The position numbers were made by a program, and so were the translations under genes. Below the pieces are notes generated by a model. That model did not search any database. It was not told the origin of the DNA and saw only the letters and a program-made list of their open reading frames with translations. From a virus (lineage: Duplodnaviria; Heunggongvirae; Uroviricota; Caudoviricetes): a stretch of DNA of 22,254 nt. Where the stretch lies: the IMG/VR virus record IMGVR_UViG_2529292906_000020, positions 1 to 22,254 of that record; one strand, written 5' to 3'. How positions within the stretch are numbered: position 1 is the first letter of the stretch; each line of letters starts with the position of its first letter. Of this stretch, positions 1-22,254 are shown piece by piece.

Positions 1-1272
1 GTCTCCGGCTGTCGGCAACAGGGAGATTGTGCGTACGGATGCATCTTCAGACGGCCCCGATGGCGTGTCGCCGCCGGGCGAGGGTTTGATTTCCGGTGCC
101 TTACCACTGATGAAGGCTGAGGTGCGCCCGGCTGCGTTCAGAATAGCGGTTGCCATACGATCCGGAATAATGCTCCTGCGCGCCCATGAACTGAAATGTG
201 TCGGGCGGTTTGATGATACCTGGTTTCCATTCGTTCTCGATGCCGCACCGTAATATCCTGATGCCGGAATATCCGGATCTTCTGCCGGTGCGTTAGTGGC
301 GGTATTGACGCCGTTACCGTCTGTCATGAAGGGCACAAAATAAACGCCCTCACTCTCCCTGTTTTTATACCCGCCGTACACGGTGTCGTACTGGGTAGCG
401 TATGTATTTTTCCAGTAATACGTCGTGTCACCACAAATCCACGGCACATTTACAGCACTGCCACCATGACACTGCGCGTTAAACACAGTGAGGTCAGCAC
501 GAAACTGCTTCAGCATGGCTGTAAACAGCGCAGGTTGCTGTGCGTAGGTGGCGGCGCTCATGTCAAACTCTCCCTGCATCCAGCACACCGCCAGCAACAC
601 ATTTTTCGGGTTCTTCTGTAATGCAGCTTTAGTGCGCGCAATCAGGTCCTGATATAACGGTTTACCCACCCCCCAGCGCGCCGAATCCTGGCTGGCCCCC
701 GCGTCCGCACTGAATGTCCCCTCCGCGCCCCGGGTGAATGCCGAACCACCACGACAGCATGGTACCAGCAGGATCCCCGCGTTATTCGGGATATACGGGA
801 GCAGTTTTTTGGCAATATGTAAGCCCTGGCCGACACAGCCGTACTGCCCTTTGCTCAGGTCTGCCTTCGGATGATTCAGCGTACTCATATCCTGCACATC
901 ATGCAGACAGTGGTCAGCCGGGATGATGTCGTTATACGTACAACTCTCTCCACCCGGAGTTACCGTGCTGCGGCGCGCCAGCTGTTTAATGCGCGGATCC
1001 GGAGCATCGTAAGAATCCGGTAACGGAAGCCCTTCACCGTAGGCCATGCCGTTGGACTGTCCGGCAAGCACAACCACGTAGAACCAGTCCGGCTCAGATG
1101 AAGGGCCGACCTGTGGATCTCCTTCAATAGCCACCGCCTGCATCAGTGTGTACGGCGTAATGGCAACCGGTCCGCCATATGGCTGCCAGCCCTCTTTCAG
1201 TTTGTGTGTCAGCTTTTCCGCAAGGTCTGACGGCGACGCCGCCCTGACAACATCATAGTGTTTAAATGCCAT
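1..1272 (-). CDS. nanS-p: NanS-p-like prophage sialate O-acetylesterase (DUF1737-like N-terminus plus SGNH/SASA esterase domain); 5' 424 codons only, 3' end lies beyond window start
   Basis: ATG at 1272-1270 preceded by GGAGG; frame stays open to position 1; translation starts MAFKHYDVVRAASPSDLAEKL and contains VLAGQSNG (GxSxG-type SGNH motif); sits downstream of the phage tRNAs as in Stx-type prophages. Confidence 0.6.
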   Translation of the reverse strand, partial: MAFKHYDVVRAASPSDLAEKLTHKLKEGWQPYGGPVAITPYTLMQAVAIEGDPQVGPSSEPDWFYVVVLAGQSNGMAYGEGLPLPDSYDAPDPRIKQLARRSTVTPGGESCTYNDIIPADHCLHDVQDMSTLNHPKADLSKGQYGCVGQGLHIAKKLLPYIPNNAGILLVPCCRGGSAFTRGAEGTFSADAGASQDSARWGVGKPLYQDLIARTKAALQKNPKNVLLAVCWMQGEFDMSAATYAQQPALFTAMLKQFRADLTVFNAQCHGGSAVNVPWICGDTTYYWKNTYATQYDTVYGGYKNRESEGVYFVPFMTDGNGVNTATNAPAEDPDIPASGYYGAASRTNGNQVSSNRPTHFSSWARRSIIPDRMATAILNAAGRTSAFISGKAPEIKPSPGGDTPSGPSEDASVRTISLLPTAGD

Positions 1273-1466
1273 GAATCCTCCCGGCCGGGATAATATTGTG
1301 AGTAAAATGAGGAGCGGGCTGAAGTCCGGAAGTTACAGGACAATGGCAGAAGAGAGACAATAGCCCGCAATACGAAAAAGGCCGCGCTATTGCGCAGAGT
1401 GATTACTGTCGGATATTATTCGCCAGCTGAAATATTACTTCACGTTTTGTTGTTTATTCCTTGCCG

Positions 1467-1494
1467 CCCGCGTCTCCCTGCGCGGGATTTTTTT
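1467..1494 (+). terminator. Rho-independent terminator-like hairpin on plus strand (CCCGCG-loop-CGCGGG followed by T7)
   Basis: 6-bp GC stem 1467-1472/1481-1486 followed by ATTTTTTT. Confidence 0.45.
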
Positions 1495-1505
1495 GTCCAT
1501 AAGAA

Positions 1506-1525
1506 AGCCCCTCCGGAGAGGGGCT
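1506..1525. repeat. Perfect palindromic hairpin AGCCCCTC-CGGA-GAGGGGCT (8-bp stem, 4-nt loop)
   Basis: Perfect inverted repeat read directly; no flanking U-tract on either strand, so not a canonical terminator. Confidence 0.5.
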
Positions 1526-1721
1526 GGAGAGTGGCGCTATGTGCCATTGCATGGTGCCGGGTGCCTCCCGGTGAATTCAGTACCAGCACCTGAATCCGCG
1601 ATTATCCCATATACCTACTCGCTGATTGCCCCTCCGCACAGGGGGATTCACCATGCCAGTTTCTTTTAACAAACTCCCCGCAAAACAGACAACTGTCAAC
1701 CGTCTGAATTGTGAGACATTT

Positions 1722-1747
1722 AAAAAAAAGGCCCGCAAAAGCGAGCC
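1722..1747 (-). terminator. Rho-independent terminator after the tRNA cluster (minus strand)
   Basis: On minus strand GGCUCGC-UUUU-GCGGGCC (7-bp stem with one G.U) followed by U8 (plus A-run 1722-1729). Confidence 0.6.
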
Positions 1748-1761
1748 AGGGAAAATAAGTG

Positions 1762-1838
1762 TGGCGCGTTGTACTGGATTCGAACCAGTGACCGATTGCT
1801 TAGAAGGCAATTGCTCTGTCCGGCTGAGCTAACAACGC
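1762..1838 (-). tRNA. tRNA-Arg (anticodon TCT)
   Basis: Manual cloverleaf: acceptor GCGTTGT/ACAACGC, D-stem GCTC/GAGC, anticodon stem ATTGC/GCAAT with loop CTTCTAA, T-arm ACTGG-TTCGAAT-CCAGT, encoded CCA; 77 nt. Confidence 0.85.
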
Positions 1839-1851
1839 AGGGTACAGATAA

Positions 1852-1928
1852 TGGACCGCCATCGAGGACTCGAACCCCGCGCAACCAGCTTCGAAGGCTG
1901 GCGCTCTATCCTGATGAGCTAATGGCGG
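1852..1928 (-). tRNA. tRNA-Arg (anticodon TCG as read from loop CTTCGAA)
   Basis: Manual cloverleaf: acceptor CCGCCAT/ATGGCGG, D-stem GCTC/GAGC, anticodon stem CCAGC/GCTGG, T-loop TTCGAGT, encoded CCA; 77 nt. Confidence 0.75.
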
Positions 1929-1935
1929 TATGTGA

Positions 1936-2011
1936 TGGTGGCCCTTGCTGGATTTGAACCAGCGACCTGGCGATTATGAGTCGCTCGCTCTCACCACTGA
2001 GCTAAAGGGCC
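1936..2011 (-). tRNA. tRNA with CAT anticodon (Met or lysidine-modified Ile2, ileZ-like in phage context)
   Basis: Manual cloverleaf: acceptor GGCCCTT/AAGGGCC, D-stem GCTC/GAGC, anticodon loop CTCATAA, T-arm GCTGG-TTCAAAT-CCAGC, encoded CCA; 76 nt. Confidence 0.8.
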
Positions 2012-2060
2012 GCGCGCAGAATAATAACGTTACGGAATTAATACTGCAATCTCATCCGTT

Positions 2061-3110
2061 TCAAACGATTAAATCCTGAACTTCCCTGACTGTCTGCTCA
2101 AAACGTCCGGTCTCCAGCTCAACACCAATCGCACGACGCCCCAGTGCCATCGCCGCTTTTACCGTTGAACCCGACCCCATGAAAAAATCCGCAACCAGAT
2201 CACCAGGACGACTACTTGCGCTGATTATCTGCTGCAGCATTTCTGCCGGTTTTTCGCACGGATGTTTCCCTGGATAGTACTGCACCGGTTTATACGTCCA
2301 CACATCGGTGTACGGCACCTGCACCGTCACACCGAAATACCGCCGCAAATTTTTATATTCACTCAGCAGTTCCATATACTGCCGGTTCAGCTCACTGTAT
2401 GTGCTGACCAGCTGGTGGTGTGGCTTTTCCAGTTCCCCGCGCTGATGTTTCTCTTCTGCCACCCGGGCAAACAGCGACTGTAATTTCAGATAATCGCTTT
2501 CATTCGGCAACTGCCACTGACCGGCACTGAACCAGTGCGACACCATGTTTTTCTTTCCTGTGGCATCTGCAATCTGTTTTGCCGTTATCCCCAGGGCTGC
2601 GCGCGCATCACGAAAGTAAGAAATCAGCGGGGCCATCACATGCTGTTTCAGTGCACTGCCCTTCGCCGCATACCCGGCATCTTTCGGACGATACGGCCCC
2701 TGATAATGTTCCGCGAACAGAATGCGCTCTGTGGCGGGGAAATACGCCCGCAGGCTTTCCTTGTTGCATCCGTTCCAGCGTCCGGACGGCTTCGCCCAGA
2801 TAATATGGTTCAGCACACTGAAGTGTTCACGCATCATGATTTCGATATCAGATGCCAGGCGATGACCACAGAACAGGTAAAGACTTCCGGCAGGTTTCAG
2901 CACCCGCCAGAACTGCGCCAGACACTGGTCCAGCCACTTCAGGTAATCATCGTCGCCCTTCCACTGGTTATCCCAGCCCTCAGGCTTCACTTTAAAGTAC
3001 GGCGGGTCCGTAACTATCAGGTCAACAGAATTTTCGGGTAACGACCGGATAAATTCCAGGCAGTCGGCGTTGATTAACTCACAACTGGATATTTTTACAG
3101 TATTAAGCAT
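2061..3110 (-). CDS. DNA methyltransferase, beta-class amino-MTase (N6-adenine or N4-cytosine); orphan, no adjacent restriction endonuclease
   Basis: 349 aa; motif IV DPPY near N-terminus (LIVTDPPYF) and motif I FFMGSGST near C-terminus, the circularly permuted order typical of beta-class MTases. Confidence 0.85.
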   Translation of the reverse strand: MLNTVKISSCELINADCLEFIRSLPENSVDLIVTDPPYFKVKPEGWDNQWKGDDDYLKWLDQCLAQFWRVLKPAGSLYLFCGHRLASDIEIMMREHFSVLNHIIWAKPSGRWNGCNKESLRAYFPATERILFAEHYQGPYRPKDAGYAAKGSALKQHVMAPLISYFRDARAALGITAKQIADATGKKNMVSHWFSAGQWQLPNESDYLKLQSLFARVAEEKHQRGELEKPHHQLVSTYSELNRQYMELLSEYKNLRRYFGVTVQVPYTDVWTYKPVQYYPGKHPCEKPAEMLQQIISASSRPGDLVADFFMGSGSTVKAAMALGRRAIGVELETGRFEQTVREVQDLIV

Positions 3111-3245
3111 GGATCATTAAGCCTGTCTCTGATAGGCTCATTCTGCTTTTGCGCAAAGCAGTGGGCCTGAGGTTTGCTTGTGAACCCAACGCATGAGCAG
3201 ATGGCTGGCAGGTGCCGCTAACACCCACCAGCCGCCCATTACCAC

Positions 3246-3273
3246 AAATAAAAAAGCCTTCACTGAGGAAGGC
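3246..3273 (-). terminator. Rho-independent terminator overlapping the 3' end of the 65-aa gene
   Basis: Minus strand GCCTTC-CUCAGU-GAAGGC followed by UUUUUUAUUU. Confidence 0.6.
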
Positions 3274-3457
3274 GTCTGTAACAACCGAACTGATAATCTG
3301 CCAGACCCGCCATAACAAGCTGGGTCAGTATTAACTGGCAACGTTCGCGTGAAAGGTAAGTATTATGCGCAATTTCCCCGACGGTCGCCGGTTCGGTGAC
3401 GCTTAATTCATTAAACACCACTCTGGCAGTTTCGGTCATATCCTGCTGTTTTAGCAT
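3260..3457 (-). CDS. Small winged-helix-like DNA-binding protein (65 aa), function unknown
   Basis: ORF with GGGAAAAGG upstream of ATG; sequence TVGEIAHNTYLSRERCQLILTQLVMAGLA resembles a wHTH recognition region; flanked by terminators on both sides. Confidence 0.5.
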   Translation of the reverse strand: MLKQQDMTETARVVFNELSVTEPATVGEIAHNTYLSRERCQLILTQLVMAGLADYQFGCYRRLPQ

Positions 3458-3575
3458 GCCTTTTCCCTTTTCTGGTTAACGTGACATACCAATAACTCTT
3501 GTCGAAAAAGCCAGCAAGCTGAAAGACCGATATTAATAACTACCAGCGCGTTTAATGTACCGCACTTCGGGCATC

Positions 3576-3599
3576 AAAAAACCCGCTCAATGGCGGGTT
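3576..3599 (-). terminator. Rho-independent terminator about 20 nt downstream of the 265-aa gene
   Basis: Minus strand AACCCGC-CAUUGA-GCGGGUU followed by UUUUGAUG (U6 run including stem end). Confidence 0.65.
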
Positions 3600-3619
3600 T
3601 AATTAATGAGGTAACAACC

Positions 3620-4417
3620 TTAACTTGTTTGATTCTGTACTTCAGTGGCCTTCTTCCCTTCAATACCTGCCTTGAAAGTCTCGAATGTTTCAACATTAAA
3701 CAGCGAAAAAGATTCGATCTGATCGAAGGGCAACACATGCCTAAACTGATAAACTGACAATGGCTCAGAAGTTAATGTGATACCCTGACTAAGGTAGTAG
3801 TCCACATAATTATGCTCAACACAAAAAGTCAGAGTATCTTTATCTCTGTACCCGGACATAAAAGGGATTAGCACCAATGTGTTAGTATCTAACTGATTGA
3901 AACGTGCCTCATCAATCATCCCCACATAGACCTTGCGAGACTTCAGTGTAACCAACAATAACAATCCACGCTCAACTGATTCAAGAAGGATATTTTCCAC
4001 GGCACTATGAGCCGCAATTTCTTCAAAAATAGCCTTGCGCTTTTGTGGGTCTTTATGGTTTTTGGTTGCCTCTGATGCCTTCCCGATACTTACAATAATA
4101 GTGAAAGCTATCGACATAGCAGGGAACATGCTCAACCCAAACACTCGCATTTTGAGAAAGTCATGGGCGAAAGTAAAGGGAGCGTACCAACCAAACAAGT
4201 ACGCTGGAATGTTCCAAAGTGACATTCCAGCGTACAGAACAACAACCAATAAGGCAGCGATAAGAATACCACTTATGAGAAACTCACCACCTTTCAGTGC
4301 AACATCAAAGTATGCATTCCAACCGATCGCTTTGCTTTGACGGTATCGTGACGGCAAATGGCAGTTGGTATAGTGATAACCACAAACTAAAACAATAACA
4401 ATCAGCGCAGCCCACAT
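3620..4417 (-). CDS. Membrane protein of unknown function (265 aa): three predicted N-terminal TM helices plus about 150-aa C-terminal soluble domain
   Basis: Hydrophobic segments WAALIVIVLVCGY, FLISGILIAALLVVVLYAGMSLW and FGLSMFPAMSIAFTIIVSI; ATG at 4417 lies 6 nt after the stop of the upstream 75-aa ORF (coupled pair); A+T-rich by eye relative to flanks. Confidence 0.7.
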   Translation of the reverse strand: MWAALIVIVLVCGYHYTNCHLPSRYRQSKAIGWNAYFDVALKGGEFLISGILIAALLVVVLYAGMSLWNIPAYLFGWYAPFTFAHDFLKMRVFGLSMFPAMSIAFTIIVSIGKASEATKNHKDPQKRKAIFEEIAAHSAVENILLESVERGLLLLVTLKSRKVYVGMIDEARFNQLDTNTLVLIPFMSGYRDKDTLTFCVEHNYVDYYLSQGITLTSEPLSVYQFRHVLPFDQIESFSLFNVETFETFKAGIEGKKATEVQNQTS

Positions 4418-4423
4418 AGAAGA

Positions 4424-4651
4424 CTAACCCTTCTTCTTAGTACTCAATCCCTTAATATTGGCTGCGAAAGCCTTTTGCACATCAGCGTTGTTGCGATTCA
4501 AAACCATCGAACCATTACTATCAATGAAAAACTTGTCACTTTCATGCTTAGCTTCTTTTCCATCACACATGGAAGCTATATCTGCAATTTTTTTGATGAT
4601 CTTCTCAGGTGAGAGGATCGCGCGAGCGGCAAGTGTTAGATATTTCGGCAT
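4424..4651 (-). CDS. Small hydrophilic protein (75 aa) of unknown function, first gene of the two-gene cassette
   Basis: ATG at 4651-4649 preceded by GGAGGGGAGC (strong SD); alternative upstream ATG at 4708 would add a hydrophobic 19-aa N-terminus (MCAYFVCVLFVFYLLTEGS) but has a weaker RBS. Confidence 0.6.
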   Translation of the reverse strand: MPKYLTLAARAILSPEKIIKKIADIASMCDGKEAKHESDKFFIDSNGSMVLNRNNADVQKAFAANIKGLSTKKKG

Positions 4652-4830
4652 GCTCCCCTCCGTTAACAGATAAAACACAAAAAGCACACAAACAAAGTAT
4701 GCGCACATCCTAACCTATGTGGCTAACAACCACTTTCTTTTATAAGATGAGTGTATTACCTAAAGGGTAACTCGGCAATAGCAGAATAGTTTTAGCAAGG
4801 TAAAATCGATGGTCTTTCGCTCAACTTACG

Positions 4831-4859
4831 ACAAAAGATAGCCCGCTCAGCAGCAGGCT
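4831..4859 (-). terminator. tR'-like Rho-independent terminator about 70-90 nt downstream of the Q-like gene
   Basis: Minus strand AGCCUGC-UGCUGA-GCGGGCU (7-bp stem, one G.U) followed by AUCUUUUGU. Confidence 0.55.
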
Positions 4860-4911
4860 TTGTTTAGTTTGCCATCGTGTACAAAATCAGCAAAATATCA
4901 GATTTACACGA

Positions 4912-4940
4912 AATGTACGCGATTTAATTGACTTTTGCAA
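4912..4940 (-). promoter_or_regulatory. Candidate late promoter (pR'-like) overlapping the 3' end of the Q-like gene
   Basis: -35 TTGCAA (4935-4940), 17-bp spacer, -10 TACATT (4912-4917) on minus strand, immediately upstream of the tR'-like terminator. Confidence 0.4.
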
Positions 4941-5619
4941 TAACCCGCCGCGAAAAGGTCGCTTTTTGTTGCGATCTTGTTTTCATGGTATAAATCAAAG
5001 ATTCGTTGTCGAGGTTCTTAAAAATGTCGCACATATCACGCCAGTAGTGCGCATAATTGTGGCTCCAGTTGTCTGACTTAACTCCACACAGTCTGGCAAG
5101 TTCCTGTCGCTGGTAGACGTCACACCCAGTAATCCTCCCCCTGACATCCTGCGCCGCCAGCCAGATTAATTTCTTCAGACGCTCAAGCGTTTTCCCTGTA
5201 ATTTTTCTGGTGCCAAAATGCACCTGAAACTTATCCCACGCCCATTTCGCAATGACCACCTGATAATCCCAACTCGGATTTTCACTGTATACCCACAGTA
5301 CCCACGCCTTCTGATGCTCTTCAAGAGACAGAACGGCGCGTCGCCATGATGATGTCGAAAACTCAACCGGACTGACTAGGGCAATTGATGAACCTTTCGC
5401 CAGCGATTGCTTTCCCGGGATCGGTGGATTATCCAGCGTTACCATTTTTCCAGTGACCTTATCGCGGTACCGGATTTTTTTACGTCTGTAACGCCCTGTA
5501 TCAAACATGGCATTCTCCTGCCAGGCTTCAAGCTGACCTTTTGTTGCCCCACTCAAATCGGCGGTGGCGATAATGAGTTGCTCACGAACAAACTGTAAAT
5601 ACTGGTTATTCATGCGCAC
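4924..5619 (-). CDS. Putative late-gene antiterminator (Q-like), 231 aa
   Basis: Called mainly by position: last gene of the nin-like region after rusA, immediately followed by a promoter/terminator pair and late-region cargo; family not verified. Confidence 0.5.
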   Translation of the reverse strand: MRMNNQYLQFVREQLIIATADLSGATKGQLEAWQENAMFDTGRYRRKKIRYRDKVTGKMVTLDNPPIPGKQSLAKGSSIALVSPVEFSTSSWRRAVLSLEEHQKAWVLWVYSENPSWDYQVVIAKWAWDKFQVHFGTRKITGKTLERLKKLIWLAAQDVRGRITGCDVYQRQELARLCGVKSDNWSHNYAHYWRDMCDIFKNLDNESLIYTMKTRSQQKATFSRRVIAKVN

Positions 5620-5969
5620 TCCAGCTCTGTGATTTTTATCCCCAACCGACCACCAGGAACAGGCAGTCCGCGCACAATATTGATTTCATCAAACTGCTCG
5701 TCGTCGATAAGCAACCCCGCATGTGTCAGTGCATCCAGTGGTGCTTTCAGAATATTGTCCAGGTCACGACGGCGCTTATCCGGTGGCTCTGCAATCACCT
5801 TTATCGCCAGCCTTCCGGACAGGCTTAATTTCAGCCGCTGCTGGCGAACAATAAGCGCCACTGCCCGGCGATAACGCTCCCCGGCTTTTGATACAAAATA
5901 TGTGCTGCCACGGCGTCGCCAGTAAGTGTTCACCGTCGGCGGGTAAGGTAAAACCAAATCTATGAGCAT
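5610..5969 (-). CDS. rusA: Holliday junction resolvase RusA
   Basis: 119 aa; LPYPPTVNTYWR, RRRDLDN and GGRLGIKITELE match RusA hallmarks. Confidence 0.85.
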   Translation of the reverse strand: MLIDLVLPYPPTVNTYWRRRGSTYFVSKAGERYRRAVALIVRQQRLKLSLSGRLAIKVIAEPPDKRRRDLDNILKAPLDALTHAGLLIDDEQFDEINIVRGLPVPGGRLGIKITELECA

Positions 5970-5981
5970 CAGTCACCTCTT

Positions 5982-6977
5982 TTACCCAAGCACGCCAGTT
6001 GCAAAGGCGTGATCAAGAAAACGAAAAATTAAATCAACCTGAGAACCATGCTTTTCTTCGAACGCCAGAGGATCCGCATGAAGCTCGTTGTGATGCTCCC
6101 GACACAGCGGTAGCGTGAAAATATCGTGAGATTTTGTCCCCATTCCGCCCTGACCATGACCAATCAGGTGATGGGGATCGTCGGCTGGCTTACCACAACA
6201 TGCACACGGCTGCGTCTTAACCCAGCGCGTGTACTTTTCATTAACCCAGCGACGACGTTTTGGGCGTAACATAAAAGACTCCGGCGACTCCGGATCCACT
6301 TTCAGCGCCAGCACCTTTTTCGCCTTATCCTGGATGATGCTGGTGGCAGTAACCGAAGGCACAAGGTCACTTTCCCGGGTGACAGACGGCACAACAGGCT
6401 TCGGTAATCTCAGTGCCTTACGGGCTGCACTTTCCGGTAAGGCATCCGCCAGGTCATTACGAATCAGCCACCAGCACAGTTCCGGCATTGTCACAACGTG
6501 ACTGTCATCAAAACCAAGATCACGGCGCACAACAGACAACACCCAGCGGGCACAGTTATCCGTTGCCATTGCTTCCAGCCGTTCCGTGAACTGGTCACGG
6601 AGAAGATTGTCACAGTGCCAGCACAGACGGATTGCGCCTGGCGCGTGCCGCATTGTGGTCATGTTCTCGCTGTGCCAGTCGGAATGAGGCCACTGACAGC
6701 CCTTTTCACGAAGTAACCAGCTCTCAAGGCATTCCACGCCACCAGCACGACGGATCACCGCCTCATGGCGGAACACGGCCCGAACGGCAGGATCATCCGC
6801 CAGCGGTTGTGATGATGCCGGAACGGCACCACTGGCAAAAGATGAATAACGTTCCGGCTCAGGCTCCAGCAGGACACGCCCCTGCATAAACAGGGGCATC
6901 AGCTCTGAACCGGGTCTGAACAAGACGATCCCCATACGCGGGGCAATTTCAGGGGTCAGCAGTGCTCTCACGGTCAC
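5982..6977 (-). CDS. Nin-region protein with C-terminal HNH/zinc-finger nuclease-like motif (NinG/DUF968-like)
   Basis: 331 aa; C-terminus CACCGKP...HHLIGHGQGGMGTKSHD...CREHHNELH (Cys-X2-Cys plus His pairs). Confidence 0.55.
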   Translation of the reverse strand: MTVRALLTPEIAPRMGIVLFRPGSELMPLFMQGRVLLEPEPERYSSFASGAVPASSQPLADDPAVRAVFRHEAVIRRAGGVECLESWLLREKGCQWPHSDWHSENMTTMRHAPGAIRLCWHCDNLLRDQFTERLEAMATDNCARWVLSVVRRDLGFDDSHVVTMPELCWWLIRNDLADALPESAARKALRLPKPVVPSVTRESDLVPSVTATSIIQDKAKKVLALKVDPESPESFMLRPKRRRWVNEKYTRWVKTQPCACCGKPADDPHHLIGHGQGGMGTKSHDIFTLPLCREHHNELHADPLAFEEKHGSQVDLIFRFLDHAFATGVLG

Positions 6978-7023
6978 CTCAGCGAACGGTATTGCATGAA
7001 CGCAGGAGAAAAAAATTCAGCCA

Positions 7024-7281
7024 TCACGCAGTAAACTCCTTCACCAGCGTTTCAAACTGGCTTACCTGTCCTTCCAGTTCCGCCACGCAATCCACCAGCT
7101 CATCCACCGCCTTTTGTGTGCGGTGTTTTGCCTGCAGCAGATCACGAAGCGCCGGAGTAAGCTGCTTGCGGAGCGTATCTTTTTTCACGCTCGTTTTTTC
7201 CATCTGTTCAGCACAACGAAGCATCTCCTGCGCCTGCCGACGAAGTTGTTCCGGTGAAACAGTGATTGTTCTGTTGTTCAA
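7024..7281 (-). CDS. Small coiled-coil-like phage protein (85 aa), unknown function
   Basis: TTG start overlapping the dnaB-like stop (TTGA) with GGAG 8 nt upstream; translationally coupled. Confidence 0.5.
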   Translation of the reverse strand: MNNRTITVSPEQLRRQAQEMLRCAEQMEKTSVKKDTLRKQLTPALRDLLQAKHRTQKAVDELVDCVAELEGQVSQFETLVKEFTA

Positions 7282-8678
7282 AATAAACGCTCCGTTTTAC
7301 TGCCCGACATGCGGTTATTGCTGTATCTGCGCGGATTGCCCGGCGTCATGGGTGTGGAAAGAACCCGGGCACTCTCCTGGTCCACAGGCAGAAAATGTCC
7401 GTTATGAAAACGCCGGTAAATGGTCCCGAGTGTGCCATTACGCTGTTTCGTGATGTTGATTTCTGCTATGCCTCTGGCCTGTGTATCCGGGTTATACACC
7501 TCATCCCTGTAAAGCATCAGAATGATGTCGGCATCAGCCTCTATTTCCCCGGAGTTTTTCAGGTCTGAGTTCATGGGACGTTTATTGGGTCTGGATTCCA
7601 CGCCTCGGGAGAGCTGGCTCAGAGCAATCAGCGGGAAACCGCCGGATTTTGCCAGGCTTTTAAGTCCCTTTGAGATTTCCCCCACAGCAAGGTCGTGACG
7701 CCCCGTGCTGCGGGTTTTAATCAGACCGAGGTAATCGACCACCACCAGCGCCGTTTCCGGGTGTTTCATCCGGTGGTGCTTCGTGGTTGCACATATCTCA
7801 TCAATGGTCAGGTTTGCCTGATCCACCATCCAGATATTACGCCCCGTCATTCGTCCCACGCCCTGCGAGAAACGCGCCCAGTCTTCATCTTCAAAACGGG
7901 CAACAGACTTAAGACGGGATACCGGCATTCCACCGGCAGCAGACACCATACGTTCACCAATCTGGATGTTCGCCATCTCCATGGTGAACAGAAGCACGCC
8001 ATGCCCCTGCTCAGTCACCTTGTCGATGATGTCCAGCGCAAGTTCGGTTTTCCCCATCGAAGGACGGGCGGCAATGAATACCAGGTCACCGGGCTCCATA
8101 CCGCCCGTTTTTGCGTCCAGTTCATCAATACCGGTCATCAGCGCCCTGGATTTCTCCAGTCCCTGATTGCGGCATTCAACACGGTCGACCACTTCCGGAA
8201 GGACATCATCAATGTGAACCGGCTGAATGACGCCCTTTCCGGTCGACAGTGAGGCCATCATGTTCTGCACATCCTTCAGGGCATCCTCGGCTGCTTCACA
8301 GGTATACGCATCACGTAAATTCTGTAATGCTTCAGTCAGTGTTTTTTCTGCATCGCGCAGTGCGGCATTGCGCCGCAACGCTGCGACATAGTGCTCCAGT
8401 GAAGACTTCACCCAGGTTTTGCGTCCGGTGTCGGTAATCACCGGGGCAAGTTCCGGCATCTCATTGCACAGCAGTACGGGGTCAATGACGCCGGATATGC
8501 GAGCCTGTCTGCAAATCCCCGCGTAAATATCCCGGTACTGACGCACAAAAAATACATCCGCCGGAAGTGTGGCCAGAATATCCATCACTTCCGGATCGGC
8601 CCCACGCAGAAAAAACGCACCGATGACAGCGCCTTCCAGGTCATCGTTACGCCATGCCGGGGTGTTCTGGCTGGTCAT
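7278..8678 (-). CDS. Replicative DNA helicase, DnaB-like
   Basis: 466 aa; Walker A IAARPSMGKTELAL as in DnaB family; start ATG overlaps stop of upstream gene. Confidence 0.85.
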   Translation of the reverse strand: MTSQNTPAWRNDDLEGAVIGAFFLRGADPEVMDILATLPADVFFVRQYRDIYAGICRQARISGVIDPVLLCNEMPELAPVITDTGRKTWVKSSLEHYVAALRRNAALRDAEKTLTEALQNLRDAYTCEAAEDALKDVQNMMASLSTGKGVIQPVHIDDVLPEVVDRVECRNQGLEKSRALMTGIDELDAKTGGMEPGDLVFIAARPSMGKTELALDIIDKVTEQGHGVLLFTMEMANIQIGERMVSAAGGMPVSRLKSVARFEDEDWARFSQGVGRMTGRNIWMVDQANLTIDEICATTKHHRMKHPETALVVVDYLGLIKTRSTGRHDLAVGEISKGLKSLAKSGGFPLIALSQLSRGVESRPNKRPMNSDLKNSGEIEADADIILMLYRDEVYNPDTQARGIAEINITKQRNGTLGTIYRRFHNGHFLPVDQESARVLSTPMTPGNPRRYSNNRMSGSKTERLF

Positions 8679-9583
8679 GCGGCAACACCTCCGATACGAG
8701 AACGGTAGCTGGGCCAGTTAAACGACAACCAGTTGCGCCCGCCATCGGTGATCCTGTCGGCAATCCGGGGACTGATGAACGCCCACAATTCTTCCGGTGA
8801 AAGGTTGCTGATCAGGATAGTTGGCAAAATACCCTCATACCGGGCATTGATAATTTCCTGCAAAATGGCCATTTCAGCCGCACTGCCAAACTGAACGCCG
8901 ACTTCGTCGACAATCAGCAAATCCAGTGACGCATAATGCTCAATGACGTCATCCGCTGTTTTTTCACTGTCATTCCGCCAGCAGTTTTTCACAGCCCGGG
9001 TAAGGCGCATCACGTCGGTGATCTCCACACTGGCCAGATAGTTACGGATGATGTGTTTTGCCATTGATACCGCCAGATGATTTTTCCCGGTACCGCAACT
9101 GCCGGTCATAACAAGACTGGTACCGTTCTCCAGCATATCTGGCCAGTTCTCCGCATAGCGGCGACAGGCCGCAAGATTTCTGGCTGCGTCAGGATTAACC
9201 TCCAGATAATTATCAAACTCGCAGTCCCGAAAACGCAGAGCAATTCCGGCGTTATCAGTCAGTTCTTCCGCCTTGAGGGACGACAGTTCCATGGTCAAAT
9301 CACTGGCCTCAGCGATCAAGCAGTCAGGGCAGCATGAAATTTTTTCTCTGTCCTCGCCATTACGATCGATCCACACCAGTATATGCGTACGATATTTACC
9401 GTGTTTTTCGCAATATCCGCGACCTTCACGCATCAGGCAGGAACGATAAGGCCATGGCTTTTCGCCCTTCTGAGCAAATGCAATCTCTGCCCGTAACTCA
9501 TCCATTTCTGCCCGTAACTCATCCATTCGCGCCTGTAGTCTTGTTTGTTTCTCACGTTGGTCAATCGTCATCATCGCTGTCAC
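8675..9583 (-). CDS. Helicase loader, DnaC/IstB-like AAA+ ATPase
   Basis: 302 aa; Walker A MTGSCGTGKNHLA and Walker B LLIVDEVG. Confidence 0.8.
   Translation of the reverse strand: MTAMMTIDQREKQTRLQARMDELRAEMDELRAEIAFAQKGEKPWPYRSCLMREGRGYCEKHGKYRTHILVWIDRNGEDREKISCCPDCLIAEASDLTMELSSLKAEELTDNAGIALRFRDCEFDNYLEVNPDAARNLAACRRYAENWPDMLENGTSLVMTGSCGTGKNHLAVSMAKHIIRNYLASVEITDVMRLTRAVKNCWRNDSEKTADDVIEHYASLDLLIVDEVGVQFGSAAEMAILQEIINARYEGILPTILISNLSPEELWAFISPRIADRITDGGRNWLSFNWPSYRSRIGGVAA
9486..9527. repeat. Perfect 21-bp tandem duplication (TCTGCCCGTAACTCATCCATT x2) inside the DnaC-like gene
   Basis: Two identical adjacent 21-mers; in-frame, encoding the duplicated heptapeptide seen as MDELRAEMDELRAE. 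Confidence 0.9.
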
Positions 9584-9584
9584 C

Positions 9585-10577
9585 TCAGAATGTCAATTTG
9601 TTACTGGATTTACCGAATTTGTCAGACATGGCTCCCAGGCCAGCCAGGACATCGACCTGTCGCTGTCGCCCACCTCCGTGAGCGGCTGGCTGTTGCCAGT
9701 AATCTTCGAAGTGACGATCGGGTCCAAAGAACGTCGCAGCCTGCTTCACGAACTGTGTGCCGGTATTTCCTGTAGCACGTACCCAGGCGGCATACCGCTT
9801 CACGCCATCAAGCATGGTCTCCGGTTTTATTCCCTCCCTGATACGGGCTTTCCAGGCTTTGAAGGCTGCTGACTTGGAATTGCCACCAGCACGTTTGGGA
9901 TATTCCTGCCAGGCCTGTTCAAATTCCGGTGAATATTCCTGTCGGGCAGAACGCGCTGGCGCAGACGCGTCAGCGGATGCATCAATAGTGTTTTTAGTCT
10001 CCGTTGTAATCTCTGTAGTAATCTCTGTATTTGTATCAACATTCGGCGTATCCCCTGTTCCGTTATGACGTCGGGGGGTGTTCCGTTTTAACGTAATAGC
10101 TGTATCGCTGATTGCATTATTGCTGTTACTTTCTGGCGAAACAGAAGAAGGTGTGGTGATGGCCGCAATTGCCTGTGGGTTGATCCCGACAAACAAAATA
10201 TTGCTGCATTTCACCCCATCGAGCATTTCCACCGTGCGTAAATCCAGAGTAATAAACCCTGCATCGCGCAGACGCTTCAGCGCATCTGCGGTTTCCCTTT
10301 TCCCGAAACCAAACTGCTCAGCAAACGCCTGGTAGCTTCTTTGCAGTTTGTCGCCCTGAAAACGCTTGCGATATCCCAGCAACGCTCCGGTGTGCTCATC
10401 CCTGACCTCTGTCGGGCGGTACCAGTAAACGATCTCTGAAAGCAGAGCGATAGCCGTCGCATCCGGACGCCCACTGGGTAGTCGAATATATTTCCACCAG
10501 TTCGCAGGTGTAACATTGCCGGAAATATTAATTTGACCAATAGCCATAACTTCCGGTGTGGGGGCGTAACGGCTCAT
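9585..10577 (-). CDS. Replication initiator / replisome organiser (lambda O or P22 gp18 functional analogue)
   Basis: 330 aa; position immediately upstream of DnaC-like/DnaB-like genes; low-complexity linker with internal DNA repeats typical of an origin embedded in the initiator gene. Confidence 0.6.
   Translation of the reverse strand: MSRYAPTPEVMAIGQINISGNVTPANWWKYIRLPSGRPDATAIALLSEIVYWYRPTEVRDEHTGALLGYRKRFQGDKLQRSYQAFAEQFGFGKRETADALKRLRDAGFITLDLRTVEMLDGVKCSNILFVGINPQAIAAITTPSSVSPESNSNNAISDTAITLKRNTPRRHNGTGDTPNVDTNTEITTEITTETKNTIDASADASAPARSARQEYSPEFEQAWQEYPKRAGGNSKSAAFKAWKARIREGIKPETMLDGVKRYAAWVRATGNTGTQFVKQAATFFGPDRHFEDYWQQPAAHGGGRQRQVDVLAGLGAMSDKFGKSSNKLTF
9960..10130. repeat. Iteron-like repeat cluster and A+T-rich stretch (putative phage origin) inside the initiator gene
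   Basis: Perfect 12-bp tandem repeat GTAATCTCTGTA x2 at 10006-10029; two copies of TGTTCCGTT within about 40 bp; followed by A+T-rich sequence. Confidence 0.45.
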
Positions 10578-10873
10578 ACAACCTCCTTCCGCGGCATGAG
10601 AATTGTGTAGCCACGCGCAGGTTGTAGTCTGGCTTTTGCATCAATAGTAAGCGTTGCAATTTTTCGGATATGAAGATAACCAGCTCTTTCCAGTGCCAGG
10701 GTTTCCCTGAATATCGCTTGCTTAGAACAACAGCAGAAATCAGCAAGCACCTGATGATCAATAACTCTCTCGCCTTCACCGTCTGAAGAACCCGACATCA
10801 AAACACGCAACATAATCAGGCGCTGAATCGGGTTATCGAAAGCACATCCGCACACAAACTGAAAACAGTTCAC
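10574..10873 (-). CDS. Small HTH-containing protein (99 aa) in the cII-equivalent position
   Basis: Start overlaps stop of upstream gene; HTH-like segment LADFCCCSKQAIFRETLALERAGYL; assignment is positional. Confidence 0.45.
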   Translation of the reverse strand: MNCFQFVCGCAFDNPIQRLIMLRVLMSGSSDGEGERVIDHQVLADFCCCSKQAIFRETLALERAGYLHIRKIATLTIDAKARLQPARGYTILMPRKEVV

Positions 10874-11094
10874 GCCACACCTCCCAGACGCTTAAACATT
10901 TTTCCAGACAGAAATACCGCCAGAGGGTAACTGATGGTGTAGCTACGCCCCTGTAGTTCGCACACGACTTTCTGGCTTTCAGCGTTGACTAGGCAAACCC
11001 GCAGAACGTGACCGTTGCTGGTGGCGAACCACTGCCCCACACGGGGGCAACGGTTGTATCGGTGATACAGGGAATTAACGATGTGGCGGATCAT
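10870..11094 (-). CDS. Hypothetical phage protein (74 aa)
   Basis: Translationally coupled ORF within the rightward operon. Confidence 0.4.
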   Translation of the reverse strand: MIRHIVNSLYHRYNRCPRVGQWFATSNGHVLRVCLVNAESQKVVCELQGRSYTISYPLAVFLSGKMFKRLGGVA

Positions 11095-11285
11095 GGACGC
11101 ACCTCCACCGTAGTTACGTATTTAACCGGGCTACCTTTCATTGAGATGGTTTCACACATCTCTGCCGCTTTCAGTTCCGCTGTTTTTCTGGATTTATAGC
11201 GACGGTGCCAGACAGATACATCCGTGCGAACTGATACATCGTTTCTGTATTCCGTAGTGGAGATGATGATTTCGTAACTAATCAT
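11091..11285 (-). CDS. Hypothetical phage protein (64 aa)
   Basis: Start overlaps stop of Rha-like gene; coupled operon member. Confidence 0.4.
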   Translation of the reverse strand: MISYEIIISTTEYRNDVSVRTDVSVWHRRYKSRKTAELKAAEMCETISMKGSPVKYVTTVEVRP

Positions 11286-11845
11286 GGGCGAACCTCCTTG
11301 TCAGAACCATTCAGCCTGGAATCAACAAGTGCAGCGCCAAAAACAGCATCACCAACACGGTCGTACAGTTTGCTAGCCAGCGGAGATTCAACGGCCTTAA
11401 GCATTGGATAAAGCTGGCTTGTCCAGATTTGATGGATTTCACGCAAATGCAGGTATACGCCTCTGGCGTTTCGTGCGACAGCTGACATATCAGACGCATC
11501 GGCACCTGATAAACTCTTCTCCATCAGGTTAAAGGCGTTGATGTATGCCTCTTTGAACCGGGCAGCACGTTTACCAGTGAAGCCCATGGCAAGAAACGCA
11601 AAACCGTCGCGGGTGATTTGGTAACAAGGGAGCTTGCGTGTACCACCGTTCGGTTGATTTACCGAAATCGATGTCTCCGCAAAATTGCGGGCACAAAACT
11701 CAGGGGAACAATCCAGAGTGCGGATCTTTTTCAGCACATCGTCATGACGCTTGGAGAAGAAGTTGGCAACAGCCAAAGAAGTGGTAACGGCCTGGCCGTT
11801 GTCAATGGTGATTTCAGGTTGAGTGAGGGCTGGGATCGTAGCCAT
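11282..11845 (-). CDS. Rha-family phage regulatory protein (187 aa from the SD-supported start)
   Basis: ATG at 11845-11843 preceded by GGAGG at 8-nt spacing; ITIDNGQAVTTSLAVANFFSKRHDDVLKKIR...YQITRDGFAFLAMGFTGKRAARFKEAYINAFNLME matches the Rha/Bro-N-like pattern; the in-frame extension to 12145 has no SD. Confidence 0.65.
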   Translation of the reverse strand: MATIPALTQPEITIDNGQAVTTSLAVANFFSKRHDDVLKKIRTLDCSPEFCARNFAETSISVNQPNGGTRKLPCYQITRDGFAFLAMGFTGKRAARFKEAYINAFNLMEKSLSGADASDMSAVARNARGVYLHLREIHQIWTSQLYPMLKAVESPLASKLYDRVGDAVFGAALVDSRLNGSDKEVRP

Positions 11846-12010
11846 GATGGCAGCCTCCGTTGACAGTGAAAAACTTCCACCACCGGAAACGCCAATTTCA
11901 CTGGTGGTGAACTGGACGGGGTTGGCGTAACCGGCGTCAACGGAGACCGGCGCACCTTTCGGTGCCCCCGCCCAGCCCACCATAATCTGGATGTGAGCAA
12001 ATGCGGACGA

Positions 12011-12031
12011 TAAAAAAGACGCTGACGCGTC
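12011..12031 (-). terminator. Weak Rho-independent terminator (tR1-like) in the leader between the 235-aa gene and the Rha gene
   Basis: Minus strand GACGC-GUCA-GCGUC followed by UUUUUUA. Confidence 0.35.
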
Positions 12032-12168
12032 ATACATCGCCGTTGACAATTTCAGGACGCCAATCCCGGCACCCGCTTTATAAGGTGCGGAGACAGTGTA
12101 ACGTCCCGAAATTGCAGAATCAATATTTGGTCTTGAAATGATCATATAGCTGCTGATATCTTTAGAAC

Positions 12169-12255
12169 TGTTCTTGGATGTTTCGGAGCCGTTTTATGCG
12201 AAACAGCTCCCCGTTATTGATGTTGAGTGAGCCGGGTTACTCCCGGCTTTTTTTC
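12169..12255 (+). ncRNA. Candidate small antisense RNA (lambda oop-like), about 85 nt, two hairpins ending in a Rho-independent terminator
   Basis: Plus-strand -35 TTGAAA (12133-12138), 18-bp spacer, -10 TATCTT (12157-12162); hairpin GGAGCCGTTT/AAACAGCTCC; terminal hairpin AGCCGGG-TTACT-CCCGGCT plus T7 abutting the stop of the convergent 235-aa gene; no plus-strand CDS here. Confidence 0.4.
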
Positions 12256-12961
12256 ATCGCTGCCAACCAATAACCTGAAATAACCCCATTTTCGGGTGAT
12301 ACCAGCGAGTCCCTCGCGGTTCTGCTTCCTCCATAACCCGATAAAAAGCAGCCATAAACGGTTCCACAGCAACAATTGCGCGACGTGACAACAATCCGTC
12401 CGGCGTCATGAACTCATGTGTGTCTGTAGGAATTTGATAGGCGTTCACCAGATTGCGGCATTTATCATCTGACAAACCGGTTTTTGCTTTCAGTTGGCGA
12501 TATCCGGCATAGCCCTCACGAATAGTGCCCTTTTTAATTTGCTCGACTGTTTCAGCAACGTGGCTGACTTTTTCTTCCACCTGAGTGATCCGTTTCTGTT
12601 GGCGAACGGCTTCAAGAGCCATCGCGGCAACCATTTCGATTTCGCTCATTGGCTTACGGATCTGTTCTTCCAGTTCGCGCCAGCGATCTACCAGGCGAGC
12701 TGTGAATTCAGGACAGAGCTGTGCGACGACAATGATGCTGTCGCGCTTACCTCGTTCACCTTCGAATACATACGCGCTAGAAAATCGGCGAGGCCCAAGT
12801 GATTGTTTATTCTCAATTTCCACAGTCTGTGGAAATTGGATGATTCCCTTTTTAGCCAGTGTTTCAATAGTTCTCTTAACACTATCTGGTCGGCTTCCCA
12901 CCAACTCTGCGATCTCAACGCTGGTCATGGATGCTTTGCCGTTAAAAATTGCGGTGTTCAT
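12254..12961 (-). CDS. Phage regulatory protein with Rha/ORF6N-like winged-helix N-terminal domain (235 aa)
   Basis: AGGAGA 7 nt upstream of ATG; N-terminus MTSVEIAELVGSRPDSVKRTIETLAKKGII resembles Rha/ORF6N DNA-binding domains. Confidence 0.5.
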   Translation of the reverse strand: MNTAIFNGKASMTSVEIAELVGSRPDSVKRTIETLAKKGIIQFPQTVEIENKQSLGPRRFSSAYVFEGERGKRDSIIVVAQLCPEFTARLVDRWRELEEQIRKPMSEIEMVAAMALEAVRQQKRITQVEEKVSHVAETVEQIKKGTIREGYAGYRQLKAKTGLSDDKCRNLVNAYQIPTDTHEFMTPDGLLSRRAIVAVEPFMAAFYRVMEEAEPRGTRWYHPKMGLFQVIGWQR

Positions 12962-13185
12962 TGTTGGTCTCCTGTGGGCTTGTCATCTTCTGTATTCGCT
13001 AGACTTGGGTGTGTATATGGAATGCTCGGATCCAGATGACAAAGAATGGCAACATCCTCCGGAACACCTCGCGTTTTCCACTTTCCAACACCTTGACTGC
13101 CACGAGGCCTTCCTTTCTTTGGGAACCTGCGACCAATAGCGGCATTGGTTTTAAATTGAATTTTTAATATTTCATAAAGGGTCAT
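12958..13185 (-). CDS. Possible small basic protein (75 aa) in the cro position; uncertain
   Basis: Stop overlaps ATG of the 235-aa gene (ATGA); start lies about 30 nt downstream of the predicted pR -10; weak SD and several rare codons; no clear HTH. Confidence 0.3.
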   Translation of the reverse strand: MTLYEILKIQFKTNAAIGRRFPKKGRPRGSQGVGKWKTRGVPEDVAILCHLDPSIPYTHPSLANTEDDKPTGDQQ

Positions 13186-13199
13186 TCTTTAGTCTCACG

Positions 13200-13280
13200 C
13201 CAGATACTTTGTTATCCAACGATGTTAACCACAGGAACCCAAAGTATCAAGAAATTCTGTTACTTTAGTATCAACAGCCA
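13200..13280. promoter_or_regulatory. Divergent immunity promoter/operator region (pR-like leftward, pRM-like rightward, three operator-like repeats)
   Basis: Repeats GATACTTTGTTATC (13203-13216), CAAAGTATCAAG (13239-13250), TACTTTAGTATC (13261-13272); minus-strand -35 TTGATA (13245-13250) and -10 TAACAT (13222-13227); plus-strand -10 TAGTAT (13266-13271). Confidence 0.55.
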
Positions 13281-13296
13281 TGAGAGGAGAAGAAAA

Positions 13297-13953
13297 ATGA
13301 AGTCTTTAGGTGAACGTCTCATCAACGCACGGCAAAAAGCTGGGTTAACACAAGATGCGTTGGCTAAAAAAGCTGGGGTCACCAGAGTTGCAATAAGTAA
13401 AGCCGAGCAAGGCCTTACAAAAAGTTTCAACGGTGACACCCTTTTTAAAGTTGCAGCTGCACTGCGGTGTTCACCGCAGTGGCTTCAGAACGGAGATGAA
13501 AAAGATAAGCATTGGGAAAATAATGTTAAGAGCTGCCCACAGAGAGACACAGCACACTCTTACCCTGTAATTAACTGGGTTCAGGCAGGATTATTCGCAA
13601 CTTCTGGTGATGACTACAACATGTATGATCAGGATAATTGGAGGCATTCTGTAAAATACGCTGGTGAGAGGGGGTTCTGGCTGGAAGTGCACGGAGACTC
13701 AATGACTTCGCCCGTAGGAATAACATTTCCTGAAGGAATGTCGATCCTTGTCAACCCAGATAAAGAAGTTTTTTCAGGGTGTTACGTCATCGCCAGAAAA
13801 AAATCCACCAATGAAGCAACATTCAAAAAATATATTTCTGACATGGGAAAGGCGTTTCTAAAGCCCCTTAATCCACAATATCCAATCATAGAAATGGACA
13901 ATGATTGCGAAATAGTAGGTGTTGTGGTTGATGCCAGATGGGATATTTTCTGA
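13297..13953 (+). CDS. CI-like prophage repressor (HTH-XRE N-terminal domain plus S24/LexA-type autopeptidase C-terminal domain)
   Basis: ATG at 13297 with GAGGAGA at 7-nt spacing; HTH LTQDALAKKAGVTRVAISKAEQG; S24 signature GDSM plus downstream Lys. Confidence 0.85.
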   Translation: MKSLGERLINARQKAGLTQDALAKKAGVTRVAISKAEQGLTKSFNGDTLFKVAAALRCSPQWLQNGDEKDKHWENNVKSCPQRDTAHSYPVINWVQAGLFATSGDDYNMYDQDNWRHSVKYAGERGFWLEVHGDSMTSPVGITFPEGMSILVNPDKEVFSGCYVIARKKSTNEATFKKYISDMGKAFLKPLNPQYPIIEMDNDCEIVGVVVDARWDIF

Positions 13954-13974
13954 CCAGACACAAAACACAAAAAG

Positions 13975-14055
13975 AAACCAAAGTATCAAAAATCACTTGC
14001 TACGCCTTGATACCTTAGTTACCATAAAACAAAGTTCGTAACTGAGGTATCATCT
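13975..14055 (+). promoter_or_regulatory. OL/pL-like operator-promoter region downstream of the repressor gene
   Basis: Operator-like copies CAAAGTATCAAA (13979-13990), TTGATACC (14007-14014), AGGTATCAT (14045-14053) sharing the AAAGTATC/GATACTTT motif of the OR region; candidate -35 TTGCTA / -10 TACCAT. Confidence 0.45.
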
Positions 14056-14056
14056 C

Positions 14057-14560
14057 ATGATCAATAAAGCTACAACTCTTGACTGTCTCGAAGAACTGAA
14101 AAACCTCGGCAGCCTCATTACACTAATAGCAAAAGCAACACCTGATGCTACGCTCTCTAGCGATATAGAGTCATGCGCAGGACTGGCATGGGATATGACA
14201 AATAGCATATCCAGAAAGCTATCGTCAGCAATGCTTTTACAGAACAAAAATTCTGCAATCAACAACCGTCTTCGCACCCAACGCGAAGCCTGCGGCTTAA
14301 CAACCGCCGAACTCGCCAGGCTGCTCGATCTCGATGAAGAAATTATCATCCAGTGGGAGAGCGGAGAGTATGAACCAACTATCAGTATGCTTATCCCACT
14401 GGCAAATATTCTTGGCTGCGATGCGATGTGGCTGTTAACTGGTGAGGTTACTCCTCCGGAGCAACCAAAAAGTGAGGAGCAGCAACACCATGACGCATCT
14501 CAACAAGTTTGCCCCTTATCTCGCGAAGCTCTTCTACGGAAGAACCAATACCAATGGTGA
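14057..14560 (+). CDS. HTH-XRE DNA-binding protein with about 67-aa N-terminal extension (167 aa), first gene of the early-left operon
   Basis: GAGGT 8 nt upstream of ATG; HTH AINNRLRTQREACGLTTAELARLLDLDEEIIIQWESGEYEPTISMLIPLANILGCDAMWLL. Confidence 0.7.
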   Translation: MINKATTLDCLEELKNLGSLITLIAKATPDATLSSDIESCAGLAWDMTNSISRKLSSAMLLQNKNSAINNRLRTQREACGLTTAELARLLDLDEEIIIQWESGEYEPTISMLIPLANILGCDAMWLLTGEVTPPEQPKSEEQQHHDASQQVCPLSREALLRKNQYQW

Positions 14561-14688
14561 CATAATCGCCGCTTCGCCCCTCAAGGTACATGCGAACATT
14601 TTTATCAATCATTGCGGAAACAGTCTTAATATGAAAACACTTCTGAGACTCGCTATATAGCAGAACATATAAGTCAGCTGAGGAAACC

Positions 14689-15054
14689 ATGAAAAAGTTC
14701 GAAAACATAACTGTTCTCCATGTTGATGACTTTGATTATACAAACCCGGAACTTCTCCCGGAGGTTGTAAAGGCAATAGATGTTGCCGATATAGTGATTA
14801 GAGAAAAGAGAATTGTCAAAAACAGGCTCGTATGCACTTCAGGAGCAATGACAGAAACAACCTCACAGCAAGATAATTACGAAGGCATTTGCCTGGAGCC
14901 TGATTCATTTGCGGTAAATGTTTATCATTTATTGCATGCAACACAGGTATTACATATGTCCAGTAATCACGAAACGAAAACACTCGGCAGCGAAATTCTG
15001 AGTTTTGCATGTGAGTATACAAAAGCTGCTGCCGAAAAAGAATTAGCGCAATAA
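14689..15054 (+). CDS. Hypothetical early protein (121 aa)
   Basis: GAGGAA SD before ATG; no recognisable motif. Confidence 0.6.
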   Translation: MKKFENITVLHVDDFDYTNPELLPEVVKAIDVADIVIREKRIVKNRLVCTSGAMTETTSQQDNYEGICLEPDSFAVNVYHLLHATQVLHMSSNHETKTLGSEILSFACEYTKAAAEKELAQ

Positions 15055-15132
15055 CAACAAATATGCCCTGAACGTTTATTGCGGTTTTATCGCCGGGGAT
15101 TGTTACAACCTTAAACCACAGGAGGCTTTATT

Positions 15133-22254: not shown

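Follow-up and report, generated by a model that had tools for sequence, protein, structure and literature searches.

The 489-bp interval between the last tRNA gene and nanS-p in the viral DNA analysed here (22,254 nucleotides, IMG/VR record IMGVR_UViG_2529292906_000020, hereafter the window) very probably holds a conserved pair of convergent sRNA genes, a module of the late region of lambdoid prophages in pathogenic E. coli that is present here in a toxin-free version resembling that of prophage Sp4 of E. coli O157:H7 Sakai. Our analysis establishes that stx is absent, along with the sequence identities, a covariance-model match, the terminators and the breakpoints; it is the literature, on copies that are at least 98% identical, that documents Hfq binding, RIL-seq targets and detection on Northern blots. 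The contents of the interval are already known and go in nothing beyond that literature. The outcome is a correction at the level of annotation, by which the gap between the tRNAs and nanS-p is to be read as a conserved regulatory RNA module and not as a vacant toxin site.

The window is oriented in reverse of the phage late direction, i.e. the late strand is the minus strand. On that strand, Q, three small ORFs, a DNA methylase gene, three tRNA genes, the 489-bp gap and nanS-p follow one another. A reading made from the sequence alone had proposed the order Q, tRNAs, nanS-p; this order stands but the direct adjacency does not, since Q is located ~2.9 kb upstream of the tRNAs with the three small ORFs and the methylase gene in between. 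The length that it had estimated at about 490 bp agrees with the exact boundaries (1273-1761), which are set by ARAGORN on the side of tRNA-Arg(TCT) and by the nanS-p start codon (1272..1270, minus strand) on the other. The nanS-p product displays the Pfam domains DUF1737 (E 8e-16) and SASA (PF03629, E 1e-12), and the gene is 97.5% identical in DNA to ECs_1088 of Sakai Sp4. That nanS-p occurs in non-Stx prophages is established knowledge in the literature. The features of the region are the following.

4924-5619, minus strand: Q (PF06323)
3110..2061, minus strand: DNA methylase gene (PF01555)
1762..2011, minus strand: phage tRNA cluster ileZ/Met(CAT), argN(TCG), argO(TCT) (ARAGORN; Rfam tRNA matches; annotated as ileZ1/argN1/argO1 in Sakai Sp4)
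1936-2011, minus strand: tRNA-Met/Ile(CAT), ileZ (ARAGORN)
1852-1928, minus strand: tRNA-Arg(TCG), argN (ARAGORN)
1762-1838, minus strand: tRNA-Arg(TCT), argO (ARAGORN)
1722..1747, minus strand: intrinsic terminator of the tRNA cluster (terminator scan; stem 1747..1730, then T8 to 1722)
1719..1721, no strand: point junction at which Stx2 phages carry the 1332-bp cassette of stx2 promoter, stx2A and stx2B, unoccupied here (blastn breakpoints, alignment)
1495..1685, minus strand: STnc100-family sRNA gene of the EcOnc05 type (Rfam RF02076 covariance model)
1497..1525, minus strand: terminator of the STnc100-type sRNA (perfect 8-bp stem 1525..1506, 4-nt loop, tail UUUCUUAUG)
1467..1494, plus strand: intrinsic terminator of the plus-strand sRNA (terminator scan; stem 1467-1486, then T7)
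1459..1465, plus strand: putative seed of the plus-strand sRNA (CCUUGCC), whose complement is the GGCAAGG/GGCAGGG motif shared by the RIL-seq targets of its EPEC homologue
1313..1494, plus strand: gene for an Hfq-dependent sRNA of the EcOnc08/21/42 type, which converges on the STnc100 gene and runs antisense to the nanS-p leader (98.4% identity to the EPEC sRNA)
1372..1397, minus strand: additional terminator-like hairpin in the nanS-p leader (terminator scan; stem 1397..1382, CTGCGCAATAGCGCGG, then CCTTTTTCGT)
1303..1308, plus strand: candidate -10 hexamer TAAAAT of the plus-strand sRNA, read from the sequence, with no good -35
1..1272, minus strand: 5' part of nanS-p, a prophage sialate O-acetylesterase gene (424 codons; Pfam DUF1737 and SASA), which leaves the window at its left end

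The likeness to Sp4 is nearly complete across the interval. Indeed, the argO1-ECs_1088 interval that carries the EcOnc05/EcOnc08 pair in Sakai O157:H7 (PMC4104026) is also 489 bp long and is identical at 484 of the 489 positions, the difference amounting to five substitutions. It is likewise flanked by an argO tRNA and an esterase-type gene, and the two Northern probes match the window exactly, each on the expected strand. The two elements differ upstream of the tRNAs, where the window contains the methylase gene, three small ORFs and a Q of the PF06323 type, whereas Sp4 contains an AraC-family regulator, a CAAX protease and a different antiterminator. Both RNAs of the Sakai Sp4 pair, EcOnc05 and EcOnc08, were identified through crosslinking to Hfq and on Northern blots (PMC4104026). 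Convergent sRNA genes have been reported at this position in Sp3, Sp4, Sp5, Sp9, Sp10, Sp11, Sp15 and Sp17 (Tree et al. 2014, PMC4104026), and the same sRNA dyads are described in a review (PMC7873438).

The gene on the minus strand belongs to the STnc100 family (RF02076), which was first described in Salmonella prophages. The covariance model matches 1685..1495 (minus strand) with 139.2 bits for a gathering score of 47 (E 1e-32), and the match is full-length, spanning model positions 1-206 of 206, with a central variable loop ~15-20 nt shorter than in the consensus. Using the probe sequences of EcOnc05 and EcOnc08/21/42 given in the supplement of PMC4104026, the EcOnc05 probe was matched exactly at 1593-1627 on the plus strand, and its RNA is therefore on the minus strand. 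The Sakai Hfq-CRAC peak for this RNA maps to 1624..1516 (minus strand) of the window. Folding 11 STnc100 copies together with RNAalifold yielded a long-range helix that closes the structure, three internal hairpins and the GC-rich terminator, with 34 consensus pairs, four of which show compensatory changes, mainly in helix 111-136. The terminator stem is invariant or compensated across the 11 homologues. The secondary structure is conserved with covariation support; folded on its own, the minus-strand RNA does only modestly better than shuffled sequences (z = -1.95). The Sp4 copy, which is 99% identical, was recovered by Hfq CRAC and gave a Northern band of ~222 nt (PMC4104026). In EDL933, 11 STnc100 copies are annotated, all of them with transcriptome read counts, and one copy of 191 nt was confirmed by Northern blot (PMC5331693). 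The copies located 3' of stx2B have been discussed repeatedly, and the literature assigns no defined biological role to STnc100-type RNAs in any host.

Two side observations concern relatives of this gene. PhiR5_2 and phiSTEC1589-Stx1c each possess two tandem and diverged STnc100 copies upstream of the esterase gene (1062-1255 and 1531-1740 in one locus segment, 1398-1609 and 1671-1884 in the other). Besides, PasD1/PasD2 (EcOnc13) of EPEC have been reported to be structurally related to STnc100 and are often found upstream of a sialate esterase gene (bioRxiv 10.64898/2026.05.13.724894). A PasD identity was ruled out here, as the probe CATGCGCAGCCAGAACTCACAAGG has no match in the window even when 3 mismatches are allowed.

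The second gene, convergent with the first, lies on the plus strand. The stretch 1313-1494 shares 98.4% identity across 182 nt with the EPEC sRNA E2348C_1409.E2348C_1408.IGR (coordinates from Table S6 of PMC8550237), a 182-nt RNA of prophage PP6 of E2348/69 that its authors noted as a homologue of EcOnc08/21/42 (PMC8550237). The EcOnc08/21/42 probe matches exactly at 1386-1420 on the minus strand, which places its RNA on the plus strand, and the Sakai Hfq-CRAC peak for the plus-strand RNA maps to 1420-1492 of that strand. The 3' end of the EPEC homologue corresponds to position 1494. The candidate TAAAAT is 5 nt upstream of the position equivalent to its 5' end as estimated by RNA-seq. We assign the gene to the EcOnc08/21/42 type on its identity to an experimentally defined RNA, on the seed that sits just before the terminator 1467-1494 and on this intrinsic terminator with its U tract; folding it as a single sequence gives no gain over shuffles (z = -0.38). 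The targets that RIL-seq assigned to the EPEC homologue have a GGCAAGG motif in common, and the cfa 5'UTR, dppA, tir and emrA are among them (PMC8550237). The PP6 sRNA shares the CCUUGCC seed and the terminator with the window (Pearl Mizrahi et al. 2021, PMC8550237); the locus differs by an ISEc13 element that interrupts the neighbouring STnc100 gene and by a downstream gene annotated DUF6645. In E2348/69 (NC_011601, locus segment 4142-5691), the two flanks of the split STnc100 gene overlap by 8 nt (window-equivalent 1634-1641) and the 3' remnant still scores 75 bits with Rfam. The adjoining EcOnc08-type sRNA is intact there and is the one detected by RIL-seq.

The convergent layout had raised the suspicion that the plus-strand RNA could be AsxR or AgvB, and this identity was ruled out by Rfam and by a pattern search. 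No match to RF02703 or RF02702 was obtained in 1250-1800 at E up to 10, and the conserved ~42-nt 3' region of these RNAs (AGTATCTCATGC..TTGCCCGAACCCA.TCGGGC) is absent with 3 mismatches allowed. As positive controls, the same models recovered AsxR in Sp5 (88 bits) and AgvB in PPyecE_EH1910 (96.5 bits).

Sp5 and PPyecE_EH1910 carry other partners in an equivalent arrangement. In Sp5, the EcOnc27 (sRNA103)/AsxR pair has the same architecture and the same position relative to nanS-p, with an STnc100-family RNA on the late strand and a short Hfq-binding RNA convergent with it, and the tRNA terminator and the nanS-p leader are conserved. It differs by a 1332-bp stx2 cassette between the tRNA terminator and the sRNA block, by an STnc100 copy that is ~72% identical to that of the window and ~15-25 nt longer, and by its immediately convergent partner, AsxR, which is absent from the window. 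The stx-free phage PPyecE_EH1910 harbours STnc100 plus AgvB in the same slot.

These assignments change how the hairpins of the interval are to be understood. The three hairpins named in the sequence-only reading were all recovered by our terminator scan, but they are not free-standing elements: 1467-1494 and 1506-1525 are the terminators of the two sRNAs, and 1722-1747 is that of the tRNA cluster. A fourth site missing from that list, the hairpin 1372-1397 (minus strand) in the nanS-p leader, is conserved in Sp5 despite the different partner sRNA there (AsxR); located within the plus-strand sRNA gene, it could serve either strand. Terminator-like sites are indeed enriched, with 5 observed in 1100-2200 versus 1.1 +/- 1.1 in shuffles. 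Together with the lack of stx and of a convincing ORF, and with the placement of stx between the last tRNA and nanS-p in Stx2 phages, this enrichment is what speaks for the interpretation initially given to the interval, that of an empty or residual toxin-cassette locus with terminators and hairpins only and no gene content. We regard it as very improbable. Two conserved sRNA genes, annotated and experimentally detected, occupy the interval and account for two of the three hairpins, and 446 + 41 of its 489 bp are kept around stx2AB in Stx2 phages (Sp5 and LC567818), where it is split at 1719-1721. The sole unoccupied site is the point junction at ~1719-1721.

That the interval encodes one or more small proteins could be argued from mechanical ORFs of 49-77 aa, from the tiny ORFs that PHANOTATE calls in phi296 and from a few EDL933 STnc100 copies with ribosome coverage values >1 (PMC5331693). 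Yet the homologous copies are separated by frame-breaking indels of 1, 3, 4, 8 and 20 nt, the start codons of the ORFs are TTG or GTG, some of the ORFs run into tRNA genes, and several EDL933 copies show low ribosome coverage (0.04-0.65; PMC5331693). A small-protein locus appears very improbable, in agreement with the initial view that the interval has no convincing ORF, those present being mechanical ones of up to 77 aa.

As to the toxin genes, the description of the element as an stx-negative relative of Stx phages is borne out by its lambdoid late region and by the searches for stx. Neither tblastn with Stx1A/B and Stx2A/B nor blastn with both cassettes revealed any remnant in 1273-1761, and elsewhere in the window these searches gave chance-level matches only. 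Stx-converting phages have stxA and stxB between the late promoter/tRNAs and nanS-p; here, the tRNA-sRNA junction is uninterrupted. In Sp5, the canonical Stx2 prophage of Sakai, and in the Stx2a phage LC567818, stx2AB does lie between the last tRNA and nanS-p, as the sequence-only reading stated, and the two phages delimit the cassette. The stretch 2100..1721 of the window (tRNAs and terminator) aligns upstream of stx2A with ~92% identity and ends 50 bp before its start codon, the terminator 1722-1747 being kept directly upstream of the toxin gene. From position 1718 onward, the window aligns 3' of stx2B, starting 41 bp past the stop codon. The 489 bp are therefore distributed as 446 bp kept downstream of stx2B and 41 bp kept upstream of stx2A, on both sides of a cassette of 1332 bp in either phage (2169-3500 in LC567818, 2558-3889 in the Sakai Sp5 locus segment). 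The Stx1 phage VT1-Sakai presents the same sRNA block after stx1B, with 87% identity overall and 97% over 1578..1217 of the window, and Rfam detects STnc100 downstream of stxB in all the Stx phages examined (LC567818, Sp5 and VT1-Sakai). The stx2 cassette is now defined to the base relative to an stx-free backbone, as 1332 bp between the tRNA terminator and the STnc100 block, which could help to score stx loss or gain in assemblies.

A breakpoint that is clean within 2-3 bp against both Sp5 and LC567818 might also be expected from a recent loss of stx2AB by precise deletion from an Stx2 phage. This scenario appears improbable in view of the flanks, whose identity to those Stx2 phages is only 92% on the side of the tRNAs and 72-79% on that of the sRNAs, versus 99% to the stx-free Sp4. 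The only direct repeats at the cassette are a 5-nt ATCTG microhomology at chance level, and the junction TTTTTTTTAAATGTCTCAC is unlike the product of recombination between these flanking repeats. Moreover, the partner sRNA is of the EcOnc08 type and not the AsxR of Sp5, and the uninterrupted tRNA-Arg/terminator/STnc100-start junction is found, at a coverage of at least 80%, in 1013 of 5426 complete E. coli genomes, among them O157:H7, O55:H7 CB9615, O111 and E2348/69. Because of these Sp4-like flanks, this partner, this junction and its wide occurrence, the element is far more likely to belong to an stx-free lineage of long standing than to have lost stx recently by deletion.

The sRNA block itself is more widespread, since it matches in 2866 of the complete E. 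coli genomes (more than half of those searched) and at up to 14 places per genome. Its upstream neighbours vary between tRNAs, stx1, stx1c, stx2, a TerB-like gene and Q directly. Many genomes share with the window only 1714..1499, at ~97% identity, which indicates that the STnc100 unit is a module with an exchangeable convergent partner. At a larger scale, the whole window is contiguous in no complete E. coli genome searched (best case, 90% coverage and 98.5% identity), and the element is a mosaic with a Sp4-like late region and with Q, methylase and early region from other lambdoid lineages.

Where the minus-strand RNA begins bears on an alternative in which the structures act mainly in cis. 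According to it, a series of terminators would silence nanS-p and the lysis genes unless Q is active, and the sRNAs would be by-products of read-through from the tRNAs or stx. Three minus-strand terminator-like sites do stand between the tRNAs and nanS-p, and a candidate pR' and tR' are found just downstream of Q. Candidate 5' ends of the STnc100-type RNA are ~1718 (from the ~222-nt Northern size, which places it at the edge of the tRNA terminator), 1685 (Rfam model) and ~1655 (TTGNNT-17-TTAAAA), so that the RNA may start anywhere from ~1655 to ~1718. A consensus promoter scan of the minus strand found no promoter for it. The element TTGNNT-17-TTAAAA is the sole one conserved in all ten upstream contexts compared and is a poor sigma-70 match; the alignment of these ten contexts displays the conserved block TTAAAT-N3-TCACAATTCAG-N4-TTGAC. 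Neither conserved element amounts to a convincing sigma-70 promoter, and they predict different 5' ends. This lack of a strong sigma-70 promoter is in line with read-through. Nevertheless, the plus-strand RNA cannot derive from late transcription, the homologues bind Hfq, reach high levels in uninduced cultures and were linked by RIL-seq to specific targets with a seed motif, and the STnc100 unit is transferred as a module to contexts with no tRNAs or stx upstream. A predominantly cis function is consequently unlikely, though cis-terminator and trans-sRNA roles are not mutually exclusive.

With Q, a candidate pR'/tR' and a convergent gene pair, the window has the composition of a lambdoid late-region moron slot with convergent sRNAs, a class defined by its place between Q/pR' and the lysis genes and by two convergent genes for Hfq-binding sRNAs (Tree et al. 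2014). The convergent sRNA pair that we favour is arranged as follows. In the late direction (minus strand), the tRNA cluster is closed by its own terminator (1747..1722) and is followed by the STnc100-family gene of the EcOnc05 type with its terminator (1525..1497). The EcOnc08-type gene (~1313-1494) meets it from the opposite strand, 3' end to 3' end, its CCUUGCC seed preceding the terminator; the nanS-p leader with one more terminator-like hairpin and nanS-p itself come next. In the lysogen, both sRNAs would be made independently of Q, bind Hfq in this host as their homologues do, and have trans effects on mRNAs of the host and of virulence genes. Upon induction, polymerase modified by Q would proceed from pR' through the minus-strand terminators at 1747, 1525 and 1397, a read-through that would be required for nanS-p and the lysis genes to be expressed. 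Stx2 phages have the same module with the 1332-bp stx2AB cassette at one point between the tRNA terminator and the sRNA block. Expression in this host, the promoters, the 5' ends and the Q-dependent read-through are the steps that we infer. The full complementarity of the plus-strand RNA to the nanS-p leader over 1313-1494 raises the idea, tentative and rather doubtful, that the arrangement itself is functional and that this RNA has a cis role in addition to its trans one. If true, transcriptional interference or antisense pairing with the late transcript would tie the expression of nanS-p and the lysis genes to lysogeny; the reason for the sRNA dyads has been called unclear (PMC7873438).

Other features of the window were noted along the way. 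A candidate late promoter pR' (TTGCAA-17-TACATT, ~4940-4912, minus strand) overlaps the end of Q, and a tR'-like hairpin (4859..4840, minus strand, tail ATCTTTTGTC) is positioned ~65-85 nt downstream of it (region 4832-4940). This layout resembles pR'-tR', and a short leader RNA comparable to lambda 6S or StxS would be expected from it. Between Q/tR' and the methylase gene, three ORFs (3260-4708, minus strand) encode 94 aa (no family), 265 aa (PHROG 3630 of unknown function, no Pfam or PADLOC match) and 65 aa (phrog_331, weak TrmB-like wHTH), and a terminator-like site follows them (3273..3256, minus strand). PADLOC scored only the methylase among the ORFs between Q and the tRNAs, and the three ORFs are moron-like cargo in a second slot downstream of Q. 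In the early/immunity region, adjacent Rfam matches to the C4 antisense RNA (81 bits) and isrK (62 bits) at 11900-12088 (minus strand) overlap the ORF 11282-12145 and suggest a P1/P7-type, Gifsy-like C4/IsrK module for antirepressor control. Finally, an ALIL pseudoknot (20021-20137, 121.5 bits) at the overlap of the ORFs 19740-20066 and 20063-20953 (plus strand) is the frameshift site of an IS3-family transposase, and this IS element (19740-20953) adjoins the integrase gene (21190-22254).

Follow-up and report, generated by a model that had tools for sequence, protein, structure and literature searches.

M.EcoGII of O104:H4 C227-11 methylates adenine in any sequence context, takes RNA as a substrate as well, is silent in the lysogen and, if expressed constitutively, deleterious (Murray et al. 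2018, PMC5778455), and M.EcoGI, identical to it at 333 of 349 residues, is likewise non-specific (PMC5778455). Non-specific adenine methylation was also determined experimentally for ARM81ld_p56 of Aeromonas and PhiOS31_p25 of Serratia (PMC7556043), while Mu-like prophages carry com together with a non-specific adenine methyltransferase, such as Hin1523, Hia5 and Nma1821 (PMC6483171, PMC3299994). As a tool enzyme, M.EcoGII has found wide use in the marking of accessible DNA and RNA; in the literature searched, we found no description of how the natural gene is controlled.

Here, a stretch of 22,254 nucleotides from a virus of the Caudoviricetes (IMG/VR record IMGVR_UViG_2529292906_000020, positions 1 to 22,254; hereafter the window) was analysed, in which an orphan beta-class DNA methyltransferase gene preceded by a small winged-helix-like gene had been predicted. 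The locus resembles that of M.EcoGII in gene order, i.e. Q, a small winged-helix ORF, a spacer of ~150 nt, the methyltransferase, the nanS-p esterase and the holin, and the two enzymes share a length of 349 aa and the beta-class order of DPPY before FxGxG. The two loci differ in the family of Q, which is PF06530 at the M.EcoGII locus versus PF06323 in the window, and in the winged-helix gene, which at the M.EcoGII locus is of the mEp460 subtype and only 34/65 identical to that of the window. The features on which the analysis is based are collected in Table 1. The explanation that probably accounts for them jointly is a non-specific methyltransferase of the M.EcoGII family that would be expressed late in dependence on Q and serve anti-restriction, with the leader of its mRNA as an extra control.

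Table 1. Features of the methyltransferase locus in the window
Feature	Position	Strand	Support
Late antiterminator Q, start of the late transcription unit	4924-5619	(-)	PF06323, E 1.5e-83
Terminator-like hairpin, candidate tR', 65 nt 3' of Q	4840-4859	(-)	consensus scan; -14.2 kcal/mol, z -3.5
Two inserted genes, orf94 (4424-4708) and orf265 (3620-4417)	3620-4708	(-)	ORFs
Intrinsic-terminator hairpin AAACCCGC..GCGGGUUU with U-run, upstream edge of the conserved cassette	3574-3600	(-)	-12 kcal/mol
Gene of the 65-aa winged-helix protein	3260-3457	(-)	PHROG 331, E 6e-37
Terminator hairpin with U6AU3, overlapping the winged-helix stop codon	3256-3273	(-)	-8.9 kcal/mol
Conserved structured leader RNA, 143 nt including the methyltransferase AUG (P1 3234-3238/3162-3166; P2 3222-3233/3203-3214; P3 3196-3199/3175-3178; P4 3155-3161/3143-3149; P5 3135-3141/3116-3123)	3108-3250	(-)	alignments A3/A4, covariation
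Exact Chi octamer GCTGGTGG in the 5' strand of P2	3225-3232	(-)	invariant in Enterobacterales copies
M.EcoGII-family N6-adenine methyltransferase, 349 aa, predicted to be non-specific	2061-3110	(-)	ORF, PF01555, 342/349 identity
tRNA triplet: ileZ-type (anticodon CAT), tRNA-Arg(TCG), tRNA-Arg(TCT) (1936-2011, 1852-1928, 1762-1838)	1762-2011	(-)	ARAGORN, Rfam
Strong intrinsic terminator after the tRNAs, U8 tail	1730-1747	(-)	-13.8 kcal/mol, z -3.9

Identity and specificity of the methyltransferase

The beta-class assignment was borne out, with DPPY at residues 35-38 and FFMGSGST at residues 309-316, and the ORF matched PF01555 (N6_N4_Mtase) at an E value of 1.6e-44 (152.9 bits versus a cut-off of 26.7). 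The catalytic motifs, for which inactivating substitutions had been a concern, are intact. The closest solved structures are those of the beta-class enzymes RsrI, CcrM, MboIIA and DpnA, to which the protein aligns in separate N- and C-terminal blocks, and the best PADLOC model was 'MTase_II'. Exact look-up and BLASTP revealed 342/349 identical residues with the O104:H4 protein, both falling into one 90% cluster of 4845 members. This protein is the M.EcoGII sequence given in Table S1 of PMC11551740 after correction of three machine-reading errors (NHHIWA, RRRAIG and TKVPQ), and an exact look-up confirmed the corrected sequence in O104:H4 genomes. The seven substitutions that separate the window enzyme from M.EcoGII (H96R, A148E, S152R, S164A, S191P, G197S and Q244K) fall mostly in the central target-recognition region. 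Judged by its sequence, the enzyme is an ortholog of M.EcoGII with 98% identity; the term orphan thus holds in that no endonuclease accompanies it, but not in the sense of an uncharacterised enzyme, and the gene itself is ordinary because it is a prophage copy of a characterised one.

Non-specificity extends to far more distant members of the family, given that ARM81ld_p56 shares 56% identity with the window enzyme, and PhiOS31_p25 shares 67% with the enzyme of phiP27, itself 89% identical to that of the window. Since enzymes down to 56% identity are non-specific, a shift in specificity through the seven substitutions is unlikely, and the window enzyme is predicted, from M.EcoGII, M.EcoGI and the 56-67% identical relatives, to methylate adenine in any context. 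Alignment, which had been suggested as a route to the specificity, did identify these relatives, but the prediction of a recognition site is moot for an ortholog of an enzyme that methylates any-context adenine, and for the same reason a cognate endonuclease is not expected. Consistently with the original prediction, no restriction endonuclease was found anywhere in the window; in a relative with 99.5% identity, the flanking 20 kb in both directions, where a partner just outside the window had been a possibility, also contain none. The only nucleases in these regions are RusA and a DUF968 protein.

Gene order and the late operon

As anticipated from its late-region position, the methyltransferase gene lies between the antiterminator Q and the lysis genes, which is the location typical of the M.EcoGII family, and the order runs Q, terminators, winged-helix gene, methyltransferase, tRNAs, nanS-p and holin. 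The element that hosts it is a stx-less lambdoid prophage, of whose late operon the methyltransferase is the first large gene; in many Shiga-toxin phages the cassette stands immediately upstream of stx. The annotation of the relative with 99.5% identity lists Q as antitermination protein Q. The block of orf94 and orf265 is missing from the Stx phages, where homology ends at position 3602; orf265 matches PHROG 3630, labelled unknown function, neither ORF matched Pfam, PADLOC or NCBIfam, and PADLOC and NCBIfam scans of the analogous inserted genes at other loci gave nothing. Across Salmonella, Klebsiella, Buttiauxella, N15, phiKO2, PY54, VHML and phiO18P, the methyltransferase gene either adjoins lysis genes or follows a late promoter and terminator.

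The small gene had been described as bracketed by its own terminators, and hairpins with U-runs do stand on each side of it, but a better reading takes them as terminators that follow one another in a Q-antiterminated late operon. A homolog of the hairpin at the upstream edge of the cassette was found just past Q in phage 1720a-02, and the stem that overlaps the winged-helix stop codon is preserved by compensatory changes in other genera. The three tRNA genes follow the methyltransferase as had been noted, the one with the CAT anticodon being called Met by ARAGORN but tRNA-Ile (ileZ type) in RefSeq and the Stx-phage annotation.

The promoter scan yielded no sigma-70-like site on the coding strand from Q to the methyltransferase. 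Towards the 5' end of the spacer, a promoter of the sigma-54-like or extended -10 type was considered and rejected, as its spacing and hexamers misfit and the scan found none. The pR' promoter and qut site of this type of Q were not located downstream of Q; the StxS paper concerns phages of the 933W/Sp5 type. The three terminator hairpins upstream of the gene and the lack of a consensus promoter are consistent with silence in the lysogen, and together with the published silence of M.EcoGII they are the grounds on which we infer that expression is confined to the late phase.

In the scheme that we favour, transcription in the lysogen would halt at the terminators, and hence the toxic methyltransferase would not be made, while upon induction the Q-modified RNA polymerase would pass them and the enzyme would be produced late. 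It could then methylate a large share of the adenines while the phage DNA replicates and is not yet packaged, and the m6A carried in by the virion would make the next host's m6A-sensitive restriction systems of Types I, II and III less effective. Protection of phage DNA, which the original prediction had put forward, is thereby supported as the putative role through the identity with M.EcoGII and the late-operon context. If virion DNA carries context-free m6A, consequences are to be expected for the host range of the phage, the evasion of Type I-III restriction and the exposure to m6A-dependent Type IV nucleases.

The original prediction had offered epigenetic action as the other option, namely that the methyltransferase acts in the lysogen on host gene expression instead of shielding virion DNA. 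The idea has been raised before for phage methyltransferases, and one Stx-phage methyltransferase influences induction and virulence (PMC10810198). Nevertheless, it appears extremely improbable for this enzyme, as M.EcoGII is silent in its own lysogen and harmful if expressed (PMC5778455), the gene is preceded by three terminators and no promoter, and context-free methylation would carry no site information.

A conserved structured leader

The gap between the winged-helix gene and the methyltransferase is spanned by the leader, in which P1-P3 form a three-way junction and P4 and P5 are two hairpins 3' of it; in the leader alignments, no Shine-Dalgarno sequence precedes the methyltransferase AUG. 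Its cross-genus identity is 81-85%, versus 35-44% at the four-fold sites of the adjacent methyltransferase gene. In the MAFFT alignment 93.5% of cells were paired, compared with 32-48% when the partners were slid, and in a diverse model-fitted alignment compensatory changes occurred in 29 of the 34 pairs, with 159 compensatory cells versus 48.6 ± 6.9 after shuffling and 21-38 after sliding, although the highest covariation counts come from model-fitted alignments, which are biased towards the model. The sequence of P2 is entirely different, yet still paired, in Vibrio, Acinetobacter, PY54, phiKO2, N15 and VHML. This covariation is evidence of structure and not of mechanism.

By covariance model R1, the copy in the window scored 132.7 bits, and the leader is present in 2707 of 5426 complete E. 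coli genomes with at most 8 copies per genome, the methyltransferase cassette being very common. Among 100 motif-positive viral contigs, the methyltransferase start lies 62-78 nt past the leader core in 97, and the remaining three have a contig end or disrupted methyltransferases. The leader always stood immediately before a gene of this methyltransferase family, N15, PY54, phiKO2 and VHML included, and a weak copy of the motif occurs in phiARM81ld. Thus the leader, going by the sequences compared, is an invariable partner of the methyltransferase across phage types; it had no place in the original prediction. Rfam 15 returned no match to the window leader at E ≤ 1, and only noise (E 1.8-4.9) to the Salmonella and VHML copies, so that the leader is new as far as checked and lies outside every Rfam family compared.

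Several other readings of the spacer were discarded. An ORF beginning MGGWWVL (33 codons in E. coli and Salmonella) stops at codon 17 in Klebsiella and at codon 8 in Buttiauxella, and the spacer DNA is invariant at all codon positions despite these breaks. Two candidate pseudoknots, pairing the P5 loop AUCAG with CUGAU before the AUG and the P3 loop GGUCA with UGAUC, showed uncompensated breaks in variants when A3/A4 were inspected by eye. Finally, the pairing AUGGGC/GCUCAU of the single-sequence minimum-energy fold was set aside, as the comparative data favour P1 (UGGGC/GCCCA).

The leader most likely sets translation or mRNA stability, and this 143-nt stretch lacking a Shine-Dalgarno sequence would add a layer of control on the methyltransferase mRNA. 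A bolder reading, which we hold only tentatively, is that it represents a new class of cis-regulatory RNA that gates a toxic promiscuous methyltransferase, with the methyltransferase, the winged-helix or Com-like protein, or a small molecule as the effector; if true, this would supply the post-transcriptional lock that has been missing to explain how half of all E. coli genomes can carry the methyltransferase safely. The conserved leader offers experiments a concrete and cheap way into the question of how a lethal methyltransferase is silenced and released. Its three-way junction core, the highly conserved unpaired junction nucleotides (CAUUC and AACCAAGG) and its location in a 5' UTR could also fit a metabolite riboswitch, e.g. 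for SAM or SAH, which would tie translation of a SAM-hungry methyltransferase to methyl-donor supply. This is very unlikely, given that the leader is tied to one gene family, as is more typical of protein-responsive leaders, that none of the SAM or SAH riboswitch families of Rfam resembles it, and that neither a terminator nor an evident alternative helix sequestering the ribosome-binding site was found with support.

The winged-helix gene and known systems

The 65-aa gene predicted upstream of the methyltransferase is a real winged-helix gene, because in addition to its PHROG match it shows a dN/dS of 0.03-0.13 against relatives and a matching AlphaFold2 fold. The model (pLDDT 91.6) comprises helices at residues 9-16, 26-33 and 37-49 and strands at 53-56 and 59-62, i.e. 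a three-helix bundle with a beta-hairpin wing, and reached a TM of 0.8 to OhrR/MarR, such matches being generic to the winged-helix fold. Sources annotate the protein as 'TrmB family' or 'DprA-like WH', but Pfam TrmB gave only 18.3 bits (E 2e-3), below the cut-off of 25.6. The gene is present at ~70% of the methyltransferase loci, with a distant version in N15-type phages, and hence often accompanies the methyltransferase without being indispensable; models that require the protein fail at the ~30% of loci without it. In our reading, it would be a frequent accessory of the cassette and not an essential component.

The TrmB label, together with a fold resembling MarR, OhrR and IclR, would suit a controller-like DNA-binding regulator of the methyltransferase, for which the spacer would be an operator or promoter and not RNA, and some spacer variants do contain a 16-bp palindrome, GCTTTAGCGCTAAAGC. 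However, helix pairing in the spacer survives wholesale sequence replacement and half-changes of the G-U type lie on the coding strand, which is the signature of an RNA and not of an operator; moreover, the scan showed no promoter-like site in or before the spacer, the spacer is conserved at loci without the winged-helix protein, and the Pfam TrmB match is sub-threshold. Regulation of this kind is thus highly improbable.

A role at the RNA level would be that of a Com-like translational activator, by which the protein would open the leader for the start of a methyltransferase lacking a Shine-Dalgarno sequence, as Com does for mom in Mu. The layout matches that of Mu com-mom and of FluMu/Pnm1, where com accompanies a non-specific adenine methyltransferase (PMC6483171, PMC3299994). 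In phiARM81ld, an ORF annotated as a Com-like zinc finger takes the place of the winged-helix gene immediately before the homologous methyltransferase, and a 79-aa zinc-ribbon ORF with CxxC replaces it at two enterobacterial loci. Winged-helix domains can also bind RNA, SelB being among the fold matches, and the family reaches N15 gp51, phiKO2 gp51 and PY54 ORF59 (hhalign 90%, E 1.4e-6). Against this, the leader is equally conserved at the ~30% of loci without a winged-helix or zinc-finger ORF, and in VHML, which argues against a strict dependence of methyltransferase translation on the small protein. The protein is slightly acidic, as counted from its sequence, and its third helix is mostly hydrophobic, both atypical for a nucleic-acid binder, and in phiARM81ld the leader precedes the com-like ORF rather than separating it from the methyltransferase. 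We therefore regard activation by the small protein as unlikely.

The protein could otherwise be a subunit of the methyltransferase that alters its choice of substrate, so that the holoenzyme would not simply be a non-specific DNA methyltransferase. An Stx-phage methyltransferase of the MT-A70 type (DPPW) binds, in a 1:1 complex, the winged-helix protein whose gene lies just upstream, and is thereby redirected to 16S rRNA (PMC10810198). The best fold matches include N-terminal winged-helix dimerisation domains of SAM-dependent O-methyltransferases, and M.EcoGII methylates RNA too (PMC5778455). But M.EcoGII, ARM81ld_p56 and PhiOS31_p25 are fully active alone (PMC5778455, PMC7556043), the winged-helix gene is missing at ~30% of loci, and the precedent enzyme is from another family, all of which make a subunit role distinctly unlikely.

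The precedent, M.EcoPA8orf6770P-PNB-2 of the Stx phage phiPA8, resembles the window in having a small winged-helix gene immediately upstream and co-transcribed (Gong et al. 2024, PMC10810198). It differs in being an MT-A70 enzyme with DPPW from another phage region that is weak alone and targets 16S rRNA in the complex (PMC10810198), while the window enzyme belongs to PF01555, has DPPY, and has close relatives that are fully active alone. The idea that this Stx-phage 'rRNA methyltransferase' and the window gene are the same was accordingly rejected, and the likeness is one of analogy only. The window also shares with Type II restriction-modification systems with C proteins a small helix-turn-helix gene adjoining an amino-methyltransferase of the N6_N4 family, but it has no endonuclease, its small protein is a winged helix and not of the XRE type, and its enzyme, unlike the methyltransferases of those systems, is predicted to have no recognition sequence.

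ARM81ld_p56 and PhiOS31_p25 (PMC7556043) belong to the same methyltransferase family and are likewise encoded just before the lysis genes, although they are far more diverged from the window enzyme than M.EcoGII is. Compared with com-mom of Mu, the window has a structured, covariation-supported mRNA leader before the modification gene but no upstream zinc-finger Com, since its small protein is a winged helix without CxxC pairs, and Com-like or zinc-ribbon ORFs take that place in some relatives only; in addition, Mom is no methyltransferase. The leader bears no known similarity to the Com target. What both share is a logic, namely a late, toxic and broadly protective adenine modifier encoded after a tiny nucleic-acid-binding gene and a structured leader.

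Identity of the methyltransferase and layout of its locus

The 349-aa methyltransferase (MTase), encoded by a stx-less lambdoid prophage of E. coli, matches PF01555 (E 1.6e-44), carries DPPY (residues 35-38) before FFMGSGST (residues 309-316), and has the beta-class enzymes RsrI, CcrM, MboIIA and DpnA as its closest solved structures, verifying the predicted DPPY-before-FxGxG order. Compared with the M.EcoGII reference printed in the supplement of PMC11551740, the window protein differed at 12 positions, of which 5 were machine-reading errors; the corrected M.EcoGII sequence was found exactly in genomes of the E. coli O104:H4 outbreak strain, and 342 of its 349 residues are identical in the window protein. 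M.EcoGII methylates adenine in any context, acts on RNA too, is silent in its own lysogen, and its constitutive expression was not achieved, and M.EcoGI (333/349 identical to M.EcoGII) behaves likewise (PMC5778455). Aeromonas ARM81ld_p56 and Serratia PhiOS31_p25 were experimentally determined to be non-specific as well (PMC7556043); the former shares 56% of its residues with the window protein, and the latter 67% with the phiP27 enzyme, itself 89% identical to the window's. Since M.EcoGII, M.EcoGI and two distant relatives are all non-specific, methylation without sequence specificity is a family property, and the seven substitutions relative to M.EcoGII are unlikely to alter it.

The MTase thus belongs to a known, experimentally characterised family and is not an unknown orphan. 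The original prediction of an orphan phage MTase was essentially right but under-identified the enzyme, and because the family is already characterised the finding was ordinary as first stated; what lifts it above the ordinary is a widespread leader RNA together with an optional winged-helix gene. As noted, the window contains no endonuclease, and the refuting case of a cognate one just outside was checked in a close relative, where none occurs within 20 kb on either side; none is expected, because the enzyme has no recognition site.

Every gene concerned is on the minus strand, and the MTase, winged-helix gene, terminators and tRNA triplet were each found where they had been predicted. A relative 99.5% identical across 1400-3600 is integrated beside yecN/cmoA.

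Features of the MTase locus and Chi octamers in the window
Feature	Position	Strand	Remark
RusA	5610-5969	-	
Antiterminator Q	4924-5619	-	PF06323, E 1.5e-83
Hairpin	4840-4859	-	between Q and inserted genes
Two genes of unknown function	4424-4708 and 3620-4417	-	
Terminator hairpin	3574-3600	-	
65-aa ORF	3260-3457	-	stop codon inside second terminator
Second terminator	3256-3273	-	followed by U6AU3
Spacer between 65-aa ORF and MTase	149 bp	-	
349-aa MTase ORF	2061-3110	-	
Three tRNAs	1762-2011	-	
Strong terminator after tRNAs	1730-1747	-	
STnc100 match	1495-1685	-	Rfam, 139 bits (gathering score 47)
nanS-p-type esterase, first 424 codons	1-1272, start at 1272	-	open frame MAFKHYDVV..., leaves window at left end
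Chi octamers	2411, 6339, 11017	+	exact match
Chi octamers	3225, 6468, 6739, 7092, 7742, 9883, 19207	-	exact match

The insert at 3620-4708 (-), comprising a 94-aa and a 265-aa gene (the latter's product matching PHROG 3630, of unknown function), separates Q's terminator from the cassette, and the Stx-phage homology ends exactly at the hairpin, at position 3602; unrelated 220-300-aa genes occupy the same spot at other loci, which makes it a hot spot for cargo-gene insertion. The STnc100 match, directly behind the tRNA triplet and its terminator and with its own terminal hairpin (1506-1525), sits where Stx phages have stx genes. The tRNA with a CAT anticodon (1936-2011, -) is called 'Met' by ARAGORN and tRNA-Ile (ileZ) in RefSeq and Stx-phage records. 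The 424-codon frame, cut by the window edge, is the counterpart of a SASA/nanS-p carbohydrate esterase in the close relative. Ten exact Chi octamers (GCTGGTGG) occur in the 22-kb window versus ~0.7 expected by chance, an abundance that may link it to the Chi-rich lambdoid phages that are reportedly the subject of PMC12315714; the copy within leader helix P2 is invariant in Enterobacterales.

An optional winged-helix companion

The 65-aa ORF, predicted to have a wHTH-like product, is a real gene: its dN/dS versus relatives is 0.03-0.13 (dS being saturated between genera), and its product matches PHROG 331 (E 6e-37), with 329 matching protein clusters in Escherichia, Shigella, Salmonella, Klebsiella, Citrobacter and Buttiauxella. 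The AlphaFold2 model predicts a textbook winged helix (pLDDT 91.6) with generic fold matches to MarR/OhrR, IclR, O-methyltransferase N-terminal winged-helix domains and the RNA-binding winged helices of SelB; a Pfam TrmB match fell below threshold. A family HMM locates the gene immediately before the MTase in 107 of the 155 loci (MTase at least 55% identical), and a diverged subtype (~50% identical) takes this position in mEp460, cdtI, Stx2c phages and a Providencia phage. Probable distant homologues are N15 gp51, phiKO2 gp51 and PY54 ORF59 (hhalign 90%, E 1.4e-6). About 30% of loci lack the gene and have unrelated inserted genes, nothing, or a 79-aa zinc-ribbon ORF in its place. Such zinc-ribbon or Com-like small ORFs, with a homologous MTase downstream, were observed at two compared loci (L021 and L029, both 3558-3797) and in the Aeromonas phage phiARM81ld (1329-1544), where the ORF is annotated Com-like. 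This distribution makes the winged-helix gene a frequent, long-standing but dispensable companion, and the comparative evidence argues for an optional rather than obligatory partner of the MTase.

A conserved structured leader

The most conserved part of the region is the spacer between the two genes, which is 81-85% identical across genera versus 35-44% at four-fold degenerate MTase sites in the same pairs. Protein coding does not explain this constraint, since a 33-codon ORF within the spacer is broken off in both Klebsiella and Buttiauxella. As coding-strand RNA the window's spacer folds with z = -3.6, and five helices are supported by a 43-species alignment: the long hairpin P2 and the short helix P3 belong to a three-way junction closed by P1 (UGGGC/GCCCA), hairpins P4 and P5 follow, and GAUC(U/C)AUG reaches the MTase start codon, with no Shine-Dalgarno sequence before the AUG. 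In the MAFFT alignment 93.5% of cells were paired versus 32-48% with partners slid, and one P3 pair varies among C-G, A-U, U-A and U-G. In a diverse alignment with 47 distinct sequences, 29 of 34 pairs had compensatory changes, with 159 compensatory cells versus 48.6 +/- 6.9 when shuffled and 21-38 when slid; this alignment was fitted to the model and is thus biased towards it, the margin nevertheless being large. At a Trabulsiella odontotermitis locus (L015, 3023-3126), a degenerate second terminator plus leader 5' half (the P2 hairpin) recurs ahead of an inserted 160-aa ORF, with the intact leader ~900 nt further downstream, and looks like a recombination scar at the leader boundary.

A covariance model detected weaker copies (E 2e-21 to 6e-5) upstream of more distant MTases, in a Vibrio plasmid, Acinetobacter, Pseudocitrobacter, a Providencia phage, PY54, phiKO2, VHML, N15 and phiARM81ld, with a wholly different P2 stem sequence but kept pairing, and with the junction nucleotides CAUUC and AACCAAGGCCCAC retained. 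For N15 gene 52 (1501-1735), the deposited gp52 CDS starts at 1735, whereas MTase homology and the leader AUG give 1501; the annotated protein is probably ~78 residues too short. Searching with a 15-base core pattern yielded 120 viral contigs, and 97 of these have the MTase start 62-78 nt downstream; among the remaining 23, three had the motif (contig end or disrupted MTases) and 20 were chance matches without it, so that the motif is exclusively tied to this MTase family. The leader occurs in 2707 of 5426 complete E. coli genomes. No Rfam 15 family matched any of three versions of it, nor was a description found in the literature searched; a very widespread structured leader, always with the MTase gene, has apparently gone undescribed.

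Proposed late expression and possible control through the leader

The M.EcoGII locus has the same order as the window, namely Q, small ORF, 151-nt spacer, MTase, nanS-p and holin. The MTase of Salmonella, Klebsiella and Buttiauxella likewise comes after Q, which is of one of three unrelated families, and before the lysis genes. An annotated late promoter and terminator lie ahead of it in N15 and phiKO2, and in PY54, VHML and phiO18P it is next to holin or endolysin. Between Q and MTase the window has three hairpins with U-runs, and a consensus scan of the coding strand found no sigma-70-like site there; pR' and qut were not placed for this Q type. Late, Q-dependent expression is the most economical reading, by which the MTase would be silent in the lysogen and switched on just before packaging, yielding virion DNA heavily m6A-modified and resistant to m6A-sensitive restriction. 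Such late expression would be consistent with M.EcoGII being silent and toxic, as published.

The absence of a terminator inside the leader suggests that it acts on translation or mRNA stability and not by attenuation. The MTase, which binds RNA, may autoregulate through the leader; alternatively, a host factor or a small-molecule ligand may act there. The winged-helix protein might instead be an MTase subunit, a role shown for the winged-helix partner encoded ahead of another, different Stx-phage MTase (PMC10810198). The closest functional precedents are Mu com-mom and the operons of com plus a non-specific adenine MTase in Mu-like prophages, in which a toxic adenine-modifying gene has a structured leader that a small protein opens (PMC6483171, PMC3299994). 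By analogy the winged-helix protein could take the role of Com; against this, conservation of the leader is just as high at loci lacking the protein.

Follow-up and report, generated by a model that had tools for sequence, protein, structure and literature searches.

A terminator-bounded moron of a lambdoid E. coli prophage encodes a small basic protein and a predicted membrane-anchored Sm-like protein

The locus and its variable slot

The window (the whole 22,254-nt stretch of viral DNA that was analysed) carries a 1.26-kb insert on the minus strand, just downstream of the antiterminator gene Q, with a terminator hairpin on each side. This insert, referred to here as the cassette, has 1.03 kb of coding sequence, made up of a small gene and a gene for a 265-aa membrane protein (Table 1). 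The two genes are translationally coupled: the TAG stop of the small gene is followed by 6 nt (TCTTCT) and then by the ATG of the 265-aa gene. A sequence-only reading of this DNA had proposed a small gene and a three-transmembrane (three-TM) gene 6 nt apart downstream of Q, and both were found there. A mechanical list of open reading frames (ORFs) gives a 94-aa version of the small gene from an upstream ATG. The 75-aa start is preferred because of its Shine-Dalgarno sequence (GGAGGGGAGC), the RefSeq annotation, and the alignment of all homologues.

Table 1. Features of the cassette and of the slot that holds it
Feature	Position	Strand	Evidence
Antiterminator Q gene, 231 aa	4924..5619	-	Pfam Phage_antiter_Q 1.5e-83; phrog_304 1.8e-101
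Q-to-hairpin spacer, presumed pR' region	4860..4923	-	Common to empty, mazF and cassette variants (alignment)
Upstream tR'-like terminator hairpin	4840..4859	-	Terminator scan; fold -14.2 kcal/mol
Cassette leader, 188 nt	4652..4839	-	Contains hairpin and U-run 4704-4684 just 5' of the Shine-Dalgarno sequence
Small partner gene, 75 aa	4424..4651	-	Shine-Dalgarno sequence, RefSeq annotation, homologue alignment
Membrane protein gene, 265 aa	3620..4417	-	Hydropathy and AlphaFold model
Cassette terminator	3575..3601	-	AAACCCGCCATTGAGCGGGTTTTTTG / AAACCCGCCATTGAGCGGG then TTTTTTG; fold -15.8 kcal/mol, z = -5.0
Winged-helix (TrmB-like) gene, 65 aa	3260..3457	-	phrog_331 6.3e-37; weak Pfam TrmB match

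Two backbone genes outside the cassette form the edges of the slot. The upstream edge is Q, which is annotated as such in identical RefSeq loci too, and the downstream edge is the winged-helix (wHTH) gene, which adjoins Q in prophages whose site is empty. The pair had been placed between Q and the late region. The Q side of this position holds, but the late structural genes are not directly next, as the wHTH gene, a DNA methyltransferase gene, three tRNAs, and the STnc100 sRNA intervene 3' of the cassette in the window.

We infer a pR' promoter in the spacer after Q, which contains TTGCAA-17 nt-TACATT, a match of 8/12 by eye that lies below the scan threshold. The hairpin that follows had been recognised as tR'-like from the letters, and the terminator scan and folding bear this out. 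It reads AGCCTGCTGCTGAGCGGGCT then AUCUUUUGUC. In an alignment, its counterpart at the empty site is the strong tR' (CCCGCCGCTGAGCGGG, then seven T), compared with which the U-tract of the cassette hairpin is weakened. The leader between this hairpin and the small gene has no sigma-70 promoter site of at least 9/12 on the correct strand. It is nearly identical in Citrobacter prophages, where one change in the stem turns a T-G pair into a T-A pair; between different homologue loci, the regions 5' of the pair are unrelated. At the other end, the cassette has its own terminator, as had been claimed for positions 3576-3599; the hairpin is slightly longer and has a U6 run. The same 3' hairpin also lies behind the cassette in Citrobacter and in Yersinia, the latter in an unrelated setting of tail genes, and an equivalent terminator lies 3' of the pair in Yersinia, Proteus, and Citrobacter.

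The content of the Q-to-wHTH slot differs between E. coli strains. Strain ECL27977 has nothing in the slot, PSS-15 has a PemK/MazF toxin there, E21845/O/A an unrelated 237-aa protein, and strain 95-3192 an IS3 insertion. The cassette itself is present in only 14 of 5,426 complete E. coli genomes; one strain that carries it is DS26-1 (NZ_CP035879.1, 825.9-827.3 kb). Its GC content is 40.9%, compared with 53.0% for the region from Q to DnaB and 51.7% for the wHTH gene plus the methylase, so that the A+T richness first noticed by eye is real.

The moron is a concept of Hendrix and Juhala, and Stx phages carry their toxin genes just after Q/pR'-tR'. The cassette displays three marks of a moron: presence or absence at the same site among closely related phages, a composition unlike that of the flanking phage genes, and a downstream terminator of its own. 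The region is a horizontally acquired, terminator-bounded moron that lies behind Q/pR'-tR' in an E. coli prophage of the lambdoid, Stx-phage-like kind. The variable cargo slot that the sequence-only reading had suspected does exist. Near-identical CCCGCC...GCGGG terminator hairpins flank each cargo of the slot. Such hairpins could serve as recombination micro-homologies, which may be how lambdoid phages swap cargo.

The two proteins

The small protein is basic (pI 9.7) and has no hydrophobic or TM segment, in agreement with its earlier description as hydrophilic; it is cytoplasmic. Its predicted fold is helix-helix-beta hairpin-helix (model pLDDT 67.6), and its conserved core reads KFFIDSNGSxVLNRNNAxVQKAF. 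Both cassette genes are under strong purifying selection, with dN/dS values of 0.06-0.09 against two homologues. These values, together with the wide conservation of the genes, rule out spurious or chance ORFs.

Hydropathy and the AlphaFold model agree on three N-terminal TM helices in the 265-aa protein (approximately residues 2-16, 45-67, and 93-112) followed by a soluble domain, an architecture already apparent in the sequence-only reading. The protein is predicted to reside in the inner membrane with an N-out/C-in topology. In the model, the third TM helix is followed by a helical linker (124-150), a cytoplasmic Sm/LSm/Hfq-like beta-barrel (153-240), and a C-terminal helix. The cytoplasmic domain has the N-terminal helix and bent five-stranded barrel of an Sm fold, and its best structural matches in a fold search were all RNA-binding Sm/LSm/Hfq proteins. 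A fold search of BFVD matched only uncharacterised phage proteins with Sm-like domains. The motifs LKSRKVYVG and SGYRDKD are invariant. The TM helices of the family are not conserved in sequence and lack obvious pore-lining polar residues. Sm-fold domains typically assemble as rings of six or seven members.

Neither protein has a match in Pfam, NCBIfam, PADLOC, or PDB sequences, in line with the earlier failure to recognise a motif in either of them, and neither proved homologous to a known protein of lysis or housekeeping. Protein and family-profile searches returned only PHROG families of unknown function and a marginal signal for DUF6338. The latter consists of weak Pfam matches in 3 of 43 distant family members (best E 0.0086), with none in the window protein. 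PADLOC-DB v2.0 gave no match for the window proteins, the 43 diverse family members, or the homologues in P2-like phages. Nothing pertinent emerged from a literature search on the WP accessions of the two proteins, on DUF6338/PF19865, and on transmembrane defence proteins of an Sm-like or Hfq-like kind. None of the defence models, domain families, and solved structures that were searched matched a protein that joins a membrane anchor to an Sm/Hfq fold and has an obligatory small partner.

The family and its genomic contexts

The pair belongs to a large, widespread, and uncharacterised family. At 50% identity, the matches of a profile search form ~2,750 clusters, which come from Proteobacteria, Acidobacteriota, Bacteroidota, and Binatia. 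In almost all cases, the large gene is immediately preceded by a small gene that is homologous or similar. The order of a small gene and then a three-TM gene, 6-12 nt apart or overlapping, recurs in Hafnia, Yersinia, Proteus, Citrobacter, Pectobacterium, and Photorhabdus. In every homologue locus surveyed (L001-L065, with L002 and L003 left out as they have no cassette), a homologous small gene lies immediately 5' of the large gene. The gap between the two is 0-12 nt or an overlap in most of these loci and 59 nt in L015. In distant members from Acidobacteriota and Bacteroidota, nearly every locus still has a small ORF upstream of the large gene, and its hairpin-helix pattern is similar. These ORFs were recognised by eye because the HMM of the small protein fails to detect them.

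The large gene is disrupted in seven loci, of which six retain an intact small gene and one (L058) has a truncated one. An intact large gene with a disrupted small gene was never seen among the surveyed homologue loci. The 3.5-fold difference in gene size also predicts such an asymmetry.

The pair is mobile between unrelated prophages and chromosomal sites. It can follow either of two types of antiterminator, separate the lysis genes from terminase, or lie within tail modules or the P2 gpA-portal region, and it is also found at non-phage chromosomal sites. The P2 gpA-portal region is an experimentally validated defence hotspot, and the P2-like phage AC1 carries a validated 'TIR plus transmembrane proteins' system (PMC9122126). 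In P4 hotspots, protection was seen for six of eight loci of unknown function that had been picked at random (PMC13586616). The pair adjoins bSEFIR (PADLOC 6.9e-103) in a P2-like phage of Klebsiella. The two look like independent cargoes because the same bSEFIR occurs without the pair in Escherichia phage 500465-1. The 149 ORFs flanking diverse family members, examined with Pfam and PADLOC, include five integrases, four portals, and three P2 gpA proteins. This is a modest enrichment of mobile-element genes, with no clear defence-island signal among the 149.

Proposed function and comparison with known systems

The genomic context strengthens the hypothesis of a membrane effector with a partner. 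Our preferred reading, with a probability of roughly 0.45, is that the cassette is a conflict module of the prophage that acts by abortive infection or by superinfection exclusion, with a toxin-antitoxin-like logic and a ring-forming membrane effector. A ring of Sm domains beneath the membrane would gather 18-21 TM helices into a bundle that may act as a latent pore or as a plug that blocks injection. The small upstream partner would either keep the ring inactive or sense a trigger and release it. Upon activation, membrane integrity would be lost or the DNA of a competing phage would be denied entry. Expression in the lysogen may depend on transcription past the weakened first hairpin or on a weak promoter that belongs to the cassette, and Q-modified polymerase would transcribe the cassette late in lytic growth. 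The variable slot, the atypical composition and terminator bounds, the conservation and mobility of the pair, the defence hotspots, the Sm-like fold, the pattern of disrupted large genes, and the resemblance to type II toxin-antitoxin operons speak for this reading. The lack of PADLOC matches, the modest neighbourhood signal, the unconserved TM helices, and the failure to find a convincing promoter speak against it. In its broadest form, the proposal is that the pair represents a new, phylogenetically broad, mobile class of two-component membrane systems, in which a membrane-tethered Sm/Hfq-like ring senses nucleic acid or a phage product at the inner membrane and a partner of ~60-90 aa acts as the gate for a form of abortive infection or injection block not described before. 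This generalisation is a tentative one.

Alternatively, the pair could be a selfish toxin-antitoxin (TA) or addiction module with no anti-phage role, in which a membrane toxin and a labile small antitoxin stabilise the prophage or the cassette. We consider this unlikely. As in type II TA operons, a small upstream gene is tightly coupled to a larger downstream one, the distribution is sporadic, and the pair moves between elements and chromosomal sites. The MazF toxin in the same slot of a sister prophage and the loci that keep an intact small gene beside a disrupted large one also fit. However, neither protein has homology to known toxins or antitoxins in Pfam, NCBIfam, or PADLOC, no antitoxin domain of a DNA-binding type is recognisable in the small protein, and the putative toxin would be a 30-kDa polytopic membrane protein. 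Many prophage TA modules prove to act in defence, so this explanation overlaps with the preferred one.

Could the large protein be a membrane-tethered regulator akin to Hfq? Its ring would bind RNA or single-stranded DNA and alter host or phage expression (lysogenic conversion), with the small protein as a cofactor. The structural matches to RNA-binding proteins, the location of invariant Lys, Arg, and Tyr residues in the barrel, and the cytoplasmic position of the domain are consistent with such a role. However, the domain has no Pfam LSM/Hfq match and no visible canonical Sm1/Sm2 motifs, and homology to Hfq at the sequence level is ruled out (probability 0.3 when hhalign compared the family profile with E. 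coli Hfq). Some proteins with an Sm-like fold do not bind RNA, and the genomic context gives no hint of RNA biology. The protein further differs from Hfq, LSm, and archaeal SmAP proteins in its three-TM anchor, its extra helices, and its obligatory partner gene. We regard an Hfq-like regulator as quite improbable.

A third explanation, which we regard as very unlikely, is a small mechanosensitive or ion channel of MscS-like design that forms an oligomeric ring and benefits the physiology of the lysogen. The middle domain of MscS is classed as Sm-like, and the order of elements (three TM helices and then a cytoplasmic Sm-like barrel) and the N-out/C-in topology are the same. A relationship to MscS was rejected, as there is no MS_channel match and MscS is absent among the fold matches listed. 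Finally, it is hardly to be expected that the pair serves the prophage itself in the timing of lysis, as a holin or antiholin-like accessory: the topology of three TM helices, N-out/C-in, and the position between Q and the lysis region in this prophage suit a class I holin (<~150 aa, beside the endolysin), but the protein has 265 aa with a 150-aa folded cytoplasmic domain unlike a holin, related prophages carry two holins and an endolysin of their own and mostly no cassette, and the cassette also occurs far from lysis genes, in tail modules, at the P2 gpA-portal locus, and at non-phage chromosomal sites.

Prophage cargo slots are a rich source of new immune systems, and the cassette occupies two recognised kinds of slot, one after Q in lambdoid phages and the other at the gpA-portal hotspot of P2-like phages. 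Should the pair prove to act in immunity or exclusion, a new effector or sensor design would join those already described. Being compact, the pair is easy to clone and test.

How does the cassette compare with known systems? Like the described lambdoid morons (HK97 gp15, which acts in superinfection exclusion, and stx downstream of Q), it is an extra transcription unit among late-operon genes, and it shares with them its occurrence in only some related phages, its low GC content, and its terminator bounds. Its proteins are nevertheless unrelated to any described moron product. RexAB of lambda and Rip1 of Pseudomonas prophages are encoded by prophages, are expressed from morons or immunity regions, and use an inner-membrane protein to kill the infected cell or make it permeable. 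The pairing of a soluble partner with a membrane protein in Rex resembles that of the cassette, but the cassette protein has three TM helices and an Sm-like domain, whereas RexB has four such helices and lacks a domain of this kind. Rip1, a moron of the late region, assembles into ring pores (PMC13434031). Unlike the cassette pair, it consists of one amphipathic-helix protein, and its trigger is terminase or portal rings. Neither RexAB nor Rip1 has homology to the cassette proteins, for which PADLOC gives no match.

Hailong (Tan et al. 2025, as summarised in PMC13434031) is likewise a two-gene operon. Its HalA is a membrane channel, an effector with a cytoplasmic ligand-binding crown that the product of HalB holds closed. 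HalB is a nucleotidyltransferase, whereas the cassette partner has 75 aa and no such domain. HalA is not among the PDB fold matches listed, and no sequence similarity to the cassette proteins was detected. By analogy, an Sm-like nucleic-acid-binding domain tethered to TM helices might work as HalA does.

The cassette and its surroundings in the prophage

The cassette between the antiterminator Q gene and a winged-helix gene is a new, uncharacterised two-gene module, a prophage moron or hotspot cargo that comprises a membrane protein and a partner. The general kind is already known. An undescribed prophage accessory module was what the sequence-only reading had proposed for this position; the finding is real and its interpretation is supported. 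The module is compact, widespread, and directly testable.

The window belongs to an E. coli lambdoid prophage, with the genes for replication and late regulation on its minus strand. Its left end shows the arrangement of tRNA, hypothetical-protein, and SASA/NanS-p esterase genes that is frequent in Stx-like prophages. In window 1-2060, STnc100 is followed by ~1.2 kb without a long ORF (one annotated hypothetical protein) and then by the start of the esterase gene. Except that it lacks the stx genes, which Stx phages carry downstream of Q, the layout is that of a Stx phage.

Features of the cassette and neighbouring genes in the window
Feature	Position	Strand	Remark
DnaB-type helicase	8678-7278	minus	
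DUF968 protein		minus	between DnaB-type helicase and RusA in minus-strand order
RusA		minus	between DUF968 protein and Q in minus-strand order
Antiterminator Q	5619-4924	minus	Pfam Phage_antiter_Q, 1.5e-83
75-aa small gene	4651-4424	minus	
265-aa membrane protein gene	4417-3620	minus	
Winged-helix gene, 65 aa	3457-3260	minus	next after cassette
N6/N4 DNA methyltransferase	3110-2061	minus	
tRNA-Ile2(CAT)/Arg/Arg	2011-1762		three tRNAs in minus-strand order, after methyltransferase
STnc100 sRNA	1495-1685		after the tRNAs

Two further elements were seen elsewhere in the window. An Rfam C4 antisense RNA lies beside isrK at 11900-12088 (minus), within or adjoining a 287-aa ORF, and resembles a c4-ant antirepressor immunity module of the P1/P7 type, here inside a lambdoid prophage. 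An IS3-family element at 19740-20953 (orfA/orfB, with an ALIL frameshift pseudoknot at 20021-20137) separates the early-left genes from the integrase gene, which runs from 21190 to the window end.

The stop codon of the small gene is separated by 6 nt from the ATG of the large gene, confirming the gap noted earlier. An alternative upstream start in the ORF listing would give the small gene 94 aa, but the 75-aa form is the supported one because the Shine-Dalgarno sequence GGAGGGGAGC, the RefSeq annotation, and all homologues agree on it. Both genes are real, constrained coding sequences, as indicated by dN/dS of 0.06-0.09 against an E. coli copy of 95.6% identity as well as against a Citrobacter copy. 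The cassette was described as A+T-rich and bounded by terminators, and both points hold. Its GC content is 40.9%, compared to 53.0% and 51.7% in the flanks, and it is enclosed by hairpins at 4859-4840 (-14.2 kcal/mol, followed by the interrupted U-tract AUCUUUUGUC) and 3601-3575 (-15.8 kcal/mol, z = -5.0, followed by UUUUUU).

How might the cassette be expressed? A scan of the leader found no sigma-70-like site at or above its threshold on the coding strand, and the sequences upstream of the pair are unrelated from one locus to the next. In this prophage the U-tract is kept at the second hairpin but is no longer clean at the first, so that transcription reading through from the presumed pR' could supply the cassette in lysogens; late in lytic growth, Q-modified polymerase would transcribe it. 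A leader hairpin with a U-run (4704-4684, minus), just 5' of the Shine-Dalgarno sequence of the 75-aa gene, could act as an attenuator or mark a processing site. It is conserved in Citrobacter copies with a single stem change, from a T-G to a T-A pair.

Variable cargo in the slot

Comparison with related prophages bears out the variable cargo slot proposed earlier. Among 5,426 complete E. coli genomes, only 14 have the cassette, whereas the flanks are matched in >2,100. Bordered by the same two genes, Q and the winged-helix gene, the slot is empty in strain ECL27977, holds a PemK/MazF toxin in PSS-15 (Pfam 5.6e-14), and contains an IS3 insertion in strain 95-3192. In E21845/O/A (locus L104, 1233-1946) it holds an unrelated 237-aa hypothetical protein, WP_000342735.1. 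This protein has no match in Pfam or PADLOC and is a further uncharacterised moron candidate.

In alignment A1 of the slot, the empty site shows a single strong hairpin, CCCGCCGCTGAGCGGG, with seven T after it. Copies of this hairpin stand on each side of the cargo in both variants that carry one, and the insert measures 1,256 bp. Near-identical CCCGCC-loop-GCGGG terminators flank each cargo in the Q slot (window 3575-3601 and 4840-4859; loci compared: L002, L003, L007, L017, and L018). An identical terminator lies 3' of the cassette in Citrobacter. We infer that the terminator moves together with the cassette because it recurs 3' of it in a Yersinia prophage, among tail genes. Its likeness to the resident tR' could be a source of micro-homology for insertion.

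An identical cassette was also seen in E. coli DS26-1 (L001, 9979-10602) beside other neighbours (tRNAs Thr/Gly, with rem and hokD upstream). The modules around the cassette thus differ from prophage to prophage, and therefore cassette and Q region recombine as a block among lambdoid backbones.

The pair as a conserved module

A word-indexed search returned 82 clusters for the large protein, mostly from Enterobacterales and all hypothetical or unnamed without any Pfam domain, and 13 for the small protein. The small gene lies directly upstream of the large gene in every context examined. In Citrobacter the pair follows an antiterminator of another type (PF03589). It lies beside ProQ/SSB genes in Pectobacterium and falls within tail modules, of myovirus and siphovirus type, in Yersinia and Proteus. 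Homologues of 30-32% identity sit between housekeeping genes. In Hafnia the pair has lysis genes on one side and terminase on the other. That it is a lysis accessory is the least probable of the readings weighed here.

An exhaustive profile search enlarged the family to 2,750 clusters at E <= 1e-3 and 1,721 at E <= 1e-10 (counted at 50% identity), nearly all of 240-290 aa and the same architecture. A genome scan found members in Gamma- and Betaproteobacteria, Acidobacteriota, Balneolales, and Binatia. The partner is directly upstream by HMM in all homologue-bearing loci of L001-L065 (L002 and L003 excluded), and the small proteins share the core motif KFFIDxxGxxxLNxxNxxVQKxF. Nearly every more distant locus has a 53-110-aa ORF at this position, with a similar hairpin (h-h-G/D-x-G-x-h-x-h-D/N) and then a helix, judged by eye.

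In seven loci (L028, L044, L056, L058, L059, L065, and L069) a frameshift or a split disrupts the large gene; six of them keep the small gene intact, and in L058 the small gene is truncated. No disrupted small gene with an intact large gene was found among ~100 loci, an asymmetry that the difference in gene size alone would also favour. A purely selfish TA module is an unlikely explanation of the pair.

Protein architecture and possible function

The three N-terminal TM helices and soluble domain read from the sequence are reproduced by a confident AlphaFold model (pLDDT 88.9). TM segments at ~2-16, 45-67, and 93-112 are followed by a helical linker (124-150), a beta domain (153-240), and a C-terminal helix. 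The family-wide net charge of loop 1 (+2.7) compared to loop 2 (~0) implies a predicted N-out/C-in topology with a cytoplasmic beta domain. The top Foldseek matches in the PDB are nearly all Sm/LSm chains, and among viral models the matches were all uncharacterised phage proteins, a few of them with Sm-like names. Invariant residues gather in the barrel (LKSRKVYVG 158-166, SGYRDKD 188-194, and Y204); the juxtamembrane GWxxYF motif is likewise conserved, and the TM segments conserve hydrophobicity alone. The large protein has no relationship to Hfq at the sequence level. That it acts as a membrane-tethered RNA-binding regulator is slightly less likely than a selfish module, and an MscS-like channel is improbable. 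The small protein is basic and without a TM segment; its weak model (pLDDT 67.6) gives helix-helix-beta hairpin-helix.

As anticipated from the absence of recognisable motifs, Pfam, NCBIfam, PADLOC, and other curated libraries recognise neither protein, and a literature search found no mention of either. Genomic context is the main guide to function. The lambdoid slot takes a MazF toxin as alternative cargo. The P2-like phages SEN4/SEN5 and Klebsiella ST15-OXA48phi14.1 carry the pair in the interval that separates the gpA nickase from the portal/cos end, a locus shown experimentally to be a hotspot of anti-phage systems (Rousset et al., PMC9122126). In ST15-OXA48phi14.1 (L103, 3783-6492) a 69-aa ORF comes next after the pair, and then bSEFIR, a match to a PADLOC defence-system model (6.9e-103). 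Since bSEFIR is present on its own in Escherichia phage 500465-1, it and the pair are apparently separate cargoes that share this hotspot. In a 2026 study, 6 of 8 randomly chosen loci of unknown function in P4 hotspots gave phage protection (PMC13586616). Counting against a defence role, the 149 ORFs flanking diverse family members carry no defence-island signal and are only modestly enriched in mobile elements.

Sm-fold proteins characteristically form 6- or 7-membered rings. A cytoplasmic ring with three TM helices per subunit would bring 18-21 helices into a single membrane assembly, which could be a latent pore or plug. The small partner would control it as an antitoxin-like inhibitor or a sensor, and a competing phage would be the trigger for abortive infection or an injection block. 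We hold this reading tentatively, at a probability of roughly 0.45. Its nearest mechanistic analogues, none of them homologous, include RexAB, Rip1 (PMC13434031), and Hailong, a channel kept closed via a cytoplasmic nucleic-acid-binding crown.

Follow-up and report, generated by a model that had tools for sequence, protein, structure and literature searches.

The c4 and c4-a1b1 RNAs have been described previously (PMC2864571). In the immI region of phages P1 and P7, organized as c4-icd-ant (for P1, Citron & Schuster 1990 and Riedel et al. 1993, cited in PMC8201110), the a' and b' sequences of C4 face a1 and b1 boxes located upstream and a2 and b2 boxes that lie over the ribosome binding site of the first ORF. 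This arrangement controls the antirepressor, and its specificity is set by the sequences of the boxes. In P4, the elements are arranged as PLE-seqA-CI RNA-seqC-kil (Deho, Ghisotti et al., via PMC3632133 and PMC4825925), and the outcome known from the literature is termination-based. In Gifsy-1, IsrK activates translation of orf45/anrP in trans and a stable RNA, STnc1160, is found downstream (PMC4825925). A short ORF lying over the Gifsy-1 C4 element is translated (PMC4825925, Hershko-Shalev et al. 2016), and the nucleotide sequence of orf45 is conserved while its amino-acid sequence is not (PMC4825925). IsrK corresponds to seqA and C4 to CI, and such pairs were already noted in lambdoid prophages (PMC3632133).

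Here we analyzed a 22,254-nt stretch of viral DNA (hereafter referred to as the window) with a focus on the 400-bp interval between two genes that the original prediction had called Rha-like. We consider it highly likely that this interval holds a regulatory cassette made of RNA only, of the kind known as seqA-CI-seqC in P4, c4 in P1 and isrK in Gifsy-1. The conclusion is based on matches to RNA families, covariation of RNA structure, three-way covariation of pairing boxes, overlap of one of these boxes with a Shine-Dalgarno (SD) sequence and the lack of protein-level constraint. The locus is a known type of element mis-annotated as a protein.

Organization of the locus

The locus is part of an E. 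coli lambdoid prophage and is 99.9% identical to that of strain 100416. The order of genes is: LexA-like cI, a cro-like gene, Rha1, the interval, Rha2, small ORFs, a replication initiator and a helicase loader. The replication genes downstream of Rha2 are located at 9585-10577 and 8675-9583. The first "Rha-like" gene (12254-12961, minus strand) matches Phage_pRha with 25.6 bits, which is under the Pfam cut-off of 29.9; its PHROG matches are to anti-repressor Ant families, and it lies in the cII position, immediately behind the cro-like gene.

The second gene (11282..11845, minus strand) codes for a 187-aa Rha-domain protein. It matches Pfam Phage_pRha with 96.3 bits, TIGR02681, and both Rha and anti-repressor families of PHROGs, and it is presumably an antirepressor. 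Its ATG (11845-11843) follows a GGAGG (11858-11854) after a spacer of 8 nt, in agreement with the strong SD predicted originally, and the data support this ATG as the regulated start. The reading frame was also predicted to stay open for 100 codons further upstream, to an ATG devoid of SD, and to encode a segment rich in Ala, Gly and Ser. This was indeed the case. The long ORF (11282..12145, minus strand, 287 aa) is open from the ATG at 12145-12143; GGAG, GAGG and AGGA are absent from the 20 nt 5' of this ATG (aaagatatcagcagctat); and Ala, Gly and Ser together make up 43% of the extension, compared to 26% of the Rha body. A tRNA scan revealed no tRNA within the interval.

An IsrK/SeqA-like RNA with a putative promoter and an intrinsic terminator

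An Rfam scan of the window revealed two adjacent matches on the same strand within the interval, isrK and C4, both over the gathering score. The isrK match (RF01394; 12012..12088, minus strand) scored 61.6 bits (gathering score, 50) and ends in an intrinsic terminator. The RNA has the IsrK layout: hairpin 1; hairpin 2, whose loop holds box a1 (TTGGCGT, 12063-12057, minus strand); single-stranded box b1 (TGTCAACGG, 12048-12040, minus strand); and the terminator. Hairpin 1 covaries across 15 loci. The Rfam c4-a1b1 model (RF03163) scored 23.9 bits at 12101-12049, under its gathering score of 46.7, although both boxes, a1 and b1, do occur in the sequence.

The terminator consists of a 5-bp hairpin (GACGC-GTCA-GCGTC, stem at 12031-12018) followed by T6 at 12017-12012. 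It was recovered by a terminator scan, confirming the minus-strand hairpin predicted at 12011-12031, and the evidence supports a real intrinsic terminator of the leaky type. The isrK match thus ends, at its 3' side, with the hairpin previously referred to as "tR1-like".

Upstream, a putative σ70 promoter equivalent to Gifsy-1 PisrK and P4 PLE was located at 12095..12123 (minus strand) by inspection of the sequence and its conservation. It consists of a −35 element TTGATT (12123-12118), a 17-nt spacer and a −10 element TACACT (12100-12095), with a predicted transcription start at about 12088. Both hexamers are invariant in 44 distinct relatives, the conserved block begins exactly at the −35 element, and the site aligns with the mapped PisrK region of Gifsy-1 and with P4 PLE. 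Since only 8 of 12 positions match the consensus, the promoter was not listed by a promoter scan.

The interval had also been predicted to contain a promoter for an antisense sRNA, and a promoter-like sequence, TTGAAA-18-TATCTT with a TG, was found on the plus strand at 12133-12162. Its −35 element is back to back with the −35 element of the isrK promoter, 10 bp away. A strong intrinsic terminator on the same strand (12229-12249, followed by T7) extends with its T-run into the stop codon (12254-12256) of the first Rha gene. The promoter-like sequence and this terminator would together yield an RNA of about 85 nt with the position and orientation of lambda OOP. Both are kept in locus L036, which is 80% identical overall and has an indel in the loop of the terminator. 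A weak match to sroD (24.5 bits) was rejected as merely the hairpin of this plus-strand terminator.

A C4/CI-like RNA downstream of the IsrK-like RNA

The second Rfam match, C4 (RF01695; 11900..11987, minus strand), scored 81.4 bits (gathering score, 45) and covers model positions 1-87 of 87. A 17-bp closing stem, formed by pairing of 11982-11966 with 11921-11905, encloses two hairpins. The first is located at 11965-11952; the second carries a 12-nt loop, b' (TCTCCGTTGACG, 11946-11935). The joint, a', is ACGCCAA (11928-11922), and the tRNA-like stem is followed by a 3' tail, ACCA (11905-11902). Compensatory, both-sided changes were found in 13 of the 27 pairs across 15 loci, with at most one broken cell per pair.

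The C4 stem has an AUG at its 5' base (11981..11983, minus strand). This AUG is the equivalent of the Gifsy-1 orf45 start, and an AUG is present at the equivalent position of C4 in all 15 loci. In the window, this AUG is in frame with ATG 11845, with 46 stop-free codons between them.

Pairing boxes vary in concert and one covers the SD of Rha2

Sequence b' is complementary to b1 and to a second box, b2 (TGTCAACGGAGG, 11854..11865, minus strand), while a' is complementary to a1 and to a second box, a2 (TTGGCGT, 11889..11895, minus strand). Box b2 includes the GGAGG SD of ATG 11845. The C4 pairing architecture, with a1/b1 upstream and a2/b2 downstream over the ribosome binding site of the first ORF, is present in the interval.

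The significance of the matches was evaluated with mononucleotide shuffles of the flanks (200,000 trials). Pairing of b' with b2 involves 10 Watson-Crick pairs, or 12 pairs when G-U is included, and 22 of the 200,000 shuffles were as good. The four box matches were reached by 612, 22, 2986 and 2758 shuffles, and no shuffle reached all four jointly. The fold of the 259-nt leader has a z-score of −5.3 relative to shuffles, with the SD paired in cis with the b' region.

The boxes vary between phages in a coordinated manner. Five b variants and two a variants were found in 44 distinct close relatives, and each change affects three sites in concert: the box within IsrK, the loop or joint of C4, and the site next to the SD. 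In 15 diverse loci, at least 13 b variants and 6 a variants were found, matched throughout, and b2 abuts the downstream SD in every case.

The cassette is portable

Relatives of the cassette were collected as 80 IMG/VR loci found with the translated extension (tblastn), nucleotide-selected phage loci, Gifsy-1 and P4 (individual loci are referred to below by L numbers). With the extension as a query, tblastn matched 570 viral contigs. In 12 further phage loci and in Gifsy-1, isrK is followed by C4 at a distance of 23-25 nt. In P4, the gap is 107 nt, and the two Rfam matches are seqA and CI RNA. In every locus scanned, isrK precedes C4. The N15 cA region also turned up in the searches; the cA-icd-ant immunity of N15 is of the same type.

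The conserved block extends from the −35 element (~12124) to about 8 codons past ATG 11845, with the boundary near 11821-11838. The genes that follow the cassette differ from locus to locus and include several Rha types, a 77-aa protein, Ant, ORF6N (AnrP) and the Icd-like Kil of P4. We therefore conclude that the cassette is a portable unit rather than the N-terminus of one protein family. It is matched in 3139 of 5426 complete E. coli genomes, in which "ash family protein" is its prevailing label.

The first ~12 codons of Rha (MATIPALTQPEI, window 11845-11810, minus strand) resemble the start of P4 kil (MATTLTPSHPEF, L084 8365-8330, minus strand). This likeness, together with the identity of the SD-to-ATG sequence, places a recombination boundary of the cassette inside the coding sequence. 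In most relatives, the same frame is open for 116 codons further 5', between cII and the isrK promoter (379-738 in L085; a corresponding ~320 nt in most IMG/VR loci, L033 and L080 among them). The ATG of this continuation overlaps the cII stop, and the ~320-nt stretch is conserved. It was rejected as a coding sequence: the distribution of variable sites over codon positions is flat (52/78/63), and the alignment contains 1-nt indels.

Comparison with described systems

The Gifsy-1 isrK-orf45-anrP region has the same order of elements as the window: a promoter, IsrK with a leaky terminator, a C4-like element (STnc1160/orf45) and an antirepressor-like gene with a masked SD. Both have the same a box, TTGGCGT, and both have an AUG at the base of the C4 stem. 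The b boxes differ, TCACCG in Gifsy-1 and GTCAACGG in the window. The downstream gene is of the ORF6N type in Gifsy-1 and of the Rha type in the window, and the cassette is located after Q in Gifsy-1 but between cro/Rha1 and the replication genes in the window. Owing to a net 4-nt difference in length, the Gifsy-1 uORF over C4 is not in frame with the gene that follows, and orf45 ends in a +1-frame AUGA overlap (PMC4825925). In the window, a short uORF of this type with an AUGA overlap is absent, and the frame opened by AUG 11983 runs into ATG 11845 without a stop.

In P4, seqA matches isrK, CI RNA matches C4, and the cassette is located upstream of replication functions, as in the window. The P4 sequence from the SD to the start codon (GGAGGCTGCCATCATGGCTAC) is identical to that of the window, and the first codons (MAT...) are similar. 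P4 differs in having 83 extra nt between the terminator and CI, in its a and b boxes and in its first downstream gene, which codes for a 65-aa Icd-like Kil and not for a Rha protein.

The RNA of P1/P7 immI belongs to the same family, RF01695, according to the Rfam model and the literature (PMC8201110). The pairing logic is the same, and box sequences would set the specificity in the window as well. P1 and P7 have a separate icd; the window has no separate icd ORF, and its antirepressor-like gene is of the Rha type.

Proposed switch

The following scheme, in which transcription from the internal promoter, processing of C4, repression, activation and Rho polarity are all modelled on the described systems, would explain the function of the cassette. 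The internal promoter (12123-12095) would start transcription near 12088. Most transcripts would end at the leaky terminator (12031-12012), producing an IsrK/SeqA-like sRNA of about 77 nt that displays a1 and b1 and may bind Hfq. Read-through transcripts, and probably also pR transcripts coming from cro and the first Rha gene, would extend through C4 (11987-11900). Sequences b' and a' would then pair with b2 and a2 of the same or another mRNA. By analogy with the known systems, C4 may be excised by RNase P and other enzymes into a stable ~80-nt repressor, which after such processing would act in trans.

With the GGAGG of ATG 11845 lying inside b2, this pairing would block translation of Rha2. 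The untranslated mRNA would be prone to Rho-dependent termination, as in P1 icd/ant and P4 kil/t_imm, and such polarity could plausibly reduce the expression of genes further along the transcript, both the small genes and those for replication (9585-10577 and 8675-9583). The nature of the outcome, a translational block, termination or both, is adopted from P1, P4 and Gifsy-1. Since IsrK shares its a and b boxes with the mRNA, it would compete for C4 or open the cis structure, turning translation on; such trans activation is read here from the sequence identity of a1/b1 and a2/b2.

Ribosomes might, in addition, read through the cassette. According to this reading, the RNA cassette operates as described, but translation starting at AUG 11983, or further upstream on pR transcripts, would melt C4, providing an immunity-insensitive route, and would produce an N-terminally extended Rha isoform. 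Three diverged lineages, namely the window type, the L085-L087 type and P4, have no stop in the gene frame anywhere in the cassette, so translation through the RNA element is conceivable. The in-frame, stop-free arrangement of AUG 11983 and ATG 11845 is shared by the L002, L035, L036, L080, L085-L087 and L089 types and by P4, and in Gifsy-1 translation of orf45 is needed for anrP expression (PMC4825925). However, no SD precedes either 11983 or 12145, amino-acid constraint is absent, and the uORFs of other lineages are short and out of frame. With a GC content of 53% overall and 66% in C4, a single open frame of ~93 codons is unremarkable, and frame +1 has a single stop. We regard the joint operation of the cassette and such read-through as distinctly unlikely. 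That a subfamily deliberately keeps its cassette stop-free, so that read-through from AUG 11983 or on pR transcripts breaks the antisense structure, appears unlikely as well. If true, deliberate read-through would bypass RNA immunity in lytic growth and would yield an extended Rha isoform, similar to P1 Ant1/Ant2.

The "Ash" extension is not conserved as a protein

Existing annotation treats the extension (11846..12145, minus strand) as coding. PGAP annotates the long CDS as WP_052922616.1. The Pfam family Phage_ASH (PF10554, cut-off 26) matches the extension end to end, with 63.9 bits for the extension alone and 74.7 bits for the long ORF. PHROGs families include the segment as well, the ORF is open from 12145, 570 viral contigs are matched by tblastn, the gene frame is open in 80 of 80 fetched IMG/VR loci, and "Rha/Ash domain" proteins are named in the literature (PMC8951638). 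All this would be expected of a genuine 287-aa protein in which an N-terminal "Ash" domain is fused to a Rha domain, as PGAP and Pfam have it.

The pattern of substitutions is nevertheless not that of a protein-coding sequence. Variable sites are distributed over the three codon positions as 34/27/28 in the extension, without the excess at third positions, versus 22/16/36 in Rha. Pairwise omega is 0.71-1.06 in the leader versus 0.27-0.43 in Rha. Amino-acid identity in the leader is lower than nucleotide identity, and amino acids alter wherever the RNA boxes covary. The start codon, which in the window lacks an SD, is not conserved: it is found at −348, −69, −45 or −42 from the anchor, outside the conserved block. 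A putative promoter and a terminator are located inside the supposed domain.

The open frames of the 80 IMG/VR loci were discounted because these loci had been chosen by tblastn, which favours open frames; in frame tests, the set was replaced by nucleotide-selected phage loci. Stops in all three frames were found in the distant relatives L088, L090 (VT2-Sakai), L091 and L092, and Gifsy-1 has a stop in the gene frame. In P4, the 83-nt insertion shifts the IsrK part to a frame different from that used in the window.

The Pfam match itself traces to an obsolete ORF. PF10554 also matches a 137-aa P4 ORF that overlaps CI RNA and is annotated as "put. ash gene" in GenBank X02534 and as "cI gene product" in X51522. 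P4 epsilon belongs to PF25738 and not to PF10554. Given this origin, and with the codon-position, omega and frame tests all contrary, the Phage_ASH match was rejected as evidence of coding, and a genuine fusion protein is very improbable.

Protein-level conservation of the extension among homologs was the point on which the original prediction was said to depend. The segment is indeed widely matched, by Pfam, by PGAP and in hundreds of contigs, but judged from the sequences its conservation is at the RNA/DNA level and not at the protein level. The view that the 100 codons upstream do not encode a conserved protein thus holds, given an omega close to 1, flat codon positions and frame breaks.

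The interval had been interpreted as a regulatory leader analogous to the lambda cro-cII interval. Matches to isrK and C4 and the box covariation agree with an RNA leader, but not with one of the cro-cII/tR1 type. A lambda-type leader, i.e., an untranslated cro-to-cII-like stretch whose tR1-analogue terminator is overcome by an N-type antiterminator, is hardly credible: the interval does lie downstream of cro in the rightward early operon and upstream of replication genes, and a terminator is present, but this terminator is intrinsic and ends an sRNA gene that has a conserved putative promoter inside the interval, boxA-like sites are not above chance (20 matches versus 17 expected; on the minus strand, no match outside CDS falls between cro and the terminator), and the block is a mobile cassette that is also present in the non-lambdoid P4 and after Q in Gifsy-1. 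Lambda tR1 is a Rho-dependent terminator.

Consequences for annotation

With the interval read as an RNA-only cassette, PF10554 and the PGAP "ash family protein" appear to be conceptual translations of the IsrK-C4 RNA cassette and not a protein domain. The "Ash" family owes its name to an obsolete P4 annotation, "put. ash gene (aa 1-137)" (L084 8168-8584, minus strand). P4 epsilon, which is sometimes called Ash, is a member of the different family mentioned above. PF10554 has also served as the P4 epsilon profile (PMC8628076), but it did not match P4 epsilon here.

"Rha/Ash" proteins have been described for Eru6/7/9 Shiga-toxin phages (PMC8951638), and L085, among the loci examined here, is the Eru6 reference. 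If Ash is an RNA cassette, the SD-supported ATG is probably the start of these proteins. An RNA-based control with hypervariable specificity boxes would then be present in many Stx-type and related prophages. Placed between the cI/cro switch and the antirepressor-like and replication genes, such control would bear on prophage induction and toxin release.

Other elements in the window

A match to the STnc100 sRNA (139 bits; 1495-2011, minus strand) adjoins tRNA genes Arg-TCT, Arg-TCG and Met-CAT, a cluster of the kind seen in late regions of Stx-type phages. An ALIL pseudoknot (121.5 bits; 20021-20137, plus strand) was also matched. This is the frameshift element of an IS3-family insertion sequence, which indicates an IS copy in that part of the window.

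Follow-up and report, generated by a model that had tools for sequence, protein, structure and literature searches.

A complete promoter-hairpin-terminator unit was identified on the plus strand of the analysed lambda-like prophage DNA, between a roi-like antirepressor gene and an isrK-C4-anrP module, and it could be confirmed as real and well beyond chance. The window, i.e., the whole stretch of DNA that was analysed, comprises 22,254 bases, and 85 non-coding bases lie between the best promoter with an extended −10 and the strongest terminator that this 22-kb region contains. With about even probability, the unit represents an unannotated small RNA gene of ~85 nt on the plus strand, which would be cis-antisense to early transcripts reading through between the roi-like gene and IsrK-C4-AnrP. 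What could be shown directly is that the sequence elements exist, that they are statistically rare and that three diverged types have kept them. The initial annotation had interpreted the site as an oop-like antisense small RNA, which is partly supported by the results described below.

The unit is located in a non-coding gap of 108 bp (12146-12253) between two ORFs of the minus strand, 12961-12254 (235 aa) and 12145-11282 (287 aa). The features of the locus are as follows:

12254-12961, minus strand: convergent roi/antirepressor-like gene of 235 aa (ORF list, Pfam, PHROGs)
12133-12138, plus strand: −35 hexamer TTGAAA of the candidate promoter P(+) (promoter scan)
12154-12162, plus strand: extended −10 of P(+), TG-A-TATCTT, with TG at 12154-12155 and TATCTT at 12157-12162 (promoter scan)
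12167-12170, plus strand: predicted transcription start, 5-8 nt past the −10, deduced from promoter geometry only
12170-12179, plus strand: conserved, seed-like 5′ block GTTCTTGGAT, the same in all three types
12185-12210, plus strand: hairpin 1, GGAGC-C-GTTTT / GAAAC-A-GCTCC, an interrupted stem of 10 bp (predicted fold)
12222-12254, plus strand: conserved linker GTTGAG, then the terminator
12230-12236 (AGCCGGG), loop TTACT, 12242-12248 (CCCGGCT) and 12248-12254 (T7), plus strand: intrinsic terminator (scan and sequence)
12095-12123, minus strand: putative isrK promoter, TTGATT at 12123-12118, 17 nt, TACACT at 12100-12095 (read from the sequence)
12012-12088, minus strand: isrK small RNA gene (Rfam RF01394, 61.6 bits at a gathering score of 50)
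11900-11987, minus strand: C4-type antisense RNA, orf45/STnc1160 region of Gifsy-1 (RF01695, 81.4 bits at a gathering score of 45)
11282-11845, minus strand: antirepressor gene with a Rha domain, anrP-like (its GGAGG-N8-ATG at 11845 shares the frame of the 287-aa ORF)

Promoter, terminator and predicted fold

The sigma-70 promoter TTGAAA-18-TATCTT that had been proposed for the plus strand is present at 12133-12162 with a spacer of 18 nt between the two hexamers, and the TG of an extended −10 was additionally found. P(+) is the sole site on either strand of the 22,254-base window that combines a match of at least 9/12 with an extended −10 (TGn). Taken alone, its hexamer match is ordinary, as the scan returned 26 matches of at least 9/12 in the whole window and nine in the region 9000-15000, where 7.7 were expected. 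The chance that any such site falls at the appropriate place before a given terminator, within an upstream interval of 50 nt, is ~3% when calculated from the global density and 13% when calculated from shuffled local AT-rich sequence; if the TG is required, it drops to ~0.1-1%. The distance from P(+) to the terminator stem is 68 nt. Weak points of the promoter are the −10, which matches in only 4/6 positions, the spacer of 18 nt and the modest overall match of 9/12.

The Rho-independent terminator AGCCGGG-TTACT-CCCGGCT with its T7 was found as the initial annotation had described it, and the scan returned it as GAGCCGGG-TTACT-CCCGGCTT, followed by T's. Under strict criteria (a perfect stem of at least 7 bp with at least five G-C pairs, and at least six T within 2 nt) it is the only terminator on either strand of the window, and none was obtained in 100 shuffles. 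The T-run also abuts the stop codon of the convergent 235-aa gene, with one base shared: TCA at 12254-12256 is the TGA stop of this minus-strand gene, and the last T of T7 is its first base. The terminator is specific for the plus strand, since on the minus strand the hairpin is preceded by A7 and followed by CACUCAAC, which is no U-tract. In the relatives described below its stem is invariant, whereas the loop is variable and the T-run comprises 6-8 residues.

These properties are also compatible with an explanation that needs no functional RNA and which is considered unlikely here. The hairpin and the T-run would insulate against stray antisense transcription that originates on the divergent, AT-rich side of the isrK promoter, thereby keeping it out of the roi-like and cro-position genes and the operator region, and the transcript of 85 nt would arise only as a by-product. 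In addition, the 3′ end of the roi-like mRNA may be protected by this GC hairpin, the stem of which forms equally on the minus-strand RNA. In favour of insulation, the terminator is by far the strongest feature of the unit and adjoins the stop codon exactly, and the promoter match is modest.

The internal 10-bp hairpin that had been noted was recovered at 12185-12210. The RNA from 12169 to 12256 (88 nt) folds with −28.8 kcal/mol (z = −3.5), and none of 200 shuffled sequences was as stable. The predicted RNA has a length of 83-89 nt with a 3′ end at 12252-12255. The block GTTCTTGGAT lies 5-14 nt after the −10 and is unpaired up to position 8 in the predicted centroid fold. Of 19 distinct sequences, 18 have the unpaired 5′ end, GUUCUUGGAU, without any change, the exception (L116) reading GGCT.

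Distribution and the three sequence types

The window shares 99.8% identity with a prophage of E. coli. A segment of 143 bp comprising the module was found in 223 of 5426 complete E. coli genomes (~4%), in 204 at an identity of at least 95% and in 19 at ~70%, and furthermore in nine phage records, among them Stx2a- and Stx2d-converting phages. The hosts include O145, O111, O55:H7, O157 and ST131 strains, for example O55:H7 RM12579, O145:H28 RM13516 and the ST131 isolate Ecol_AZ146, and the phages PhiR49_2 and ASU11 carry the module as well. The order of roi-like gene, module and isrK promoter is constant, whereas the adjacent cro/cI cassettes differ between records. Viral contigs and metagenomes were searched by pattern scans, and genome contigs by means of the roi-like protein. 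The viral and genome loci yielded 27 distinct module sequences, to which the metagenome loci added only minor variants. All of them belong to three types, A (the window), B and C, all originating from E. coli-type prophages, and no more divergent relatives were detected in the viral contigs, metagenomes and genome contigs.

The types are ~70% identical in the middle, and their flanks are nearly invariant. Every type has kept CTTGAAA, the 18-nt spacer, TGnTAT(C/T)TT and GTTCTTGGAT, and furthermore a hairpin, GTTGAG and the AGCCGGG/CCCGGCT stem with T6-8. The scan called the same promoter and terminator in one type B and one type C locus. Among 19 distinct variants of the three types, the −35 columns T16, T17, G18, A20 and A21 are invariant and A19 is nearly so, while the TG and TAT-TT of the extended −10 are invariant in all three types. 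By our own count on the alignment, 13/14 promoter-element columns are conserved compared to 8/16 spacer columns. The conservation of the −35 is not independent evidence, because this hexamer is situated at the margin of the isrK-promoter block, which is highly conserved.

The arms of hairpin 1 differ on both sides between the types, and complementarity is retained: GGAGC.GUUU / AAAC.GCUCC in type A, GGC..ACUUC / GAAGU.GCC in type B and GGC.CUGC / GCAG..GCC in type C. The energies of these hairpins range from −10 to −12 kcal/mol, and 0.4-5% of shuffles are as stable. From a MAFFT alignment, RNAalifold returned no structure other than the terminator; as the alignment does not bring hairpin 1 of the three types into register, the types were folded one by one. 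The compensated arms and the invariant 10-nt block are left unexplained if the unit serves insulation only, and so is the retention of an extended −10 promoter in three diverged types, the simpler route to insulation being the loss of the promoter.

The strand on which the hairpins act cannot be read from single substitutions. Three variants keep the pairing as G-U on the plus-strand RNA (GAGGU in type B, AGCUGGG in the L109 terminator and GUC in L197), whereas in two variants of type A, GGAAC and CAGAGC, the pairing is preserved on the minus-strand RNA only. As these single-transition variants, three for plus and two for minus, are uninformative, the strand assignment rests on the T-run and the promoter. 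It was considered that the element acts on the early transcript of the minus strand, as a nut-like site, as a site for RNase processing or stabilisation, or as a leader for the ORF starting at 12145, with P(+) being fortuitous. Overall, such a function seems highly improbable. In phage lambda, nutR lies in the first non-coding gap of the PR operon, and a nut-type idea is natural for the locus analysed here because its gap is likewise the first non-coding one of a PR-type operon, the genes for the 75-aa and 235-aa proteins overlapping. It also agrees with a minus-strand function that the type A hairpin, besides the two variants pairing only there, is more stable on this strand (−15.1 compared to −11.8 kcal/mol), that the minus-strand RNA of types B and C reads CGCUCAAC, loosely like boxA CGCUCUUA, and that the ATG at 12145 is conserved in all types. 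However, this ATG lacks a Shine-Dalgarno sequence, neither hairpin is followed by a U-tract on the minus strand, and the T6-8 run serves no purpose there. Pfam and PHROGs revealed no N-like antiterminator among the left-operon ORFs, both hairpins are single-copy in the window, without a nutL-like second copy of boxA/boxB, and the hairpin loop varies in sequence and length within a type, unlike boxB. A nut site was rejected on these grounds.

The absence of a protein gene from the plus strand, as claimed before, could be corroborated: the sole ORF there codes for 31 aa (12178-12273), crosses the terminator, and its frame is not conserved in the other types. A tiny peptide of ~25 aa starting in the loop of hairpin 1 is hardly credible and was rejected, as the frames are unconserved and read through the terminator. 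The idea arises from the start codons AUG, GUG and AUG in the hairpin-1 loops of types A, B and C, which share one frame relative to the conserved TTG-AGY-GAG-CCG-GGT. In type A, GGAG precedes the start by 7 nt, and in the stretch shared by types A and B three of five codon differences are synonymous by our own reading. In contrast, all differences between types B and C are non-synonymous, and both types lack a Shine-Dalgarno sequence. The C-terminus is shifted by the length of the T-run (6-8) and by a 1-nt loop indel. The stop codon lies 15-20 nt past the T-run, so terminated transcripts would be non-stop.

In other isrK phages, homology to the window ends at the −35 of isrK, and the slot upstream of this promoter is occupied by a co-directional ORF of ~60 aa without hairpin or T-run. 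This ORF, MQxLNRWFRDGRG..VHVIRWEPET..CFSPLW.., was observed in L103 (1517-1710), L104, L105 and L107. Judged from their position, the module and the ~60-aa ORF are alternative cassettes at one junction. With such a swappable slot, the module behaves as an independent insert with its own promoter and terminator. In E. coli ETEC4090 (L240, 397-1443), an insertion sequence carrying an 'integrase core domain' gene is located between the ash/isrK side and the module, and this insertion has not separated the module from the roi-like gene. In Yersinia, Providencia, Proteus and Atlantibacter, the genes for distant homologues of the 235-aa protein are directly followed by an overlapping gene; no hairpin after the gene, no isrK and no C4 were found there.

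The isrK-C4-anrP neighbourhood and the predicted mode of action

The 235-aa protein shows weak Rha/HTH matches in Pfam and matches PHROG 63, 'anti-repressor Ant' (E = 3e-46), and in phage PhiR49_2 it is annotated as 'Roi'. The initial annotation had taken its gene for the first regulator of the rightward operon. This had to be corrected, since the rightward-type operon begins with a 75-aa gene in cro position and the overlapping 235-aa gene is the second one. Beyond the 75-aa gene, a divergent repressor of the LexA/S24 type is encoded. No operator shared with the cI/cro region was detected in the module, the repeats being at chance level only. Within the coding sequence of the roi-like gene, a perfect 12+1+12 palindrome, CAATTTCCACAG-T-CTGTGGAAATTG, was observed at 12814-12838, which looks like an intragenic protein operator. 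Roi of phage HK022 reportedly binds a site in its own gene.

The left neighbour of the module is an isrK-C4-anrP antirepressor module, which was absent from the initial annotation. An isrK-orf45-anrP antirepressor locus has been described for the Gifsy-1 prophage, and the same layout is found here; in S. dysenteriae, orf45 is fused to anrP, resulting in 287 aa (PMC4825925). The 'Rha-like gene' of the initial annotation could be retained only in part: Pfam places the Phage_pRha domain on aa 121-210 of the 287-aa ORF starting at 12145, whereas the first third of this ORF consists of the isrK and C4 RNA genes. The isrK terminator is located at 12031-12018 (minus strand). In the same part of the ORF (aa 16-111; 11812-12145, minus strand), a Pfam 'Phage_ASH' match coincides with isrK, C4 and the isrK promoter, and relatives of the 287-aa ORF are called 'ash family protein' by PGAP. 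Conserved RNA genes, when translated, may account for most of the Ash family. In current genome annotations, the module region carries either nothing or a questionable 'ash family' ORF start.

The distance between the roi-like gene and the isrK promoter is 130 bp. As the start of isrK was placed at the first position of the Rfam model (12088), P(+) and the putative isrK promoter would be arranged back-to-back, with −35 hexamers 9 bp and starts ~81 bp apart. By our own count, the isrK promoter scores 8/12, which is below P(+) with 9/12 plus TG. The block containing it is nearly invariant among the relatives.

Transcription itself and every step of the following mechanism are inferred. P(+), a sigma-70 promoter with an extended −10, would start the RNA near 12167-12170, and the terminator would end it at 12252-12255. 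The product would comprise the unpaired 5′ end GUUCUUGGAU, one stem-loop, a short linker and the terminator hairpin with a U7 tail. Because P(+) is located outside the repressor-controlled operator region, the candidate RNA is probably made in lysogens, too. Its target would be the early-right (PR-type) transcript, reading from the roi-like gene into isrK-C4-anrP. As the RNA is fully complementary to the spacer of this read-through transcript, a cis-antisense action is suggested, which may proceed by duplex formation with RNase III-type cleavage, in addition to convergent transcription. The read-through expression of the flanking genes would be uncoupled or down-tuned this way, as by lambda oop or P22 sar. 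The terminator would also block antisense transcription through the roi and cro-position genes towards cI.

The invariant 5′ block, the variable stem-loop with kept pairing and the invariant terminator with a U6-8 tail resemble the conservation pattern that is classic for seed-type small RNAs, namely an invariant 5′ block, a variable paired stem-loop and an invariant U-tailed terminator. A cis-antisense RNA needs no such 5′ block, and its conservation therefore hints at a target in trans or a DNA site. It is rather unlikely that the RNA is made but mainly acts in trans, as an Hfq-type, moron-like small RNA whose GUUCUUGGAU pairs with host or phage mRNAs and whose antisense position is incidental. 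The candidate does have its own promoter and terminator, and it matches the Hfq-dependent seed-type class in the U6-8 tail of all variants and in the conserved seed, unpaired in the predicted fold. Furthermore, it adjoins IsrK, which is a known Hfq-binding small RNA (PMC4825925). However, no trans targets above chance were found within the 22-kb window, where the best non-self duplex (−18.4 kcal/mol) compares to a mean best of −19.2 kcal/mol for shuffled seeds and the seed complement has three near-matches at 2.8 expected. The 5′ block could equally be a site at the DNA level, ~81-94 bp upstream of the isrK start.

A decidedly doubtful reading is that the candidate is a third regulatory RNA of the IsrK-C4-AnrP switch, which would gate the antirepressor read-through or contact IsrK, or else reprogram host mRNAs by its 5′ seed. 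It would be expressed in the lysogen from a promoter sharing its upstream region with the isrK promoter. If true, the threshold at which prophages are induced, Stx2a phages and ST131 prophages among them, would be set by this third RNA. A contact with IsrK would involve the hairpin-1 loops, which in all three types (12196-12198 in the window; L002 and L110 for types B and C) contain the motif UUU(U)RUG despite wholly different stems; this motif shows partial complementarity to AUAAAG, the invariant loop sequence of hairpin 1 of IsrK (12074-12079, minus strand). No covariation of the module type with IsrK variants was found, as hairpin 1 of IsrK does not vary and its hairpin 2 assorts independently of the type.

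On one side of the module lies the immunity switch with cI and the cro-position gene, on the other an antirepressor module under the control of RNAs. An antisense RNA at this position could tune prophage induction and therefore the release of Shiga toxin, and it could add a layer to the IsrK/C4 circuit. To our knowledge, this circuit has been studied only in Gifsy-1, which does not carry the module.

Two further loci of the window were noted apart from this region. At its left end, a match to the STnc100 small RNA (139 bits) is located together with three tRNA genes (1495-2011, minus strand). An ALIL frameshifting pseudoknot (121.5 bits; 20021-20137, plus strand) was detected between ORFs of 108 aa and 296 aa (19740-20953), a locus that is interpreted as an insertion sequence of the IS3 family, located in the prophage's left arm.

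Comparison with known systems

The lambda oop RNA has a length of 77 nt, is transcribed from the promoter pO and is antisense to cII, inside which it acts by RNase III cleavage. The proposal that the geometry of the locus mirrors oop holds for the architecture and the convergent orientation, but not for sequence homology, the cII/O context or the overlap with a coding sequence. Like oop, the candidate would be a short non-coding RNA with its own, here predicted, promoter, directed against the early-right operon. It occupies the gap downstream of an early regulator and has two hairpins in ~80-90 nt, an intrinsic terminator and a 3′ end meeting a convergent regulator gene. With ~77 nt, oop has a 5′ stem-loop and a terminator and is made from its own constitutive promoter; the predicted RNA of 83-89 nt, with hairpin 1, the terminator and P(+), matches this arrangement in its architecture. 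An oop homologue was rejected, since in a global alignment to lambda oop (z = 2.7 against shuffles) the matches are confined to the GC stem and the T-run.

Whereas oop is located between cII and O, with pO inside the start of O, the candidate lies between the roi/Ant-like gene and isrK-C4-anrP, and the replication genes follow more than 1.5 kb further on. In lambda, oop (38675-38599) reaches across the cII stop (38653) and overlaps the cII coding sequence by 55 nt. The candidate, in contrast, shares only one to three bases with the coding sequence of the roi-like gene, within the stop codon 12254-12256. Because of this small overlap, the mode of action of oop is not directly transferable, and an effect on the roi-like gene would need to involve its 3′ end.

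Rfam 15 contains no oop-type covariance model, and the lambda oop region gives noise only. At gathering scores, the Rfam scan of the window identified only the neighbouring isrK and C4 close to the candidate and no family for 12133-12256. In a permissive scan of 12060-12320, the best sub-threshold match was sroD (24.5 bits at a gathering score of 50), which covers the terminator only, and the sar family gave no match up to E = 10. A literature search by topic and by exact sequence strings returned no description of this candidate RNA.

P22 sar, a functional analogue, is a small RNA antisense to an antirepressor operon and has its own promoter and an intrinsic terminator (for a review, see PMC12197685). 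Whereas sar covers the ribosome-binding site of ant, the candidate is located upstream of the isrK promoter and covers no antirepressor ribosome-binding site.

IsrK and C4 (P1 immI-type) resemble the candidate as structured small RNAs with an intrinsic terminator in the same prophage regulatory locus. The candidate differs from them in its opposite strand and in having no sequence similarity to them, and it is not part of the isrK-orf45-anrP unit as described. The isrK unit of Gifsy-1 has antQ as its upstream neighbour, and no such RNA has been described there (PMC4825925). Many isrK phages do not carry the module. The candidate finally resembles the 'moron' small RNA genes of prophages, being a promoter-to-terminator insert that is present or absent among otherwise similar phages.

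Follow-up and report, generated by a model that had tools for sequence, protein, structure and literature searches.

A divergent P22-type Cro with an enlarged helix-turn-helix turn as the likely first lytic gene product of a phiP27-like Escherichia coli prophage

Background

Which protein opposes the CI repressor in the immunity region of a lambdoid (phiP27-like) Escherichia coli prophage in which the first gene divergent from cI encodes a 75-aa protein that is annotated as hypothetical (PGAP/RefSeq name of WP_000177358.1)? The window analyzed here, a stretch of 22,254 nucleotides, is part of such a prophage; E. coli strain 100416 carries the 2.9 kb surrounding the locus with 99.8% identity, and 137 of 5,426 complete E. 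coli genomes (about 2.5%) contain at least 80% of this region. A preliminary description of the window had found no recognizable Cro and had considered the lytic side of the switch atypical, with the 75-aa open reading frame (ORF) being either a divergent Cro or an N-like factor, or else with an antirepressor-type protein coming first in the lytic operon.

Smith et al. (2012, PMC3430580) list a “Cro12” for phage P27 (phiP27) and, in their account of that phage, report N and cIII as absent and no cII orthologue as found. For the Rac-type prophages, YdaS has been argued from genetic context to be a Cro-type regulator (PMC5917428), and a related bistable repressor switch is described for CP-933P (PMC8630535). 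Further downstream, RNA elements come into play that are known from isrK-orf45-anrP of Gifsy-1; in the description of that locus, IsrK counts as a structural homolog of P4 seqA (PMC4825925).

Results

Layout of the immunity region

The general layout given in the preliminary description holds (Table 1). The 75-aa ORF is divergent from a CI-like repressor gene with HTH_3 and Peptidase_S24 domains, and its stop codon overlaps the start of the gene for a 235-aa protein, with TGA and ATG sharing the tetranucleotide ATGA, which suggests that translation of the second gene is coupled to that of the first. The 75-aa protein may rightly be called basic, as its folded part (residues 1–63) holds 11 K/R versus 4 D/E. 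Sigma-70-like hexamers are present at the predicted pR, and a start site about 30 nt upstream of the ORF is reasonable because the predicted −10 ends 36 nt before the ATG. The repressor matches the lambda repressor (3bdn) with E 8.9e-34 over residues 12–215 and has the architecture of the lambda CI/LexA-type S24 proteins, i.e., an N-terminal helix-turn-helix (HTH) followed by a C-terminal S24 autopeptidase with an Ala-Gly cleavage site (VQAG) and a Ser/Lys dyad (the serine in GDSM and the lysine in FKK). On the minus strand, the 75-aa and 235-aa ORFs are followed, after a gap of 108 nt, by a 287-aa ORF (12145..11282) and two small ORFs, downstream of which lie replication genes (O-like, DnaC-like, and DnaB-like), a DUF968 gene, and the Q antiterminator gene.

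Table 1 Features of the immunity region and adjoining early operon (positions in the window)
Feature	Position	Strand	Basis or remark
OL region, three predicted operators	13974–13987, 14009–14022, 14038–14051 (region 13974..14051)		Before first leftward gene
cI repressor, 218 aa	13297..13953	+	Pfam HTH_3 and Peptidase_S24; lambda repressor 3bdn match
OR3 (GATACTAAAGTAAC on minus strand), predicted operator	13259..13272		Nearest cI; overlaps candidate pRM hexamer
OR2 (GATACTTTGGGTTC on minus strand), predicted operator	13235..13248		Overlaps pR −35 hexamer
Predicted pR: TTGATA (13250–13245), 17-nt spacer, TAACAT (13227–13222)	13222..13250	-	Sigma-70-like
OR1 (GATACTTTGTTATC), predicted operator	13203..13216		At predicted pR start site, 31 nt before cro ATG
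cro homolog, 75-aa ORF	13185..12958	-	P22_Cro/YdaS-superfamily helix-turn-helix protein
Roi/Rha-family predicted DNA-binding protein, 235 aa	12961..12254	-	Pfam, phrog_63, Roi similarity
Predicted IsrK promoter: TTGATT (12125–12120), 17-nt spacer, TACACT (12102–12097)	12125..12097	-	Read from sequence
IsrK-type sRNA (a1/b1 target region)	12088..12012	-	Rfam RF01394, 61.6 bits (gathering 50)
Predicted IsrK terminator	12031..12018	-	
C4 antisense RNA	11987..11900	-	Rfam RF01695, 81.4 bits (gathering 45), full length
Rha-domain antirepressor-type gene, likely 188 aa	11848..11282	-	GGAGG Shine-Dalgarno complementary to C4 loop

The 75-aa protein belongs to a small, conserved, and unnamed family

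The reading frame is conserved, which the preliminary description had proposed to check. It matches phrog_4749 (“unknown function”) from end to end (E 7e-49), and a search of a 5.8-billion-protein collection gave 42 homolog clusters of 63–95% identity, all unnamed, within the Enterobacterales (Klebsiella, Yersinia, Kosakonia, Citrobacter, Salmonella, Photorhabdus, Xenorhabdus, and Providencia). The family is small, since no more than 16 clusters came out of an exhaustive profile search against 1.84 billion representatives. Its alignment has 24 invariant columns, including Q31, V33-G34-K35-W36, G40-V41-P42, and V45 to H50.

Scanned with Pfam and NCBIfam, the 75-aa protein showed no family match, with the gathering scores of PF14549 and PF15943 not being reached, and the family profile found no Cro when compared with the PDB by sequence. 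Two listed matches were set aside, namely Peripla_BP_3 (E 0.22) as noise and Nup358 (E about 1), the sole PDB match of the family profile, as chance. The homology of the 75-aa protein to P22_Cro is therefore transitive, and it runs through the most distant members of the family.

These ten most distant members (P0047–P0056) do not have five residues that the main group carries in the HTH turn. They align with the main group with an hhalign probability of 99.7% (E 5.4e-26) and a single 5-residue gap at that turn. Pfam P22_Cro is matched by six of the ten at E up to 0.01, one of which (P0052) scores 31.2 bits and is thus above the gathering score of 30.2, while the profile of the distant group has P22 Cro (1rzs) as its best match in the PDB (E 3.6e-5). 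A merged profile gives the same alignment with P22 Cro (FP-rkGk-prsrqavgkW versus AL-----GISDAAVSQW). Several distant relatives match the P22_Cro as well as the YdaS model, the latter weakly.

An AlphaFold2 model made from a 34-sequence alignment without templates (pLDDT 86.6, and >90 for 57 residues) predicts a compact five-helix HTH domain (helices 3–11, 14–20, 30–39, 43–51, and 60–63) followed by an acidic tail (residues 64–75) that is disordered in the model from residue 66 on (pLDDT <50). The modeled secondary structure fits the alignment, with 14–20 as HTH helix 2, 30–39 as the recognition helix, and 21–29 as an enlarged turn, and the fold agrees with the solved all-alpha Cro proteins. 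Foldseek searches of the model gave nothing significant in the PDB (best E 0.73) or BFVD (best E 0.37). The best named matches in these searches, though non-significant, were Cro or YdaS.

A literature link exists as well: the degenerate cro12 forward primer of Smith et al. (PMC3430580) encodes MTLYEI, the N-terminus of the 75-aa protein, so that the gene had already been named cro in that source, which does not spell out the basis for the name.

A CI homolog accompanies the 75-aa gene at every locus examined

The gene neighborhood was compared across 22 loci drawn from phage records, contigs of the protein collection, and a scan of one genome per species, the last of which returned Raoultella, Yersinia, Phytobacter, Photorhabdus, Providencia, Pantoea, Xenorhabdus, and Proteus. 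The set covers E. coli, Klebsiella, Raoultella, Yersinia, Phytobacter, Pantoea, Photorhabdus, Xenorhabdus, Providencia, and Proteus and includes two distant loci. In all 22 loci, from about ten genera, a full-length homolog of this CI (30–98% identity) lies divergently 100–137 bp upstream of the 75-aa homolog, which comes first among the genes facing away from cI. The genes that come after the 75-aa homolog differ and are mostly small ORFs of unknown function followed by replication genes; among the loci examined, Roi and Rha genes occur in this operon only in the phiP27-like phages of E. coli.

Phage PhiR49_2 provides a natural module swap. It has the roi gene and left-arm genes in common with the window and a different cI, and the slot of the 75-aa ORF is taken by a 96-aa annotated Cro (Pfam YdaS_toxin 47.7 bits, also with a P22_Cro match) whose gene forms an ATGA overlap with the same roi gene. 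Nucleotide homology between the window and PhiR49_2 reaches into cro for about 15 nt from its 3′ end and then stops.

Taken with the transitive P22_Cro homology, the position in 22 of 22 loci and the slot replacement in PhiR49_2 make it highly likely that the 75-aa gene encodes a divergent Cro, homologous to the P22 type, in an ordinary lambda-type CI/Cro switch. The first of the options in the preliminary description is thereby favored; its statement that no HTH Cro-like protein is evident is wrong, and its view of the switch as atypical is unsupported.

A protein with a Cro fold could nevertheless serve a non-classical role and, for example, inhibit growth like YdaS, act as an activator like CII, or work as a recombination directionality factor. 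The Pfam clan indeed includes a “YdaS_toxin” family to which some distant relatives are weakly similar, the PDB profile search lists lambda CII at E about 1, and the enlarged HTH turn could change the function. However, every one of the 22 loci examined has the genetic context of a cro gene, YdaS itself has been argued to be a Cro-type regulator (PMC5917428), and the best structural matches of the model are Cro proteins rather than CII or Xis, so that we consider such a role improbable.

Less credible still is a switch without Cro, in which a Rha/Roi antirepressor-type protein comes first and inactivates CI while the 75-aa ORF is an accessory peptide. Two Rha-type genes directly downstream, one of them in a PHROG labeled “anti-repressor Ant” (phrog_63), would fit this idea, as would the fact that RefSeq and PHROGs assign no function to the 75-aa ORF. 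Against it stand the Cro fold and P22_Cro homology of the 75-aa protein and the loci of Klebsiella, Photorhabdus, Providencia, and others, which retain the 75-aa homolog and CI without Rha or Roi in the operon. Since these genera keep only the former, Rha/Roi are best seen as optional cargo and the 75-aa gene as the constant partner of CI, and an antirepressor-first switch, which is very improbable, becomes unnecessary as an explanation.

Predicted operators and promoters

The divergent Cro and CI would be expected to share binding sites between their genes. The pattern GATACNNNNKKWWC has six matches in the 22-kb window, where 0.57 would be expected by chance, and none of 100 shuffles reached six. 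All six are located in the intergenic regions on either side of cI. The predicted operators are 14 bp long with the form GATAC-N4-KKWWC, three in OR and three in OL. In relatives across genera the three OR sites are kept, with start-to-start distances of 24 and 32 bp. Providencia and Proteus, whose CI shares only about 43% identity, have half-sites changed to GAAAC/GAAAG. A Klebsiella relative has equivalent hexamers (TTGATA-17-TACTAT) in the same place as the predicted pR. On the cI strand, TAGTAT at 13266–13271 resembles a −10 hexamer without a good −35 and is a candidate for pRM.

The neighboring gene encodes a Roi/Rha-like protein

The preliminary description had called the products of both downstream genes Rha/ORF6N-like. 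The Rha part of this assignment stands for the second protein and is probable for the first, whereas the ORF6N part does not hold, as neither protein has a Pfam ORF6N match among those listed up to E 1. The 235-aa protein scores 25.6 bits with Pfam Rha, just under the cut-off of 29.9, while its PhiR49_2 ortholog reaches 40.2 bits and near-identical proteins carry a precomputed PF09669 match. It further matches phrog_63 (E 3e-46), has 64–68% identity to Roi of Stx phages over residues 1–98, and is named “Rha family transcriptional regulator” by PGAP. Its 4,940 homolog clusters bear this name or “DNA-binding protein”; the 120 homologs listed are all at least 91% identical.

IsrK and C4 RNA genes precede the second Rha gene

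The leader that the preliminary description placed before the second Rha-like gene is correct in substance and holds IsrK and C4 RNA genes (Table 1). A candidate antisense RNA of 88 nt lies upstream of them on the plus strand, at 12169–12256. The 287-aa ORF has a strong Rha domain (Pfam Rha E 4e-27; TIGR02681 88 bits) and is called by PGAP from 12145, but the frame then runs through both RNA genes, which are located in its 5′ third. A Pfam Phage_ASH match (residues 16–111) coincides with these RNA genes.

The C4 loop (UCUCCGUUGA) is complementary to UCAACGGAGG, which holds a GGAGG Shine-Dalgarno sequence ending 8 nt before the ATG at 11848, and also to UCAACGGCGA within IsrK. In both places UUGGCGU is present as the pairing partner of a second C4 element, ACGCCAA. 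This corresponds to the pairing of the P1 c4/immI type, in which C4 a′/b′ faces a1/b1 upstream and a2/b2 at the ribosome-binding site. The a′/b′ elements show three-way covariation with their targets in four phages; in phiP27, PhiR49_2, and Stx1a_14040, all three partners change together, with three b variants and three a variants. Because the C4/Shine-Dalgarno pairing covaries and matches the logic of P1/P7 c4-ant and Gifsy-1, the start at 11848 is likely to be real, and judging from the sequence the actual coding region is most likely that of the 188-aa protein.

These RNAs also bear on the weakest alternative, that the 75-aa ORF encodes an antiterminator like N, an arginine-rich peptide with a nut-like leader RNA as its target: its basic stretch RRFPKKGRPRG, the structured RNA downstream, and the lack of an N in the account of the related phage P27 by Smith et al. 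(PMC3430580) are in its favor, but the confident prediction is that of a compact five-helix HTH domain rather than a disordered ARM peptide, the gene occupies the Cro slot of the pR operon instead of heading pL, IsrK and C4 are the RNAs found downstream and covary with their own targets, no nut-like element was identified, and the basic stretch aligns as an insertion inside the HTH common to P22 Cro, which leaves this option unnecessary and extremely improbable.

Discussion

An enlarged turn in an otherwise ordinary switch

With the 75-aa protein taken as Cro, its HTH turn is the sole unusual feature of an otherwise ordinary lambdoid immunity region. Compared with the insertion-free relatives and P22 Cro, it carries a basic insertion of five residues (PKKGR, residues 22–26), which in the model gives a turn loop of 8–9 residues (21–29) instead of the canonical HTH turn of about 3. 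It is probably this insertion that makes profile libraries miss the protein. The loop has the motif P-x-x-G-x-x-R, in which Pro22, G25, and R28 are invariant in the family. A turn of this size is unusual and might change canonical DNA recognition or do away with it altogether. PKKGR may be positioned so that it contacts the backbone or minor groove of the DNA next to the half-site. It is a tentative and rather doubtful proposal that PKKGR is a new DNA-contacting loop of an Enterobacterales-wide Cro subfamily, a “helix-loop-helix” reading head whose minor-groove or backbone contacts beside the GATAC half-site alter how Cro discriminates between OR1, OR2, and OR3. The resemblance of KKGRPRG to an AT-hook core was also considered and not adopted, given that the proline after G-K/R is often alanine in homologs.

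The closest kin of the 75-aa Cro are the all-alpha Cro proteins of P22 (1rzs; PF14549), N15 (2hin), and Xfaso1 (3bd1). Relative to these, it has PKKGR between HTH helix 2 and the turn, only sub-threshold Pfam scores, an acidic disordered tail, and an LCH(L/Y) motif in helix 4 followed by an IPYTH motif, both of which are specific to the family. The YdaS-type Cro proteins of Rac, CP-933P, and PhiR49_2 (PF15943) form a related HTH family, the PhiR49_2 protein even in the same slot, but they have no turn insertion and differ in immunity specificity and partner repressor; moreover, the next gene in Rac and CP-933P is that of YdaT, a CII equivalent (PMC9986795), whereas here it is that of the Roi/Rha protein.

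A model of the switch

The switch resembles that of lambda in the homologous CI C-domain, the tripartite OR and OL, the divergent pR and cI promoters, and Cro as the presumed first product from pR. It is unlike lambda in its operators, which are 14 bp long, have GATAC half-sites, and follow each other at 24 and 32 bp, in the absence of cII after cro, and in the all-alpha P22-type Cro as opposed to the alpha+beta fold of lambda Cro. In the lysogen, CI dimers on OR1 and OR2 would block pR, with the −35 lying in OR2 and the start site in OR1. Upon SOS induction, RecA-stimulated autocleavage of CI would allow pR to fire, and Cro would be made first. By analogy, the Cro dimer would then bind the same operators, shut off the cI promoter, and later turn down pR, most likely occupying OR3 first; because the cI promoter is not placed confidently, this order and the repression of pRM from OR3 are to be read as analogy only. 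Translation of cro would be coupled through ATGA to that of the predicted DNA-binding protein of the Roi/Rha family, and the replication genes and Q would be reached after the putative antirepressor gene.

The Roi/Rha protein probably has a Rha-type domain in common with the Roi proteins of HK022 and Stx phages and the Rha proteins of phi80 and P22, and its N-terminal 98 residues are like those of Stx-phage Roi. It differs from them in its C-terminal domain (phrog_6610) and in the place of its gene directly after cro. In Stx phages, roi sits in the nin region. The genomic context of Stx-phage roi, downstream of ant, is described as preserved by Smith et al. (2012, PMC3430580).

IsrK sRNA and the C4 antisense RNA may gate the translation of the putative Rha-type antirepressor by masking its ribosome-binding site, as suggested by P1 immI and Gifsy-1 isrK. 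As in P1/P7 immI (c4-icd-ant) and Gifsy-1 isrK-orf45-anrP (PMC4825925), a C4-family RNA has an upstream a1/b1 target (in IsrK) and a downstream a2/b2 target, b2 lies over the ribosome-binding site, and an antirepressor-type gene follows; specificity variants covary as they do between P1 and P7. In contrast to these systems, the module is located inside the pR early operon, between the roi-like gene and the replication genes. A separate orf45 is lacking, and the reading frame stays open through the RNAs and continues in frame into the Rha gene.

Conclusions

A family so far called hypothetical (WP_000177358.1, phrog_4749, no Pfam) that is found in phiP27-like and Stx1a-converting phages can be named Cro, and the GATAC-N4-KKWWC consensus of the three OR and three OL sites can be used for typing immunity groups. 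The 287-aa “Rha” ORF, and probably also the Phage_ASH domain in it, has been over-called across the IsrK and C4 genes, with a likely start at 11848. Finally, a Cro with an enlarged HTH turn is added to a protein family that has long been used for the study of the evolution of fold and specificity.

RNA genes ahead of the second Rha gene

On the minus strand at 11900-12145, downstream of the roi-like gene, which encodes a Roi/Rha-family protein, the 287-aa "Rha family" ORF of PGAP-style annotation runs through the genes of two RNAs, IsrK and C4, and its Pfam Phage_ASH match (aa 16-111) falls on these RNA genes. The second Rha gene is likely to start at ATG 11848, where the C4 loop is predicted to mask the Shine-Dalgarno (SD) sequence (GGAGG). 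In a comparison of four phages, changes in IsrK and C4 go together with changes at this SD site.

Features of the prophage and of phiP27 (positions in the window unless stated)
Feature	Position	Strand	Context
Three tRNA genes and sRNA STnc100 (139 bits)	1495-2011	-	Downstream of Q and DNA methylase
Q antiterminator	5619..4924	-	Upstream of tRNA genes and STnc100
Replication-initiator region	9585-10873	-	Two overlapping ORFs, 99 aa and 330 aa
C4 RNA gene	11987..11900	-	Inside 287-aa ORF
IsrK RNA gene	12088..12012	-	Inside 287-aa ORF
Region of a candidate 88-nt antisense sRNA	12133-12256	+	Between roi-like gene and IsrK
167-aa HTH_3 protein gene	14057-14560	+	First in leftward operon, immediately after three OL sites
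IS3-family element	19740-20953		Left arm of prophage
ALIL frameshift pseudoknot (121.5 bits)	20021-20137		Between 108-aa ORF and 296-aa rve transposase ORF of the IS3-family element
L13, 223-aa gene	4540-5211 of phiP27 (L001)	+	Between L12 (cro homolog) and L14 (roi-like gene)

A candidate antisense sRNA

The candidate 88-nt sRNA has a promoter-like TTGAAA-18-TATCTT sequence with TG, two hairpins and, at 12229-12249 on its own (plus) strand, a strong terminator with T7 behind it. Its folding z-score is -3.49. The copy in PhiR49_2, a related phage with the same roi gene, is identical except for two substitutions, and in phiP27 its place is taken by another, dissimilar hairpin, again on the plus strand and with a T-run. 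Rfam has no family for it, sroD scoring 24.5 bits, under the gathering score. In direction and position it is similar to lambda OOP.

Variation within the operons

The window and PhiR49_2 keep the ATGA coupling of the cro homolog to the roi-like gene, whereas in phiP27 it is interrupted by the insertion of L13. The 167-aa HTH_3 protein behind OL, which matches phrog_4739 and also phrog_4836 ("CII-like regulator"), is encoded in the slot that N occupies in lambda; in Providencia relatives an HTH_3 gene likewise lies immediately after cI. This phage group is without N and cII.

Both ORFs of the initiator region are labelled hypothetical in RefSeq; the shorter matches phrog_4617, the N-terminal part of an initiator, and the longer phrog_270. 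They could be pieces of one O-like gene that is split or carries a frameshift, or each could be a genuine gene. Stx-type lambdoid phages usually carry tRNAs at a site such as that found here downstream of Q.

Operator and repressor divergence

In three Providencia and Proteus loci (L010, L018 and L022), the intergenic half-sites read GAAAC/GAAAG, as opposed to GATAC in the window, with site number and 24/32-bp spacing unchanged; identity to the window proteins is ~43% for CI and ~68-74% for Cro. These loci constitute a natural series in which to study the co-evolution of repressor and operator.
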